In this document: positions 1 to 64,000 of the stretch, one piece after another
Numbering within the stretch: position 1 is the stretch's first letter
How the letters are laid out: each line of letters begins with the position of its first letter
Origin: Myxococcota bacterium
GTDB taxonomy: Bacteria; Myxococcota_A; Polyangia; Polyangiales; Sandaracinaceae
Assembly: GCA_036149055.1 (NCBI GenBank)
Contig: JAYZQJ010000088.1
Location: 1 to 64,000 of the forward strand
Direction of reading: 5' to 3'
DNA: 64,000 bases
Notes under the pieces: model-generated
Database searches by the model: none
Seen by the model: only the letters and a program-made list of their open reading frames with translations
What the model was told of the DNA's origin: nothing
Position numbers and translations under genes: made by a program

Positions 1-236
1 CTCGCGCTGCGCGCTCGCTGGCCGCCCGCTGCCGCGGGATCGAACGACTCGAGTGGCGCGTGCGGCGACCTCGCTGCCCGCTGCCGCGGTGTGAACGGAG
101 GCGGATGGCGCGTTTCGCGCAGAGGGCGGACGGCTACGAACGCCAGTCGATGCGGAAGGCATGACGGTGGTGCGTAGTGCGCACGCTCGAGCGCGTGGGC
201 GAGAGCAGTCCGACTTCGTTACCCGGTTTCGCGGGA

Positions 237-944
237 TCAGGCGGGGGCGGTCAGGCGGGCGAAGTTCTGGAGGATGCGGACGCCGTGGGGGGAGGGGGCG
301 ACGCGCGCGAGGAGGGCTTCGGGGTCGAGGCCTTCTTCGCGCAGGATCTCGCGGCGGGCCTCGAGGTAGGCGCGGATGACCTCGTGGTCCCACTCGGGGT
401 GGAACTGGACGCCCCAGACGCGGTCGCCGATGCGGTAGGCCTGGTGGGGATCCATGTCGTTGCGGCCGAGCGCGACCGCGCCGTCCGGCAGGCCGAGCAC
501 CTGCTGGCGGTGCGACGAGCTGACCCGGAGCGTCTCGGGCAGGCCCTCGAAGAGCGGATCGGCCCGACCGACGTCGGTGAGCGCGACGTCGATGGCGCCG
601 ATCTCGCGGCCGCGGCGGTTGGGGCCCACCTCTCCGCCCAGCGCGTCGGCGAGGAGCTGGTGGCCGTAACAGATGCAGAGCATCGGCACGTCCGCCTCGA
701 GCGCCTTCACGAGCCACTCGCCCGTGCGCTCGCTCCAGTCGAGCCGGTCGGTCACCAGCGCGCTCGACCCGGTCACGACGACGCCGCGGAGCGAGCCCGG
801 ATCGGGCAGGGGCTCCCCCGCTTCGACCGCGACGGTCTCGACGTCCGGCAGCCCGAGGCCGGCCTCGATCCAGTCCTCGTAGTCGCCGCGCTCGGCCGCG
901 AGGTGGGGCATGGTCGAGCCGGTCTTCACGATGAGCAGCGTCAT
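237..944 (-). CDS. Class I glutamine amidotransferase (GMP-synthase-like GATase)
   Basis: Motifs VVVTGS, CICYGHQL (catalytic Cys) and GVQFHPE (His-Glu); 235 aa. Confidence 0.9.
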   Translation of the reverse strand: MTLLIVKTGSTMPHLAAERGDYEDWIEAGLGLPDVETVAVEAGEPLPDPGSLRGVVVTGSSALVTDRLDWSERTGEWLVKALEADVPMLCICYGHQLLADALGGEVGPNRRGREIGAIDVALTDVGRADPLFEGLPETLRVSSSHRQQVLGLPDGAVALGRNDMDPHQAYRIGDRVWGVQFHPEWDHEVIRAYLEARREILREEGLDPEALLARVAPSPHGVRILQNFARLTAPA

Positions 945-1027
945 GCGCGCATCGTGGGGCCGGCGCGCAGCGGCGTAAAGGCGGCCGGACGTTGACGATT
1001 CGGGCGCGAACAGACAGAACGAGGGGC

Positions 1028-1318
1028 GTGACCGCCCCCGCCGCCGCGGCGTGCCAGAACCATCCGGAGCGCGAAGCGATCGGGATCTGCGTCGAGTGCC
1101 GCGCGCGCATCTGCAGCGAGTGCGTCACGAAGGTGGACGGCATCAACTACTGCGTCGCCTGCTACGCCGCCCTCGCCGAGCGCGGGGCCCGCCGCCGCGC
1201 CTCCGAGGGGCGAGCCAGCTCGACCTGGGTCGCGGCGCTGGCCGCCCTCGGGCTCCTGCTGGTGACCACGCTGCTGACCTGGGGGCTCCTCGAGGCGGCG
1301 CTGCCGGGGGGCTCGTGA
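1028..1318 (+). CDS. B-box zinc-finger membrane protein
   Basis: CQNHPEREAIGICVECRARICSEC...YCVAC plus one C-terminal TM helix; GTG at 1028; stop overlaps next start (GTGA). Confidence 0.8.
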   Translation: MTAPAAAACQNHPEREAIGICVECRARICSECVTKVDGINYCVACYAALAERGARRRASEGRASSTWVAALAALGLLLVTTLLTWGLLEAALPGGS

Positions 1319-2991
1319 GCGTCCGGGAGCTCGGCCGCGTGGGTCCGGTGGGCGCCCTCGACCGGGCGATCGCGCAGGTGAGGGAGGGCGGCTTCGAGCG
1401 CGGCGGCAGCGCGCTCCTCGGCGGCGGCGCGCTCGCGGCCATGCTCCTCGGCATCTACTACGTGGAGCGCATCGAGGGCGTGCACGGGGTGCGCCCGCTG
1501 CTCGCGCTCGGCCTGGTGCTCGCCTGGTGGGTGCGCGCGTGGCTCGTCGGCCGCTCCAGCCGCGCGTACGTGCGCGCCACCTGGGACGCGCCGCTGCCCG
1601 AGGACGCCGGGCGTCCCGTGGACGTGCTCCGGACCGCGCTCGTGCTGGGGCTGGGGCTCTGGCTCTGGAGCTGGCTGCTCGTGGCCGGCAGCCTGCTCGG
1701 CCCGTTCGGGGTGCTGGTCTTCGTGCCCTTCTTCGCGCTGCGGGGCGCGGTGGCGCCGTCCTGGATCGCGCGGGCGGCCTGCGAGCGACAGGGCGGCTTC
1801 CGTGCGTTCTTCGCGGCCTTCGGTGACTCCGGCTCGCGGCGGGCCGCGGGGGTGGCCGTCGAGGGCCTGGTGCTCGCAGGCGCGGTCGGCCTGTTCACGA
1901 ACCTGTTCATGGTGACCGGGGTGCTCGTGCTGCTCCTCCGGAGCTTCCTCGGCTTCGAGGTCGCGACGGTCGAGACGTTCCTGTCGGCGGGGAACACCTT
2001 CGTGGTGCTCTGCGTCGCGGCGGTCGCGCTCGTGCTGCTCGAGCCCCTCCGGGCCGCGCTCAGCGCCTCGGCCTGGGTGGACGCGCGGGTGCGCGCGGAG
2101 GGCCTGGATCTCCGGGCCGCGATCGACGCCGCGCGGGCCCACGTCAGCCGGGGCCGGAGGGAGCGCGCCGCGGCCGCCGCCGCCGCCGCCGTGGCGCTGC
2201 TCGCGTCGCTGCTCCCCTCGGGGGTGGCGTGGGCGCAGGACGACTTTCCTCCGCCGCCCGAGATGAGCGAGCTGCCCGCGCCGGCGCGACCCGACGCTCC
2301 GGTCGCGGGCGCGGCCGAGCCGCCGGCGCCGATCACGGTGTCCCTCGAGGACCGGGACGTCGCGGTGCGGGAGGACGTGGACGCGATCCTCGCGCAGGAC
2401 GAGTTCCGCGAGTTCGAGGACCACCGCGGGGAGGGGGTGGCGGATCTGCTCGAGCGCGTCTTCGAGTGGCTGTTCCGCGATCGCGACGTCGACGTGCAGC
2501 CGCCGCCGTCGGGGCTGCCGGACCTCCCGCTCCCCGGCCCGACCTTCTTCATCGTCGTGGCGGTGGCGCTCCTGCTCGTCGTGCTCGCCTATCTGTTCGC
2601 GACCCGGCGGCGCGGCGACGAGGCGGCGGCGGAGGCCGAGCGCGCGGCGGTCACGCGCGAAGACATCCGCGAGCGCCCGCCGGCGTCGTTCCTCGACGAG
2701 GCGGCCGCGCTGGCCGCGGCGGGGGAGCTCCGCGCCGCGCTCCGGGCGCTCTACCTGGCGACCCTCGTCTCGCTGGATCGGCGGCGCCTGATCGCGTTCG
2801 ACCCGCACCTGACCAACTGGCAGTACCTCCGCCAGATGCCGCGCGGCGAGCTCCGCACCGCGTTCCGCGAGTTCACCCGGCTGTTCGATCACAAGTGGTA
2901 CGGGCACGAGCCCACCACCGCCGACGACTACGCGCGGTGCCGCACGCTGGCCACGGAGATCGTGGAGCGAGCGACGGAGCGGGCGGCGTGA
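1315..2991 (+). CDS. Multi-pass membrane protein with C-terminal DUF4129 domain
   Basis: Several hydrophobic helices, RVRAEGLDL motif, C-terminal ALRALYLATL...TNWQYL...FDHKWYG typical of DUF4129; GTG start overlaps upstream stop. Confidence 0.8.
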   Translation: MSVRELGRVGPVGALDRAIAQVREGGFERGGSALLGGGALAAMLLGIYYVERIEGVHGVRPLLALGLVLAWWVRAWLVGRSSRAYVRATWDAPLPEDAGRPVDVLRTALVLGLGLWLWSWLLVAGSLLGPFGVLVFVPFFALRGAVAPSWIARAACERQGGFRAFFAAFGDSGSRRAAGVAVEGLVLAGAVGLFTNLFMVTGVLVLLLRSFLGFEVATVETFLSAGNTFVVLCVAAVALVLLEPLRAALSASAWVDARVRAEGLDLRAAIDAARAHVSRGRRERAAAAAAAAVALLASLLPSGVAWAQDDFPPPPEMSELPAPARPDAPVAGAAEPPAPITVSLEDRDVAVREDVDAILAQDEFREFEDHRGEGVADLLERVFEWLFRDRDVDVQPPPSGLPDLPLPGPTFFIVVAVALLLVVLAYLFATRRRGDEAAAEAERAAVTREDIRERPPASFLDEAAALAAAGELRAALRALYLATLVSLDRRRLIAFDPHLTNWQYLRQMPRGELRTAFREFTRLFDHKWYGHEPTTADDYARCRTLATEIVERATERAA

Positions 2992-4289
2992 AGACGATCG
3001 CTCGCCGCGCCCTGATCGGGGCGCTCGTCGTGCTCGGCCTCGGGGTGTCGGGGATCATGTGTCAGCGGGTCGGCGCCCGAGGGCGATACGTCGCCGCGTA
3101 CAGCACCTACGGCTCCGGACCCGAGGGCACCCGGGGGCTCTTCCTCCTGGCCGAGCGCGTGGGGGCGAGGCCGCAGCGCTGGGCCGAGGACCTCGGTCGC
3201 CTCCCCGAGGGCGGCGGCGTGCTCGTGGCGCTCGGCGCGTGCGAGACCTGGCTGCGCCGGCCGCTCTCGCGCCTCGAGCGCGAGAACCTGAAGGCCTGGG
3301 TGGAGTCGGGCGGGGTGCTCCTCGTCGCCGGCGCGCCCGGCTACGTGCAGCGCTCCGACTTCGGCGTCTCCATCGACGGCGACTGCGGCGAGCCCACCGG
3401 CCTGATCCGGATGCTGGAGGACCGCGAGCAGGGGCCGCGCAAGGAGACCGAGGAGGACGACACGCAGCTCGAGGATCTCCCGGGCATGTTGCGGGAGGAG
3501 CCCGAGCGGGCGTGGGACGAGGTCGCGGACGACGGCGACATCCCGATGGCGCACGGCGCGTGGCCGGTCGGCGAGCCGGTGGTCGGGCTGCCGTGGGTCG
3601 GTCTCCGGCAGCCGCGGCGCGTGCGGGTGGACGAGAGCCGCTCGCATCACACCCTCCTGCGCCTCGACGGCCCCGAGGGGCGGCCGGTCGGCGTCCGGGT
3701 CGACGTGGGGGAGGGCGCGGTCGTGGCGCTCGGCTCGGCGAGCATGTTCCAGAACCGCGATCTCTCGAGCCAGAGCGGCGGGCTCCTGTTCGCCCGGCTC
3801 CTCCGCGAGCTCGCGCCGCGCGGCCCGGTGCTCTTCGACGAGTACCACCTCGGCATCGGTGAGCAGCGCGGCATGATGCGCTACCTGCGGCAGGTCGGGC
3901 TCGGCGCCCTCGTGGTGCAGGTCCTCTTGCTCATTCTCTTCCTGGTGTGGCGGCACGGGGCGCGCTTCGGAGGGACGCGCGCGCCGGCGCCCCCGGAGCC
4001 GGCCGGCACCGCGAGCTACGTCGAGGGCGTGGGCACGCTCTACGCGAAGGCGAAGGATCCGGGCGGCGCGATGGGCATCCTGGCCCGGCGCGCCTTCGAG
4101 CGCATCGCGGCCCATCACCACCTCGACGCCAAGGACGGGGCGCGCCTCGCGGAGGCGCTCGAGGCGCGGCACCGCGCGGACGCGGCGGATGCGGTCAGGG
4201 CCATCGACGCGCTCGCGTCCGACGGCAGCGGCAGCCTCGCGAAGCTCGCCGAGCGGCTCGACGCGGAGCTCGCCAAGGCGATCGCGTAG
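2988..4289 (+). CDS. DUF4350 domain-containing membrane protein
   Basis: N-terminal [36 protein letters not shown] and [12 protein letters not shown] motifs; lies upstream of MoxR. Confidence 0.8.
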
Positions 4290-4327
4290 ACAACCCGCCC
4301 CGGTCTCTGTAGAACCGGCCCGCATCC

Positions 4328-5287
4328 ATGGAGCAGATTCAGGAGCTCAGGACCCTGCGCGACGCCCTCTTCGGCGAGGTGGGGAAGGTGATCGTCGGCC
4401 AGGAGGAGACGATCGAGACGATGCTCGTGGCGCTGCTCGCGCAGGGCCACGTGCTGCTCGAGGGCGTCCCCGGGACCGCCAAGACGCTGATGGTCCGGAC
4501 GATGGCCGCCGCGCTGGACCTCGGGTTTGGCCGCGTGCAGTTCACGCCGGACCTCATGCCGAGCGACATCCTCGGCACCAACGTCTTCGACTTCAAGCAG
4601 GGCAGCTTCCGGCTCACCAAGGGGCCGATCTTCACTGAGCTGCTCCTCGCCGACGAGATCAACCGCGCGCCCGCCAAGACGCAGAGCGCGCTGCTCGAGG
4701 CGATGCAGGAGCGGCAGGTCTCGATCGACGGTCAGCGCCACCCGCTGAGCGAGGACTTCACCGTCTTCGCCACCCAGAACCCGGTGGAGCAGGAGGGGAC
4801 CTATCCGCTCCCCGAGGCGCAGCTCGATCGCTTCCTGGTCAAGATCCAGGTCGGGTACCCGACGGTCGAGGAGGAGGACCGGATCCTCGCCCAGGCCAGC
4901 GTCGGCGTCGGCTCGGTCGACGTGGGGCAGGCGGGCATCGCGCCCGTCGCGGATCGCGAGAGGCTGCGCCGCATCCGGGCCCTCGCGCGCGACGTGACGG
5001 TGGAGGACGGCGTGCGACGCTACATCCTCTCGCTCATGCGCGCGACGCGCGAGACGCCGATGATCCTCCTGGGCGCCGGACCGCGCGCGGGCGTGCATCT
5101 GATGGTCGCGTCGCGCTGGTTCGCGGCGCTCGACGGTCGCGTGTTCGTCACCCCGGACGACGTGCAGCGCGCGCTCCACCCCGTCATCTGCCACCGGCTC
5201 GTGCTCGCGCCGGAGGTGGAGCTCGACGGGCTCGGGCCCGAAGAGGTCATCGACCGCGTCTCGACCACCGTCGAGGTCCCCCGGTGA
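4328..5287 (+). CDS. moxR: MoxR family AAA+ ATPase
   Basis: [71 protein letters not shown]. Confidence 0.97.
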
Positions 5288-6612
5288 CCGACCGCCGGGC
5301 CAAGATCGTGCCCGGCGCGCGTCTCGTCCCGTTCGCCCTCGGAGGCCTCCCGCTCGCGGCCGCGGACATGGGGACCGGGCTCGGGCTCGGGGCCGCCGTC
5401 GCCTACGACGCGGTGCTGCTCGGCCTCGCCGCGGTGGAGGCGCGCGGGCTCGCCCGCGACTGTCCCGCGGCCGAGCGACGCATGGACGCCCGGCTGGTCG
5501 TCGGCGTGGAGAACACCATCCAGGTGCGACTCCACAACCCGACGAAGCGGACGCTGAAGGTCACCGTGCGCGACGATCTCCCGCCCGGCTGGGAGGCGAC
5601 GCCGGACGAGCTGACGGTGGAGCTGCCGCCCTTCGCGCGCCGGGAGGTGAGCTACGTCGTGGTCCCGCCGAAGCGAGGGCGCTTCACGTTCGGGCGGCTG
5701 CACCTGAAGGTCGAGGGGCGGGCGAAGCTCGGCGCCTCGATCGTCAGCCTCGACGCGGAGGCGGAGGCGCGGGTGTTCCCGAACGTGCTCGGTCCGCGGC
5801 GCTACGAGCTCGCGGCGCGGCTCGGTGACCTCGCGAGCGTCGGGTTCCGGAGCATCCGCGCGAGCGGCGGCGGCGGTGAGTTCGAGCAGCTGCGCGAGTA
5901 CGTCAGCGGCGACGCGTACCGGGACCTCGACTGGAAGTCGACGGCCAAGCGGCAGCGGCCCGTGACCCGCGTGTTCGAGCAGGAGCGGTCGCAGACCGTG
6001 CTGATCGCGCTCGACGCGGGGCGGATGATGGCGACGAAGCTCGGCGCGATCTCCAAGCTGGATCACGCGATCAACGCGGCGCTCCTTCTCAGCTGGGTGG
6101 CGCTGCGCAAAGGGGACCGGGTCGGGCTGGTGGTCTTCGGCGACCACGTGCACCAGTTCGTCCAGCCGGGGCGCGGCCCCGGGCAGTACCGCAAGCTCCT
6201 CGACGCCCTCTACGCGACCGAAGCGGAGGAGACCTTCGTGGACTTCCGGCGGCTCGTGGAGTTCGTGCAGGTGCGGGCGCGGAAGCGGGCGCTGCTGGTG
6301 ATGTTCTCGGACCTGCTCGACGAGGCGCACGCGATGCCGCTCGCCGAGCACGCGGCGCTCCTCCGGCGGAAGCACCTCCCGGTCTGCGTGACCATGCACG
6401 ACCCGGTCGCGGAGTCGCTCGCGGACGCGCCGGTCGAGGACGCCCGCGGGGCCTATCACCGGGCGGCGGCGGCGGACCTGCTACAGGAGCGCGAGGCGGT
6501 GAAGGCGCACCTGCGCAAGAGCGGCGTGTCGCTCGTGGAGGCGCCGCCGGGGGAGCTCGCGGTGGCCACGGTGAACCGCTACCTCGAGATCAAGGCGCGT
6601 CGGGCGCTATAG
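5284..6612 (+). CDS. DUF58 (vWA-like) MoxR partner protein
   Basis: [41 protein letters not shown]; directly follows moxR. Confidence 0.93.
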
Positions 6613-6618
6613 AGAAGC

Positions 6619-7026
6619 GTGCGCTTCGTTCTCGCGATGCTGCTGGCGGGCTGCGCCTCGGCGCCCGAGCCCGTGGCCGTCGACGTCGGCGGGGCGATCG
6701 CGCGCTGGGGTGCGGTCGAGCCGGAGGCGACGTCGAGCCGCGTGGTGGCGAGGGAGGCGAGCACCCGCAGGACGCGGCCGTCGGCGCGGCGCTGGACGGG
6801 CGGCCCGCGCATCGACCTCGAGCTCCACCGGGCGCCGCTCGCGGAGGCGCTGCGCTTCGTCGCCGAGCAGGCGGGCTACGGGATCGTGGTCGGCGAGGGC
6901 CTCGAGCGGCCGATCACCGTGTCGCTCCGTCGCGTGCCTGCGCTCGAGGCGCTCGCGCTGATCGCGGCCGCGCACCGGGTCGAGCTCGAGCGCGTCGGCC
7001 GCAACATCGTCGCGCGCCCTTTGTAG
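6619..7026 (+). CDS. Small lipoprotein with stand-alone secretin N0/STN-like domain
   Basis: Lipobox LLAGC; IDLELHRAPLAEALRFVAEQAGYGIVV...ITVSLRRVPALEAL resembles PilQ/GspD N-terminal domain. Confidence 0.65.
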   Translation: MRFVLAMLLAGCASAPEPVAVDVGGAIARWGAVEPEATSSRVVAREASTRRTRPSARRWTGGPRIDLELHRAPLAEALRFVAEQAGYGIVVGEGLERPITVSLRRVPALEALALIAAAHRVELERVGRNIVARPL

Positions 7027-7055
7027 AGCGCTGACGCGGGCGTACCTTCGCGCTC

Positions 7056-7346
7056 ATGAGCGACCCTCTGAGCCAAGACGCGATCGAGAGTGCCCTCTCC
7101 AGCCTGCCCGGGTGGCGGCACGAGGACGACGCGCTGCACAAGACCTTCGAGTTCGGCGCCTTCCCCGAGGCGATCTCCTTCATCACGCGCATCGCCTTCG
7201 AGGCCGAGCAGCGCGGGCACCACCCGGAGATCCGCAACGTCTACAGCACCGTCGAGATCGCCCTGAAGACCCACGACGCCGGCGACGTGGTCACCGACAA
7301 GGACACCGACCTGGCGCAGGTGATCGAGAAGATCTCCTGGATCTAG
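7056..7346 (+). CDS. Pterin-4-alpha-carbinolamine dehydratase (PhhB family)
   Basis: LPGW...KTFEFGAF...AEQRGHHPEI...THDAGDVVTDKD; 96 aa. Confidence 0.93.
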   Translation: MSDPLSQDAIESALSSLPGWRHEDDALHKTFEFGAFPEAISFITRIAFEAEQRGHHPEIRNVYSTVEIALKTHDAGDVVTDKDTDLAQVIEKISWI

Positions 7347-7363
7347 TCCCCGAACCCGGAGGA

Positions 7364-7677
7364 GGGGACGGAGTTTCCTTGTTGCCCAGCCGACTGAGCC
7401 TCGGCCCGCGTATCACTGATTCGGGCTACGGGGACGGAGTTTCCTTGTTGCCCAGCCAGCGGAGTCAGGGCCCGATCGAAGGCTCAGACTCGACGAGTCG
7501 GTTCTGTGGCTGCCTCCCACCGCAGATACACCGGTTGTCCTTTGCTGCCAGGTCTCTCCGCGACGTGCGTGCGGCGCAAAGCTCTCTAGGCAACAAGGAA
7601 ACTCCGTCCCAGAGTCCGCATTTCGGGGCGGGCGGCCGGGCGAAGGTTCCTCTCGGCAACAAGGAAACTCCGTCCCC
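7364..7677. repeat. Four-copy REP/MITE-like element: two direct copies then two inverted copies of GGGACGGAGTTTCCTTGTTGCC
   Basis: Copies at 7364-7391 and 7430-7457 (identical 28-mer GGGGACGGAGTTTCCTTGTTGCCCAGCC); reverse-complement copies at 7589-7610 and 7655-7677; lies between convergent genes. Confidence 0.9.
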
Positions 7678-7683
7678 AGGTCC

Positions 7684-8244
7684 CTATTCGGGGTGGATGG
7701 AGTCGACGAGGCGGCGGAAGGCGGGCTCGGCGAGCTCGACGGCGTCTTCGGGGCCGATGAGCTTGAAGAAGACGAGGCCGCGCTCGCCGGTGACGATCGC
7801 GCCGAGCATTCGCCAGCCTTCTTCTCGGGCGGGGCGGCTGGCGTCGCCGATGCGGCCGATGAAGGTGCCGCGGACGTCGAGGGTGGCCACCGGGAGGTCG
7901 TTGACCTCGCGCTCGGTGATCTCGGGGTCGCCGCCCTCGAACTGACCCGACCAGCGATCGAGGTTCGCGCGCACGTCTCCTCCGCCGCCGACGCTCGGGG
8001 GGAAGTGGCTGACGGTGAGCAAGGCGGCCGGGTGGTCCCGGACCTCGTACTCCGCCGCGCGCAGCTCGTGCCGGGGCCGGCGGTAGACCAGGGGCTCCTC
8101 GGCCGTCCAGCCGACGCCGCCGACGATCGGGCGGAACTCGGGCTGGGTCGACGGCGCGCTCCGCGGCTCGGTCGACCGCGTCGGCTCGTCCTCTCCACAG
8201 CCCAGCAGCGCGAGGGCCGCGCACGCCAGCCACCAGCGCCTCAC
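7684..8244 (-). CDS. Conserved hypothetical lipoprotein
   Basis: GTG at 8244 overlapping pfkA stop; lipobox LLGC; LRAAEY...GGGGDVRANLDRWSGQF...FFKLIGP pattern. Confidence 0.7.
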   Translation of the reverse strand: MRRWWLACAALALLGCGEDEPTRSTEPRSAPSTQPEFRPIVGGVGWTAEEPLVYRRPRHELRAAEYEVRDHPAALLTVSHFPPSVGGGGDVRANLDRWSGQFEGGDPEITEREVNDLPVATLDVRGTFIGRIGDASRPAREEGWRMLGAIVTGERGLVFFKLIGPEDAVELAEPAFRRLVDSIHPE

Positions 8245-9323
8245 AGGGCGAGCACTCCGGCGGCCTTCTCCATCAGCGCGACCCGCGCCTTGGTCACCGG
8301 GCTCGAGCCGTCGAGCATCGCCCGCGTCTCCTCGAGCACCTGCGTGAGCCCGAAGAGCTGCACGCCGTGGTCGACGGTCTTCTGTCCGCCGGGGAGCGGT
8401 GACTGCCACGCGGTCATCACGTCCGACTTCCCGTCCAGCAGCGCGTTGACCGCCGCGTGCCCGAAGCGGTTGGCCACCATGCGGTCGGCGAAGCTCGGGC
8501 TGCCTCCCCGCACCAGGTGCCCGAGCACCGTGGCCCGGATCGAGACGTCGCCGAGCGCGTCCCCGCAGGCCTCGGTCGCGAGGCGCACCAGCTTGGTGCA
8601 GGGGAACTCGACGCCCTCCGCCTTGAGGATCAGCACCCGCTGCTTGTCCCGGTCGTCGGCGAAGCTCTTCAGGATGAGCTCGGCCACGTCCCGGACCAGC
8701 TCCTCCTCGCTCCGCCCCTGCTCCCGGAACAGCGCCGCGTCCGCTCCCGCCGCGACCGCGCCCGCCATGCAGAGGTAGCCGCTCTGCCGGCCCATCACCT
8801 CCACCACGAAGGCCCGGCGGTGGGCGCGCGCGGTGTCGCTGATCCGGTCGCACGCCTCGACGATCGTGTTGAGCGCGCTGTCCACGCCGATGGCGGTGTT
8901 GGAGCAGCCGACGTCGTTGTCGATCGACGCGGGGATGCCGACCACCCGGCAGCCGTGCTCCTCGGCCAGCGCGTGCGCGCCAGTGAGCGACCCGTTGCCG
9001 CCGATGACCACGAGCCCGTCGAGGTGATCGTTCACCGTCTGCGCGGCCTGCGCGCGCCCGGCCTCTTCGTAGAACGCCTTGCAGCGCGCGGTCCCGAGGA
9101 AGCTGCCGCCGAGGCTCGCGCTCGTCTCGACCTCCTGGGTCGGCGTCAGCCCGCTCGGCGTCTCCCGGGTGAGGTCGCGGAAGCGGTGATCGAGCAGGCC
9201 CTGGTAGCCCCGCTCGACCCCGACCACGTGCACCCCGCGCCCCGCCGCCACCTTCACGACGGCGCGGACCGCGGCGTTCATGCCGGGGGCGTCACCCCCC
9301 GAGGTGAGCACCCCCAGCGGCAC
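8241..9323 (-). CDS. pfkA: ATP-dependent 6-phosphofructokinase
   Basis: GVLTSGGDAPGMNAAVRAV, LGTARC, IGGNGS, PASIDND, VEVMGR, LGHLVRGG. Confidence 0.95.
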   Translation of the reverse strand: MPLGVLTSGGDAPGMNAAVRAVVKVAAGRGVHVVGVERGYQGLLDHRFRDLTRETPSGLTPTQEVETSASLGGSFLGTARCKAFYEEAGRAQAAQTVNDHLDGLVVIGGNGSLTGAHALAEEHGCRVVGIPASIDNDVGCSNTAIGVDSALNTIVEACDRISDTARAHRRAFVVEVMGRQSGYLCMAGAVAAGADAALFREQGRSEEELVRDVAELILKSFADDRDKQRVLILKAEGVEFPCTKLVRLATEACGDALGDVSIRATVLGHLVRGGSPSFADRMVANRFGHAAVNALLDGKSDVMTAWQSPLPGGQKTVDHGVQLFGLTQVLEETRAMLDGSSPVTKARVALMEKAAGVLAL

Positions 9324-9324
9324 G

Positions 9325-9858
9325 TCACTCCTCCTCGTCCGACTCGGGCGCCTCGGCCTCGGGCAGCTCCGGCGGCTCGTCGATCTCGTCGAGGAAGCGA
9401 CGCAACAGGCCGTCGACCATGAGCTTGCGCTCGTCGTCGTCGATCGCGCCGTCGACGTACTTGGTGCGCACCTGCTGGTGCTTGATCCGGTACTGCCCGA
9501 GGATCGACTCGTAGCGCGCCTTCTGCGCCCAGATCTTGCGGTGGTTCCGCGCGTAGAGCGCGCCCAGCGAGGCGATCGAGGCGCCGGTCAGGACGATGCC
9601 GATCGGGCCGCCGAGGAAGACGCGCAGGAGCACGACCACCGCCGCCGCGCCGGCCGCGCCGGTGAGCAGCTTCTTGCCGGTCCCCGGAGCGCGGACCTCG
9701 CCCCAGGCCACCTCCCACGCCTCGCGGGAGGCGAGCAGGAGCGCGATGAAGTTCGCCCGGTCGCCTCCCTTCTCCCAGTACGTCTTGATCGCCGCCTTCA
9801 GAAAGCCGTCGTACGAGTCGTACGCGGCCGCCTTCGGGTCCGCTGCCTCTTCGGTCAT
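9325..9858 (-). CDS. Hypothetical membrane protein upstream of pfkA
   Basis: ATG at 9858 (MTEEAADPK); two hydrophobic segments; stop 1 nt from pfkA start. Confidence 0.7.
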   Translation of the reverse strand: MTEEAADPKAAAYDSYDGFLKAAIKTYWEKGGDRANFIALLLASREAWEVAWGEVRAPGTGKKLLTGAAGAAAVVVLLRVFLGGPIGIVLTGASIASLGALYARNHRKIWAQKARYESILGQYRIKHQQVRTKYVDGAIDDDERKLMVDGLLRRFLDEIDEPPELPEAEAPESDEEE

Positions 9859-9933
9859 GGTCTGCACGGTACTCGAAGAACCGGCCCCGTCCCACACCTG
9901 TTCCACCCGCGGTCGGGCGTTAGACTTCCGGCG

Positions 9934-12732
9934 ATGAACGCCCGTGTCTTGCCGCTGATCGCGGCGCTCCTCGTCAGCCCGCTCTCCGCTCGGGCCCAGG
10001 CGCCCTCCTCCTGCGCCGACCTCGACGCGTGTCGCGCGGCGCTCCGGAGCGGTCACTACGAGGTCGCCGAGCGCGGGCTCTCCTCGCTGCGGCGGGGCCG
10101 GGGTGGCGCCGAGGCCACCGTCGCGCTCGCCCGCCTGCAGCTCATCACGGGGCGCTACGCCGAGGCGGCCGAGCTCGTCCGACCGCTGTCGCAGCGCGGC
10201 GCAGCGCAGGTCGACGCCGCCACCGTGCTCGGCGAGGCCGAGATGGCGCGCGGCCGGCTCGACGAGGCCCAGCGCGCGTTCGAGTCCGTCATCGGCGAGC
10301 CGGCCGCTCACCGAGCCCGCGTGATGCTCGGCCGGCTGCTCGTGCGCCGCGGTGAGGAGCGCGCCGCGCAGATGCCGCTGATGGCCCTCGTCCAGGCGTA
10401 CAACGACGAGACGATCGGCGATCGAGACGCCGAGGGTCTCGCCTACGTCGCGATGGCCGCCGACATGCTCGACAGCCCGCACGACGCGAACGACGCGTTC
10501 CAGGCCTCCACGCGCGCCGATCCGACGCGGGTCGAGACGCAGCTCGAGTGGGCGCAGCTATTCTTGTCGCACTACGACACCGGGCACGCCGAAGAGAGCG
10601 TGCGCGCGGCCCTCCAGCACAACGAGCACCACCCCGTCGCCCGGGCGCTGCTCGCGCGCATCAAGCTGGAGCAGTCGCTCGACTTCGTGGCCGCGGCGGC
10701 CGAGCTCGAGCGCGCCGAGGCGGTGAACCCGAACCTCCCGATGATCCACGTGACCCGCGCCGGGGTGGCGATCCGCGACATGGATCTCGAGGCGGCCGAG
10801 CGACACCTCGAGCGGGCCCTCGCGATCGATCCGACCGACCTCGAGGCCCTGAGCGTGCGCGCGGCCCTCCGCTTCCTGCAGGACGACACCCGCGGCTACC
10901 AGCGGGCGGTCCGCGCCGTGCTCGACCTGAACCCGCGCTTCAGCGAGCTCTACACCATCATCGCGGAGTACGCGGACTGGGAGCACCGCTACCCGCAGAT
11001 CGTGGAGATGGCGCGCGAGGCGCTGCGGATCGACCCGACCGACGCGCTCGCCCACGCGACCCTCGGCATCAACCTGCTCCGGATGGGCGAGGAGGAGGAG
11101 GGCCTGGCCGCCCTCCGCGAGGCGTGGCGGCGCGATCGCTTCAACGTGCGCGTCTACAACCTGCTCAACCTCTTCGAGGACGTGCTCACGGCCGAGTACG
11201 AGACCGTCGAGGCGGGCCCGCTGATCCTGCGCATGCACCGCGAGGAGATCCCGGTGATGGGCCCCACCGCCACGTCCGTCTTGCGGGCCGCGTGGGACGA
11301 CATGCGGCGGCGCTACGGCTTCACGCCCACCACGCCGGTGCACGTCGAGATGTTCTCGAACGACGAGCACTTCAGCGTGCGCACGAGCGGCCTGCCCAAC
11401 ATGGGCGTGCAGGGCGTCTGCTTCGGGCAGGTCGTCACCGCGCTGTCGCCTCGCGCGGGGCCGTTCAACTGGGCGCAGATCACCACCCACGAGCTGGCCC
11501 ACGTCTTCCACATCCAGCTGAGCCGGAACCGTGTGCCGCGCTGGTTCACCGAGGGGCTCGCCGAGTACGAGACCATCATCGCCCGGCCGGAGTGGCAGCG
11601 GGAGCAGGACCACCGGCTCTGGCTCGCGCTCGAGTCCGGCCGCGTGCCGCCCCTCCGGCAGCTGAACCACGCGTTCACCCACGCCCGCAACGCGGAGGAC
11701 GTCACCGTCGCCTACTACGGCAGCTCGATGCTGGTGAAGTACATCGCCGAGCGCTTCGGCTTCGACCGGACGGTGCGCATGCTGCGCGAGTGGGGCGCGG
11801 GGCGCTCGACCGAGGAGGTCATCCAGCGCTCGCTCGGGGTGGACATCGACACCCTCGACGCGGACTTCCGGCGCCACACCCGGGAGCGACTCGCCGCCCG
11901 GGCCGACGACTTCGCGGTGGATCTGGGCGCGCACACGGACCTCGAGGCGGCGCGGCAGCGGGTCGCCCAGCACCCGGACGACGCCGAGGCCCACGCGGCG
12001 CTCGGCGCGGCGCTCCTGATCCAGGGCCAGGCCGACGAGGCCCGGGCGGCGCTCCGCGAGGCGTTCATCCGGGAGCGCGCGCAGCCGCTCGCGCGCTTCG
12101 TCGCCGCGCGCCTGGCGCTCGCGCGTCGGCAGCCGCGCACCGCGCTCGGCGACCTGCGCATCCTCATCGAGAGCGGCCGCGACGGCTACGAGGTCCGGCT
12201 GCTCCAGGCCCGGGCCGCGCTGGCGCTGCGCAACGCGCGGCTCGCCCGAGAGGCGCTGGAGGCGGCCGCCCGCATCGACGCCGGGCGGCCGGAGGCGTGG
12301 GATGGTCTGTACGAGCTCGCCGGCCGGCTGAACGAGCCGACGCTCCGGCAGCGCGCGCTGCGCGCCTACGTGGACATCGATCAGCACCACTCGGCCCGGA
12401 ACTTCGAGCTGATGCAGGCGCTCGCCGAGCAAGGCGACTGGGACGGCGTGCGCGAGTACGGGCTGCGCGCGGTCTACGTCGATCCCCTCAACCCCGAGGC
12501 GCGGCGGCTCTACGCCGAGGCGCTGGTGCGGGCCGGCGACGGGCGCGAGGCGCTCGCGCAGGCCGACCTCGCGCTGGCGGCCGAGCCGGAGCAGCCGGGC
12601 CCCGCGCACCTGACCCGGGCGCGGGCGCTCGTGGCGCTCCGGCGCGCGCGCGAGGCGAGGGCCGCGGCCGACGCGGCGGTGCAGGCCGACCCGTCCCTCG
12701 CCGACGCGGCCCGAGAGGTCCTGGCGCGATAG
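9934..12732 (+). CDS. Secreted TPR-repeat protein with gluzincin-type (peptidase MA-like) domain
   Basis: Signal peptide (SARA-Q), many TPR-like helices, THELAHVF...VPRWFTEGLAEY zinc motif. Confidence 0.85.
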   Translation: MNARVLPLIAALLVSPLSARAQAPSSCADLDACRAALRSGHYEVAERGLSSLRRGRGGAEATVALARLQLITGRYAEAAELVRPLSQRGAAQVDAATVLGEAEMARGRLDEAQRAFESVIGEPAAHRARVMLGRLLVRRGEERAAQMPLMALVQAYNDETIGDRDAEGLAYVAMAADMLDSPHDANDAFQASTRADPTRVETQLEWAQLFLSHYDTGHAEESVRAALQHNEHHPVARALLARIKLEQSLDFVAAAAELERAEAVNPNLPMIHVTRAGVAIRDMDLEAAERHLERALAIDPTDLEALSVRAALRFLQDDTRGYQRAVRAVLDLNPRFSELYTIIAEYADWEHRYPQIVEMAREALRIDPTDALAHATLGINLLRMGEEEEGLAALREAWRRDRFNVRVYNLLNLFEDVLTAEYETVEAGPLILRMHREEIPVMGPTATSVLRAAWDDMRRRYGFTPTTPVHVEMFSNDEHFSVRTSGLPNMGVQGVCFGQVVTALSPRAGPFNWAQITTHELAHVFHIQLSRNRVPRWFTEGLAEYETIIARPEWQREQDHRLWLALESGRVPPLRQLNHAFTHARNAEDVTVAYYGSSMLVKYIAERFGFDRTVRMLREWGAGRSTEEVIQRSLGVDIDTLDADFRRHTRERLAARADDFAVDLGAHTDLEAARQRVAQHPDDAEAHAALGAALLIQGQADEARAALREAFIRERAQPLARFVAARLALARRQPRTALGDLRILIESGRDGYEVRLLQARAALALRNARLAREALEAAARIDAGRPEAWDGLYELAGRLNEPTLRQRALRAYVDIDQHHSARNFELMQALAEQGDWDGVREYGLRAVYVDPLNPEARRLYAEALVRAGDGREALAQADLALAAEPEQPGPAHLTRARALVALRRAREARAAADAAVQADPSLADAAREVLAR

Positions 12733-12740
12733 ACTCGCCG

Positions 12741-14690
12741 ATGATGCGCAAAGGGCCGCGCTTCTCGATCCCCACGCGGATCTTCCTCAGCATCGTCCTC
12801 GTGCTCGGCGCGTTCGGGGCGGTGAGCGCGGCCAGCCTGTACCAGCACCAGCGCACCGCCGACCGGCTGCGGCTGCTGCACGAGGGCTACCTGCCGCTCG
12901 CCCTCACCCTCGGCCAGGCGCGCGCCGACCAGAACCTCTTCACCATCGAGCTCGACAGCCTCGAGAGCGAGCGGGACCCGACCGGCACCCTCTGGTGGCT
13001 CGAGCGAGCCCGCCGGGTGCGCCCGAACATCGTGCAGAGCGCGATGCGCGCGGTGGAGCGCGCGGAGTCGCTCGAGCCCTCACCCGAAGACGCGGCCCAC
13101 CTGGCCGAGGTGCGCGGCGAGCTCGAGGCGATCGGCGAGGCGTTCGCCGCGGCGGAGGCCGACTTCGAGGAGCTCTTCGCGGCGCTGCGCCGCCAGGACG
13201 TCGAGGGCTCCCGCGAGAAGGTGGAGGCGCTCCGGCGGCACGAGCAGCGCACCTCGCGCCGGCTCCGCGGCGCCTGGGGCTCGGTGCAGGATCGCATCGC
13301 TCAGACGAGCCGGACCGCCGCCGAGCAGGAGCGACAGTTCCTCTACCTCGTCGCCGGGCTGGTGATGGCGGCGCTCTTCCTCGGGCTCGTCGTGCTCTGG
13401 TGGTCGCAGCGCCTCCTCGCGCCGCTGCCGCGCCTGCAGCGCCGGGTCGTCGCGGTCGCGCAAGGCGACCTGACGGGCAAGATCGCCCCCGCGCGCGACG
13501 ACGAGATCGGTCAGCTCACCGTCGAGTTCGAGCGCATGGTCGACGCGGTCGGCGCGCGCGATCGGCAGCTCCGCGACGCGGCCGAGACCCTGCGCGAGCT
13601 CCAGCGCATGCAGGAGCAGATCGTCGCCGGTCTCCGGGCGGGCGTGGTCGTGGTCTCGGAGCGCGGCGAGGTGCGCTCGGCCAACCGGGCGGCCGCGGCG
13701 GTGGTCGGCATCGACCGGACGCACCTCGAGCTCCCGCTCGAGCGGACGGGGCTGGCGGAGCGGCTCCCGGGGCTCTCCGACGCGATCGACGCGGTGGCGG
13801 CGGGCGGGGAGCGCGCGTCGCTCGTCGCCGCGCCGCTGCGGGTGTCGGACGAGGAGACGAGGTTCCTCGACGTGCTCGTCACGCCCTTCGGCACCGACGA
13901 GCCCGAGGGCCCCCGCCGCGCCGTGCTGGTCGTGGCCGACGACGTGACCGAGGAGCTGCGCACCAAGCAGCGCCTCATCCAGACCGAGCGGCTCGCGGCG
14001 ATCGGGCGCATGGCGGCGCACGTCACCCACGAGGTGCGCAACCCGCTCTCGAGCATCGGGCTCAACGTGGAGCTGCTCGAGGAGGAGCTCGAGGACGCCG
14101 GCGCCGAGCCGCGCGCGCTGCTCCGGGCCATCCAGCGCGAGATCGACCGCCTCACCGGGGTGACCGAGGAGTACCTGCGGCTCGCCCGCCTGCCGGCGCC
14201 GCGCCTCGAGCCCGAGCAGCTGGCCGACATCGTGCTCGAGGTGGGCCGCTTCGTGGCCCGCGAGTTCGAGACCTCGAACGTGACCCTCGAGGTCGACGTC
14301 GACGAGACCCAGCCCGACGTCGCCGCCGACGAGCCGCAGATCCGTCAGGCCTTGCTGAACCTGCTGCGCAACGCGCGCGAGTCGATGCCCGACGGCGGCG
14401 TGGTCTCGCTGGAGTGCCTGCCGCTCGACGGCGGCGTGGTGATCCGGGTCTCCGATCAGGGCGAGGGGATCCCGCCGGACAAGCGCCCGCACATCTTCGA
14501 CCTCTTCTACTCGACCAAGGAGCGGGGCACCGGCCTCGGGCTGCCGCTCACCATGCAGATCGTCGCCGCCCACGCCGGCACGATCCGCTGTGAGGACGCC
14601 CCCGGCGGAGGCACGGTGTTCACGCTCTGGTTCCCGAAGGCGAGCGACGAGCGCGCCTCGGAGGAGATCGCGCTGACGGGTGAAGTGTAG
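12741..14690 (+). CDS. Membrane sensor histidine kinase (HAMP, PAS-like, HisKA, HATPase)
   Basis: Two TM, RDDEIGQL HAMP, THEVRNPLSSI H-box, NLLRNA, DQGEGI, FYSTKERGTGLGL. Confidence 0.95.
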   Translation: MMRKGPRFSIPTRIFLSIVLVLGAFGAVSAASLYQHQRTADRLRLLHEGYLPLALTLGQARADQNLFTIELDSLESERDPTGTLWWLERARRVRPNIVQSAMRAVERAESLEPSPEDAAHLAEVRGELEAIGEAFAAAEADFEELFAALRRQDVEGSREKVEALRRHEQRTSRRLRGAWGSVQDRIAQTSRTAAEQERQFLYLVAGLVMAALFLGLVVLWWSQRLLAPLPRLQRRVVAVAQGDLTGKIAPARDDEIGQLTVEFERMVDAVGARDRQLRDAAETLRELQRMQEQIVAGLRAGVVVVSERGEVRSANRAAAAVVGIDRTHLELPLERTGLAERLPGLSDAIDAVAAGGERASLVAAPLRVSDEETRFLDVLVTPFGTDEPEGPRRAVLVVADDVTEELRTKQRLIQTERLAAIGRMAAHVTHEVRNPLSSIGLNVELLEEELEDAGAEPRALLRAIQREIDRLTGVTEEYLRLARLPAPRLEPEQLADIVLEVGRFVAREFETSNVTLEVDVDETQPDVAADEPQIRQALLNLLRNARESMPDGGVVSLECLPLDGGVVIRVSDQGEGIPPDKRPHIFDLFYSTKERGTGLGLPLTMQIVAAHAGTIRCEDAPGGGTVFTLWFPKASDERASEEIALTGEV

Positions 14691-14715
14691 AGGCGGGTGT
14701 GCTAGCTCGGCGCCC

Positions 14716-15471
14716 ATGTCCACCACTCGCCCCGACGGCCGAAGCAGCGACGCGCCCCGCCCGATCACGGTCACCCACGGCTTCCAGCGCTTCCCCGAGG
14801 GGAGCGTGCTCTACAAGTGCGGCGGCACCACGGTGCTCATCGCCGCGTCGGTGGAGGAGTCGGTCCCGCCGTGGATGCGGAACAAGGGCCGCGGCTGGGT
14901 CACCGCGGAGTACGAGATGCACCCGCGCGCGAACCCCGACCGGCAGCGCCGCTCGCGGACCCGCAACAACCTCGACGGCCGCTCGTCCGAGATCCAGCGC
15001 CTCATCGCTCGCTCGCTCCGGGCCTGCGTCCGGCTCGACCGGCTCGGCGAGCGCATGATCACCGTCGACTGCGACGTGATCGACGCCGACGGCGGCACGC
15101 GGACCGCGTCGATCACCGGCGGCTTCATCGCGCTGGCGATGGCCCTCGACGTGCTCCGGCACAAGGGCGCGATCAAGCCCGGCATCCTCCGCGAGGAGGT
15201 GGCCGCGATCAGCGTCGGCATGGTCCAGAACAAGCACCTGGTGGACCTGAACTACGACGAGGACTCGGGCGCGCAGGTCGACCTGAACGTCGTCGCGACC
15301 CAGAAGGGCGGCATCGTCGAGGTGCAGGGCACCGCCGAGGGCGCGCCGATCGCGAAGGCCGACTTCGACCGGCTGGTCGAGCTCGGGCTCGGCGCGATGC
15401 CGATCCTGGTCGCGAAGCAGCAGGAGGCGCTCGCCAAGGCGGGCGTGGACCTCGCGAAGCTGATGGGCTGA
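14716..15471 (+). CDS. rph: Ribonuclease PH
   Basis: RPDGR, GWVTAEYEM, GRSSEIQRLIARSLR, DCDVIDADGGTRTASITG, VEVQGTAEG. Confidence 0.97.
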   Translation: MSTTRPDGRSSDAPRPITVTHGFQRFPEGSVLYKCGGTTVLIAASVEESVPPWMRNKGRGWVTAEYEMHPRANPDRQRRSRTRNNLDGRSSEIQRLIARSLRACVRLDRLGERMITVDCDVIDADGGTRTASITGGFIALAMALDVLRHKGAIKPGILREEVAAISVGMVQNKHLVDLNYDEDSGAQVDLNVVATQKGGIVEVQGTAEGAPIAKADFDRLVELGLGAMPILVAKQQEALAKAGVDLAKLMG

Positions 15472-16064
15472 TGAAGGCGCTCGTCGCGACCCGCAACGCG
15501 GGCAAGGTCCGCGAGCTCGCCCGCCTGCTCGACGGGGCCGGCTTCGAGCTCGTGGCGCTCGATCCCGAGGCGCCCGAGGTCGTCGAGGACGGCGACACCT
15601 TCGAGGCCAACGCGCTCAAGAAGGCGCGCGAGATGGCCGCCTTCTCGGGGCTGCCGACCTTCGCCGACGACAGCGGGATCGAGGCGGACGCGCTCGATCT
15701 GCGGCCGGGCATCCACTCGGCGCGCTACGGGGGCGTGCACGGCGACGACGAGGCGAACAACGAACTGCTCCTCCGCGAGCTCGAGGCGACGCCCGACGAC
15801 CAGCGCACGGGCCGCTTCGTCTGCGCGCTCGCCTTCGTCGACCCGGCCCGCGGCTTCGAGCACGTGGTCCGCGGGACGATCGAGGGCTCGATCCTGCGCG
15901 AGCGTCGCGGGGAAGGCGGCTTCGGCTACGACCCGCTCTTCCTCCCCCACGGTCACACCCGCACCACCGCCGAGATGAGCGCGGCGGAGAAGAACGCGAT
16001 CAGCCACCGCGCCGACGCGGCCAAGAGGATGCTCACCGTCCTCCGGGAGCGTTATTTGACCTGA
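15471..16064 (+). CDS. rdgB: Non-canonical purine NTP pyrophosphatase (RdgB/HAM1)
   Basis: ATRNAGKVRE, ADDSG, PGIHSARY, GFGYDPLF, KNAISHR; classic rph-rdgB pairing; TGATG overlap. Confidence 0.96.
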   Translation: MKALVATRNAGKVRELARLLDGAGFELVALDPEAPEVVEDGDTFEANALKKAREMAAFSGLPTFADDSGIEADALDLRPGIHSARYGGVHGDDEANNELLLRELEATPDDQRTGRFVCALAFVDPARGFEHVVRGTIEGSILRERRGEGGFGYDPLFLPHGHTRTTAEMSAAEKNAISHRADAAKRMLTVLRERYLT

Positions 16065-16093
16065 GCTGCCTCGTCTGCGAGATCGGCGGGCCG

Positions 16094-16846
16094 ATGAGCG
16101 AGCAGACGATGGAGACCGAGCTCTTCGAGCTCTTCTACTGGCCGAGCATCCAGGGCCGCGGGGAGCTCGTGCGCCTCGTGCTCGAGGACGCCGGCGTGCC
16201 GTACCTCGACGTCGCGCGTCTGCCCGAGGAAGAGGGCGGAGGCGCGCAGCGCGTGGTGGAGATGCGCAAGGGCGGCGCCGCCGGGCTCCTCCCGTTCGCG
16301 CCGCCGATCCTCAAGCTCGGCGACCAGGTGCTCGCCCAGACCTCGGTGATCTGCGACTTCCTCGGCCGGCGCGTCGGCCTCGCTCCCGAAGACGAGGCCG
16401 GGCAGGAGGCGGCGCGGCAGCTCCACCTGACGATCATGGACGTCGTCGCCGAGGCGCACGACACCCACCACCCGATCGGCACCGCGAAGTACTACGAGGA
16501 TCAGAAGGACGAGGCGAAGAAGGCGGCCGACGCCTTCCTCCAGGACCGTCTGCCGCAGTGGCTCGGCTACTTCGACCTCGTCATCGAGCGCAACGAGGCG
16601 AGCGACTGGCTCGTCGGCGCGGACTGCACCTACGTCGATCTCGCGCTCTTCCAGCTCGTCGAGGGCCTGCGCTACGCGTTCCCCAACGCGATGAAGAAGG
16701 TCGAAGGCGCGGTGCCGCGGGTCGTCGCGGTGCGCGATCGCGTGGCCGAGCGACCCGGCGTGAAGGCCTACCTCGAGTCCGACCGGCGCATCCCGTTCAA
16801 CGAAGACGGGATCTTCCGCCGCTACCCCGAGCTCGACCTGGCGTAG
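16094..16846 (+). CDS. Glutathione S-transferase
   Basis: LFYWPSIQGRGELVRL, PFAPPIL, AQTSVI, TYVDLALFQ, GIFRRYPELD. Confidence 0.92.
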   Translation: MSEQTMETELFELFYWPSIQGRGELVRLVLEDAGVPYLDVARLPEEEGGGAQRVVEMRKGGAAGLLPFAPPILKLGDQVLAQTSVICDFLGRRVGLAPEDEAGQEAARQLHLTIMDVVAEAHDTHHPIGTAKYYEDQKDEAKKAADAFLQDRLPQWLGYFDLVIERNEASDWLVGADCTYVDLALFQLVEGLRYAFPNAMKKVEGAVPRVVAVRDRVAERPGVKAYLESDRRIPFNEDGIFRRYPELDLA

Positions 16847-17244
16847 GCGACGGCGACGGTGCGGCGCGCCCGCAACGCGCCGAAGCGACCGAACACCCGC
16901 GCGGCGCCCTTCACCGCGTAGCCGAGCGCCGCGAAGGCGACGCCGAACACGCCGGCCACCGCCGCGAAGGCGAGCGCGAGGGCCGCGGCCACCACGAGCA
17001 GCGCGGCGGCGAACACGCAGAGCGCCGCCACCCCGAGCGCGCAGGCGGCCACCACCGCCAGCACGAGCACGCCCACGACCAGCGACCCCGCGGCGAAGAC
17101 GAGCGAGGCGACCAGCCCGAAGGCCGCGGCGAGGCACGCGCCGAAGGCGGCGAGGCCCATCCAGCCGAGCTTGCGCGCCGCGGACAGGAGATGGTCCCTG
17201 GACGGGAGCTCGAGCGGCTCGTCGAGGCAGAGATCGGTGGTCAC
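16822..17244 (-). CDS. Hypothetical Ala/Val-rich membrane protein
   Basis: GTG at 17244 preceded by GGGAGG RBS; long hydrophobic stretch; 3' end overlaps GST end. Confidence 0.55.
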   Translation of the reverse strand: MTTDLCLDEPLELPSRDHLLSAARKLGWMGLAAFGACLAAAFGLVASLVFAAGSLVVGVLVLAVVAACALGVAALCVFAAALLVVAAALALAFAAVAGVFGVAFAALGYAVKGAARVFGRFGALRARRTVAVAYARSSSG

Positions 17245-17337
17245 GGGCGGCCTCCCATGCTGCGAATACGAACCGCCGGTCGGGCGTATTTCACCCGGTA
17301 GCCGCTCACCGCGAATCGGGTTAACCTCCGTTCCGTT

Positions 17338-17411
17338 CGGGGTGTCGCACAGCCTGGTAGTGCACGAGCTTTGGGTGCTCGTTGTCGTGGGTTCAAATCC
17401 CGCCACCCCGA
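17338..17411 (+). tRNA. tRNA-Pro(TGG), CCA not encoded
   Basis: Acceptor CGGGGTG/CACCCCG, D arm GCAC/GTGC, anticodon arm CGAGC-TTTGGGT-GCTCG, T arm GTGGG-TTCAAAT-CCCGC. Confidence 0.96.
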
Positions 17412-17439
17412 CTCTCTCGCCCCGCCCCCGGCGGGACGA

Positions 17440-17513
17440 GCTCCCTTAGCTCAGCTGGATAGAGCGGCGGCCTTCTAAGCCGATGGTCGGAGGTTCGAGT
17501 CCTCCAGGGAGCG
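17440..17513 (+). tRNA. tRNA-Arg(TCT), CCA not encoded
   Basis: Acceptor GCTCCCT/AGGGAGC, D arm GCTC/GAGC, anticodon loop CTTCTAA, T arm GGAGG-TTCGAGT-CCTCC. Confidence 0.96.
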
Positions 17514-18140
17514 CTACTCCTCGTCGCGCGCGCGCGAGGCCTCGCCCTCGACCGCGCCCTCGACCTCGCCCTCGACCTGGGCCACCCAGGTGGGGGCCCA
17601 GCGCTCGATGTCCTCGAGCAGGGGGCCGCCGACGCGGGGCGGGATGAGGCCGACCCGGACGAGGTAGGTCGCGAAGCCGCCGACGTCCTGGGCGAGGCGG
17701 TAGGCGCTCCACCCGGGGCGCAGGCCGAGCGCGAGGTAGCCGTCGAAGAAGATCTCGCGCGCGTCGAGCGCCTCCCAGGAGAACGGGGGGCGGTGCGGGG
17801 AGACGATGCCACGAGACCGGTCGCAGGGCATGGCGAGGAGGTGCTCGGCGCCGTGCTTCGAGCGCGCGAGGTCGTCGTCGAGCTCGAGGTGGATCAGCTC
17901 TCGCATCCACCGGAGCGCGTGCGGGCCGTGGCGGTCCCACCAGTCGCGCTCCTGACGGCAGAAGGTCTGCACCGGGCCGAGCTGCCGGAACGCGCCGCAC
18001 GCGAGGCGCATCTCCGAGGTGTAGATCGGGCGGTTCGGCCACGGCCCGAGGCCGGCGCGTCTCAGCCGCGCGCGCTCGCGCTCCCAGTCGCAGCAGTAGC
18101 AGTCGCAGGCGTGGGCGCTCCGTCGCTCGGCGGTCATCAT
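17514..18140 (-). CDS. Hypothetical protein with N-terminal HxCxCxCC cluster
   Basis: Open frame MMTAERRSAHACDCYCCDWERE... with aromatic-rich, non-shadow composition; stop abuts tRNA-Arg. Confidence 0.55.
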   Translation of the reverse strand: MMTAERRSAHACDCYCCDWERERARLRRAGLGPWPNRPIYTSEMRLACGAFRQLGPVQTFCRQERDWWDRHGPHALRWMRELIHLELDDDLARSKHGAEHLLAMPCDRSRGIVSPHRPPFSWEALDAREIFFDGYLALGLRPGWSAYRLAQDVGGFATYLVRVGLIPPRVGGPLLEDIERWAPTWVAQVEGEVEGAVEGEASRARDEE

Positions 18141-18182
18141 GGGCCGCCTCATCGCGCCGTCGCGCGAGCGGTTGCGTGCCTT

Positions 18183-18743
18183 CTACGACCGGCGTCGCGA
18201 TCTCCAGGCCAGGAGGACCGCGGCCACGCCGAGCAGCGCGCCGGCCGCCGCGAGGAGCGCGGCGATCGCCCTCAGCTGCCCGGCGCGGCCCACCCAGGAC
18301 GGCTGGGCGCCCGGCAGCGCCGCCATCAGACCGACGCCGATCGCGAGCCCGATCGCGCCGAGGACCGCCAGCCGGAGCGCGAGCCGCCGGTCCCCGCTCG
18401 CGATGGGATCGGGCCCGGGGCTCTCCTCCGCCGAGGAGCGGTACGGGCCCCGCGGCGCGCGGGAGGGCGGCGTCTCGTCGGGAGCGGCGCGCCGACGCAG
18501 CGCCCGCCCCGTCCGCGCCATCGCCATCACCCCGGCCGACACGACGAGCAGGCCGCCGAGCAGCGCGAGCAGCATCGCGGGGCAGGTGATCGCCTCGGCG
18601 ATCCCCTGCGTGGTGCGCCGGTCGATCGGCAGCGCCGTGAGCACCCCGGTCGCCACCACCACGCTCGCGAACGCCACCCCGGCTGCGCCGAGGCCCCACG
18701 CGAGCACGCGCAGCTCGGGGATCTCTCGCAGCCGCGGCCTCAT
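18183..18743 (-). CDS. Hypothetical four-TM membrane protein
   Basis: ATG at 18743 overlapping upstream stop; four hydrophobic segments. Confidence 0.6.
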   Translation of the reverse strand: MRPRLREIPELRVLAWGLGAAGVAFASVVVATGVLTALPIDRRTTQGIAEAITCPAMLLALLGGLLVVSAGVMAMARTGRALRRRAAPDETPPSRAPRGPYRSSAEESPGPDPIASGDRRLALRLAVLGAIGLAIGVGLMAALPGAQPSWVGRAGQLRAIAALLAAAGALLGVAAVLLAWRSRRRS

Positions 18744-19420
18744 CGCTGCAGGTCCTCGGGCTCGAGGACCCACTCGAGGACCGGCGCGCGCCGCGCGAGC
18801 TCGGAGGGGACGCGGGCGAGGAAGATCCACGGGGCCTGGCTCCCCGACTGGAAGAGCGCGAGGCCGGAGGGGCTCACGTGGACGTCGAGGGGGCCCGGGC
18901 CGGCCGCGAGGAGGGGCTCGCCGAGGGGCGGCCCGAAGTTGGCCCGGAGCCAGTCGCGTGCGCCCTCTGCAGCTGGCCCGTTCGCCGCGCCACGATCCGC
19001 GGTCATGACGGCCTCGAAGATCGCGTGCTGGACCGCGAACGCAGAGAAGGAGCGCGCCACGAGCCCGGCCTGCTCCCCCGTCGCGTGGACGGCGGGGTCC
19101 GCGCCCTCGAGCTCGAACTCGAGCCGCCAGTTGTCCTGACACTCGTCGAGGAAGACGAGGCCTCGTTCGCCGAGCGTCCAGGCTCGAGGCGAGCGCGCGT
19201 GGCTCTGCCCGTGAGCGAACCCGAAGGTGTCGGCGAGGCGCGTCATCCAGCGCGTCACCGGCGGAGAGAGGCGGACGTCGAGGCGACGACGAGCTGCCTC
19301 CACTTCGGCCGGAGCCCAGCCGCGCGGCGCGAGCCCCAGGCTCTGGCGGGCGAACGTCTCGAGCGCCCCGAGGCGAGCCTCGGGGGTGGCGGCCGCTCGC
19401 AACGCTCGCTCCGGGGTCAC
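18740..19420 (-). CDS. SMI1/KNR4 (SUKH)-like protein
   Basis: AEVEAARRRLDVRLSPPVTRW, LVFLDECQDNW, ADPAVH, SFSAF resemble the SUKH helix, strand and DP-V pattern; GTG overlaps upstream stop. Confidence 0.55.
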   Translation of the reverse strand: MTPERALRAAATPEARLGALETFARQSLGLAPRGWAPAEVEAARRRLDVRLSPPVTRWMTRLADTFGFAHGQSHARSPRAWTLGERGLVFLDECQDNWRLEFELEGADPAVHATGEQAGLVARSFSAFAVQHAIFEAVMTADRGAANGPAAEGARDWLRANFGPPLGEPLLAAGPGPLDVHVSPSGLALFQSGSQAPWIFLARVPSELARRAPVLEWVLEPEDLQR

Positions 19421-19623
19421 TCGCAGCTCGACGGCTGACACTCGCAGCCGCAGCCTCGGTCGCGGTGGCAATGGCAGCGACCGGTGCGACGGTCGTGGTG
19501 GCAGCCGCAGCGGTTGAGGCCGCCGCCGTGCGCGGAGGCCGAGCTCTGCAGGGTCATGCCGCCGGCCAGGGAGAGGGCGGCGGCGATCGACGCGGCGAGG
19601 AGCCAGACCACGGGGCGGGTCAT
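19417..19623 (-). CDS. Small secreted YHYH-family-like Cys/His-rich peptide
   Basis: Signal peptide ending ASA; mature HGGGLNRCGCHHDRRTGRCHCHRDRGCGCECQPSSCE. Confidence 0.75.
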   Translation of the reverse strand: MTRPVVWLLAASIAAALSLAGGMTLQSSASAHGGGLNRCGCHHDRRTGRCHCHRDRGCGCECQPSSCE

Positions 19624-19724
19624 GCCCGCAGGGTATCAGGACCGCGTGCGACTGTAGAGGTCCCGCGGGTGAGGTCGTGATTGTCGCCGCAGAGCCCGGG
19701 GCCGCGCCTCCGGCGGTCGAATCG

Positions 19725-20555
19725 TCACGGGCGCGGCGCGGCCGGCGTGACGAGCCAGGTGGCGAGCTCGGTCGCCTCGCGGCGGGCGCCGGGCTCGAGG
19801 GCGGTGAGCCAGGCGTCGGGGAGGGTGGAGGCGCCGAAGCGGGCGCCGGCGACCGCGCCGCTGATCGCGCCCACCGAGTCGGTGTCGCCGCCGAGGAGGA
19901 TGGCGCGGGTGATCGCGGAGGCCGCGCTCTTGGCGCCGGTCACGGCCCACGCGGCGGCGCGCACGGACTCGACGGCGAAGACCGACGGAGGGCCCGGGCG
20001 CTCGGGCGGCGCGTCTTCGAAGAGCGTCGGGTGGTCTCGGGCGGCCCGGAAGATGGCGAGGGCGACGACCGCGGCCGCCGCCTTCGCCTCCTCGTGCGCG
20101 TGGGTCGCCCCGGCGCTCTCCCGGGCGGCGGCGATGACGGCGTCTTCGGTGTCCTCGAAGAGGGCGACCGGCGCGACCCGGACCGCCGCGCCGTTGCCCC
20201 GAGACCCCTCCGCCCAGGTGACGCGCACGGCCTCCTCGCGCGACAATCCACGTTGCCAGGCGCGGAAGGCGGCGCGGGCGCCTTTGCCGTAGCCGCGCGC
20301 CGGCTCGTGTCGGCGGGCCATCGCGTCGAGGATCGCGTCGGCGTCGACCCGCCCCGTCCGGCGGATCGCGTCGCCCAGCGCGAGCGTCATCTCGCCGTCG
20401 TCCGAGTAGGACAGCGCCCGCGGCGCCTCGAGCCTGCGCTCGAGCTGTCGCTCCAGCGAGGGTCCGGGGCTCGCCCCCTCGAAGGGCCGCCCGATCGCGT
20501 CGCCGAGGAGCGTCCCGAGCAGCGCGCCGAGCGCGCGATCGAACCGGAGGCTCAT
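19725..20555 (-). CDS. ADP-ribosylglycohydrolase family protein
   Basis: GTLLGDAIGRPFE, YSDDGEMT, RGYG, GNGAAVRVAPV, GGDTDSVGAISGAVAGA. Confidence 0.9.
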   Translation of the reverse strand: MSLRFDRALGALLGTLLGDAIGRPFEGASPGPSLERQLERRLEAPRALSYSDDGEMTLALGDAIRRTGRVDADAILDAMARRHEPARGYGKGARAAFRAWQRGLSREEAVRVTWAEGSRGNGAAVRVAPVALFEDTEDAVIAAARESAGATHAHEEAKAAAAVVALAIFRAARDHPTLFEDAPPERPGPPSVFAVESVRAAAWAVTGAKSAASAITRAILLGGDTDSVGAISGAVAGARFGASTLPDAWLTALEPGARREATELATWLVTPAAPRP

Positions 20556-20631
20556 ACCTCGCGAGCATACCCGCCTCCCGTTGTGTGGGCGCGGCGGAGG
20601 GGGTACCCCTGTAGCCGGGAGGGAGGACACG

Positions 20632-21297
20632 ATGAGCGATCTGATGAATCTCCTGGGGGGCGCGCTCTCCGGGCAGCTGGGCTCGATCTCGACGCAGGTG
20701 GGGGCGACGCCGGAGCAGACGCAGCGGGCGGTCGGCGCGGCGCTGCCGGCGCTCGTCGGCGCGCTGGCGCGCAACGCGGGCAGCCCCGGAGGCGCGCAGG
20801 CGCTCGCGGGCGCGCTCGACCGGGATCACGACGGAGCGCTTCTCGACGGGCTCGGCGGGCTGCTGTCGGGGGCGGGCCCGCAGACCGGCGTCGGGGGCCT
20901 GCTCGAGATGGCCGGCTCGATGCTCGGCGCCGCGCCCGGGCCGGGGAGCGCGCGCACGACCAACGGGGACGGCATCCTGAGCCACGTGCTCGGGGACAAG
21001 CGCGGCGCGGTCGAGCGCGGCATCGCCCAGGCGAGCGGGCTCGACGCGTCGAAGGCGGCGCACGTGCTCTCGCTGCTCGCGCCGCTGGTGATGGCGGCGC
21101 TCGGGAAGGCCAAGCGAGGGCAGGGGCTCGACGCCGGCGGCCTCGGCGAGCTCCTGGGGCGCGAGCGCGCGGGGCTCGAGCCGTCGGGGGCCGGCGATCT
21201 CCTCGGTGGGCTGCTCGACCGGGACGACGACGGCTCCATCGCCGACGACCTCGTGAAGGTGGCCGGGAAGAACCTCCTCGGCGGCCTCTTCGGGTAG
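20632..21297 (+). CDS. DUF937 (YidB-like) protein
   Basis: GGAGG RBS; ALPALVGALARNA...ALDRDHDG...GILSHVLG...LDRDDDGSIADD. Confidence 0.85.
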   Translation: MSDLMNLLGGALSGQLGSISTQVGATPEQTQRAVGAALPALVGALARNAGSPGGAQALAGALDRDHDGALLDGLGGLLSGAGPQTGVGGLLEMAGSMLGAAPGPGSARTTNGDGILSHVLGDKRGAVERGIAQASGLDASKAAHVLSLLAPLVMAALGKAKRGQGLDAGGLGELLGRERAGLEPSGAGDLLGGLLDRDDDGSIADDLVKVAGKNLLGGLFG

Positions 21298-21299
21298 CG

Positions 21300-21992
21300 A
21301 TGCCGGAGCTGACGCGCCCGGTCCGGCTGCACTGGACGCCCCTCGATCGCGAGCGGGCGCGCACGGTGCTCGCGTGCACCGCGAGGGTGCTGGCGGACTC
21401 GAATCAGACCCTCGACATCATCACCGTCGAGGAGATCACCGCGCAGACGCAGCTCCGCCACCTGGTCGACCGCGGGGTCTTCGAGACCGAGGAGGGCCGG
21501 GCGCTGCTCGCCGATCGGCCGCACCTGGCGGACGTGCCGCTCGGGCCGCTGCGCGCGTACCCCGACGGGACGCTGGGGCGCGAGTGGGTCCGGTTCCTCG
21601 ACGACCACGGCCTCGACCCGAAGCTGACCAAGCAGCCGACGCCGTACACCGACGACCCTCGGTGCGCCTACCTGATGCACCGCATCCGGCAGAGCCACGA
21701 TCTGTGGCACGTGCTGATCGGCGTCGGCACCCGCGGGCACGAGGAGGTGCTGGTGCACGCCTTCTCGCTCGCCCAGACCGGGCTGCCCGCGTCGGTGGCG
21801 ATCGTGGCCCTGGGCGCGCTCAAGCACATGGTGCTGGAGGGCCGCTGGGAGGTGCTCCGGCGAGACGTGGCGCGCGCTCACCGCGTGGGCGTCGAGGCGG
21901 CGCCGCTGCTCGCGGTGCGCTGGGAGGATCACCTCGGCCGGCCGCTCGACGAGGTGCGTGCCGCCTACGGGGTGACTCCGATCTACGCGTAG
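21300..21992 (+). CDS. Coq4 family protein
   Basis: PDGTLGREW, RIRQSHDLWHVLIG...EE (HDxxH...E metal motif), RWEDHLGRPLDEVR. Confidence 0.88.
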   Translation: MPELTRPVRLHWTPLDRERARTVLACTARVLADSNQTLDIITVEEITAQTQLRHLVDRGVFETEEGRALLADRPHLADVPLGPLRAYPDGTLGREWVRFLDDHGLDPKLTKQPTPYTDDPRCAYLMHRIRQSHDLWHVLIGVGTRGHEEVLVHAFSLAQTGLPASVAIVALGALKHMVLEGRWEVLRRDVARAHRVGVEAAPLLAVRWEDHLGRPLDEVRAAYGVTPIYA

Positions 21993-21995
21993 CGC

Positions 21996-22724
21996 TCACC
22001 CCGGGCGTCGCGAGGCGGCGATCTGGGTGCGGGCGTGGTCCAGGGACGCGCCGCGCAGGCCGGGGTCGAGCACCGAGGCGACGCGCACGCGGAGGTGCGG
22101 GACGTCGTGCTCGAGGATCCGGCGCAGCCACACGTCTTGCAGGTGCGGCGCCTCGACCAGCTCGCCGAGCCGGGCCCGGACGTCCTCGCTGGCCTCGGCC
22201 CAGAGGGGCATCACCGGTCGGTGGAGCTCGTCGTGCATCAGCACGAGGAGGCCCGGCCCCTCGGGCGCGATCGGGACGTGATCGGCGTCGAGCACGAACG
22301 GGTCCGACCAGGAGACGCCGGCCGCGTCCTGGTGCGGGAAGGCGGCGGGGTGGGTCACGGGCAGCTCGAGGAGCGCGCGCACCACGTCGAGGCTGGAGAC
22401 GACCCCGACCGCGCGCCCCGCTTCGTCCACCGCGATCAGGCGGTGCACGTCGTACTCCGCGATCTCGCGCCCCGCGTCCCGGATCTCGGCGCCTCGCTGG
22501 ATCGTGATCGCGGGCCGGCTCATGCGGTCCCCGACCGTGGGTCCGCCGGTAGCGCTCACCAGATCGCGCAGGGAGACCACGCCGAGCGGGCGCCGCTCCA
22601 CGTCCACCACCGGCGCGGCGGTGACGCCGAGCGAGAGGATGCCGAGCATCGCGGTGCCCACCGTGTCCTGCGGGCGCAGGACGAACAGCTCCGGGTTCAT
22701 GATCTCGTCGACGTACCGCGCCAT
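21996..22724 (-). CDS. CBS-pair domain protein with C-terminal extension
   Basis: VDEIM...APVVD...GVVSLRDL and VGDRMS...VHRLIAVD...GVVSSLDV. Confidence 0.85.
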   Translation of the reverse strand: MARYVDEIMNPELFVLRPQDTVGTAMLGILSLGVTAAPVVDVERRPLGVVSLRDLVSATGGPTVGDRMSRPAITIQRGAEIRDAGREIAEYDVHRLIAVDEAGRAVGVVSSLDVVRALLELPVTHPAAFPHQDAAGVSWSDPFVLDADHVPIAPEGPGLLVLMHDELHRPVMPLWAEASEDVRARLGELVEAPHLQDVWLRRILEHDVPHLRVRVASVLDPGLRGASLDHARTQIAASRRPG

Positions 22725-22792
22725 GAGCGGCAGGTGCGCACGCCCTCGCGGCGAGCAAGCGTCCGCCGTCGACGCAGAACGTGCGCGAGCGT

Positions 22793-23434
22793 TCACCGCG
22801 TCGCGCCGCGGAGGATGGCGACGCGGGCGCGCAGGCGGCTGGCCTCGACCCGCTCCGGCGGCACGGGGGGATCCAGGGCGAGCTCGATCGGGAGCCGGAG
22901 GTGCCGCGGGAGCTTGGTCAGCGGCTCGCCTCCGTTGCGGCTGAGCGCGCTCCGCCACGCGCCGCGGATCGCGATCGGCACGACCGGCACCGGCCGCCGC
23001 GCGACGATGCGCTCCACTCCGGGGCGAAACGGGCCGACCTCGCCGTCGGGGGTCATCGCGCCTTCGGGCCAGAGCAGCACCTTCTCCCCGCGCGCCAGGG
23101 CCGCGTCGATCGCCTCCATCGCGCGCTCGAGCATGGCCGGATCCTCCTTGCGGGGCGCGATCGCGATCACGCGCGCCGAGCGGAAGAACCAGCGCAGCGG
23201 AGCGTAGCGCCAGTGATGGTGGTGCATGACGTAGCGAGGCACCTCGGGGAGCGCGGCGCCCACGAAGAGGAAGTCGATGAAGGATACGTGGTTGCTCACC
23301 AGCACGGCGGCGCCGGGCGGGAGGCGGTCGAAGCCCTCCGTCCGGAGCCGGTAGACGGCGCGTATCAGGGCGCGGCCGAGGCGGTGCAGGAGCCTCAGCC
23401 AGACGCGCTGGGCGAAGGTCGGCGGTCGGAGCAT
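22793..23434 (-). CDS. 1-acyl-sn-glycerol-3-phosphate acyltransferase family protein
   Basis: SNHVSFID (HX4D), WPEG, FRPGV, PVVPIAIRG. Confidence 0.9.
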   Translation of the reverse strand: MLRPPTFAQRVWLRLLHRLGRALIRAVYRLRTEGFDRLPPGAAVLVSNHVSFIDFLFVGAALPEVPRYVMHHHHWRYAPLRWFFRSARVIAIAPRKEDPAMLERAMEAIDAALARGEKVLLWPEGAMTPDGEVGPFRPGVERIVARRPVPVVPIAIRGAWRSALSRNGGEPLTKLPRHLRLPIELALDPPVPPERVEASRLRARVAILRGATR

Positions 23435-23447
23435 GCCGCGGGCGAGT

Positions 23448-23463
23448 TGCACCCCTCGTGCCC
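23448..23463 (-). promoter_or_regulatory. Candidate sigma54 (-24/-12) promoter of the acyltransferase gene
   Basis: Minus strand GGGCACGAGGGGTGCA = GG-N10-GC with GGCACG core; the -12 C is 15 nt upstream of the ATG. Confidence 0.5.
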
Positions 23464-23535
23464 ACGCCCGGCGTGTCGACTCGCGCGGCCTCCTCGCGCC
23501 CCGGAGCGTGCAGCCCGCTTCGCAGGTCGTGCAGC

Positions 23536-25056
23536 CTACTCGCCGGTGCGCACGACGCGGAGGGCGCCGGCGTAGGCGAAGCGCGCGCCGCCTTCGGGGC
23601 TGACGCCCACGCGGAGCACGATCTCGCCGCGCGCGTCGGGGCGCACGTCCTCGAGGCGGGCGACGGTGCCGCGGTTGTCCGTGACCTCGAGGTCGACGAA
23701 GCGGTCCCCCACCCGGTAGCGGGTGAGGCGGCCGCGGCCGGAGTCGTCGCCGTCGCGGGAGGCGAACAGCTCGAGGCGGTAGGCGCCGTCGGGCAGGCCG
23801 CGGACGACCAGGCGCGCCTCCATCTCGAGGGCGGCCGCGTGTCCGTCGAAGGAGCCGACCCAGAGGGTGTCGCGGCTCACGTCGCCGGGCCATCCGAGCA
23901 CGTTGTCCGCGGCCCCGCCCTCCTGCGTGCCCGAGAAGCCCCAGCTCGTCACGTGCGCGCGGGTCGCGGCGCCGGACTCCGTCGCGACGTCGGGGGCGGT
24001 GAGCGCGCTGGCGGTCAGCGCCGTCCAGCCGCTCGCCGGGAGCGGGCCCACGTCGATCGCGATCGCGTCGCCGGCGGAGACGGGCAGGAGCGGGCTGGGG
24101 CCGAGCACGCCGAAGCCCTCCTCGCCGGTCACGTCGTCGGCCGCGCGCTGGAGGGCGGCCGCGGTCGCCGCGTCCAGGCCCCGCAGGGGGACGAGGCCGT
24201 CCGCGCGTCGCCGGAACAGGGTGGAGTAGAGCACGAGCGCGTTGAGATACTGCCCCGCCGGGCCCGCGTGGTAGTCGTCGCTCCCGTGGAGCTTCGGCGG
24301 CTCGCCGCCCGCGAGCTGCAGCTCCCAGGCGTCCCCGGCGGGCGCCACCCGGATCGACAGCGGCGCGTCGCTCGCGCGGTTCGCCGGCACGTGCTCCTCG
24401 GCCGCGTAGTAGTAGTGGTAGCGGAGCTGCGCCTGCATGTCGGCCGGATCGGTGAAGGGGTCCGGATAGATCGAGTGGTTGAAGCGCCGCGCCCAGGTCT
24501 CGTAGAGCACGATCTCCGCCGCCGGGTTGGCGGTCTTCGCGAGGTCGTAGAACCAGGTCGCGTCCTCGTAGAAGCGGGCCGCGGGGCCGACGGAGTCGGT
24601 GGGCCGCACGCTGTGCTCCTGCAGCACCACCGCGTCCCAGCCCTCGGCGACGCGGGCCGGCGCGCCGGCCGGGTCGCCGTCGGCGCGGTGGCCCTCGAGG
24701 GTCTGGCCGCCGATGGCGCGGTACTCGACGTTGGGCGGCGGGAAGCCGGCGTAGATCGCGAGGTCCTCGACCAGCGTCGGCACGGGCCCGCCGAAGGTGA
24801 AGGAGTTGCCGACGAAGAAGACGCTCGCCGGCGGAGGCGGGGGCGGCGGGCCGGCGTCGCCCGGGCCGGCGTCGACGGGGCCCGCGTCGGTCGGACCCGC
24901 GTCGGTCGGGCCCGCGTCGGTCGGACCGGAATCAGCGGGGCCCGCGTCGGGGAGGCCCGCGTCGGTCTGGACGGCGCCGTCGCCGGCGTCCGCGCCCGGG
25001 ATCGGGTGGGCCTCGCATCCGAGCAGGAGAAGGGTCAGCAGCAGCGCGCGCGACAT
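23536..25056 (-). CDS. Lipoprotein with SGNH/GDSL-type (DUF4886-like) hydrolase domain and C-terminal beta-rich domain
   Basis: Lipobox LLGC, DAGP linker repeats, FVGNSFT, WDAVVLQEHS, YETWAR, DDYH; start overlaps kinase stop. Confidence 0.8.
   Translation of the reverse strand: MSRALLLTLLLLGCEAHPIPGADAGDGAVQTDAGLPDAGPADSGPTDAGPTDAGPTDAGPVDAGPGDAGPPPPPPPASVFFVGNSFTFGGPVPTLVEDLAIYAGFPPPNVEYRAIGGQTLEGHRADGDPAGAPARVAEGWDAVVLQEHSVRPTDSVGPAARFYEDATWFYDLAKTANPAAEIVLYETWARRFNHSIYPDPFTDPADMQAQLRYHYYYAAEEHVPANRASDAPLSIRVAPAGDAWELQLAGGEPPKLHGSDDYHAGPAGQYLNALVLYSTLFRRRADGLVPLRGLDAATAAALQRAADDVTGEEGFGVLGPSPLLPVSAGDAIAIDVGPLPASGWTALTASALTAPDVATESGAATRAHVTSWGFSGTQEGGAADNVLGWPGDVSRDTLWVGSFDGHAAALEMEARLVVRGLPDGAYRLELFASRDGDDSGRGRLTRYRVGDRFVDLEVTDNRGTVARLEDVRPDARGEIVLRVGVSPEGGARFAYAGALRVVRTGE
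24850..24990 (-). repeat. Imperfect 15-nt coding repeat (xDAGP linker)
   Basis: PDAGPADSGPTDAGPTDAGPTDAGPVDAGPGDAGP in the lipoprotein linker. Confidence 0.8.
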
Positions 25057-26981
25057 CAGTACGGGTTGTCCCATCCCTCGGTGCCGCCGGGGAGGGTGAC
25101 GTTCACGGTGGTGAGCGATCCCCACTCCACGGTCACCGTCACCGTGCGCCCCGGCTCGCGGCCGTTGGGGAGGAGGCGGAGCTGCTGGCGACCGACGGGG
25201 AGCTGCACCCGGAGCGGGGTGCGCCCGAGCTCCCGGCCGCCGTGCGTCACCGTCGCCCAGCCGCCCGACGTGCGGATCAGGACCGGCCCCTGCGAGAAGT
25301 CGAGGGTGGTCGAAGGTCGGACCGGGGCGCGCTCCTCGCCGGATGACGGCGTGGGCGTGGCGGGCGGGGGCGTCTCCCGCCTCGAGCTCGATCGGCGCGG
25401 CGCGCTCCGGCGGCTCGGCGTCGGCGCGGCCTGCGCCTCTTCCGCCGCTTCGGAGGGCTCTTCGGCCGCCGCCGCTTCGCGCTCCCCCGTGCCCTCTTGG
25501 TCCGTGCCCTCCTCGTCCGTGCCCTCCTCGCCGACGGTCTCCTCGAGGGCCTCGTGCGCGGCGCGAGCCTCGTCGCTCACCGCCTCGTCGGGTGTGGTCT
25601 CGATGGCGACGGCGAGCTCCTCCTCGGCCTCAGGCGCGGCCTCCTGCTCGGGCGCGGCCTCCTGCTCGGGCGCGGCCTGAATGCCGAGCCACGCGTTCAC
25701 CTGGGGCTGGTAGCGCCAGTAGCCGAAGGCCGCGCCGCCGGCGAGCGCGAGCAGGATCAGCGCCGTCCACACCCACTTGCCCGTGCGGGTCGGGATCACG
25801 ACCGGCTCGTCGTCGCCGTCCTCGTCGAGCTTGAAGGTGTGCTGCTTCGAGGCGCTGGACGTCGTCTTGGCGAGCTTGGTCGGCGCGTCGGCGAGGGCGG
25901 CCTTGTCGTCGTCCGGCGCCCGCTCGGCCACCGACGGGAGCGGCGCGACCGCGGAGGCGTCCACGCCCTCGACCTCGCCGAGGCGCTTCAGGTCGCGCTT
26001 GCGGCGGTCGTTGAAGAGGAAGCGCATCCACTCCGCGATCTCGGCGGCCTCGAAGGCGGCGCCCGAGCGGGCGATGAATCCGCGCAGCGCCTTGCCCATC
26101 GCGCGCGCCGACTGGAAGCGATCGTCCGGGTTTCGCTGCAGCGCCTTCTCGGCGATGTCCGCGAGCTGCTCCGGCACCCACGCCGCCTTGGTCGTCGCGC
26201 GCGGGACCTCCTCTTCCAGCACCGCCATCGCGGTCTTGATCGCGGTGTCGCGGCGGAAGAGCTGCTGGAGCGTCAGGCACTCCCAGAGGCACACGCCGAG
26301 CGCGAACACGTCGACCCGCGCGTCGAGATCCTCGCCCTGCAGCTGCTCGGGCGCGGCGTAGGACACCTTGCCCTTCATCACCCCGGTGTTGGTCTGGGTG
26401 ACCCGCTCGAGCGCCTTGGCGCAGCCGAAGTCGACCACCTTGGTCGCGCCGTCGTAGGTGACGAAGAGGTTCTGCGGCGAGACGTCGCGGTGCACGACCT
26501 GCAGCTTCGCGCCGTCCTGGCCGGTCAGGGTGTGGGCCGCGTGCAGCCCCTCGCAGGCGTCGGCGATCACGCGCGCGGCGATGAACGGCAGCGCCTCCTT
26601 CAGGTCCTCGTTGTCCGACTCGGCGATGGCGTTGACGAAGTCGAAGAGCGGCACCCCCGAGAGGTACTCCATCGCCATGTAGTAGATGCCGCCCACCGCG
26701 CCGAAGTCGTAGACCGAGCAGACGTTGGGGTGGCTGATGTGCGAGGCGATCTTGGCCTCGTCGAGGAACATGTCGACGAAGGTCTGCTCCTTCGCGAGGT
26801 GGCCGTGGATCGTCTTCAGGGCGACGAGCCGGTCGAGCCCCGCCGCGAGGCGCATCTTGCCGAGGTAGACGGTCGCCATGCCGCCCGCGCCGATCTCCTT
26901 GCAGAGCGTGAAGCGCCCCATGGTGAAGGGGAGCTGCGGCCCGAGGGACTGGAGCGCGGCCTCGTCGGTGCTTGAAGCCAT
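25056..26981 (-). CDS. Hanks-type Ser/Thr protein kinase with TM and C-terminal PEGA-like domain
   Basis: IGAGGMATVY, VALK, HRDVSPQN, DFG, GKVSYAAPE, DVFALG; TM; LGRTPL PEGA; ends WDNPY. Confidence 0.95.
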   Translation of the reverse strand: MASSTDEAALQSLGPQLPFTMGRFTLCKEIGAGGMATVYLGKMRLAAGLDRLVALKTIHGHLAKEQTFVDMFLDEAKIASHISHPNVCSVYDFGAVGGIYYMAMEYLSGVPLFDFVNAIAESDNEDLKEALPFIAARVIADACEGLHAAHTLTGQDGAKLQVVHRDVSPQNLFVTYDGATKVVDFGCAKALERVTQTNTGVMKGKVSYAAPEQLQGEDLDARVDVFALGVCLWECLTLQQLFRRDTAIKTAMAVLEEEVPRATTKAAWVPEQLADIAEKALQRNPDDRFQSARAMGKALRGFIARSGAAFEAAEIAEWMRFLFNDRRKRDLKRLGEVEGVDASAVAPLPSVAERAPDDDKAALADAPTKLAKTTSSASKQHTFKLDEDGDDEPVVIPTRTGKWVWTALILLALAGGAAFGYWRYQPQVNAWLGIQAAPEQEAAPEQEAAPEAEEELAVAIETTPDEAVSDEARAAHEALEETVGEEGTDEEGTDQEGTGEREAAAAEEPSEAAEEAQAAPTPSRRSAPRRSSSRRETPPPATPTPSSGEERAPVRPSTTLDFSQGPVLIRTSGGWATVTHGGRELGRTPLRVQLPVGRQQLRLLPNGREPGRTVTVTVEWGSLTTVNVTLPGGTEGWDNPY

Positions 26982-27135
26982 CGGAAGACCTCCATGGTAG
27001 CCGGTCGGCGGGCGTGGCGTCACGCGGCGCGGCGCATCGCCCGTGTCAGTCGCCCACGGGCGTGGCGAGACGTCACGGCGGATCGGCGAGAGCGGCCGCG
27101 AACCGCCCGGAACGCCGGCTGCATTCCGTGCCCGC

Positions 27136-28692
27136 GTGCGCGCTCGTGGATCGCGGTTTCTGATCGTCTCGCTGCTCCTCGCAGGATGCGGGGCGGCGCT
27201 GCGTCCGTTCCCCGACGCGCCGATCGTCCGGGAGGACGACGATCGCACGCCGTTCGGCCCGCGCCCCGCCCCGCGGCGATCGACGGCGGTGTGGGACGCG
27301 GGCGAGGGCGTGTTCTTCCGCCCGGCGCTGCGCGCGCTGTCGCTCGAGGGTGGCCGGCAGGCGGTGAACGTCAACGCGCTCGACGAGGTGCCGGACTCGA
27401 GCTGGTTCGAGGCCCGGCGCGTCCCCGCGGCGGAGATGTCACGCGGGGCCTGCGCGCCGTCCCAGCTCGCTCCGCCGCGGCCCTGGCGTGTGCTCGAGCC
27501 GAAGACCGACGGCGTGCAGCCCGGCCTGTTCATCGAGGACGCACGGGGGCGGCGCCACCTGCTCAAGACCGACGGAGCCGGGACGCCGGAGCGCTCGACC
27601 GCCGCGGACGCAGTGGGCGCGGCGCTGATGCACGCGCTCGGCTATCATGTGCCCTGCAACCAGGTCGTCTTCTTCGCGGTCGACGATCTCCGGTTCCCGC
27701 CGCGGCTGCGGGCCGAGGTCGAGGCGGTGATCGCGGCGGCCACCCCGGACGCGAGGGGGCGTCGCGCGAGCCTGAGCGCGCTGGTGGATGGCGAGCCGCT
27801 CGGGCCCTGGCGCTACGAGGGCGTCTGGCCGTCGGACCCGAACGACCGCGTGCCCCACGAGCGCCGCCGGGAGCTGCGCGCGCTGCGCTGGTTCTTCGCC
27901 TGGATGGATCACCTCGACGCGCGCGAGCACAACACGTTGATGGTCTGGCGGGGCGCCGAGCGCGGCCACGTGGAGCACCTGCTCATCGACTTCGGCGACG
28001 CGTTCGGAGCCGGCGCGCCCTCCGAGCGGCGCCGCGCACGCATGGGACGCACCTCCTGGATGGACCCGACCGCGACGGCGGAGGACGTGCTCACCCTCGG
28101 TCTGCTGCCGCGCCCCTGGTTCGTCGCGCGCGAGGCGCACCCGATCCTCGGCGACTTCGCGACCGAGCCCTTCGACCCCGACGGGTGGCGGTCGCACTAC
28201 GACCCCGGGCCCTTCGCCCGCGCCGACGCCACCGACGCCGCCTGGGCGGCGCGCCGGCTCGCGACGCTGACGGACGCGCACCTCGAGGAGGCGGTCCGCG
28301 CCGCGCGCTTCGCCGACCCGTCGACCGCCGCGCTCCTCGTGGCCGCGCTGCGGACGCGCCGTGACGCGATCCTCACCCGCCACCTGAGCGGGCGCTCTCC
28401 GCTCACCTCGCCGCGCGCCCTGGGGGACGCGCTCTGTCTCGACGACGTCGCCGTCCGCGCAGGGCTCGTCCTCGCTCGGGCCCGCGAGGACTTCGGGCGG
28501 CTCCGATTTCCCTCCTCGCGTGGCCTCGCCGTCTCCCGGACCGGCGAGCGGGTGTGCGTGCGCGGCGTGCCCACGGAGGGCTACGCCGTGGTCGACGTGC
28601 GCGTGCGCGGCGTGCCCGGGCCGGCGCGGGTGCATCTCCGCGACGGGCGGGTGGTCGGCCTCGAGCGGCCCGAGGGCGAGGCGTTCCCGTGA
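27136..28692 (+). CDS. Lipoprotein with atypical protein-kinase-like motifs
   Basis: Lipobox LLAGC; DEVPDSSWF; LLKTD...PE; DHLDAREHNTL (HxDxxxxN); LIDFGDAFG. Confidence 0.7.
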   Translation: MRARGSRFLIVSLLLAGCGAALRPFPDAPIVREDDDRTPFGPRPAPRRSTAVWDAGEGVFFRPALRALSLEGGRQAVNVNALDEVPDSSWFEARRVPAAEMSRGACAPSQLAPPRPWRVLEPKTDGVQPGLFIEDARGRRHLLKTDGAGTPERSTAADAVGAALMHALGYHVPCNQVVFFAVDDLRFPPRLRAEVEAVIAAATPDARGRRASLSALVDGEPLGPWRYEGVWPSDPNDRVPHERRRELRALRWFFAWMDHLDAREHNTLMVWRGAERGHVEHLLIDFGDAFGAGAPSERRRARMGRTSWMDPTATAEDVLTLGLLPRPWFVAREAHPILGDFATEPFDPDGWRSHYDPGPFARADATDAAWAARRLATLTDAHLEEAVRAARFADPSTAALLVAALRTRRDAILTRHLSGRSPLTSPRALGDALCLDDVAVRAGLVLARAREDFGRLRFPSSRGLAVSRTGERVCVRGVPTEGYAVVDVRVRGVPGPARVHLRDGRVVGLERPEGEAFP

Positions 28693-29975
28693 GCCGCGCG
28701 CTGCCCGTCCTCGCGGTCCTGCTCTTCACCTCCTCGGCCACCTCGCCCGCCGCCGCGCAGCTGCGCACCACCCGCGAGGCGTACGACGGACGGCCGCCGC
28801 CGGACCACACCGCGGAGGACGCCGCGCTGGCGGTGCCCCGCGCCCTGCTCGCTCCGTTCTGGGGCGCGATCCGCGCCGGGCACCTGATCTCGGAGGCCAT
28901 GCTCGCGCCGCTCGGCCCGCCGCCCAGCTCGATGGACGCCGCCGAGCCGGCCCCGCCGCCCTTCGAGGTGCTGCCCGTGCTGCAGCTCGAGACCGAGCGC
29001 ACCCCGGCGATCGGCGCCTACGCGACCCTGCGCGCCGCGCCCTGGCTCCTGCGCGGGACCTTTCAGCACTGGGACGACCGGCGGCTGGAGGGCGCGCTCT
29101 CGATCCAGTTCGACGTGGCGCCGCGGCTCTCGGTGCTCGGCCGGGGCTTCGGCGCCTCGCGCGCCGACCGGATCTTCCACGGCCTCGGCTGGGACGCGCC
29201 GGCCGACGCCCGATCCCGCTATCGACATCATCGCGGCGGCGGCGCGCTCGCGCTGGAGTCGAGGCCCTGGCGGGCGAGCCGGCTGCGCACTGAGCTCGCC
29301 CTCGCTCGCCACGGGTTCGAGGGCGTGGCCTGGGGCGGTGAGCCCTCGTTGACCGCGCAGCGCGCCAGCCCCGAGGGGTTCGTGCGCGGCGTCACCCTGC
29401 TCGAGGCGCGCTTCGTCGCGCGGCTCGACGATCGCGGGCCCGACGCGGCGGCGCGGCCGGGCGGCGCCATCGAGCTGGGCCTCACCCAGGGCGCCGATCT
29501 CGACGGAGGCGCGCGCTGGCTGCGGGTCGACGCCACGTCGGAGGCCACCGCGCGCCTCGCGCCGGAGCACGACCTGACCCTCGGGGGCTGGGTGACCGCG
29601 CTCGCGCCGACCGGAGGCGAGACGCCGTTCGTCGCGCTGCCCGCGCTCGGCGGCCAGCCCGGGCGTCTCGCCGGCCTCCTCGCCGGCCGGCTCCGCGGCG
29701 AGACCGCGGCCGTGCTCCATCTGCGCTACCGCTGGGGCATCTCGGAGTGGGCCGACGCCGCGCTCCACGCCGAGCTCGGCAACGTGTTCGGGCCGGCGTT
29801 CGAGGGCTTCGGGCTCGACCGTCAGCGCCTGAGCGTCTCGATGTCGATCGACACCCTCGCCGACGACGCGCACCGGGTGGGGTTGATCGTCGGCTTCGGC
29901 ACCGACCCGCTCGTCCGAGGCGCGACCGTGCGCGAGGGGCGCGTCGCCTTCTTCATCGGGAGCCCGCCGTCGTGA
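28689..29975 (+). CDS. Probable outer-membrane beta-barrel (BamA/TamA/Omp85-like, divergent)
   Basis: Signal peptide (AAA-Q); FHGLG, LPALGG...LAG...RLRG...LRYRW...AELGNVF, alternating beta-strand pattern to C-terminus. Confidence 0.6.
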   Translation: MSRALPVLAVLLFTSSATSPAAAQLRTTREAYDGRPPPDHTAEDAALAVPRALLAPFWGAIRAGHLISEAMLAPLGPPPSSMDAAEPAPPPFEVLPVLQLETERTPAIGAYATLRAAPWLLRGTFQHWDDRRLEGALSIQFDVAPRLSVLGRGFGASRADRIFHGLGWDAPADARSRYRHHRGGGALALESRPWRASRLRTELALARHGFEGVAWGGEPSLTAQRASPEGFVRGVTLLEARFVARLDDRGPDAAARPGGAIELGLTQGADLDGGARWLRVDATSEATARLAPEHDLTLGGWVTALAPTGGETPFVALPALGGQPGRLAGLLAGRLRGETAAVLHLRYRWGISEWADAALHAELGNVFGPAFEGFGLDRQRLSVSMSIDTLADDAHRVGLIVGFGTDPLVRGATVREGRVAFFIGSPPS

Positions 29976-31123
29976 CCGTCCGTCGAGACGCGATCGCGGG
30001 CGTCGGCGGGATCGCGCTGGCGGCGCTCGGGCTCGCCGCCTGCCTCCCGCACCTCCACGGCGCGCGCGCGGCTCGGGCCCCGCTCGACGACGTGGCTCCG
30101 CGCTTCACGCCGTGGTGCGCGGCGAGCGAGGGAGACGCGCGCTTCTCGCGGCCGCCGCGTTTCGTCGCGCTCGCGCCCGACGCGGCGACCCTCGCCTGGC
30201 GCGCCGACGCCGACGCCGGCTGGGTGGAGGTCTGGTCGCCCGAGCGCTTCGAGGCCCGGCGCTTCCGCGCGCGCGGCGACGAGGCGCACCTGCGAGGGTT
30301 CGAGCCCGGGGCGCGCCTCTGCTACGCGGTCACGGTCGGGACCGCGCAGGGACCGACGGTCTCGTTCCGCACCCCGCGACCCGACGGGCCGGTGGACGTG
30401 GTGGTCTTCGGCGACTCCGGCGGCTCGCACCCCGACCAGGCGGCGATGGCCCGCGCGCTCTCACGCCACGCGGCCGACCTCGTGCTCCACACCGGCGACA
30501 TCGCCTACTACCGCGGCACCGAGGAGGCGTACGACGCGCAGTTCTTCCGCCCCTTCGCGGCCCTCACCCGGCGCGCGCTCGTCGCCGCGGTGCCCGGCAA
30601 CCACGACCGCAAGGTCGACGGAGGCCGACCGTTCTTCGACACCTTCGGCCCGGTGCCCCGCAGCTTCGACTACGGCCCCCTTCACGTCGCGCTGCTCGAC
30701 ACGGGGGGCGACCTCGCTGCGCAGGCCGAGTGGCTCGCGCGCGACCTCGACGCGAGCGATCGCCCCTGGAAGCTCGCGGTCGGCCATCACCCGCCCTTCG
30801 CCTCCGGCGCGCACGGCTCGAGCCTCCGCGTGCGCCGCGCCTTCGCCGCGGTCCTCTCCCGCCACGGCGCGGACCTGATGCTCTCGGGGCACGATCACCA
30901 CTACGAGCGCGTCCGGCCGCAAGGCGGCGTGACCTATGTGGTCAGCGGCGGCGGCGGCCACTCCACCCGTCCGGTCGGCGAGAGCGACTTCACGGCCTTC
31001 GCCGAGTCGGTGCTCCACTTCGTGCACCTCCGCGTCGATCCCGACCGCCTCGTCCTTCGTGCAGTCGACGCCGAAGGCCACGTCTTCGATCGGATCGTCT
31101 TGGAGGCCTCTTCGTCGCGGTAG
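29972..31123 (+). CDS. Exported metallophosphoesterase (purple-acid-phosphatase-like, N-terminal FN3-like region)
   Basis: FGDSG, HTGDIAY, PGNHD, GHHP, LSGHDHHYER, VVSGGGG; N-terminal hydrophobic segment. Confidence 0.9.
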   Translation: MTVRRDAIAGVGGIALAALGLAACLPHLHGARAARAPLDDVAPRFTPWCAASEGDARFSRPPRFVALAPDAATLAWRADADAGWVEVWSPERFEARRFRARGDEAHLRGFEPGARLCYAVTVGTAQGPTVSFRTPRPDGPVDVVVFGDSGGSHPDQAAMARALSRHAADLVLHTGDIAYYRGTEEAYDAQFFRPFAALTRRALVAAVPGNHDRKVDGGRPFFDTFGPVPRSFDYGPLHVALLDTGGDLAAQAEWLARDLDASDRPWKLAVGHHPPFASGAHGSSLRVRRAFAAVLSRHGADLMLSGHDHHYERVRPQGGVTYVVSGGGGHSTRPVGESDFTAFAESVLHFVHLRVDPDRLVLRAVDAEGHVFDRIVLEASSSR

Positions 31124-31143
31124 GCTCGGAAGGCGACAATTAC

Positions 31144-31400
31144 TCTCGCAAAGACGCAAAGTCGCAAAGGGGTTGGGTGGCGGCGGGGTGGAGGCTCGCC
31201 GGGCTGTGGCGGTCGCTGGGCGGGTCTGCGAGCGTCGACGTCTCGGGTTGGGGTTCTCGCAGAGGCGCAGAGTCGCAGAGGGGCGCACGCTGTGCGGGAG
31301 CGGCCGCTCGCTGGGCGTGTGCTGCGACGGTGATGGACGGGGCGGCGAGTCGCCGTCCCGTCGCCTGCTCGTCCCTTTGCGGCTTGGCGGCTTGGCGAGA
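31144..31400. repeat. REP-like repeats built of three 8-nt units (TCTCGCAAAGACGCAAAGTCGCAAAG type)
   Basis: Direct copies at 31144-31169 and 31255-31280; inverted copy at 31375-31400; lies between convergent genes. Confidence 0.85.
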
Positions 31401-31429
31401 GCCATTTTCCACCGAAGACCGGGCGAGGG

Positions 31430-32176
31430 CTAGCTGTGGATGCGGAGGGTGGCGCGGTAGCGGCGCTGGCCGTCGGGGGCGAAGTCCTCGACGGTGATGG
31501 TGCCGTTCTGGAGATCCATGTCTACGAGGGGATCGCCATCGGCGTCGGACTGGCCGTCGTCGACCGCGCGGACCGGGCGGCCGTTCTCGAGCTCGCAGGG
31601 GACGTAGCCTGCCGTCTGGCGCTCGTTGGGATAGAGGACGGCGCCGTCGCAGACGACGCGGACGACGCAGTTGAAGGAGCCCGCCTGGACGGGGAGGACG
31701 CGGACCTGGCAGCTGTCCGCCGCGAGGTCGACGTCGCCTTCGGCGTCGATGATCTGGGCGCGGTGGGCGGTGGGCTCGAAGGGGAGGGTCGGCTCGCCGT
31801 CCTGGGCCATCGCCGAGAAGGAGCGCCACATCGCGAAGAGCTGGGGGTCGCGGGCGCGCTCTGCGACGCCCTCCTGCCAGAAGCGCGGGCCGGGCAGGTC
31901 GAGCGACATCTGGCGCTGCAAATCGGACTCCTGCCCCCAGTCGTGGTGGGTGTAGGAGCCGCCGGAGCTCGGCGTGTGACGCGGCCGAGCGCGGTCGGAG
32001 GGGGCGCGACCGTCGCGGCGGTCCCGCGGGTCGCGGGCGTCGGCCGTCGCGGCTCGCTCGCTCGCGCGGCGCGCGGAGGCGCCATCCAGGATGGCCCAGG
32101 CCGTGACCCCGGCGCCGGTCAGGAAGACGGCGGCGAAGAGCCAGAGGCTCGGTCGGATCCCGGTACGCTCGTTCAT
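31430..32176 (-). CDS. Hypothetical membrane-anchored protein with 4-Cys C-terminal domain
   Basis: N-terminal TM; CQVRV...FNCVVRVVCDG...YP...GYVPC...DGDP. Confidence 0.7.
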   Translation of the reverse strand: MNERTGIRPSLWLFAAVFLTGAGVTAWAILDGASARRASERAATADARDPRDRRDGRAPSDRARPRHTPSSGGSYTHHDWGQESDLQRQMSLDLPGPRFWQEGVAERARDPQLFAMWRSFSAMAQDGEPTLPFEPTAHRAQIIDAEGDVDLAADSCQVRVLPVQAGSFNCVVRVVCDGAVLYPNERQTAGYVPCELENGRPVRAVDDGQSDADGDPLVDMDLQNGTITVEDFAPDGQRRYRATLRIHS

Positions 32177-32313
32177 CGGCGGTCCCGTGTCGAACGCACC
32201 ATGGAGCCGAAGCATTTCCGCGCAACCTGGGTCACTGCCCGGTGTGGACGCGCGAGCCGCGGGAAAGTTCCCGCGTCTTGCCTTCGGCGGGGGCAGACGA
32301 TATTCGCGGGGAC

Positions 32314-33735
32314 GTGCGGCACCTGTCCATTCTCCTCCCGCTCCTCGTGATTCTCCCCTCCTGCGGCGGCGGCGCCGGGCCCCGCGCGCCGGGGGAGGGC
32401 GAGGTGCTGCTCCGGCACACGCCGACCGCGAACGCGCGCATCCGCTATCACAGCGTGGTCCGCGAGGTGCCGGGGGACGCGCCCGGGCGGACCATCAGCG
32501 CGCCCGCGACCCTCTTCGTGGGAGAGGAGACCGAGCCCGGCGTGCACGCCCTGCGGGTGGAGCACGCGGACGTGAAGCTCGCCGGCGAGGGCGGCTCGCG
32601 GGTCGACGTGACCGGGGAGATCACGGTGACCCTGGCCCTGGGCGATCAGCGGCAGGCGACGCGTGAGCCCAGCGCGACCGAGGTGGAGACGGCGGCCGAT
32701 CTGGCGCGCACCTGGGCCGACGGGCCGACCTTCCCGTACGAGCCGGTCGGCGTGGGCGACCCGTGGGAGATGAGCCCGGTGACGCGGGTGCTGCCCACCG
32801 GGCCGGTGGAGATCGGGCGCAGCGCGCGCATCGCCGACATCTCGGGCGGGGTCGCGACCATCGAGGTCACCGGGGTCCTCGCGGCGACCGAGGTGGGCGA
32901 CGGGATCATCGCCGGCGGTGAGCTCGAGCAGCGCTTCCGGGTCCGCGTCGCCGACGGGCTGCTCGTCGAGCAGGACGACACCACCGCGCTCTGGATCGCC
33001 TCGCGCGGCGAGGGCGGCGCCGAGCTGGGCCGGGTCGGACACTGGCGGCGCGCGCACCTCGAGCGGATCGCGGGCGCGATGCCCGGGCCGGAGGCGCACG
33101 ACTGGCGGCCCGATCAGCCGGACCGCAGCTGCCGGGCTCGGCTCGCCGCGATGGGGCGCCGCTTCGAGCAGGCGCCGGGCGGCGTCGACCTGGACCCGGT
33201 GGCGGGGGAGCCGATCCCGTGGCCGGAGGTGGCGGACGGGCGCACCGTCGACGAGCCGGGCGTGCTCTTCCACGGCGACGACGTCGACGCGCTGCGCGCC
33301 TCGTTCGAGTCCGCGGACCTGGGGCGCGCCGTGGTGGCCTACGCGGTCGCGCCGGCGTCGCTGAGCGACGACGAGGTGCGCGAGGCGCTCGACGGGCTGC
33401 CGTCGTTCATCGACCTGCGCCGCCTGGTGTACCGCCCGATCGATCCCCCCTCGCCGCCTCGCCCGGAGGGGGCCGACGACGTGGCCCGCGCCATGCGCGC
33501 GGGGGATCGGATCGAGGTGTGGCGGGCGGCCGTCGCGCCGTTGGTCGCGACGTGCCGCCCGGCCGCGATGGCGATCGCGGCGGACGACGACGTCGCGGAG
33601 CGTGCCGGGAGCGCGCGGAGGGCGGTGGTCGAGGCGTTCGGTCGCTGCGGCTGCGAAGCCACCGACCTCACTCTCCTCGAGCACCTCCTCGATACGCGCT
33701 ACGGCGGCCCCTACCTCGGCTGGACCGACCTCTGA
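32314..33735 (+). CDS. Hypothetical lipoprotein
   Basis: GTG at 32314; lipobox-like ILPSC; FPYEPVGVGDPW motif. Confidence 0.65.
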   Translation: MRHLSILLPLLVILPSCGGGAGPRAPGEGEVLLRHTPTANARIRYHSVVREVPGDAPGRTISAPATLFVGEETEPGVHALRVEHADVKLAGEGGSRVDVTGEITVTLALGDQRQATREPSATEVETAADLARTWADGPTFPYEPVGVGDPWEMSPVTRVLPTGPVEIGRSARIADISGGVATIEVTGVLAATEVGDGIIAGGELEQRFRVRVADGLLVEQDDTTALWIASRGEGGAELGRVGHWRRAHLERIAGAMPGPEAHDWRPDQPDRSCRARLAAMGRRFEQAPGGVDLDPVAGEPIPWPEVADGRTVDEPGVLFHGDDVDALRASFESADLGRAVVAYAVAPASLSDDEVREALDGLPSFIDLRRLVYRPIDPPSPPRPEGADDVARAMRAGDRIEVWRAAVAPLVATCRPAAMAIAADDDVAERAGSARRAVVEAFGRCGCEATDLTLLEHLLDTRYGGPYLGWTDL

Positions 33736-33745
33736 ATCCCGGTGC

Positions 33746-34210
33746 TCACCGCTCGGTGGCGGTGTTCACGAAGATCCGGCGGCCGTCGAGCTCGCTGTCG
33801 GTGAGCCCGTCGATCGCCTTCGGCGCGTCGCGCCGGTTGGCCATCGTGACGAAGCCGAAGCCGCGCGAGTTGCCGGTGCTGCGGTCGGTGACGACGACCG
33901 CGTCGGCCACCTCACCGAACTCCTCGAAGGCGCTCTTGAGCGTCTGCGCCGTGGTGTCGTAGCTGAGCCCACCCACGAAGAGGCGAGCCGGGATGGCCGT
34001 GCCGCCGCCGCCGTTGCGGGGGGCCTCCATCTGCTCCATCAGCTCTTCGACGCTGGGGCTGGTCGTGGCGATCAGCTCCTCGCGGTCGACGACGTCGAGC
34101 TCGCTGGGGCCTTCCTCGCGCTTCATCCGGCGACGCATCGCCTTCTCGCGCTTCTTCTTCGCCTTCTCGTTCTCACGAGCACGCTTGTTCTGATTGTAGC
34201 CGCGGCTCAC
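33746..34210 (-). CDS. RRM (RNP) RNA-binding protein with basic N-terminal extension
   Basis: RNP2 LFVGGL, RNP1 RGFGFVTM; N-terminus KRARENEKAKKKREKAMRRRMKR. Confidence 0.93.
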   Translation of the reverse strand: MSRGYNQNKRARENEKAKKKREKAMRRRMKREEGPSELDVVDREELIATTSPSVEELMEQMEAPRNGGGGTAIPARLFVGGLSYDTTAQTLKSAFEEFGEVADAVVVTDRSTGNSRGFGFVTMANRRDAPKAIDGLTDSELDGRRIFVNTATER

Positions 34211-34451
34211 TGGGGGCCTCGAGCGGCGTGGGATCGATGTGTCGGGTGCAAGTTTCCGTTTCCTCGTTTCTCGTCGGCGCGAAGCCGAAACGCGGCGCGT
34301 CACCGTGACGGACGCCGGACCGCTGCAGGCGCGAGCTGTTCGCCGCCGCGCGCGGACCCTTCCGTGTGACGCCTCGGAGCGCCCAGGTCAACCGTTCAAT
34401 TGTGATTCCGCCGCTCGCGCGGGCGCGCAAACGTGTCAACCTCGCGCCGCC

Positions 34452-35414
34452 ATGCGGGCTCTCGCCGCCACCCTCCGCGCGCCGGTGTCACCGGTCACGG
34501 GCCGCCTCCACCTCGAGGGGTGGGACCGGCTGCGCGTGATCGCCGCGCTCGACACCGTGTTCCTCCACTTCACCGGAGACCACGCGTTCTTCGGCTGGGG
34601 GCTGCCGCTCTTCCTGCTGCTCTCGATCGCGCTCGGGGTCTCGAAGCCGCAGGCGCCGACCACCGCGCGCTTCCTCGAGCGTCGGGTGCCCCGGATCCTG
34701 CTGCCCTGGGTGTTCTGGGCGGTCGTCTTCGTCGGCCTGCGCGCGCTGTCGTGCTGGATGAGCGGCCTGCCGCTCTTCGGCTGGCTCGAGCCGTCGATGC
34801 TCTTCTACGGCCCGCGCATCCACCTCTGGTTCCTGCCCTTCATCCTCGGGGCGGGCCTGATCGCCCACCGGGTGCACCAGCTCGTCGGCACCTCGCGGGT
34901 GGCGCCGGTGGTCGCCCTCGGCCTCGCGGGCGGCGCGGTGCTGCTGGCGCCCACGCTCTCGGCGACGGAGTGGCCCTACGCGCAGTGGGTCTTCAGCCTC
35001 CCGGCGATCCCGCTCGGCTTCGTGCTCGGCCGGGCCCTGGCGTTCGAGCGATCGCTGCCGCGGCTCCGGCTGACGCTGCTGACGATCCTGCTCGGGTTCG
35101 TGGGCCTCGGCCTCGCCGCCTGGGGCGTGGACGAGCGGAGCGGCGTCTACGCCTTCCGCCACGCGGGCGGCTTCGGGCTCCTCGCGCTGGCGACCCTGCT
35201 CCCCAACCGCGCCGATCCGATCACCAAGAAGCTCACGCCGCTCATGCTGGGCGTCTACATCCTGCACCCGGCGGTCTACGGCTGGATCGTCAAGCCCGCG
35301 ATGTGCGCGGTGGAGATGAACCACGTGCGCTGGCTGCGGGTCGCCCTCGCGTTCCCGGCGACGATGCTGGTGGTCTGGCTCCTGCGGAAGACCTGGCTGA
35401 AGCGCTTCCTCTGA
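34452..35414 (+). CDS. Acyltransferase family 3 (membrane O-acyltransferase)
   Basis: EGWDRLRVIA, PLFLLLS, RRVPRILLPWVFW, HLWFLP, GVYILHP. Confidence 0.85.
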   Translation: MRALAATLRAPVSPVTGRLHLEGWDRLRVIAALDTVFLHFTGDHAFFGWGLPLFLLLSIALGVSKPQAPTTARFLERRVPRILLPWVFWAVVFVGLRALSCWMSGLPLFGWLEPSMLFYGPRIHLWFLPFILGAGLIAHRVHQLVGTSRVAPVVALGLAGGAVLLAPTLSATEWPYAQWVFSLPAIPLGFVLGRALAFERSLPRLRLTLLTILLGFVGLGLAAWGVDERSGVYAFRHAGGFGLLALATLLPNRADPITKKLTPLMLGVYILHPAVYGWIVKPAMCAVEMNHVRWLRVALAFPATMLVVWLLRKTWLKRFL

Positions 35415-36302
35415 TCAGGGGAAGACGCGCACGACCAGGTCGCCGAGGGCGAAGGGGAAGGTCAGCGCCCCGTCGGTGGCCACGTAGGCGGTGAAGCGCA
35501 CGCCGACCTCCAGGTCGTTCGCGGTGAAGGCGAAGCCGAAGGACGCGCCGAGCAGGCCGAGGTGGTATCCGTCCGCCTCGCGCTGGCCGGGACCGAGGAA
35601 GCCGTAGCCGCCCTCGAGGCCGGCCTCGAAGCGCCCCTGGCGCCGGTCCGCCGCGTAGGTGAGCCCGCCGGTCAGCATCGCGCTGCCGCGCATCGTCGGA
35701 TCGAAGACCGCCCCGCCGCGGGCCCGGGCCTCGACCCGGAGAGAGGGCCAGGGGAAGAAGCCGACCCCGACCAGCCCCTGGTTCGCCATGAGCGCCGTCG
35801 ACCAGCCCAGCTCGACGAAGCCGCCGCGCAGCGGGCCTCGGGCCTCGCGCAGCGGCGCGGGCGGCTCGACCTCGGCCTCGGGGGTGACCGTGGCCGGCGC
35901 GTCGAGCTCGCGTCCGAGGTGGCCGAGCGGCTCCATCGAGTCGACCAGGCGGGCGGCGACGATCGCCGCGACGCGGGCGTCGGCGCGGGGAGGCATCGCG
36001 GCGTCGACGTGCGCGCCGTCCGCCACCCGGATGGCGTGGAGCCGGCCGTCGGGCTCGAGCCAGATCGCGACCTCGGCCCCGCGCGCGTCGGCCTGGGCCC
36101 GGGCCGACACCGCCCGCCAGGCGCTCGACGGGCCGGTCGGCGGGTCCACGCGGAACGCCTCCATGCCGGTCCGGGAGAGCTCGCGCTCCAGCGCCACGGC
36201 GCGCTCCCAGTCCCCGTCCATCCACAGCACCGTCTGCGCCTGCGCCGAGAGCGGCATCAGCCACCCCAGCGCGAGCGCGATCCAGATCGTCCCTCTCCGC
36301 AT
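35415..36302 (-). CDS. Hypothetical secreted protein, possible small beta-barrel C-terminus
   Basis: Signal peptide (AQA-Q); C-terminal amphipathic beta-strands. Confidence 0.6.
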   Translation of the reverse strand: MRRGTIWIALALGWLMPLSAQAQTVLWMDGDWERAVALERELSRTGMEAFRVDPPTGPSSAWRAVSARAQADARGAEVAIWLEPDGRLHAIRVADGAHVDAAMPPRADARVAAIVAARLVDSMEPLGHLGRELDAPATVTPEAEVEPPAPLREARGPLRGGFVELGWSTALMANQGLVGVGFFPWPSLRVEARARGGAVFDPTMRGSAMLTGGLTYAADRRQGRFEAGLEGGYGFLGPGQREADGYHLGLLGASFGFAFTANDLEVGVRFTAYVATDGALTFPFALGDLVVRVFP

Positions 36303-36410
36303 GCCGGCCAGGAGACCTCACGTCGTGGCCCGCTGCCAACCGATCTCGACTATTCTCCGCTGAGCTACTCGATTGGCGCGGCCTCCACGCGTCCCGCCGG
36401 AGACCGACCT

Positions 36411-37106
36411 GTGCGACGGGCCGACCGCCTCTTCCAGATCATCCAGCTCCTCCGCGGCCGCCGCCGGGCGGTCACCGCGCGCTGGCTGGCCGAGCGGCTC
36501 GAGGTGTCGGAGCGGACCATCTACCGCGACATCCACGACCTCGTCTCGACCGGCACGCCCATCGAGGGGGAGGCCGGGGTCGGGTACACGCTTCGCTCGG
36601 GCTACGACCTGCCTCCCCTCATGTTCGACGAGGAGGAGCTCGAGGCGCTCGTGCTCGGCGCGCGGGTGGCGGCGGCGTTCGGGGACGAGCGGCTCGCCCG
36701 GGCCGCCGAGCGCGCGCTCTCCAAGGTGACGGCGGTGCTGCCGCGGGGCCTGGCGGAGAAGCTTCGGGCGGCCGCGCTCTTCGCGCCGCGCTTCCCGAGG
36801 GCCGCCAACGAGTCCCTCGGCGTGGTGCGCGCGGCCATCAACGACCGCCTTCGTCTGCGCATGCGCTACGAGCGGGCCGACGGGGACCTCCGCGTGCGCA
36901 CGGTGAGGCCGCTCGCCGCCTTCTTCTGGGGCAGCAGCTGGACGGTCACCGCCTGGTGCGAGCTGCGGGACGACTTCCGCACCTTCCGGCTGGACCGCAT
37001 GCGGGAGATCGAGCTGGGCGAGCCTTTCCTCGAGGAGCCGGGCAAGACGCTGCACGACTACGTGCTCACCCTCGGCCCGGACGCCCACGGCATGCTCGAC
37101 GCCTGA
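36411..37106 (+). CDS. YafY-family HTH-WYL transcriptional regulator
   Basis: RRADRLFQIIQLL, LEVSERTIYRDI, GEAGVGY, LPPLMF, AWCELRDDFRTFRLDR. Confidence 0.95.
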   Translation: MRRADRLFQIIQLLRGRRRAVTARWLAERLEVSERTIYRDIHDLVSTGTPIEGEAGVGYTLRSGYDLPPLMFDEEELEALVLGARVAAAFGDERLARAAERALSKVTAVLPRGLAEKLRAAALFAPRFPRAANESLGVVRAAINDRLRLRMRYERADGDLRVRTVRPLAAFFWGSSWTVTAWCELRDDFRTFRLDRMREIELGEPFLEEPGKTLHDYVLTLGPDAHGMLDA

Positions 37107-37186
37107 CGGGAACCTTCGGGGCGGATCGCGGTCAGCCCGACGTGACCCCCACCCACGCTCGCAACGCCGTACCGACGGTGCTACCA

Positions 37187-38989
37187 ATGGACCGCTCGAT
37201 GGGCCGACGATCTCGACGACGACGGCTCCTGGTCGAGCGACGCGCGATGATGCAGCTCGTCGCCGACGCCCAGGAGAACGCGCCGGTGCCCACCGGCGGA
37301 ACCGCGCTCGCGCTGCGCGCGCCCGAGACCGACGAGGAGTGGGTGGACCTCATCCACCACGATCCCCTCGTGACCCTCGACAAGGAGCTGCTGCGCTCGG
37401 CGCTGCGCTTCGCATTCGAGTCGGGCGACGCGGGAGGGCTGCTCGGCAAGGCGGTGGACGACGCGCCGATCACGCCGAGCGGCTGGGACCCGGAGGTCTT
37501 CTCGGGCGGACTCTTCTTGCCCGAGCTGCTCACCAGCTGCTTCGTCATCGAGGTCGGAAAGAAGCGTCACACGCCGAGCCAGACCCACCTGGTGAAGCTG
37601 CTCTCGCACCCGCCCGAGGACGTCCGCGACGTCACCCTCCGGCAGGAGGTGCTCCGGGAGCTCGCCGGCTCCCCCGCGCTCCGCGAGGCGCTGAGCACCA
37701 TCTACGTCGCGCTCCGCGAGCTGCGCGGGCTGCTCGACGAGCGCGCGATGACGCCGGGCGAGACCATCAAGCGCAAGGTCGACGTGCTCGGCGCGGTGAA
37801 GCGCATCCTCGACACCGCCGACGAGGGGCTCGGCGACGCGACCAGCGCCCTGTCGCGGCTCCACGAGTTCGGCGCCGCCGTGCGGGGTCGCGACGTCTAC
37901 CGCCGGCTCGCCCAGATCCTGGACTTCGAGCGCAACATGGCGCTCCTCGAGGTCCGGGTCGTGCTCGGCTCGGACGGTCGCATCCGCGACTTCCAGCTCG
38001 TCGAGGCCAAGGAGAACCGGGACAACCCGCTGCTCTGGTCGCCGTGGCGGCGCGTGTGGTCCCGCCTGTTCTCCTGGCTGCGCGGCTACGAGTACACCGA
38101 GAACGAGGTCCTGCTGAAGGTCATCGACGAGGTCTTCGAGGAGCTGGAGGACGTCATCCTCCCCTGCTTCGACCTCATCGGCGACGTCGAGCTCTACCTC
38201 GCGGCCCTCGGCTTCAAGGACCGCTGCGAGCGAGAGGGGCTCGAGGTCTGCCTGCCCGAGATCCACGACACGCCGGACGCTGGAGAGCCCAGCGGACCGC
38301 TCGAGATCGAGCGCCTCTTCAACCCGCTGCTGCTCCTGCAGGACGTGACGCCCACGCCGTGCGACCTGCGCACCTCGGGGCACGACGCGATGGTGCTGGT
38401 CACCGGCCCGAACTCGGGCGGCAAGACCCGCATGCTCCAGGCGCTCTCGCTGACCCAGCTCCTCGGTCAGAGCGGGCTCTTCGTCCCGGCCGCGGCGGCC
38501 AAGCTGACCCGCGCGCCGACGATGTTCGTCTCGCTGATCGAGGGCGCGCCCGCCGATCAGAAGGAGGGCCGCCTCGGCACCGAGCTGATGCGGGTGCGGC
38601 GGCTGTTCGAGCAGCTCGAGCCCGGCTCGATGGTGGTGCTCGACGAGCTCTGCAGCGGGACCAACCCGAGCGAGGGCATCGCCATCTTCGAGATGGTGAT
38701 CTCGCTCCTGCCGCGCCTCCGGCCGCAGGTCTGGGTGACGACCCACTTCCTCGACGCCGCGCGCAAGCTCGAAGCCGAGGGGCGGGTGGACCGCCTCGAG
38801 TTCCTGCAGGTCGAGCTGAAGAAGGACGAGCCGACCTACCAGTTCGTCCCCGGCGTCGCGCCCACCTCGCTCGCCTACGTCGTGGCCTCCCGGCTCGGCG
38901 TCACGCAGGAGGAGCTGGTGGCGCTCGTCGAGCGTCAGGAGCGCAAGTTCGCGGTCGACGACGACGAGGCGCTCGAAGAGGCCGGGTGA
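37187..38989 (+). CDS. MutS-related protein (MutS domain V ATPase only)
   Basis: VTGPNSGGKT, LDELCSGTNPSEG, TTHF; no recognisable mismatch-binding or Smr domain; start uncertain. Confidence 0.85.
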   Translation: MDRSMGRRSRRRRLLVERRAMMQLVADAQENAPVPTGGTALALRAPETDEEWVDLIHHDPLVTLDKELLRSALRFAFESGDAGGLLGKAVDDAPITPSGWDPEVFSGGLFLPELLTSCFVIEVGKKRHTPSQTHLVKLLSHPPEDVRDVTLRQEVLRELAGSPALREALSTIYVALRELRGLLDERAMTPGETIKRKVDVLGAVKRILDTADEGLGDATSALSRLHEFGAAVRGRDVYRRLAQILDFERNMALLEVRVVLGSDGRIRDFQLVEAKENRDNPLLWSPWRRVWSRLFSWLRGYEYTENEVLLKVIDEVFEELEDVILPCFDLIGDVELYLAALGFKDRCEREGLEVCLPEIHDTPDAGEPSGPLEIERLFNPLLLLQDVTPTPCDLRTSGHDAMVLVTGPNSGGKTRMLQALSLTQLLGQSGLFVPAAAAKLTRAPTMFVSLIEGAPADQKEGRLGTELMRVRRLFEQLEPGSMVVLDELCSGTNPSEGIAIFEMVISLLPRLRPQVWVTTHFLDAARKLEAEGRVDRLEFLQVELKKDEPTYQFVPGVAPTSLAYVVASRLGVTQEELVALVERQERKFAVDDDEALEEAG

Positions 38990-39023
38990 TGGCGACGCCG
39001 CGGACCGGACCTACGTCTCGGTC

Positions 39024-39431
39024 ATGCGAGGAGACAGCTCGGGCGAGGCGCTGATGGACGCGGGCGCGCTCGCGCTCGCCACCGGGGTCGCGCTGGCGGC
39101 CGGGGACGCCGCGGTCGGAGGCGCCGCCTTCCCGATGCTGCCCGAGGCGCTCGCGACGCCCGCCTGGGTGCTGCTGTTCCTGCTGCTCGGCGGGGCGGGC
39201 TGGCTGGTGTGGCGGCGCGAGGGCCTGGGCGGGGGCGTGCTCCTGCTCGGAGGGCTCGCGGCGCTCTTCGCGCTCCGGCCCGCGCTCGGCGCGGGGCACG
39301 GGGTGGTCGCGCTCGTGCTCGGGCTGCTCACCGGGCTCGCCGCGCACCTGCTGGCCCGCCGCGGGCAGCGCGGCCCGGCGGCGCTCCTGATCCCCCTCGC
39401 CATCGCCGTGGGGGCGCTGGCGTTCGTCTGA
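39024..39431 (+). CDS. Small membrane protein, weakly TspO/MBR-like
   Basis: PAWVLLFLLLGGAGWLVWRR resembles TspO helix 2, but the family Trp/Pro motifs are incomplete. Confidence 0.4.
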   Translation: MRGDSSGEALMDAGALALATGVALAAGDAAVGGAAFPMLPEALATPAWVLLFLLLGGAGWLVWRREGLGGGVLLLGGLAALFALRPALGAGHGVVALVLGLLTGLAAHLLARRGQRGPAALLIPLAIAVGALAFV

Positions 39432-40013
39432 TCACCAGCGGCCGATCTCCCAGTCGCCGCCCTCGTGACGGGCGCGCAAGAGCGCGAAGCACTCGCGCGC
39501 GATCTCCAGCCCGCGGTCCCGGAAGTTCTTGTCGTTCATCCAGAACTCGTGCAGGTCGCCGCGCCGCTGGCGGCCGTAGACCAGCGCCTTGGTCATCATC
39601 TGGATCTTGTCGGCCGCCTTGACGACGCGGGCCTCGAGGCTCTCCCCGTCCTCCATCTCCCGCCAGGTGGTCCGCTGCCGCGGCGGCAGGGAGCGCTGGA
39701 CGATGCCCTCCTCGAGGGTCTCGAGCGCGGCGTCGAGCGCGGGCGTCTTCTGGGGCATCGGCACGTCGCCGGTCTTGGCCTCGGGCGCGTCGTGCACGAG
39801 GGCCATGCGCAGCGCCTTCTCGCCGTCGACCTCGACCCCCTCGTCGCGGAGCGCGTCCACCAGGAGCATGACGGTGAGCGCGACGCCGTAGCTGTGGTCG
39901 GCGATCGACTCGCAGGGGCGGATGCCTCGCAGCAGCCAGCCGGTGCGCGGCAGGTCGGCGAGGGGATCGAGGGTCACGAGGGTGTCGACGATGCGGGCGG
40001 CGCGTTCGGTCAT
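39432..40013 (-). CDS. HD-domain hydrolase (YfbR/HDDC2-like 5'-deoxynucleotidase family)
   Basis: LPRTGW, ESIADHSY, ALVHDAPEAKTGD, EARVVKAADK. Confidence 0.9.
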   Translation of the reverse strand: MTERAARIVDTLVTLDPLADLPRTGWLLRGIRPCESIADHSYGVALTVMLLVDALRDEGVEVDGEKALRMALVHDAPEAKTGDVPMPQKTPALDAALETLEEGIVQRSLPPRQRTTWREMEDGESLEARVVKAADKIQMMTKALVYGRQRRGDLHEFWMNDKNFRDRGLEIARECFALLRARHEGGDWEIGRW

Positions 40014-40022
40014 GCCCCGCGC

Positions 40023-41420
40023 TTAGCACGCCTCGAGCGCGATCGGCCGCGGCCCCAGCCGCTCGAGCGCCGCCCGCGTCCGCCGCTCGAGCCGGTCCCG
40101 GTCCGCCCCCGCGAGGTGGGGCGCGGCCTCCTCGCGGAGCGCGTGCACCTCGCCGCGGAGCGCGCGTCGGCGGCTCGGGTCGTCCAGCTCCGCCGCGAGC
40201 TCCGCCAGCGTGCTCGCCAGGTGCAGCGAGACGTTGCGATCCTTCACCGCGTAGGGGCGCAGGCGCTCGAGGGACTCGGCGACGAAGATCTCGAAGGTCA
40301 GGGGGCGCGCCACCACGCGCACCGCGCCGTCCGCGTCCCGCGTCACGCCGTGCACGTCGCCGCGGCGCGCCAGCGCGGAGAGGGCCGCGCCGATGCGGTC
40401 CACGCAGGAGATGGCGGTGAACGGGTCGTTGACGCCGGGAGAGAGCGCGCGGGTCGCGATCTCGAGTAGCTCGTTCACGAGGAAGAGCACGTCCTCCCGC
40501 GGCGTGCGGAGGACGCCGGTCGCGAAGGCGGAGCGGATCGAGTCGGCCAGCGCCGCCTCGTCGACGCCGCGCGCCGCGACCCGCGCGAGGACCCGCCCCC
40601 GGGCCACGAACTCACCGGGCGCGTGCACGAGGTCGATGCGCGCGTCGGCCCGCTCCGCGCACTCCAGCAGGTGCCCGAGATCGATGCGCTGGATGTAGCC
40701 CTGCTTCTCGGCGCGGACCTCGAGCGCGCCGGTCGCGAGCGGCGGAGGCTCGGGCACGTCGCGGCGCTCCGCGGGAAAGAACGCCTCGATCCGGTCGTCG
40801 AGGGCGTCGCCGATGCGCGCGATCACCCGTGAGATGTGGATGCTCTGCGGGATGTGGTGGATGTAATAGATGAGCACCGCGCAGCCCGCGATGGCGAGGC
40901 CGAGCGCCATCAGCGTCGCCACCTGCGGGACGAAGGGCTCGGCCGCCTCCCCGCTGCCCGGGCCCCAGGAGTCGTTCACCGCGCGCAGCACCACCAGGCA
41001 GTAGAGGAAGGCGGCGACGTAGGTGCCGAGGGTGATCTGGTTGCCGCGGTCGCGCATGAAATTCGTCAGCAGCCGCGGCGCGAACTGGGAGGCGCTGTAG
41101 GCGACGGCGGCGATCGTGATCGAGAAGGTCACCCCGGCCACCCCGATCATCGACGCCGCCACCGTGGTCAGCACCGCGCGCGCCCCTTCGGGGCCGTTGG
41201 GCCCGATCAGGCGCAGCTCCCCCAGCCAGTCCGGCGGCAGGGCGCGATCGATCGCGATGCTCGCCACCGCGAGGGCGACCGCGCCGACGGCCATCAGGCT
41301 CGGGACGAACCAGTAGCTGCCGCGCAGGTTCTCGAGCAGCTGCCGGATGCCCACCCAGCTGGTCAGCCGGCGGAATCCGCGGCGCTTGGGGCGGAGGGCC
41401 TTCGATCGCATCGCCGACAT
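40023..41420 (-). CDS. DUF2254 membrane protein
   Basis: SYWFVPSL, SSQFAPRLLTNF, GYIQRID, PGEFV, RALSPGVNDPFTA. Confidence 0.92.
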   Translation of the reverse strand: MSAMRSKALRPKRRGFRRLTSWVGIRQLLENLRGSYWFVPSLMAVGAVALAVASIAIDRALPPDWLGELRLIGPNGPEGARAVLTTVAASMIGVAGVTFSITIAAVAYSASQFAPRLLTNFMRDRGNQITLGTYVAAFLYCLVVLRAVNDSWGPGSGEAAEPFVPQVATLMALGLAIAGCAVLIYYIHHIPQSIHISRVIARIGDALDDRIEAFFPAERRDVPEPPPLATGALEVRAEKQGYIQRIDLGHLLECAERADARIDLVHAPGEFVARGRVLARVAARGVDEAALADSIRSAFATGVLRTPREDVLFLVNELLEIATRALSPGVNDPFTAISCVDRIGAALSALARRGDVHGVTRDADGAVRVVARPLTFEIFVAESLERLRPYAVKDRNVSLHLASTLAELAAELDDPSRRRALRGEVHALREEAAPHLAGADRDRLERRTRAALERLGPRPIALEAC

Positions 41421-41536
41421 CGCGCGGGGGAGTGCAGGGGGCGTGCCGTGCACCCGAGGCTGCCGGTCGGCCAACGTCTCGGGGCAGCGCGCCCCACCTC
41501 GTAGCGGCGCCGCCCACTCTGGTACGCTCCGCCGCC

Positions 41537-43069
41537 GTGCCCCGTCGCGCGCCGGATGGATGGTGGGATCGCCTGCACGCGGCCTTTCACCGGCCGAGCA
41601 CGGCCCAGTACCGCGCGGTCGACCGGACCGTCTGGGTGCTCATCCTCGTGTCGGTGGGGCTGCTCGCGCTCGAGCCGTTCGCCCCGGCGGGCGCCGCCAA
41701 GCGCGCGCTCCGGGTCGCCGACTTCGTCATCCTCGCGCTCTTCGCGATCGAGCTGTCGCTGCGGGTGATCTCCTACCGGCCGCCGTCGCTCGAGGTCTTC
41801 GACCGGCCGCCGATCGGCACCCTGCGCACCCACCTCCTCGCCCGGCTCTCCTTCCTGCTCAAGCCGATGCAGCTGGTCGATCTGATCACCATCATCGCGG
41901 TCGTCCCGGCGCTGCGCGGCCTGCGGGTGCTCCGGCTGCTGCGCCTGCTCCGGACCGCCCGGGTCTTTCGCTACGGCAACCCCTTCGCCGGGCTGATCGG
42001 CGCCTTCGAGGCCGACCGGCTGCTCTTCACCTTCGCCTTCGGCGTGCTCGGGGTGGAGTCGGTGCTCGGCGGCGTGACCCTCTACCTGCTGGAGCGGGAC
42101 GAGCCGGGCGCGCAGGTGCACACGATCGGGGAGGGCATCTGGTGGGCCCTCGTCACGTTGACCACCGTGGGCTACGGAGACTACGCCCCCGTCGGCGAGG
42201 TCGGCCGGGTGTGGGGCGCGGTGCTGATGGTGGGCGGCATGTTCACCCTCGCGCTCTTCGCCGGCATCGTCGGCCACAGCCTCCTACACGCGGTCCTGTC
42301 CATCCGCGAGGAGCAGTTCCGAATGAGCAGTTACGTCAATCACGTGGTGGTCTGCGGGTACGAGGAGGGGCGGCAGCTGCTGCTCGACAGCCTGCGCGCG
42401 GAGCTCGACCTCGACGAGACGAAGGTCGTCCTCTTCAGCCAGGAGCCCCGGCCGGGCGAGGTGCCCCCCGACCTGATGTGGGTTCAAGGCGACCCGACCA
42501 AGCAGAGCGAGCTGGGCAAGGTGCGCATGAGCCACGCCCGGAGCGCGATCGTGGTCGGCTCGCGGGTCGTCACCCCGCAGCTCGCGGACGCGGCGACGAT
42601 CCTCACCGTCTTCACCATCCGCGCCTATCTCGACCATCAGGAGGAGACCGCGTCGCGGGAGCGACCGCTCCACATCGTCGCCGAGATCCTCGACAGCGAG
42701 AACGTCGAGCACGCGCGCACCGCGGGCGCCGACGAGGTGATCGAGTCGCAGCGGCTCGGCTTCGCGATGCTCACCCACACCGTCGCCTACCCCGGGGTCG
42801 GCGACCTCACGAGCCAGATCGTCGCGTCGGGCGCGGCGAGCTTCTACGTGGGGCTGCTCCCCGAGGGGCTGCCGCTGCCGCTGACCTTCGGCGAGCTCAC
42901 CCGGGCGGTGAAGGAGCGCCACGACGCGCTCGTCATCGGGCTCCGGGATCCGGAGACCCGGGAGCAGCGGATCAACCCGCCCGACGACACGCCGGTCCCC
43001 GAAGACGCCGAGGTGGTCTACCTCGCCGAGCATCCGTCGCTCGAGCCGACGCACGCGGAGGCGCGATGA
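41537..43069 (+). CDS. 6-TM voltage-gated-type K+ channel with C-terminal RCK/TrkA domains
   Basis: S4 LRGLRVLRLLRLLRTARVFR; filter TTVGYGD; HVVVCGY, GDPT, AGADEVI RCK motifs. Confidence 0.92.
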   Translation: MPRRAPDGWWDRLHAAFHRPSTAQYRAVDRTVWVLILVSVGLLALEPFAPAGAAKRALRVADFVILALFAIELSLRVISYRPPSLEVFDRPPIGTLRTHLLARLSFLLKPMQLVDLITIIAVVPALRGLRVLRLLRLLRTARVFRYGNPFAGLIGAFEADRLLFTFAFGVLGVESVLGGVTLYLLERDEPGAQVHTIGEGIWWALVTLTTVGYGDYAPVGEVGRVWGAVLMVGGMFTLALFAGIVGHSLLHAVLSIREEQFRMSSYVNHVVVCGYEEGRQLLLDSLRAELDLDETKVVLFSQEPRPGEVPPDLMWVQGDPTKQSELGKVRMSHARSAIVVGSRVVTPQLADAATILTVFTIRAYLDHQEETASRERPLHIVAEILDSENVEHARTAGADEVIESQRLGFAMLTHTVAYPGVGDLTSQIVASGAASFYVGLLPEGLPLPLTFGELTRAVKERHDALVIGLRDPETREQRINPPDDTPVPEDAEVVYLAEHPSLEPTHAEAR

Positions 43070-44034
43070 GCCAGCTCGGGCCGCCCGCCTTCTTCGAGGG
43101 CCCGGAGAAGAAGGTCGAGCTCACGGTGGTCGACGATCACCCGTCGCTGCGTCACCTCGGCGAGGCCTTCTGGCACCGGGTGGTCAACGCGTCCGGCGCC
43201 GAGGTGGTGAGCAAGCGGAGCAACGACGTCTTCGACGCCTACCTCCTCAGCGAGAGCAGCCTCTTCGTCTACGAGAGCTTCGTGACGATGATCACCTGCG
43301 GCCGGACGCAGCTGGTCAACGGCGTCGACGTGATGCTCGAGCAGATCCCCGACGAGGCGATCGCGGTGCTCATCTACGAGCGCAAGAACGAGCACTTCCC
43401 GCACGAGCAGGCGTCGAGCTTCTTCGACGACGCGCGCCGCCTCGCCGAGCGGCTCGACGGCCGGGCCCTCCGCTTCGGGGCGGAGCACGAGCACGCCGTC
43501 CGGCTGTTCCACACCACCCGCGGCTACCAGCCGGTGCAGGAGGACCGCACGCTCGAGGTGCTCATGCACGGCATCGACGAGCGCTGCGCCGAGACCTTCC
43601 TCGCCTCACGTCGGCCGCCGACCGGCACCCTCGCGCACCAGCTGGGGCTCGACCGCGCGCTCGAGGGCTTCGAGGTCGACGAGTTCGTCTTCGACCCGGC
43701 GGGCTACTCGCTCAACGGCATGCGGGACGAGGCCTACGTGACCCTGCACGTCACGCCCGAGCGCGTGGGCAGCTACGTGAGCTTCGAGACCAACGCGCCC
43801 GAGGTCGGTCACGACCCGAGCGGCCTGGTGCAGGAGGTGGTCGAGCGCTTCCGCCCGGAGTCGTTCGACGTCGTGGTGTTCGAGCCGGACGACCAGCCGG
43901 TCAGCGTCGACGTGCCCGGCTACGTCCTGCGCAAGCACGTGCAGGAGCCGGTGAGCGGCTACCACGTGACGTTCCAGCACTTCTACCGCCCGTCCAGCCG
44001 CCCCGTCCGCGCGTTCCCGATCCCGCTGGAGTAG
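43066..44034 (+). CDS. Eukaryote-type (class II) S-adenosylmethionine decarboxylase proenzyme
   Basis: FFEGPEKKVE, DAYLLSESSLFVY (pyruvoyl self-cleavage site), TCG, FDPAGYSLNG, HVTPE...SYVSFETN. Confidence 0.9.
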   Translation: MSQLGPPAFFEGPEKKVELTVVDDHPSLRHLGEAFWHRVVNASGAEVVSKRSNDVFDAYLLSESSLFVYESFVTMITCGRTQLVNGVDVMLEQIPDEAIAVLIYERKNEHFPHEQASSFFDDARRLAERLDGRALRFGAEHEHAVRLFHTTRGYQPVQEDRTLEVLMHGIDERCAETFLASRRPPTGTLAHQLGLDRALEGFEVDEFVFDPAGYSLNGMRDEAYVTLHVTPERVGSYVSFETNAPEVGHDPSGLVQEVVERFRPESFDVVVFEPDDQPVSVDVPGYVLRKHVQEPVSGYHVTFQHFYRPSSRPVRAFPIPLE

Positions 44035-44035
44035 G

Positions 44036-44869
44036 TCAGTCGAGCGCGTCGGGATCGACGCCGAGCTCCCGGAGCTTGGCGGCGTATCGCTCGGCGCGGC
44101 GGGCCTCGTCTTCGGCGCGGCGTGCCTCGTCTTCTGCGCGGCGTGCCTCTTCCTCGGCGCGGCGTGCCTCTTCCTCGGCGCGGCGCGCCTCTTCCTCGGC
44201 GCGCACGACCGCCGCGTCGACCATGGTGGAGAGCCGGTCGATCAGCTCGCGGGCGTCGGGCAGGGGCGCGTCGCCCACGAAGAAGCGGAGCAGGTCGCCC
44301 TCGACCGTGAGCTCGACCCCCAGCACGCCCGACGGCCAGAAGCCGCGCTGCGGCACGATCGGGGTGTAGACGCCCCCCGACTCGAGGCGGTAGCCGAGGA
44401 GCCGGCCGCGGCGCGGAAGGAAGACGAAGTACTCGGGGATCCCGAGGCGCGCGTAGCGCTCGACGTTCTGCTCCAGGTCCTTGGCGCGATCGCCGGAGAC
44501 GTGGATCTCGAGCACGAAGTCGAGCCCGCGGCCTTCCTCGCTCACCGTCCACTTGTCCCGGTGATGCGGCTCGACGTCGAGCACCGCGAGCAGGTCCGGG
44601 GCGAACATCGGCTCGTCCGGGTAGTAGATGGGCAGCTCGCTCGAGAGGTAGACCTGCCGCCCGCGCCGGCGGAAGAACTCGTCGAGCGCCTCGAACGCGC
44701 GCTTCTTCGGGACGCGGTGACCGTCGCCCTCGGGCGGCAGCGCTCGCTCGGGCTCGGACGGGAGGCTGGCCACCACCGCGCGGCGCTCCTCCGGCGTCAT
44801 GGCGTCCCACTGCGCCTGGGTGGGGGCGCGCGGATCGTCGGCGTCGAAGACGAAGCGCTCGGGCTTCAT
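44036..44869 (-). CDS. Uma2 family (PD-(D/E)xK) endonuclease-like protein with coiled-coil tail
   Basis: PPEGDGH, FAPD, FVLEI, YARLGIPEYF, LRELGVDP; AEEEARR repeats. Confidence 0.92.
   Translation of the reverse strand: MKPERFVFDADDPRAPTQAQWDAMTPEERRAVVASLPSEPERALPPEGDGHRVPKKRAFEALDEFFRRRGRQVYLSSELPIYYPDEPMFAPDLLAVLDVEPHHRDKWTVSEEGRGLDFVLEIHVSGDRAKDLEQNVERYARLGIPEYFVFLPRRGRLLGYRLESGGVYTPIVPQRGFWPSGVLGVELTVEGDLLRFFVGDAPLPDARELIDRLSTMVDAAVVRAEEEARRAEEEARRAEEEARRAEDEARRAEDEARRAERYAAKLRELGVDPDALD
44091..44203 (-). repeat. 21-nt tandem coding repeat (about 5 copies, AE(E/D)EARR heptad)
   Basis: TCGGCGCGGCG(T/G/C)GCCTC(G/T)TC(T/C) units with period 21. Confidence 0.9.
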
Positions 44870-44906
44870 GCTCCCAGTGTCGCGCGCGCGCCGCTCGACG
44901 CCAAGG

Positions 44907-45446
44907 TCAGCGGCAGGAGAGGGTGAGCGTCGCGCAGCCCGCCTCGTCGGCGCCGTCGGCGCAGGCCTCGTAGCCGTCGCATCGGTGGGAGGGGCGGAGC
45001 TCGGTCCCGTCGCCGCAGACGATCCGCGGGCAGCCCTCCTCGTCGCTCTCGTCGGCGCAGTCGGGCCAGCCGTCGCAGCGGGGGCGCCGGCTCCCGAGCT
45101 CCTGGCCGTCGGCGCAGACGTAGGGCGTGCAGCCCTGCTCGTCGCTGTCGTCCGCGCAGTCGGAGAAGCCGTTGCAGACCTGGTGGGGGGCGATCAGGGC
45201 GCCGTCGTCGCAGCGGGGAGCGCACTGCTGGTCGCATTCGATCAAGAGGCTCACGTCGGTCCGGCAGAGCGCCGCGTCGAGCGCCTCGCAGGACGCGCCG
45301 GCGAAGCACGCGCGGTAGCAGGCGTCATCGTAGAGGGGGAGCGCGGGGAGCGAGCCCTCGGAGGCGAAGCCGCACGCGCGGAGGCGATCCTCGACGGTGG
45401 CGTCACAGCCGACGAGCAGGAGGGCGACGAGCAGGAGCCGGTTCAT
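44907..45446 (-). CDS. Lipoprotein with three LDL-receptor class A-like repeats
   Basis: Lipobox LVGC; CNGFSDCADDSDEQGC, CDGWPDCADESDEEGC, CDGYEACADGADEAGC. Confidence 0.88.
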   Translation of the reverse strand: MNRLLLVALLLVGCDATVEDRLRACGFASEGSLPALPLYDDACYRACFAGASCEALDAALCRTDVSLLIECDQQCAPRCDDGALIAPHQVCNGFSDCADDSDEQGCTPYVCADGQELGSRRPRCDGWPDCADESDEEGCPRIVCGDGTELRPSHRCDGYEACADGADEAGCATLTLSCR

Positions 45447-45460
45447 CGGAGCGGCCCAAC

Positions 45461-45475
45461 GCAAGTCACGTGCCT
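45461..45475 (-). promoter_or_regulatory. Candidate sigma54 promoter of the LDLa lipoprotein gene
   Basis: Minus strand AGGCACGTGACTTGC, close to consensus TGGCACG-N4-TTGC; the -12 C is 15 nt upstream of the ATG. Confidence 0.6.
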
Positions 45476-45590
45476 CCGCCACGCGCGCCGGGTTGTCTCG
45501 GGAGCTGTGCCGAGCTGAGCCGAGGCGCGGTCACGAGCGGGCGGGCGCGGCGCACCGGGCGGTGGAGCGCTTCGTGCAACGTGCCGTCCC

Positions 45591-47297
45591 ATGACCAGGC
45601 TCACGCGACTTCGAACGTCCGCGCTCTTCGTGAGCGCCCTCTGTGCCCTCGCCTTCGCCCCCGAGCGCGCCTCGGCGTGCGGGGGCTTCTTCTGCGACAG
45701 CTCCCAGCCGGTGAACCAGCAGGCGGAGCGCATCATCTTCGCCCAGGAGGCGGACGGCAGCGTCACCGCCGTCATCCAGATCCAGTACCAGGGGCCGTCC
45801 GAGCGCTTCGCCTGGATGCTCCCGGTGGCCGGGAGCCCCGAGATCTCGGTGTCCTCCGACGCCGCCTTCGCGCGCCTCCAGGGGGCCTCGAACCCGGTCT
45901 ACCGGCTCAACACCCGCGTCGAGGGGAGCTGCGGCGGCAACCCGGCCTCCGACCGCGGAGGCAGCGCGGGCGGCGCCGACGCGGGCGCCTTCGGCGACGA
46001 CGCCGGGAGCATGGAGCCGCCGGTCTCGGTCGTGGACCGCGGCTTCGTCGGCCCGTACGACTACATCGTCATCTCGATCGATCCCGAGGCGCCGGACGTC
46101 GTCGAGGTCGGCCTCGAGTGGCTGCGCGACAACGGCTACGACGTGCCGACGATGGGCGCGGACGTGCTCCGCCCCTACCTCGAGTCGGGCATGAACCTGC
46201 TCGCCTTCCGGCTGGTGAAGGGCAACGACGCCGGCTCCATCCGGCCGGTGCGCCTCTCGTTCGGGCCCGGCCTGCCGTCGATCCCGCTCCGGCCGACCGC
46301 GATCGCGACGCAGCCCGACATGGGCATCCTGGTGTGGGTCCTCGGCCCGAGCCGCGCCGTCCCCGCGAACTACCGGGACCTCGAGCTGAACGAGGCGCTC
46401 ATCAACTGGCTCAACCCCGGCTCCACCTACGACGCGGTGGTCACCCGCGCCGCCAACGAGGCGAACGGGCAGGGCTTCGTCACCGAGATGGCCGGCCCCG
46501 CGGCGCCGCTCGCCGACGTCATCTGGAGCGACGCCGAGGCCACCGAGTGGGCGAGCATCCGGGCGGACGACTGGACCGGGCGCGAGGGGCAGCTCCTCTT
46601 CGCCGTGGCCCGATTCGCCCAGCTCGACGGCGTGCGCGAGGTGCTCCAGACCCACGTGACGCCCCCGGACGGAGTGCCGGAGGACGCGTTCTACGACTGC
46701 GTGTCCTGCTACCTGGACGGCACCGAGGCCGATCTGCCGGGGCTGGAGCCGACCGCGCTCCTCGACGCGATGCAGGCGGACGTCATCGACCCGATGGCCG
46801 AGACCCGGGCGCTCTTCCTCGAGTCGCCCACCATGACCCGGCTCTACACGACGATGTCGGCCGACGAGATGACGGTCGACCCGATCTTCGACTTCAACGA
46901 CACGCTCGGCGACTACTCCAACGTGCACGTCGCGGATCGGATCATCGAGTGCTCGCCGAGCATCCGTCGGTTCGAGGCGCCGTGGCGCGTCGAGCTCGAG
47001 GGCGGCGAGACGGTGCGCGGCCTGGGCAACACCTGGCCCTTCGACGCGAGCGGCGAGATGCCGGCCAACGCCCGCATCCGCCGGGTCGGCACGAGCGGGG
47101 AGGGCGAGGTGATCGAGGACAACACCGCCGCCATCGCCGAGGCGCTCACGGAGCACAACGCCTCGGTCCCGGGCGCGCCGACCGGCGGCACCGCCGGCGC
47201 CTGCTCGGCCAGCCCCGGCTCGTCTTCGGCGGTCGGGTTCGGCTTCGCGCTCGCTTTCGGGCTCGGGGTCTTCGCCCTCCGCCGGCGCCGCGCCTGA
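45591..47297 (+). CDS. DUF2330 domain protein with MYXO-CTERM-like tail
   Basis: ASACGGFFC, VNQQAERIIF, FAWMLPV, WLRDNGY, IPLRPTA, TRLYTTMS; tail ACSAS...TM...RRRRA. Confidence 0.92.
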   Translation: MTRLTRLRTSALFVSALCALAFAPERASACGGFFCDSSQPVNQQAERIIFAQEADGSVTAVIQIQYQGPSERFAWMLPVAGSPEISVSSDAAFARLQGASNPVYRLNTRVEGSCGGNPASDRGGSAGGADAGAFGDDAGSMEPPVSVVDRGFVGPYDYIVISIDPEAPDVVEVGLEWLRDNGYDVPTMGADVLRPYLESGMNLLAFRLVKGNDAGSIRPVRLSFGPGLPSIPLRPTAIATQPDMGILVWVLGPSRAVPANYRDLELNEALINWLNPGSTYDAVVTRAANEANGQGFVTEMAGPAAPLADVIWSDAEATEWASIRADDWTGREGQLLFAVARFAQLDGVREVLQTHVTPPDGVPEDAFYDCVSCYLDGTEADLPGLEPTALLDAMQADVIDPMAETRALFLESPTMTRLYTTMSADEMTVDPIFDFNDTLGDYSNVHVADRIIECSPSIRRFEAPWRVELEGGETVRGLGNTWPFDASGEMPANARIRRVGTSGEGEVIEDNTAAIAEALTEHNASVPGAPTGGTAGACSASPGSSSAVGFGFALAFGLGVFALRRRRA

Positions 47298-47785
47298 TGC
47301 GACCCGCGCGCGCCGCCCTCGCCCTCGCGCTGCTCGCCCTCACCGGGGCGGGCTGCGCCGAGGCGCCTCCCCACGAGAGCGCCGCCATCGAGCTCGGCAC
47401 CGGCTCCTGGCGCTTCGAGCCGCTCGAGGACGGGCAGGAGGTGGAGCTGGTGCGCGGCGCGCAGGGCGGGTGGCACATGTGGATCAGCGTCCGGGTCCGG
47501 GGCCTCGAGGGAGACGCGCTGCCGCTCCGCCTCACGATGCAGCCCGCGGACGAGAGCGCCCCGCCCTCGGAGACCGAGATCCGGCTCCGGCTCGACCCGG
47601 CGGACGACGAGGGCTGGCGGAAGCTCGTCGGCTACACCGGGATCGTGAACGAGCCGTCGTGCCTGGTGGGGGAGCTGATGCGGGTGCGGGTCTCGACGCC
47701 GATGGACGACGGGACGACGATGGCGTCGGAGCGCGACGTGCGCGTGCTCGGCGGCGCCTACCCGCCGGAGCCGTGCGCGGAGTGA
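47297..47785 (+). CDS. Hypothetical lipoprotein
   Basis: Lipobox GAGC; ELGTG...FEPL..GQEVELVRGAQGGWHMW motif; start overlaps DUF2330 stop. Confidence 0.75.
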   Translation: MRPARAALALALLALTGAGCAEAPPHESAAIELGTGSWRFEPLEDGQEVELVRGAQGGWHMWISVRVRGLEGDALPLRLTMQPADESAPPSETEIRLRLDPADDEGWRKLVGYTGIVNEPSCLVGELMRVRVSTPMDDGTTMASERDVRVLGGAYPPEPCAE

Positions 47786-47830
47786 GGCCCGGCGCCTTGC
47801 TCCCCTGGTGAGTCCTTCCTACAGCACGGC

Positions 47831-50800
47831 ATGCGGACTCGCCGACTCCTCGCCTTCGCCTCCTTCGCGCTGCTCCTCGGCTGCGGCGGCCACCCCGGGG
47901 TCTTCGACCTCGCGCCCGCCGCGCGCGTCTCGCTCGGCGCCGCCGGGGGGGACGCCGAGATCGACGCGCTCGCCGCTCGCTTCTACGGCGAGACCCTCGA
48001 CCCGGCCGCGATGCGCGCCGAGCTCGAGGCCGCGCTCGAGCGGCACCCGGAGAGCGCCACGCTGCACGAGATGGCGGCCCACCTCGCGGAGCTGCGCGCC
48101 GACGACCGCGCCGCCTGGCTGCACTGGCTCTCGGCGGCCAGCGACACCTCCACGCCCTTCACGGCCGTCTATCTCCAGCGGGCGCTCGGCCGGGACCTGA
48201 CGGGCGGCGAGGAGCGGGCCAGCATCGCGCTGCTCCGCGAGATGTCGGCCTCGCACCCGCGCCCGGCCGCCCGGGTCGACGCGGCCCGGCGCCTGATCGG
48301 GCTGCTCGAGCAGCACGGCCGGCTCGAGGAGGCCGAGCGCCTGGGGGCGGAGCTCGGCTATCTGCGGGCCTGGCGCATGGTCGGCGCGTTCGACAACGAC
48401 CAGGGCCGCGGCTTCCAGGCCACCGAGCCGCCCGAGACCGAGGCGCTCGACCTCGACGCGTCCTTCCGGGGGCTGCGGAGCGAGGTGCGCTGGCGGGAGG
48501 TCACCCAGTACGACCGGGCCGGCGTCGCGCAGCTCGGCGCGCACCTGAGCCCCAACCGCTGGGCGGTCGCCTACCTCGTGACCCACGTGGAGAGCCCGAG
48601 CGCGCGCGAGGCGCAGCTGCGGCTCACGACCTCGAGCGCGACCAAGGTGTGGGTCAACGGGCGTCTCGTCGTGGCCCAGGACCGGCTCGCCAACGCGGCG
48701 ACCGACAACTTCGTGCTCCCCATCACGCTGCGCGCCGGCCCCAACCGGATCTTCGTGAAGTCGGCTCAGGACGGCAGCGGCGCGTGGATCTTCGGCGCGC
48801 GCCTCACCGACCGCGAGGGGCGCGCGCTCCCCGGGCTGCGGGCGGACGCGGGCGCGCGGGCGGTCGAGCTCGACGCGCCCGGTGACGACTCGGGCAACCC
48901 GAGCCCGCTCGAGGAGGCCCTCGCCGCGGTCGAGCCCCCGCTCCGCCGCGAGCTGCTCCGGCACCACGACGCGGTCCGCAACGGCTACGAGGGCGACGCG
49001 CTCGATCAGGCCCGGGCGCTGCTGGAGCTCGCCCCGCGCCACCCGGTGGTGCTGCTCACCGCGGCGACGACCCACTGGACCAACGAGGAGCTCGGGCAGG
49101 CGATGGACCTGCTCAACGAGGGCGCCGAGCGCTTCGAAGGGTCGGCGGGGTTCGCCTACCACCGCGGCGCCTTCTACCGGGAGCGCGACCGCTACGACCG
49201 GGCCATCGAGGATCTCGAGCGGGCGCGACAGCTCGAGCCCGGGGCGCGGCTCGCCGCGATGGAGCTGTCGCTGACCTTCGGGGACCGTCGCTGGCGGGAG
49301 CACCAGTGCCGGGTGCTCGACGAGGTGGTGGCGCGCTGGCCGGACAGCGGCTGGGCGGTGCGCAGCCAGGCGTGGTGCCTGGGGCAGCGCGGCTACGTGG
49401 AGGCCTCGCGGCGCGCCTACGAGCGGGCCGACGCGCTGACGCCGGGGCACATCTGGACGCTCCGGCGCCGCGCCGAGCTGGCCCGGGCCGAGGGCGATCA
49501 CGAGCGCGCCCTGACGTTCGCGCGGCGCGCCCGCCGCACGCGGCCCTGGGACATGGGCGTCCTCGTCTTCGTCGCCGACGAGCTGCGGCTCGCCGGTCGC
49601 CGCGCCGAGGCGCGGGCGCTCCTCGGCGCCGGCCTCGAGATCGATCCCGACTGGTCCTCGCCGCATCACCGCCTCGGCTTGATGGCCTTCGAGGACGGCG
49701 ACACGGCGGAGGCCCTCGCCCGCTGGGCGGCGGCGCTCGAGCGTGACCCCGACAACGGCCCGCTCGCCGATCGCGTCGACTTCCTCCGGGGGGACGAGGA
49801 CGATCCGGATCGTCAGCTCATGCCGAGCGCCCAGGACATCGAGGCCGCGCTCGCGCAGGCGACCGAGATGGAGATCGACCCCGGCGCGCACAGCGTGCTC
49901 GTGCTGGACGACGAGGTCACCACCGTGCAGCAGGACGGCAGCTCGCTGCGGCGCATCACCCAGGTGCACCTCGCGGTGACCACCGACGGGCGCGACGACC
50001 TGATCCTCAACCGGGTGCCCGGCAACGCGCGCATCCTCGAGGCCTACAGCGTCGGGCCGGAGGGCGAGCGCCAGGAGGCGTCGTCGATCCGCGGCGGCAC
50101 GATCCGCTTCCGCGGCCTCGAGGTCGGCAGCCGCGTGGTGCTGCAGTACGTCTTCCACGCCCAGCCCCCGCCGTTCCTGCCCAACCACTTCGTGTCCAGC
50201 TGGCTCTTCCAGGGGCCGCAGCGGCAGCTCGGCGTCGCGCGCTGGGTGGTGCAGGTCCCCGCGGGCCGCGAGCTCGCCACCCACGTGCAGGGGCCGGTCG
50301 AGCACCGCGTCGAGCGCGGCGAGACCCACGACACGCACCTCTTCACCGCCGCGGGCGTGCCGCCGCTCCAGCCCGAGCCGGCGATGCCGCCGATGCGCGA
50401 CGTGCTCGCCATGGTGACGCTGTCGACGCTCACCGACTGGCAGCAGTACGTGGACTGGGAGCGCGCGCTCTTGAGCGAGGTGTTCGAGAGCAACCGGCAG
50501 CTCCGACAGCTCGCGCAGCGGCTGACCGAGGGCGCCGAGACGCCCGCCGCGAAGCTCGACGCGATCTACCGCTACGTCGCCCAGGAGATCCGCTACCAGC
50601 AGGACTACGAGGACACGATCGCGGGCGTGCGGCCGCACAGCTGCCCGGTGGTGCTCGAGCGCGGCTATGGCGACTGCAAGGACAAGGCGGTGCTGATGAT
50701 CCTGCTGGGCCGCGAGGTCGGGCTCGACATCCGCTTCGCCATCCTGCGCACCACCAACGCCGGCGCGGTGCGGCGCGAGGTGCCCAACCAGCAGTTCAAC

Positions 50801-51604
50801 CACGCGATCGTCTACGTGCCGCAGCAGGACGGCATCGACGAGGCGCGCTTCATGGACCCGACGACCGACCTGCTCGACGCCGGCAACCTGCGCGCCGACG
50901 ATCAGGGCGCGACCTCGCTCGTGCTCGACCCCGACAGCGGGGCGTGGGAGTTCGTCGACATCCCCTATCAGCCGGCGGAGATGACCTACTTCTCGTGCGA
51001 CGTCGACGTGAGCGTCACCGGCGCCGAGCAGGCCACCGCCGACGCGCGCTGCCGGGGGCGTGGATCGATGGCCTCGGCGTTCCGGCGCATCATGCGCAAC
51101 GAGGAGAGCGCCTCGCAGCTCCGCCAGAACCTGGCGCAGGGCATCTTCCAGGGCTCGGCGGTCACCGGGCACTCGGTCGCGCACGCCGAGGACGCCGACG
51201 CCCCGCTCGAGCTGAACCTCGAGCTCGACGCGAGCGCGGCGCTCCAGCCCCAGGGCGAGGAGCGGCGGCTGCGGGTGCCGTCTCCCTTCAACCTCGGGCG
51301 GGTGACCCGGCTGGAGCGGCGGCGGCTCCCGCTCCGGCTCGGGGTGCCGGACTCGGCGCGCTGGGAGGTCACCTTCGAGGCTCCGTCGGGCGGCCGGGTC
51401 GTGCGCACGCCGGAGGACTTCACCATCGAGCACGCCTGCTTCCGGGTCTCCCGGACCACGGTCACCCGAGGTCGGCGCGCCACCGTGACCATCGACTATC
51501 GCCGGACCTGCGCCGAGGTCTCGGCCGAGGACTACCCGGAGCTCCGCCGCCTCGCGCAGCGGGCGCAGAACCAGCTGCAGGCCGACGTCGTCATCAGCCC
51601 TTGA
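47831..51604 (+). CDS. Large lipoprotein: TPR repeats + DUF3857 + transglutaminase-like domain
   Basis: Lipobox LLGC; TPRs; GLEVGSRV; IRYQ...RGYGDCKDKAVL...FNHAIVY...MDPT (Cys-His-Asp). Confidence 0.88.
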   Translation: MRTRRLLAFASFALLLGCGGHPGVFDLAPAARVSLGAAGGDAEIDALAARFYGETLDPAAMRAELEAALERHPESATLHEMAAHLAELRADDRAAWLHWLSAASDTSTPFTAVYLQRALGRDLTGGEERASIALLREMSASHPRPAARVDAARRLIGLLEQHGRLEEAERLGAELGYLRAWRMVGAFDNDQGRGFQATEPPETEALDLDASFRGLRSEVRWREVTQYDRAGVAQLGAHLSPNRWAVAYLVTHVESPSAREAQLRLTTSSATKVWVNGRLVVAQDRLANAATDNFVLPITLRAGPNRIFVKSAQDGSGAWIFGARLTDREGRALPGLRADAGARAVELDAPGDDSGNPSPLEEALAAVEPPLRRELLRHHDAVRNGYEGDALDQARALLELAPRHPVVLLTAATTHWTNEELGQAMDLLNEGAERFEGSAGFAYHRGAFYRERDRYDRAIEDLERARQLEPGARLAAMELSLTFGDRRWREHQCRVLDEVVARWPDSGWAVRSQAWCLGQRGYVEASRRAYERADALTPGHIWTLRRRAELARAEGDHERALTFARRARRTRPWDMGVLVFVADELRLAGRRAEARALLGAGLEIDPDWSSPHHRLGLMAFEDGDTAEALARWAAALERDPDNGPLADRVDFLRGDEDDPDRQLMPSAQDIEAALAQATEMEIDPGAHSVLVLDDEVTTVQQDGSSLRRITQVHLAVTTDGRDDLILNRVPGNARILEAYSVGPEGERQEASSIRGGTIRFRGLEVGSRVVLQYVFHAQPPPFLPNHFVSSWLFQGPQRQLGVARWVVQVPAGRELATHVQGPVEHRVERGETHDTHLFTAAGVPPLQPEPAMPPMRDVLAMVTLSTLTDWQQYVDWERALLSEVFESNRQLRQLAQRLTEGAETPAAKLDAIYRYVAQEIRYQQDYEDTIAGVRPHSCPVVLERGYGDCKDKAVLMILLGREVGLDIRFAILRTTNAGAVRREVPNQQFNHAIVYVPQQDGIDEARFMDPTTDLLDAGNLRADDQGATSLVLDPDSGAWEFVDIPYQPAEMTYFSCDVDVSVTGAEQATADARCRGRGSMASAFRRIMRNEESASQLRQNLAQGIFQGSAVTGHSVAHAEDADAPLELNLELDASAALQPQGEERRLRVPSPFNLGRVTRLERRRLPLRLGVPDSARWEVTFEAPSGGRVVRTPEDFTIEHACFRVSRTTVTRGRRATVTIDYRRTCAEVSAEDYPELRRLAQRAQNQLQADVVISP

Positions 51605-52421
51605 GCACCTGACACGACGGGCAGAAGTAGACGTGCCGGCCGCCGATGTCCTCGCGGCGGATCGGCGCGTCGCAGCGGCGGCAGGGCTTGCCCGCGCGCC
51701 CGTAGACGTAGAAGCGCTTCTCGCTCCGCCGCGCGCCGCCCTGGCGGAGCCGCGCCGCCGTCCGGGCGGGGAGGGTGACGCCGCGCTGCGCGTAGGCGCG
51801 CCGGCAGATCTCCACCGTGGAGTCGGCCAGCTTGCGGATCTCCTTCGCCTCGAGCGCCTTCGGTCGCTCCCTCGGGTGCACGCGGGCGTGGAACAGGATC
51901 TCCGCGCGCAGGTAGTTGCCGAGCCCCGCGAGGAAGCCCTGGTCGAGATAGAGGGCGGCGAGCTGGCGGCCGTCGAAGCGGTCGTCGCGCAGCCGCTCGC
52001 GCACCACCGACGGATCGAGCGCGCCGGCCGACACGTCCGGCCCGAGCTTCGCGAGGTACGGGTGCGCGCGCAGATCGTCCGACTCGAGCACGGCGATCTC
52101 GCTCGCGGAGTACAGCCACGCGCTCTTGTCGGCGGTGTGCACCGCGAAGCGCAGCGAGCGGCGGGTGCGCGGCGTGGTCCCCCGCGCCGTGACGTACCAG
52201 CGGCCGTAGAGCTGGTTGTGGGTGTAGACGGTCAGCCCGACGTCGAAGCGCGTGAGCAGCGCCTTGCCGCGGTTGTCGACCGCCTCGACGCGACGGCCGC
52301 TCAGCTCGTCCGCGTAGTCGCGCAGGTGGTCGAAGGCGAAGAACACCTCTTCGGCGATCTCGCCGGCGATGGCCTTCGCGAGCCGGTCGGCGGCGCGGCG
52401 GATCTCCGGTCCTTCGGGCAC
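51594..52421 (-). CDS. nei: Endonuclease VIII (Fpg/Nei DNA glycosylase/AP lyase)
   Basis: MPEGPEI, RGKALL, THNQLYG, AGLGNYLRAEI, C4 zinc finger CRRC...CPSCQ. Confidence 0.95.
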   Translation of the reverse strand: MPEGPEIRRAADRLAKAIAGEIAEEVFFAFDHLRDYADELSGRRVEAVDNRGKALLTRFDVGLTVYTHNQLYGRWYVTARGTTPRTRRSLRFAVHTADKSAWLYSASEIAVLESDDLRAHPYLAKLGPDVSAGALDPSVVRERLRDDRFDGRQLAALYLDQGFLAGLGNYLRAEILFHARVHPRERPKALEAKEIRKLADSTVEICRRAYAQRGVTLPARTAARLRQGGARRSEKRFYVYGRAGKPCRRCDAPIRREDIGGRHVYFCPSCQVLKG

Positions 52422-52447
52422 GCACCAGGCCTAGGGCGAAGTAGGCG

Positions 52448-52557
52448 GCTCGACCACGAGGAGCGACGGGTGAGTCGAGCTTTGGATGTGTGGAGTTGGA
52501 TGAGGTGCGTTGGAGTGGGATCGGAGGGGGAGGGTCGCTCCTCGTGATCGAGCACGA
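52448..52557 (-). ncRNA. Candidate sigma54-dependent structured RNA (20-bp closing stem, 66-nt C-rich loop) or nei 5' leader
   Basis: Inverted repeat 52448-52467 / 52534-52553. Its one imperfection is a G-U pair on the minus strand. It starts at the predicted +1 of a GG-N10-GC promoter. Confidence 0.55.
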
Positions 52558-52567
52558 GCTAGGTGTT

Positions 52568-52583
52568 TGCAGCCGGTGTGCCA
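52568..52583 (-). promoter_or_regulatory. Candidate sigma54 (-24/-12) promoter
   Basis: Minus strand TGGCACACCGGCTGCA = TGGCAC core, GG-N10-GC; predicted +1 near 52557. Confidence 0.65.
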
Positions 52584-52704
52584 CCCGCTCCGCGCGACGA
52601 CCTGCGCCCGAAACGGCGTGACCGAAGGACACGCTGGTGACAGGTCGGCGACCCCACCCCTCGAGGGCGACAAAATGGCAGCCGAACTGAACGCCCCGGG
52701 GCGG

Positions 52705-53970
52705 CTACGAGCCCAGCGGCCGCGGCGGGCGGTAGTGGACGCGCTCGGCGTCGACGGAGACCAGCTCGCGCTCCGGCCAGCGCAGCGCGGTGAGCTTGCC
52801 GCCGAACACGCAGCCCGTGTCGAGGCAGATCGTGTTGTTCACCCAACGCGTCTCCGCGACCGGGGTGTGGCCGTAGACGACCGCCGCGCGCCCCTCGTAG
52901 TCCTGCGCCCAGTCCAGCCGGATGGGGAGGCCGTCTTCGTCGGTCTCGCCGGTGGTGTCGCCGTAGAGGCAGAACGCGCGCACCTTGCCGCCGACCCGCC
53001 CGTGCATCGACTCCTTCAGCCCGGCGTGGGCCACGACCAGCTCGCCGCCGTCGAGCACGTAGTGCGGCCGGAGCGCCTCGATGAACGCGCGCGCCCGCTC
53101 CCGGAACGCCTCCGGCTCGGCCTCGAGCGAGGCGATCGACGTCCCGGCGCCGTGCGTCGGCTTGATCTTCTTGCCCTCGAGCCAGCGGAGCAGCTTGGCC
53201 TCGTGGTTGCCCTGCACGCAGATCGCCGCGCCCGCGTCCACCATGTCCATCGCCAGCCGCAGACACCCGGCCACGTCGGGGCCGCGGTCCACGAGGTCGC
53301 CGACGAAGACGACGCGGCGGCCCTCGGGGTGGCGGTGCACGCCGTCGGCGCCCGGCGCGTAGCCGAGCCGGTCGAGCAGCGTGTGGAGCTCCGACGCGCA
53401 GCCGTGCACGTCGCCGACGAGATCGAACGGGCCGCGCTCCTCGCGCCGCTCGGGCGCCAGCTTCTCGCGCCGCACCTCGACGCGCTCGATGTCCTGCTCG
53501 GCCAGCACGTGGACCTCCCGGAAGCCCTCGCTCCGCAGGCTCTCGAGCGATCGACGGAACTGCGCGTGGTGCTCGCGCACGACGACCTCGGTGAACGGTC
53601 GATCCCCGCGGGCGGCGTGGCGCGCCAGGAGGGTCTCCAGCGACACGTCGAGGGCCACGACCACGATCGGGAGGTGCTGCCGCTTGGCGATCTTGCGCAG
53701 GGGCTGGCGGGCCCGGGGCTCGAGGCTCGTGGCGTCGATGACGGTCATGCGCGCGTGGGCGAGCCGCATGTCGGCGAGGCGGTGCACCATCTCGAAGGCG
53801 TCCGCGCTCACCCCCTGATCGTTCTCGTCGTCGCAGATGAGCGCCCGCATCCGATCCGACGAGACCACCTCGGTCGGCGCGAAGTGCTTCGCGGCGAAGC
53901 TCGACTTGCCGCTGCCCGACGCGCCGAGCAGCACCACGAGCGACGGCTCCGGGAGGATCAGGCTCGGCAT
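52705..53970 (-). CDS. Polynucleotide kinase-phosphatase-like protein (Pnkp kinase + phosphatase, no ligase domain)
   Basis: [49 protein letters not shown]; ends at 421 aa. Confidence 0.9.
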
Positions 53971-54017
53971 GCGGTCCTCGGTTTGCGCCGCCGGGCGCGT
54001 CGGTGCAACACCGCGTC

Positions 54018-54968
54018 GTGGAGCCCGAGGTCGTCGCCCGTCACGCGGAGATGTTCGCCAACCGCGTCAAGAAGAACCACCGCAAGCTGGCCAAGGGCTT
54101 CGAGCGGGAGGGCGTGGGGGCGTTTCGCCTCTACGACTGGGACATCCCCGAGGTCCGCGCGGTCTGCGACTGGTACGAGGGGCACCTCGTCGTCGCGGAG
54201 TACGAGCGCACCCAGACCGAGGGCGTCGACGACTACGCCGGGGACCTCGGCCGGGCGGCCGCGGCGGCGCTCGGGCTGCCCGAGGAGCGGGTGCACGCGA
54301 AGCAGCGGCGGACCCGTCCCCAGGAGGGCGCGCGCTACCAGAAGCTCGGCGACGGCGGCCGGCTGATGCAGGTGCGGGAGCGGGCGCTGCGCTTCTGGGT
54401 GAACCTCGACGACTTCGTCGACACCGGCCTCTTCCCCGACCACCGCGACACCCGCCGGCGCTTCGGCGAGATGGCGGCGGGCAAGCGGGTCCTCAACCTC
54501 TTCTCCTACACCGGCGCGTTCACGTGCTGGGCCGCCCACGGCGGGGCGAAGGAGACGGTCTCCGTCGATCGCTCCGCGCGCTACTCCGCGTGGGCGGAGG
54601 ACAACCTCGCGCTCAACGGGCTCGCCGGGCCGGCCCACGCGGTCGTCGCCGCCGACGTGCACGACTGGCTCGCCGGGGCCGCGCGGACCGACGAGCGCTT
54701 CGACCTCGTGCTGGTCGATCCGCCCTCGTTCTCGACGACCTTCGGCGCCGGGGACTTCGAGATCCAGCGCGATCACCCGACCCTGCTCTCGACCCTCGCG
54801 CGGCGGCTGACGGCGGACGGCGTGCTGCTCTTCTCGACCAACCACCAGCGCTTCGAGCCCCGGCTCGAGGGGCTGCCGTTCTCCGAGATCGAGGAGATCA
54901 CCGCGCGCACCGTGCCGGCCGATTACCGGAACCGCGCCGTGCACCGCGCCTTCCTCTTGCGGCCCTGA
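54018..54968 (+). CDS. SAM-dependent rRNA methyltransferase, RlmK/RlmI-like
   Basis: [48 protein letters not shown]. Confidence 0.9.
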
Positions 54969-54991
54969 GCCCGCGGTCCCACCGATGGGCG

Positions 54992-55363
54992 GTGGAGCCG
55001 GAGAAGCACTGCGCGCGCTGCGGACGCGCCTTCGCCTGGCGCAAGAAGTGGGCGCGCGACTGGGACGCCGTCCGCTACTGCAGCGCGGCGTGTCGCGCGG
55101 CGAAGCTCGACCCGACCGACCTCGCGCTCGAGGCGGCCCTCCGTCGCATCCTCGCGGAGCGCGCGGCCGGCAAGACCCTCTGCCCGAGCGAGGCGGCCCG
55201 CGCGGTCGGCGGCGAGGGCTGGCGGGATCTGATGGAGCGGACCCGCATGGCCGCGCGGCGGCTCGTGGCGCGCGGCGAGGCCCGCATCCTCCAGCGGGGC
55301 CGCGAGGTGGATCCGTCCCGGGCGCGCGGACCCATCCGGGTGGGTCACGCGCGCTCGACCTGA
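54992..55363 (+). CDS. DUF2256-DUF3253 fusion protein
   Basis: [30 protein letters not shown] plus [11 protein letters not shown]...GWRDLM...RGPIRV. Confidence 0.88.
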
Positions 55364-56430
55364 ACGGTGCCCCACCGCGTCGCGAGCGCCGGGTCGACGG
55401 GCGGCACCACTCGGACGCGCCAGGCGCCCTCGGTGGCGTTCGGGTCGGCGCGGAAGCTCGTGGGCAGCGGCACCAGCGAGATCGGGCTCGGGGTGCGACG
55501 CGCGGGGTCGTACAGGCGGAAGCGGTGGTCGAGGAGCGCCGGCGCCTCGGGGCCGAGGCGCTCCGCCCGGCGGGTGTCGTCGTGCTCGAGCAGGCGGAGC
55601 ATCCACGCCCGCATCACGCTCGTCGCCGCGGGCAGCGCGGCCTCCACCGAGAGCTCGGGCAGCATCCAGCGGGACAGGCCCCGGGTGTGCCAGCGGTCGG
55701 CGGTGCGGACCACGCGGGTCCAGAGGCCGAGGAGGGTGCGCGGGTGCGACTCCGCGTGCGCCCCGACCTCGCGCCACTCCGAGACCGGCACCCACCGCTC
55801 GACGTGCGGCACCCAGACGATGCGCGCGTTCGCCCCGAGCCTCGAGACGGCGTCGGTGAGCCACCGCAGCTGCGCATGGCGCACGCCCGGGAGGGAAGCG
55901 AGCGCCATGCGCAGCGTGAAGCCGCGGGGCCGAGGCCCGAGGTCGTGGATCAGGGCGCGGGGCAGCCGCGCCACCGTCTCGGGCTGGAGCGGGAGCACCG
56001 CCGCCTGCCACCCGCGCTCCGGGTGCACGATCGAGCGGCGCCTCCGATCGATCCGCAGGGCGTCGCCGTGGCTCTGGGAGCGGAGCGGCCGGGCGACGTC
56101 GTCGGCGCAGCCGAGGAGCGCGATCTCCACGTCCGTGTCGTGGCAGAGGCCGGTCTCGACGAGGGTGAACTTGCCGCCGGGGCCGGGGCGCCACCGCTCC
56201 ACCCGGGCGCGGCTCGCGCCGAGCGCCGGATCGAAGCTCCGCTCGAACACCTCGACGTCACCGTTCGCGTAGCCACGCGCCGCCTCCACCCGCGACGCCA
56301 GGCGGGCCGCGTCGGGCGTGGTCGCCACGAGCGCGGGCCGCTGAGCCACCGCGAGGTCGACCGCGCCCACCTTGCGGCGCTCGCCCGACCGCGCCCGCCG
56401 CTTGGCGTCCGGGCTCCCGGGGTGGGTCAC
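55345..56430 (-). CDS. Hypothetical protein
   Basis: Long open frame filling the gap between confident genes; [13 protein letters not shown] weakly recalls DUF4261-type motifs; start uncertain. Confidence 0.45.
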
Positions 56431-56625
56431 CAGCTCCAGGTCTCGCCGTCTTGCTTCCATCGCGCCTCCGCGTCCCCTCCAAGCAGATCCAGTGCCGTCG
56501 GAGGGTTCCGCGTCGATCGGAGGGATCCAGCTGTGGCGGCATGCGACTCCGGCCGGGCGCGGGTGGCATCGCGCCCCGTCCGCGCCGTGCTACCCTCAGG
56601 GCCGTCGAGGGGGACCCGAGAGCGC

Positions 56626-58305
56626 ATGAGCCAAGCCGCGCCGGAGAGCGAAGACGCCCTGATCGGACGCGTGATCGAAGGACGCTACGCGATCCTCGAG
56701 CGCCTGGCCGCGGGCGGCATGGGCGTGGTCTACAAGGCCGAGCAGCGGCCCCTCGGCCGGGCGGTCGCGCTGAAGATCCTCGAGATCCAGAAGACGCCGA
56801 ACGCCGCGGCGAGCTTCGGGCAACGCTTCTTCCTCGAGGCCTCCGCGGCCGCGAAGCTGGCCCACCCGAACACCATCGTCGTCCACGACTACGGCAAGAC
56901 CGACGACGGCCTCTACTTCATCGCGATGGAGCACCTCGACGGAGGCACGCTCGCGCAGCGGCTCCGCAAGCAGGGGCCGCTCTCGCCCGCCGAGGCCATC
57001 CACGTGGCCCTCCAGGTCGTCAGCTCGCTCCGCGACGCGCACGCCCAGGGCCTCGTGCACCGCGATCTGAAGCCGGGCAACGTCATGTTCGCGCCGCGCG
57101 GCGGCGATCCCCTCTTCGTGAAGGTGCTCGACTTCGGCCTGGTGAAGATGGTGGGGGAGGGGAGCGAGAACCTCGGCCTCACCCAGAGCGGCGTGATGAT
57201 GGGCTCGCCGCGCTACATGTCACCGGAGCAGGTCAAGGCGGCGCCGGTGGACGCGCGCACCGACATCTACTCGCTCGGCGCGGTGCTCTATCACGTGCTG
57301 ACCGGCGCCCCGCCCTTCGCCTCCGGCAGCGCGTACGAGGCGATGAACGCGCACGTGAACTCGCCGCCGCCCCCGTTCCGGGCGACGCGCCCCGACTGCG
57401 TCGCCGGGCCCCAGCTCGAGGCGCTGGTGATGCGCTGCCTGGAGAAGGACCCGGCCGCGCGCTTCCAGAGCATGGACGAGGTGATGACCGCGCTCCGGGG
57501 CTGCGAGGCGGAGGCCGGCGCGTCGGGGAGCGGCTCGTACCTCGGCTCGGCCCACTCGCGGAGCGGCAGCCAGCCCGAGGCCTCGTCTCCGGGCCTCGCT
57601 CCGCAGCCGCAGTCCCAGCCGAGCTCTCAGCCCGACGCCCCGGCGTCGACCGGGACCTACCAGAAGACGGTGCGCTTCGACGCCCCGGAGCTCGAGCCGC
57701 CGCCGCCCGCGCCGATCTCGAGCCCGGCCCCGGTGGCCGCGCCGAGCGCGTCGGGTGGCGGCTTGCTCAAGGTCGCCCTCGCGCTCGTCGCGCTGCTCTT
57801 CATCGGCGCCGCGGTCGCCGCGACGGTGGTGCTCTGGCCGCGGGCCGAGGTCGAGGCCGACGACCCGCCGCCTCCGCCGGTCGCGACGCCGGAGCCGCCC
57901 CCGCCGCCGGTCGAGCCGACCGAGCCGCCCCCCGAGGAGCCGGCCGCGCCCGCCGTCGAGCCGCTGATGCTCCGCACCGACCCCTCCGGGGCCCGGGTCC
58001 GCCTCGACGGCGTCGATCTCGGCGACACCCCGCTCGCGCTCCGCATCCCCGAGGGCGAGCGCTGGTCGATCCAGGTCTCGCTCGACGGCCACGAGACCCG
58101 CGCGGTCACGGTGATGAGCGGGCAGCCCGAGCTGCTCCTCCACCTCGAGCCCGAGGCGGCGGCGGAGCCGTCCAGGCCCTCGCGCCCCTCGCGTCCCGAG
58201 CCGCCCGCGCAGACCCCCGAGGTCCGCCCGCTCCCGCCGCCCACGACCGGCCCGACGCACCCCGACGTCTACGCGCCCGACCTCGACAACCCCTGGGCCC
58301 GTTGA
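56626..58305 (+). CDS. Hanks-type Ser/Thr protein kinase with TM and PEGA domain
   Basis: LAAGGMGVVY, VALK, HRDLKPGN, DFG, GSPRYMSPE, DIYSLG; TM; TDPSGARV...LGDTPL; ends DLDNPWAR. Confidence 0.96.
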   Translation: MSQAAPESEDALIGRVIEGRYAILERLAAGGMGVVYKAEQRPLGRAVALKILEIQKTPNAAASFGQRFFLEASAAAKLAHPNTIVVHDYGKTDDGLYFIAMEHLDGGTLAQRLRKQGPLSPAEAIHVALQVVSSLRDAHAQGLVHRDLKPGNVMFAPRGGDPLFVKVLDFGLVKMVGEGSENLGLTQSGVMMGSPRYMSPEQVKAAPVDARTDIYSLGAVLYHVLTGAPPFASGSAYEAMNAHVNSPPPPFRATRPDCVAGPQLEALVMRCLEKDPAARFQSMDEVMTALRGCEAEAGASGSGSYLGSAHSRSGSQPEASSPGLAPQPQSQPSSQPDAPASTGTYQKTVRFDAPELEPPPPAPISSPAPVAAPSASGGGLLKVALALVALLFIGAAVAATVVLWPRAEVEADDPPPPPVATPEPPPPPVEPTEPPPEEPAAPAVEPLMLRTDPSGARVRLDGVDLGDTPLALRIPEGERWSIQVSLDGHETRAVTVMSGQPELLLHLEPEAAAEPSRPSRPSRPEPPAQTPEVRPLPPPTTGPTHPDVYAPDLDNPWAR

Positions 58306-58317
58306 GCCCGCACGCGC

Positions 58318-59400
58318 TCAGGGCTCGCAGGCGGTGCCGTCGCCGGTGAGGGTCGCGATCCAGGCGCGCACCGCCGCGAGGCCCTCGTCGTCGGCGCGCT
58401 CGGTGGCGAGCGGAGGCATCTGGGCGCGGTCCCCGCGCTCGGCCATGCGCACGAGGGTGAGGCTCGAGTCGGGGCTGCCCGGGTGGACGCGGCAGATGGC
58501 GTCCGGGTGGAAGTAGCTCGCCACCTCGCTCACCGCGGTGGTGTGGGCGTCGGTGCCCTCCACGGTGGTGTCGTCCACGTTCACCCACATCCAGAGGCCC
58601 GTGGTCATGGCCGCCGCGTCGGAGGCGTTCTCGCGGTGACAGTGTCCGCAGTTGGCGTGCAGGTAGCCGAGGGCCGCCTGGGCGGTGGCGTCGCCGGGCA
58701 CGTCCGCGTCGGCGGGCGCGACCGCCTCGGTCAGGAGGCCCTCGTCGAGCAGCGTCTGCAGGGTCACGCCGGGGCCCGCGTGGTTGAGCTGGATGGCGCT
58801 GAAGCCGTTGACGACGTCGAGGCCGCCGTGACAGCGCAGGCAGTCGGCGCCGCTCGGGATGTCGTGCTCGGTGCCGAGCACGTCCTGGCGGATGGACTCG
58901 TCGAGGTTCGTCACGTCGGTGACGCCGTCCTGCGTCTCGTTCCAGGCGTAGACCCGCATCTCCCAGGCGCCGATGCCCGTCCCGAGCTCGTCCTTCTCCA
59001 GGATGCGGGTCTCGAGCCGGACGCCGTCCTGCAGGAAGGTCTTGTAGATCCGTGTTCCCACCGGGAACACCCAGTTGTCGGGGTCGCGGGTGTCGATCGT
59101 CTCGCCGGGCGGCAGCGCGATGTAGCGCTCCTTGTCGGCGCCATCGGCCCAGAGCTGGAAGCGGGGCTGGTAGGGGCGCACGCCGGCGGCCACCACCGTG
59201 CACGCCCCGTCCTCGTAGAGGCCGGGCGGGCCTTCGCAGTCGCCGCTGCCGGTGTCGGGCGGGTCGGTCGAGGCGTCTCCGGCGTCCTCTTCGCCCGCGT
59301 CCTCCGTCGGGCCGGCGTCCGGCTCCGGGGGCTCACCGTCACACGCGATCAGCGCCGCGATCGCGAACGCCGAGAGAAGCCACTGAACGAGTCTGCGCAC
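58318..59400 (-). CDS. Diheme c-type cytochrome-like lipoprotein
   Basis: Lipobox LIAC; LWADGADKER, FPVGT, ETR; CLRCH and YLHANCGHCH; QMPP. Confidence 0.82.
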   Translation of the reverse strand: MRRLVQWLLSAFAIAALIACDGEPPEPDAGPTEDAGEEDAGDASTDPPDTGSGDCEGPPGLYEDGACTVVAAGVRPYQPRFQLWADGADKERYIALPPGETIDTRDPDNWVFPVGTRIYKTFLQDGVRLETRILEKDELGTGIGAWEMRVYAWNETQDGVTDVTNLDESIRQDVLGTEHDIPSGADCLRCHGGLDVVNGFSAIQLNHAGPGVTLQTLLDEGLLTEAVAPADADVPGDATAQAALGYLHANCGHCHRENASDAAAMTTGLWMWVNVDDTTVEGTDAHTTAVSEVASYFHPDAICRVHPGSPDSSLTLVRMAERGDRAQMPPLATERADDEGLAAVRAWIATLTGDGTACEP

Positions 59401-59539
59401 CCTACCTCCGAGGCGACACGATGAACCATATCCATGGGGTCGCCAGTTGGAAAACGACCGGTTCGTGCAACGGCTGGGAAACGCGGCGGGCGGTGCGCTA
59501 GAATGCCGCGGCTTCCTTGATGCGGAGAGGGGACGGTTG

Positions 59540-60367
59540 ATGAGATCGACGATCGCTGCGTGGTGTGCCGTCGCGTGCCTCGCCTTGACGACGAGCGTGG
59601 CGCACGCTCAGGACCCGGACAGCCAGAGCCAGCTCGACGAGGCCGCGCGGCTGACCTTCGAGTCGGCGCGCGAGGCGTTCGTCGCCGGCGACTACGAGGT
59701 CGCGCTGGCTCGCTTCCGGCAGGCCTATCAGCTCAGCGCCCGGCCCGGCCTCCTCTACAACATCGCCCAGACCCTCGATCGCCTCCGACGCGACGAGGAG
59801 ACGGTCGCGGCGCTCCGGGAGTACCTCGAGGCGCTGCCCAACGCGCCGAACCGTCCCGAGGTCGAGGCCCGCATCCGGGTGCTGGAGACCGCGATCGCGG
59901 AGCGCGAGGCCGACGCGGCGGCGCAGCAGGCCCAGCAGGAGGCGCAGCAGGCTCAGGTCGAGCAGACCCAGGCGGCCGCCGCGCAGACGACCACGACGGA
60001 CACCTCGGAGGGAGGCGGCCTCGGCGTGCTGCACCCCGCCATCTTCATCGGCGTCGGCGGGGTCGCGCTGGTGGCCGGCGGCCTGGCGGTCTGGGCGGGC
60101 CTCGAGACGCTGTCGTTGAACGACGCCTACCTCGCCACTACGGACCGCGCCGCGGCGCAGGCGGCCTACGATGAAGCGAGCTCGATGCAGACCCTCGCCA
60201 ACGTCTTCATCTTCAGCGCGGCCGGGCTCGGCGTGGCCGCGGTGGCGCTCGCGATCTTCACCGACTGGGACGCGTTCGGCGGCGGCGACGGCGAGCGCGT
60301 CTCGCTTCGGCCGCGCTTCCTCGCCGGACCGAACGGCGGCCAGCTCGGCCTCGAAGGGAGCTTCTGA
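59540..60367 (+). CDS. Secreted TPR protein with C-terminal hydrophobic hairpin and terminal beta-strands
   Basis: Signal peptide (AHA-Q); FVAGDYEVALARFRQAY...LLYNIAQ; two Gly/Ala-rich hydrophobic helices; ends GGQLGLEGSF. Confidence 0.85.
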   Translation: MRSTIAAWCAVACLALTTSVAHAQDPDSQSQLDEAARLTFESAREAFVAGDYEVALARFRQAYQLSARPGLLYNIAQTLDRLRRDEETVAALREYLEALPNAPNRPEVEARIRVLETAIAEREADAAAQQAQQEAQQAQVEQTQAAAAQTTTTDTSEGGGLGVLHPAIFIGVGGVALVAGGLAVWAGLETLSLNDAYLATTDRAAAQAAYDEASSMQTLANVFIFSAAGLGVAAVALAIFTDWDAFGGGDGERVSLRPRFLAGPNGGQLGLEGSF

Positions 60368-61416
60368 TGCGGCTCGCGCTCCTCCTCGCCCTCTCCGGCT
60401 TCACCACCGGCTGCTTCGTGGTCGACACCGGCCACCTCGAAGGCCTCGGTCAGGACGACGACGCCGGGATCTCGACCGACGCCGACACGACGACCGACTC
60501 CGGCACCGGCGATCAGCTGAACGACGCCTGCGGCGGCGACATCGCCGACTACGTCGTGCTGCGCACGAGCACTCCGAGCCAGCTCGCCTTCAGCACCCGG
60601 AGCCTCAGCAACCGCGTGTCGAGCTGCGGCTCGCGGTCGGCGCCCGGCAACGACGGCTTCGTCGCCATCGAGGTGCAGGCCGGCGATCAGTGGCACTTCC
60701 ACGTCATCCCGGATCCCTCGGTCGCCGGGCAGGATCGCGACCCGTTCCTCTACCTGCTCGACTCGACCTGCCGGAACACCGCGTGCGAGCACGCCTCCGA
60801 CGCGTGCGTCGGGGCCGGCGACGAGCACTTCGCGTTCGTCGCGCCGCGCAACGGCACCTGGTACCTCGGCATCGACGACCGCAACGAGGGCGGCGGGGAC
60901 TACCTGCTCGGCGCCTATCGACTCTTCTGTGGGGACGGCGAGCCGGAGCACGGCGAGGCCTGCGACGGCGGCGGCACCTGCAACACCGAGTGCCGCGAGG
61001 TGCTGAACGTGGGGCGCGCCTCCGAGCAGCTGCCGAACGACAACGAGATCGAGGCCAACTTCCTCGAGTTCCCCGCGTCGAACTCGCTCACGGTGAGCGG
61101 CATCCTCGGCGGCGACTCGTGCACCTACCCGGACGTCTACAACTTCGCGGTCGCCAACGACGGCACCAACCTGGTGATGGAGATCCTGAAATCGGACGGC
61201 AGCGTCTGTGACTCGGGGTCGCTGACGCCCTTCGACATCGTGCTGCGGAGCTCGGCCGGCGAGATCCGAGCCGGCATGCAGACCAACGCCTCCACCGGCT
61301 GCGCCGAGCTGCGGGTCGCGGACGTCACCGCCGCCAGCTACTTCGTGTACCTGGAGCACGACGAGCCGCTCGACCGCCCGGTCAGCTACTCGCTGCGCAT
61401 CACTCAGTCGCTCTGA
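60367..61416 (+). CDS. Cys-rich lipoprotein with PPC-like domains and a myxobacterial Cys-rich repeat
   Basis: Lipobox TTGC; DPFLYLL...GTWYLGID; CGDGEPEHGEACDGG; start overlaps TPR stop. Confidence 0.75.
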   Translation: MRLALLLALSGFTTGCFVVDTGHLEGLGQDDDAGISTDADTTTDSGTGDQLNDACGGDIADYVVLRTSTPSQLAFSTRSLSNRVSSCGSRSAPGNDGFVAIEVQAGDQWHFHVIPDPSVAGQDRDPFLYLLDSTCRNTACEHASDACVGAGDEHFAFVAPRNGTWYLGIDDRNEGGGDYLLGAYRLFCGDGEPEHGEACDGGGTCNTECREVLNVGRASEQLPNDNEIEANFLEFPASNSLTVSGILGGDSCTYPDVYNFAVANDGTNLVMEILKSDGSVCDSGSLTPFDIVLRSSAGEIRAGMQTNASTGCAELRVADVTAASYFVYLEHDEPLDRPVSYSLRITQSL

Positions 61417-61435
61417 CGCATCCTCGGGGGGTCGC

Positions 61436-63796
61436 GTGTCCCATCGCTCTCGGGTTCTCTTCGCCGCCTCGATCCTCGTGCTCGCCGCGCCGACCACCGC
61501 GTCGGCGTTCGAGCCGTTCGGTCTGCAGCTGCCGTGTCGCTCCTTCGCCACGAACTCCGTGGGGACCGAGCGGTATTGCATCACCTGTCACGACAACGCC
61601 GACGGCGGCGGCGCCTGCGCGACCCCGCCGTGCCTCAACCCGTTCGGCACCGCGTTCAACATGAACGGCCGGCGCTGGGACGAGACGCTGGCCGCCCTCG
61701 ACTCGGACAGCGACGGCTACACCAACGGCGAGGAGCTCGGGGATCCCGCGGGCACCTGGCGGCCCGGCATGGCCGACCCCGGTCAGTGCGACTGCGCCAC
61801 CCGCCCGGGCTTCGCGAGCTTCACCCCGGGCGACGCGGACTCCGACGGCGACACCTACTGCTGCGTCGGCACCGACACCAACGGCGACGGCGACTGCCTC
61901 GACGCGGGCGAGCACGACATGTCGTACGACTGCGACGAGATGAACGCGATGGTCAGCCCCGGCGCGGCGGAGATGTGCACCAACGCCATCGACAACGACT
62001 GCGACGGCGCGGCCACGCTGCTCGACCCCGACTGCTCGATGGTCGTCGACCGGGACGGCGACGGCTACTGCCCGATGGGCGAGGACATGAATGGGGATCG
62101 GGACTGCACCGACCCCGGCGAGAACACCGCCGACGTCGACTGCGACGACGACGAGGTCACCGTCTCCCCCGCCGCCCGCGAGTTCTGCGTCGACGGGCTC
62201 GACAACGACTGCGACGGAGACATCGACACCGCCGACTCGGAGTGCACCAGCGACACCGACGCCGACATGGACGGCTTCTGCCCGATCGGCACCGACCTCA
62301 ACGGGGACGGCGACTGCAACGATCCCGGCGAGGCGTCGGACGGCTTCGACTGCGACGACTCGGCCGCGGACGTGAACCCGGACGAGGTGGAGGTCTGCAC
62401 CGACTTCCGCGACAACGACTGCGACGGCCTCGCCGACTTCCGCGACTCGGACGACTGCGGCGCCTTCTTCGACGCCGACGGCGACGGGTACTGCCCCGGC
62501 GGCCGCGACGGCAACGGCAACGGCAACTGCGTCGATCCCGGCGAGGACGCCGAGCCCGGCGACTGCGACGACACGATGGCCTCCATCAACCCGGGGGCGA
62601 TGGAGGTCTGCACCAACGGCGCGGTCGACGACGACTGCGACGGCGCGGCCTCGCTGCTGGACTCGGACTGCGCCGGTTACATCGACAGCGACGGCGACTC
62701 GTTCTGCTTCGTCGGGCCCGACATGGATCGCGACGGGGTCTGCATCTCCACCGGCGAGCAGACCGGAGACGGCGACTGCGACGAGATGTCGGTGGCGATC
62801 AACCCGGCGGCCGCCGAGGACTGCACCGACGGCGTGGACAACGACTGCGACGGCAGCGTCGACGCGGGCGACCGGGGCGAGTGCGACGACTACCGCGACG
62901 TGGACGGCGACGGCTGGTGCATCGTCGGCGAGGACCTCAACGGCGACGGCGACTGCTCGGACGACCGAGAGCAGGGCCCGACCGGCGAGGCGCCTCCGGT
63001 GCGCGACGCGATGGGGCGCATCATCGATCCCGGCACCGAGGCGGACCCGACCCGCTACCCCGGCGCCCCCGAGAACTGCGTCGACGGGAAGGACAACGAT
63101 CTCGACGGCGAGATCGACGAGGCGACGTTCTGCACGCGTGAGCTCGACGAGGACGGCGACGGATGGTGCCGCCTCGGGCAGGACATGAACGGCGACGGAG
63201 ACTGCCTCGACGAGGGCGAGAACGTCGCCGCCTCGGACTGCAACGACCGCGACATGGAGATCCATCCGGACGCGATGGAGCGGTGCCGGGACTGGGTCGA
63301 CGCCGACTGCGACGGCGCCTTCATGACCGTCGACGCCGACTGCCACTACCTGATCGACGAGGACGGCGACGGAGTCTGCGGGCAGGGCGTCGACGACAAC
63401 CGGGACCGCGACTGCCTCGACGACGGCGAGGATCGCTTCGGCGTCGACTGCGACGAGACGATGACCACCGTCAACTCGCGCGCCCGCGAGCTCTGCGACG
63501 ACGGCATCGACAACAACTGTGACGGCGCGATCGACTTCGCCGACCCGACCTGCGTGTGCGAGATGGACGCGCAGTGCGACGACGGCGATCCTTGCACGAC
63601 CGACACGTGCGGCGGCGGGGAGTGCAGTCACGCGCCGGCCTGCGTGGACGGCGGAATGAGCGACGGCGGCGTCACCCCGGTCAGCGAGGACTGCAACTGC
63701 TCGGCGGTCGGCGCGCGTCACCGCGGCGCGACGCCCTGGGCCCTCGCCGCGATCGCGCTCGCGACGTGGCTGCGGCGTCGCCGGCGAAAGGAGTGA
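61436..63796 (+). CDS. Surface protein: N-terminal CxxCH temptin-like domain, 8 MopE-like (CxDGxDNDCDG) repeats, MYXO-CTERM
   Basis: Signal peptide; CITCH...NPFG...DSDSDGYTNGEELGDP; eight E-x-C...D-(N/D/A)-x-(C/L)-DG units; tail CNCSAVG...TM...RRRRRKE. Confidence 0.85.
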   Translation: MSHRSRVLFAASILVLAAPTTASAFEPFGLQLPCRSFATNSVGTERYCITCHDNADGGGACATPPCLNPFGTAFNMNGRRWDETLAALDSDSDGYTNGEELGDPAGTWRPGMADPGQCDCATRPGFASFTPGDADSDGDTYCCVGTDTNGDGDCLDAGEHDMSYDCDEMNAMVSPGAAEMCTNAIDNDCDGAATLLDPDCSMVVDRDGDGYCPMGEDMNGDRDCTDPGENTADVDCDDDEVTVSPAAREFCVDGLDNDCDGDIDTADSECTSDTDADMDGFCPIGTDLNGDGDCNDPGEASDGFDCDDSAADVNPDEVEVCTDFRDNDCDGLADFRDSDDCGAFFDADGDGYCPGGRDGNGNGNCVDPGEDAEPGDCDDTMASINPGAMEVCTNGAVDDDCDGAASLLDSDCAGYIDSDGDSFCFVGPDMDRDGVCISTGEQTGDGDCDEMSVAINPAAAEDCTDGVDNDCDGSVDAGDRGECDDYRDVDGDGWCIVGEDLNGDGDCSDDREQGPTGEAPPVRDAMGRIIDPGTEADPTRYPGAPENCVDGKDNDLDGEIDEATFCTRELDEDGDGWCRLGQDMNGDGDCLDEGENVAASDCNDRDMEIHPDAMERCRDWVDADCDGAFMTVDADCHYLIDEDGDGVCGQGVDDNRDRDCLDDGEDRFGVDCDETMTTVNSRARELCDDGIDNNCDGAIDFADPTCVCEMDAQCDDGDPCTTDTCGGGECSHAPACVDGGMSDGGVTPVSEDCNCSAVGARHRGATPWALAAIALATWLRRRRRKE

Positions 63797-63800
63797 GCGG

Positions 63801-64000
63801 ATGGCGTTGATCGAGTGCCCGGACTGCGAGCGCAAGGTCTCGGACCGCGCGGCGACCTGTCCGGACTGCGCGTGCCCGGTCGCCGAGGTGGTGGCCGAGC
63901 AGCGCGCGGCGCAGGCCCGCCTCGAGGCGGTGAAGAGCCGCGAGGTGACCGACGAGGAGACCGACTGCCCACCGTGCGACGCGCGCGGCTTCATCGAGCA
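63801..64000 (+). CDS. Zinc-ribbon domain protein (partial, runs off window)
   Basis: MALIECPDCERKVSDRAATCPDCACP, then CPPCDARG. Confidence 0.75.
   Translation, partial: MALIECPDCERKVSDRAATCPDCACPVAEVVAEQRAAQARLEAVKSREVTDEETDCPPCDARGFIE

Follow-up and report, generated by a model that had tools for sequence, protein, structure and literature searches.

Between a Pnkp-like gene and nei, the minus strand of a 64,000-nt stretch of a Sandaracinaceae genome (the whole of which we call the window) carries a long hairpin behind a sigma54-like motif. Is this hairpin a gene, and if so, what might it do? A sequence-only reading had proposed a novel sigma54-driven small RNA, acting as a multivalent anti-Shine-Dalgarno (anti-SD) RNA or a protein sponge, or else a structured leader of nei. 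As a whole, that observation was confirmed. The element is almost certainly a stand-alone and conserved gene for a non-coding small RNA, encoded on the minus strand.

Structure and conservation of the RNA

The predicted RNA spans 52448..52557 of the window (minus strand; about 110 nt plus an undefined 3' tail, without an intrinsic terminator). Its terminal stem, formed by a 5' arm at 52534..52553 and a 3' arm at 52448..52467, has the 20 bp and the single U-G that were first described. The stem encloses a C/A-rich and G-poor loop of 66 nt (52468..52533; C36 A16 U10 G4) with CAUCC and CUCC motifs, in which the seven UCC reported earlier were recovered. The GTG of nei lies at 52421, 26 nt beyond the stem. 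The remark that no U-tract terminator is visible also held, as no terminator-like site was detected in 51400-52900 and the U-run following the stem reaches at most 1-2 in 10/10 homologs; no sigma70-like site was detected in the same interval. The fold yielded a z-score of -4.38, and none of 200 shuffles was equally stable. An internal GCUCGAC had been suggested to pair alternatively with the 3' arm. The motif is present at 52480-52474 and was found in only 3/10 homologs, and forcing the alternative pairing costs about 15.5 kcal/mol (-26.2 vs -41.7), which argues against such a switch.

We then considered whether the stem covaries, as had been recommended. In a ten-sequence alignment, 98.8% of 169 stem cells were paired, versus 36-45% in slid-control alignments. 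Two-sided changes were found in 5/18 pairs (18 cells, a level reached by 0/500 shuffles), and these shuffle counts are not probabilities, since related genomes were compared in an alignment fitted to the model. The other side of this conservation is that 10/18 stem pairs are invariant across homologs. Stem length ranges from 14 to 21 bp and loop length from 49 to 72 nt. The minus strand, for which one U-G pair had been cited initially, is further indicated by nine G-U cells on the C-rich strand that would be A-C on the opposite strand. Across the ten homologs, the distance from one invariant stem core to the other falls into all three classes modulo 3, which implies that there is no conserved reading frame and that the RNA is non-coding. 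Two coding candidates, a plus-strand peptide and a 366-aa minus-strand ORF running across the element, were rejected on the ground that their reading frame is not conserved.

Phylogenetic distribution

Homologs were identified by blastn over 41 genomes, which returned two, by a search behind Pnkp-like genes, which returned two more, and then by a covariance model comprising promoter and RNA; five of the ten homologs built this model and the other five are independent finds. The element was found in 10/32 genomes of the family Sandaracinaceae, with one copy each (counts over 32 include the unpublished G023 as one row, and no positive claim depends on it). The ten carriers, which are kin, scored 47.9-140 bits and the next best match 26.4 bits. 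In a tree built from 28 orthologous activator proteins, one clade (100/99) has eleven rows, and the carriers account for ten of them. The element was not found in the eleventh row, G011 (93% complete), and no match below E 0.08 was obtained for G011, G012, G018, G047 and G013.

The sequence-only reading had noted that many genomic copies without the promoter would point to a REP or MITE. The 9.9-Mb genome that holds the window (G000) contains a single copy, with the next blastn match at E 0.05, and the element is not of this kind. No paralog was found in G000 by blastn, by the covariance model or by an architecture scan; two unrelated look-alikes without the stem sequence came up. Outside the family, 151 genomes of the order gave three extra matches of 28-31 bits, none homologous on inspection. 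A pattern scan of 43/64 parts of GTDB yielded at least 119 loci, two of them true and both labelled Sandaracinaceae, as are the closest named homologs of the activator (the two loci were not added to the genome count), and a metagenome pattern scan yielded 11 loci, two of them true and near-identical to known copies. These results indicate that the RNA family is restricted to one clade of Sandaracinaceae.

Several other elements were observed during these searches. At L085:1500-1600 (genome G205), one hairpin with a U-tail and a poly-C loop stands behind a sigma54 motif and represents a different small-RNA family. An AT-rich dispersed element with 40-nt direct repeats occupies at least three intergenic places (G000:C195:1120-1330, C194:7620-7830 and C109:16740-16990) and possibly corresponds to the ends of mobile elements. 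A short palindromic repeat is present in several intergenic regions (L002 at ~1570-1590; C51, C161 and C197 of G000; L210) and sits between boxes and promoter in G001; the metagenome contig L210 folds back on itself at this repeat, probably through an assembly artefact.

Predicted promoter and paired enhancer boxes

The sigma54-like motif claimed on the minus strand is present, and we predict a -24/-12 promoter at 52568..52583 with +1 near 52557. It carries two mismatches to TGGCACG-N4-TTGC(T/A), the consensus given in PMC7910581. TGGCAY was found in 10/10 homologs, 35-38 nt ahead of the invariant CACG of the stem, and the -12 element reads GC in 7/10 homologs and GA in 3/10. Further upstream, we detected two palindromic enhancer boxes that were absent from the earlier reading. 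Both are predicted sites for a bacterial enhancer-binding protein (bEBP) with the consensus YGMC-RNNNY-GKCR, the distal one at 52667..52681 and the proximal one at 52637..52651, 30 nt from it. The two boxes are present in 10/10 RNA promoters at a spacing of 30-31 nt. The distal box lies about 97 nt before the promoter in nine homologs and 107 nt in one, so that box positions are near -97 and -67 in nine of the ten.

A probable link to type II secretion

Using a matrix derived from the RNA promoters only, we found a box pair, 40-41 nt apart, together with a sigma54 motif before gspC in 28/28 genomes (30 loci minus G023 and G009, gene at contig edge) and in 0/28 coding controls. The boxes were also searched across G000 with a matrix built without G000 and G001: the pair occurs at 8/1,747 sigma54-like motifs, versus 0-2 for 40 permuted matrices. 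Of these eight sites, four lie before ORFs without a Pfam family; the others belong to the RNA, to the gspC-D-E-F operon, to a GspG-like pseudopilin and to a second gspD secretin. The boxes thus connect the RNA with the type II secretion regulon and not with that of Pxr, and the RNA is very likely co-regulated with gsp.

The gspC sites are located at G000:C158:24427-24575 (L228, ~7427-7575) and in L280-L308, with a sigma54 motif of the AGGCAC type. The second gspD of G000 (C6) has its own box pair. In G005 (L223:3469-6290), a second gspD secretin and the RNA are encoded divergently, and a third box lies in the region separating them. Box pairs also accompany sigma54 motifs at G000:C7:78557+, C9:86754-, C123:12759+, C9:818+ and C68:4721+, before Pfam-less ORFs with hydrophobic N-termini; the C68 site is weaker and precedes a 25-codon ORF.

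Which protein might bind the boxes? An NtrC-type activator gene stands directly before gspC in G000. Among the 26 genomes having both, this activator is encoded within 10 kb of gspC in 14 and on another contig in 12. The combination of activator, box pair and sigma54 motif recurs in 2/4 distant orthologous loci, both from Anaeromyxobacteraceae; there the boxes come after the activator ortholog, and one of the two loci has a GspC-like match. In Myxococcus xanthus, nla4 is MXAN_2516 (PMC11980068) and gspD is MXAN2514 (PMC3222651). The locus numbers give the same activator-gsp order, from which we infer that the activator is Nla4-like. Because G000 encodes about 65 bEBP-like domains, the assignment was made by position alone; that the activator of the RNA is this positional counterpart of Myxococcus Nla4 is rather probable. 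M. xanthus depends on Nla4 for growth and for the accumulation of (p)ppGpp (PMC7910581, PMC11980068). Our literature search, whose scope excluded most subscription papers, returned no published Nla4 binding site among the matches listed.

Neighboring genes

The gene upstream (52705..53970, minus strand) is Pnkp-like, with kinase and phosphatase (AAA_33 and Metallophos) and without the ligase domain; it matches TIGR04075 over positions 3-425 of 851, under the cut-off. It appears to be a conserved neighbor, and the sequences indicate no functional link to the RNA. The gene downstream, nei (endonuclease VIII; 51594..52421, minus strand), matches PRK10445 over the cut-off and is possibly co-transcribed, as a downstream passenger in G000 only.

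That the hairpin is a cis-acting leader of nei, as the earlier reading allowed, or that it serves the Pnkp-like gene as a 3' element or terminator, would fit the 26 nt between stem and nei, the RNA-library contigs that bridge loop and nei, and the position of the Pnkp-like gene directly upstream of the RNA in 5/10 neighborhoods. Yet nei follows the RNA in only 1/10 neighborhoods (G000) and the downstream genes are convergent in most others, five genomes have other genes between the RNA and Pnkp, and in one genome the RNA faces away from Pnkp. This reading is largely refuted, and we regard it as extremely unlikely. More generally, the region of Ser/Thr kinase, Pnkp-like and transglutaminase-TPR genes around the RNA is loosely kept, and which neighbors occur, and in which orientation, differs between genomes. 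The rho gene was found in 0/32 family genomes, while 8/14 control genomes gave matches, which implies that the loop is not a rut site or a Rho decoy.

The family thus appears to be without Rho across these 32 genomes. The short Pnkp (kinase and phosphatase, without ligase) is found in some genomes and the long form in many relatives (L007-L032), and in L031 and L032 a separate kinase-only ORF was judged by eye to lie ahead of a Hen1-like start.

RNA-library contigs

We examined five (X1-X4 and X7) of the seven RNA runs that cover part of the region, all of which are assembled contigs, strandless and with ends unmapped. In three runs of one study, contigs cover the loop and nei together, which is consistent with read-through in this species. 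Runs X2-X4 show depth in 26-27 of 30 bins over 19 kb, so no selective expression is shown and DNA carry-over is possible. The bin 52638-52754 has no depth in X1-X4 among the pieces listed, and such holes prove nothing. Contigs of two studies end at 52546 and 52547, at a place where a DNA contig (L215) continues, which weakly suggests an RNA end some 10 nt into the transcript from the predicted +1.

Only six records of run X7 fit the 19 kb. One of them (record 27, depth 4.8) is a 104-nt contig over 52470..52547 that maps to 52518-52543 and then to 52470-52547, with the same 30 nt at both ends. By coordinate arithmetic 104 = 74+30, as for a cyclic unitig of 31-mers, and the stretch could thus form a 74-nt cycle. 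Given the 4-nt microhomology at the joint, a circular RNA is no more likely than template switching or a tandem duplication.

Loop composition and target predictions

The composition of the loops over the ten homologs is C54 A23 U15 G8%, and the predicted unpaired probability averages 0.90 here and ranges from 0.66 to 1.0 across homologs. The seven UCC had been presented as the hallmark of the loop. A role for them as the functional unit is not supported: the UCC count varies from 2 to 8 across homologs, and the recurrent motif is CAUCC. Loop-motif statistics were computed on nine loops, after dropping G001 as near-identical to G000, and the motifs were picked after data inspection. CAUCC occurs in 9/9 loops, with 20 copies versus 2.6 expected by base shuffles. 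Relative to dinucleotide shuffles, UCC, AUCC, CGCA and ACGCA stay enriched, and CAUCC is not among the top 5-mers. The complements of CAUCC and CUCC are GGAUG and GGAG, and CAU-N3-9-CUCC, the reverse complement of GGAG-spacer-AUG, was found in 7/9 loops versus 2.9 expected (p 0.003, dinucleotide shuffles). With the two parts exchanged, CUCC-N-CAU is somewhat raised too (5/9 loops, p 0.08). Motifs recur in variable number and position, although no aligned seed is shared across loops.

We searched for targets as the earlier reading had advised, and its expectation of SD-region targets found no support. The 7,482 predicted start regions of G000 pair only 0.3-0.7 kcal/mol better than coding controls, and shuffled loops do likewise (loop advantage -0.33 vs -0.20 +/- 0.62 for shuffled loops over 600 genes); this whole-genome scan concerns one genome, and its gene starts are uncertain as they come from a heuristic caller (7,851 genes). 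The 390 8-mer matches to targets fall within the shuffled range of 141-608. Six candidate genes were followed over 36 orthologous start regions, none of which was consistently strong; no gsp gene ranked better than the 7th percentile as a target, and no preference for exported proteins was observed (1.18 vs 1.08 +/- 0.11). A search for a G-rich partner sRNA returned only low-complexity G tracts. Since these target tests were negative, an anti-SD action rests on precedent: Pxr pairs near SDs in the Hfq-less M. xanthus (10.1101/2025.09.11.675593) and 6C acts through C-rich loops with no chaperones (PMC6486639), and NfeR1 (PMC10746234) and FlmE (PMC11187230) offer further precedents.

Comparison with known RNAs

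The Rfam search that had been proposed gave no match at E<=10 for the element, and none at E<=1 for the nine homolog loci. We compared the RNA with published systems. Pxr (RF01812, PxrR/Nla19), a sigma54/bEBP-driven C-rich myxobacterial sRNA (PMC5684412, PMC5568312, PMC11928866), is the natural comparison: it is likewise intergenic, about 110 nt long, placed behind a sigma54 promoter with an upstream enhancer, endowed with a C-rich loop and found in an Hfq-less host (PMC5684412). However, Pxr has three stem-loops and a U-tail (as in the Pxr-like loci L205-L207), whereas the present RNA has one long helix, a 49-72-nt loop and no U-tail. Pxr also sits behind its activator gene, whereas no bEBP was found among the called neighbors here. 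RF01812 had 0 matches in G000 and revealed Pxr-like loci in 2/5 other genomes, under the gathering score; a search of 151 phylum genomes gave no match, with controls silent as well. Upstream of the Pxr-like loci our box matrix scored 2.4-9.0, versus 10.4-19.6 at true sites, which indicates that the box differs from that of Pxr. Two of these loci, L205 and L207 (G286:C322:1433-1801), are tandem Pxr-like genes that score below the gathering threshold of Rfam; both have a sigma54 motif and TTKCA-N4-TGMAA-like boxes of their own.

The cuckoo, alpha-r14 and NfeR1 RNAs resemble the present RNA in their repeated and redundant anti-SD-like motifs in unpaired regions (PMC10746234). In cuckoo RNAs, CCUCCUCCC recurs unchanged in hairpins that are separate and differ in their stems, whereas the RNA described here keeps its stem sequence and varies in its loop; the CCUCCUCCC 9-mer was found in 1/10 homologs, overlapping the stem, and there is a single loop rather than several hairpins. 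The actinobacterial 6C RNA shares a high-GC host and C-rich loops proposed to pair with many mRNAs chaperone-free (PMC6486639), but its loops are small C-runs, in contrast with one large CAUCC-patterned loop, sigma54/bEBP control and no Rfam match here. CJnc230/FlmE of Campylobacter is RpoN-dependent, linked to an envelope machine, processed by RNase III and equipped with a single-stranded anti-SD (PMC11187230). It is cut from the flgE mRNA, with 12 nt of single strand between two hairpins, whereas the loop of the present RNA is enclosed and its predicted promoter is its own. DucS of Bacillus altitudinis is a bacterial ncRNA whose circular form was first seen as permuted reads (PMC10504365); its circles were validated by RNase R and Northern, in contrast with the one low-depth contig with microhomology that we observed.

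On the predicted transcribed strand our RNA is C-rich and the GGA motifs lie on the other strand, contrary to CsrB/RsmZ. The defining features of the Pxr, cuckoo and CsrB-type families were not found, nor was any Rfam match. The RNA would fit the general features of trans-acting sRNAs, namely its own predicted promoter, an intergenic position, a non-coding sequence and a conserved structure. Within the literature searched (most subscription papers outside scope), no description of this RNA or of a Sandaracinaceae sRNA, and no myxobacterial sRNA tied to type II secretion, was found among the matches listed.

Discussion

We propose that transcription would start at about 52557 from the sigma54 promoter and that the bEBP encoded beside gspC would bind the boxes, so that the RNA would be switched on together with the secretion genes, probably by the Nla4-like activator. 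The long stem may shield both RNA ends in place of a terminator, and RNase III, which is present, could also open it. The most likely role of the C-rich loop would be translational repression through pairing with G-rich ribosome-binding and start regions, and its repeated CAUCC/CUCC motifs may allow pairing with several targets independently of Hfq; hfq was not found in G000. Judging from the motifs and from precedent, we give base pairing of the loop with ribosome-binding and start regions about an even chance. The full account, in which a gsp-co-regulated RNA is a base-pairing repressor, is our best explanation and stands on the same balanced footing.

The main rival keeps the same gene and regulation and makes the loop a multivalent decoy of a protein that binds single-stranded RNA by reading CAUCC/YCAY-like motifs, in the manner of CsrB or CrcZ. 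It draws on the fact that motif repeats vary in number and place without an aligned seed, as is more usual for protein sponges. The loop is predicted to stay unpaired, mRNA-target tests gave no signal, and G000 has two genes of the KhpA/B type, whose KH proteins (or another protein) could be the partner; KH proteins prefer YCAY. However, the motifs complement SD and AUG, and their order bias is what an anti-start element would show, so that we see the decoy as possible and clearly less likely than base pairing. A sponge on the plus strand is another matter. There the loop would present 2-8 GGA and 1-3 GGAUG to CsrA, whose gene is found in G000 and in 6/10 carriers. Promoter, boxes and G-U pairs nevertheless all indicate the minus strand, ANGGA (the CsrA motif) occurs 0-1 times per loop, and csrA was not found in 4/10 carriers (86-96% complete) and was found in 8/22 non-carriers; with csrA in 14/32 genomes, it does not clearly track the presence of the RNA. 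A CsrA sponge is thus highly improbable. Y RNAs of the Ro60 RNP come with a TROVE gene in the genome, usually adjacent, and no Ro60 (TROVE) match over the cut-off was obtained in G000 (96% complete).

A further alternative concerns the stem, which might be a processing signal, with a cut in the 5' arm and the loop freed, or ligated into a small circular RNA, as the active form. The stem core is invariant beyond the needs of pairing (10/18 pairs never vary), genes for RNase III and RtcB are present in G000, the X7 contig forms a 74-nt cycle, contigs of two studies halt at 52546 and 52547 where the DNA contig goes on, and DucS offers a precedent (PMC10504365). Against this, one contig of depth 4.8 with 26 letters on its short side and a 4-nt microhomology is explained equally well by a reverse-transcriptase template switch or a strain tandem duplication. 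The joint lacks the symmetry about the stem that RNase III cleavage and religation would give, and two contigs (X1 and X3) run from the loop across the entire 3' arm into nei. We judge this processing reading unlikely, and very unlikely the still more specific possibility in which an Nla4-type sigma54 regulon for type II secretion has this RNA as its non-coding arm, and the stem of the RNA is a processing scaffold releasing the loop as a covalently closed mini-circle. If true, the mini-circle would be a nuclease-proof and multivalent anti-ribosome-binding-site RNA or protein decoy, that is, a regulated bacterial circular sRNA.

Two sets of genes met in this context merit mention on their own. 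Three rtcB-like loci were seen in G000 (C41:18139, C157:27824 and C204:33-1046), one apparently in two pieces, and a bEBP-like domain adjoins the C157 copy. csrA lies in a flagellar cluster right after flgL and is, by eye, fused to a FliW-like domain (L038:1057-1656, G000:C132).

Returning to the gsp-co-regulated RNA, the shared box leads to the prediction that sigma54 and a bEBP directly control the gsp operon, both throughout the family and in Anaeromyxobacteraceae. The same box constitutes a testable candidate site for Nla4 which, if true, would be the first binding site for this activator. Few myxobacterial sRNAs have been characterized, and the build of this family is unusual in its one conserved helix, its one large motif-patterned loop, its lack of a terminator and a regulator distinct from that of Pxr, in hosts with no detected Rho and, for G000, also without Hfq. 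These results suggest that Sandaracinaceae contain an undescribed and clade-restricted sRNA family that is wired into the type II secretion regulon and is likely the RNA arm of a secretion switch.
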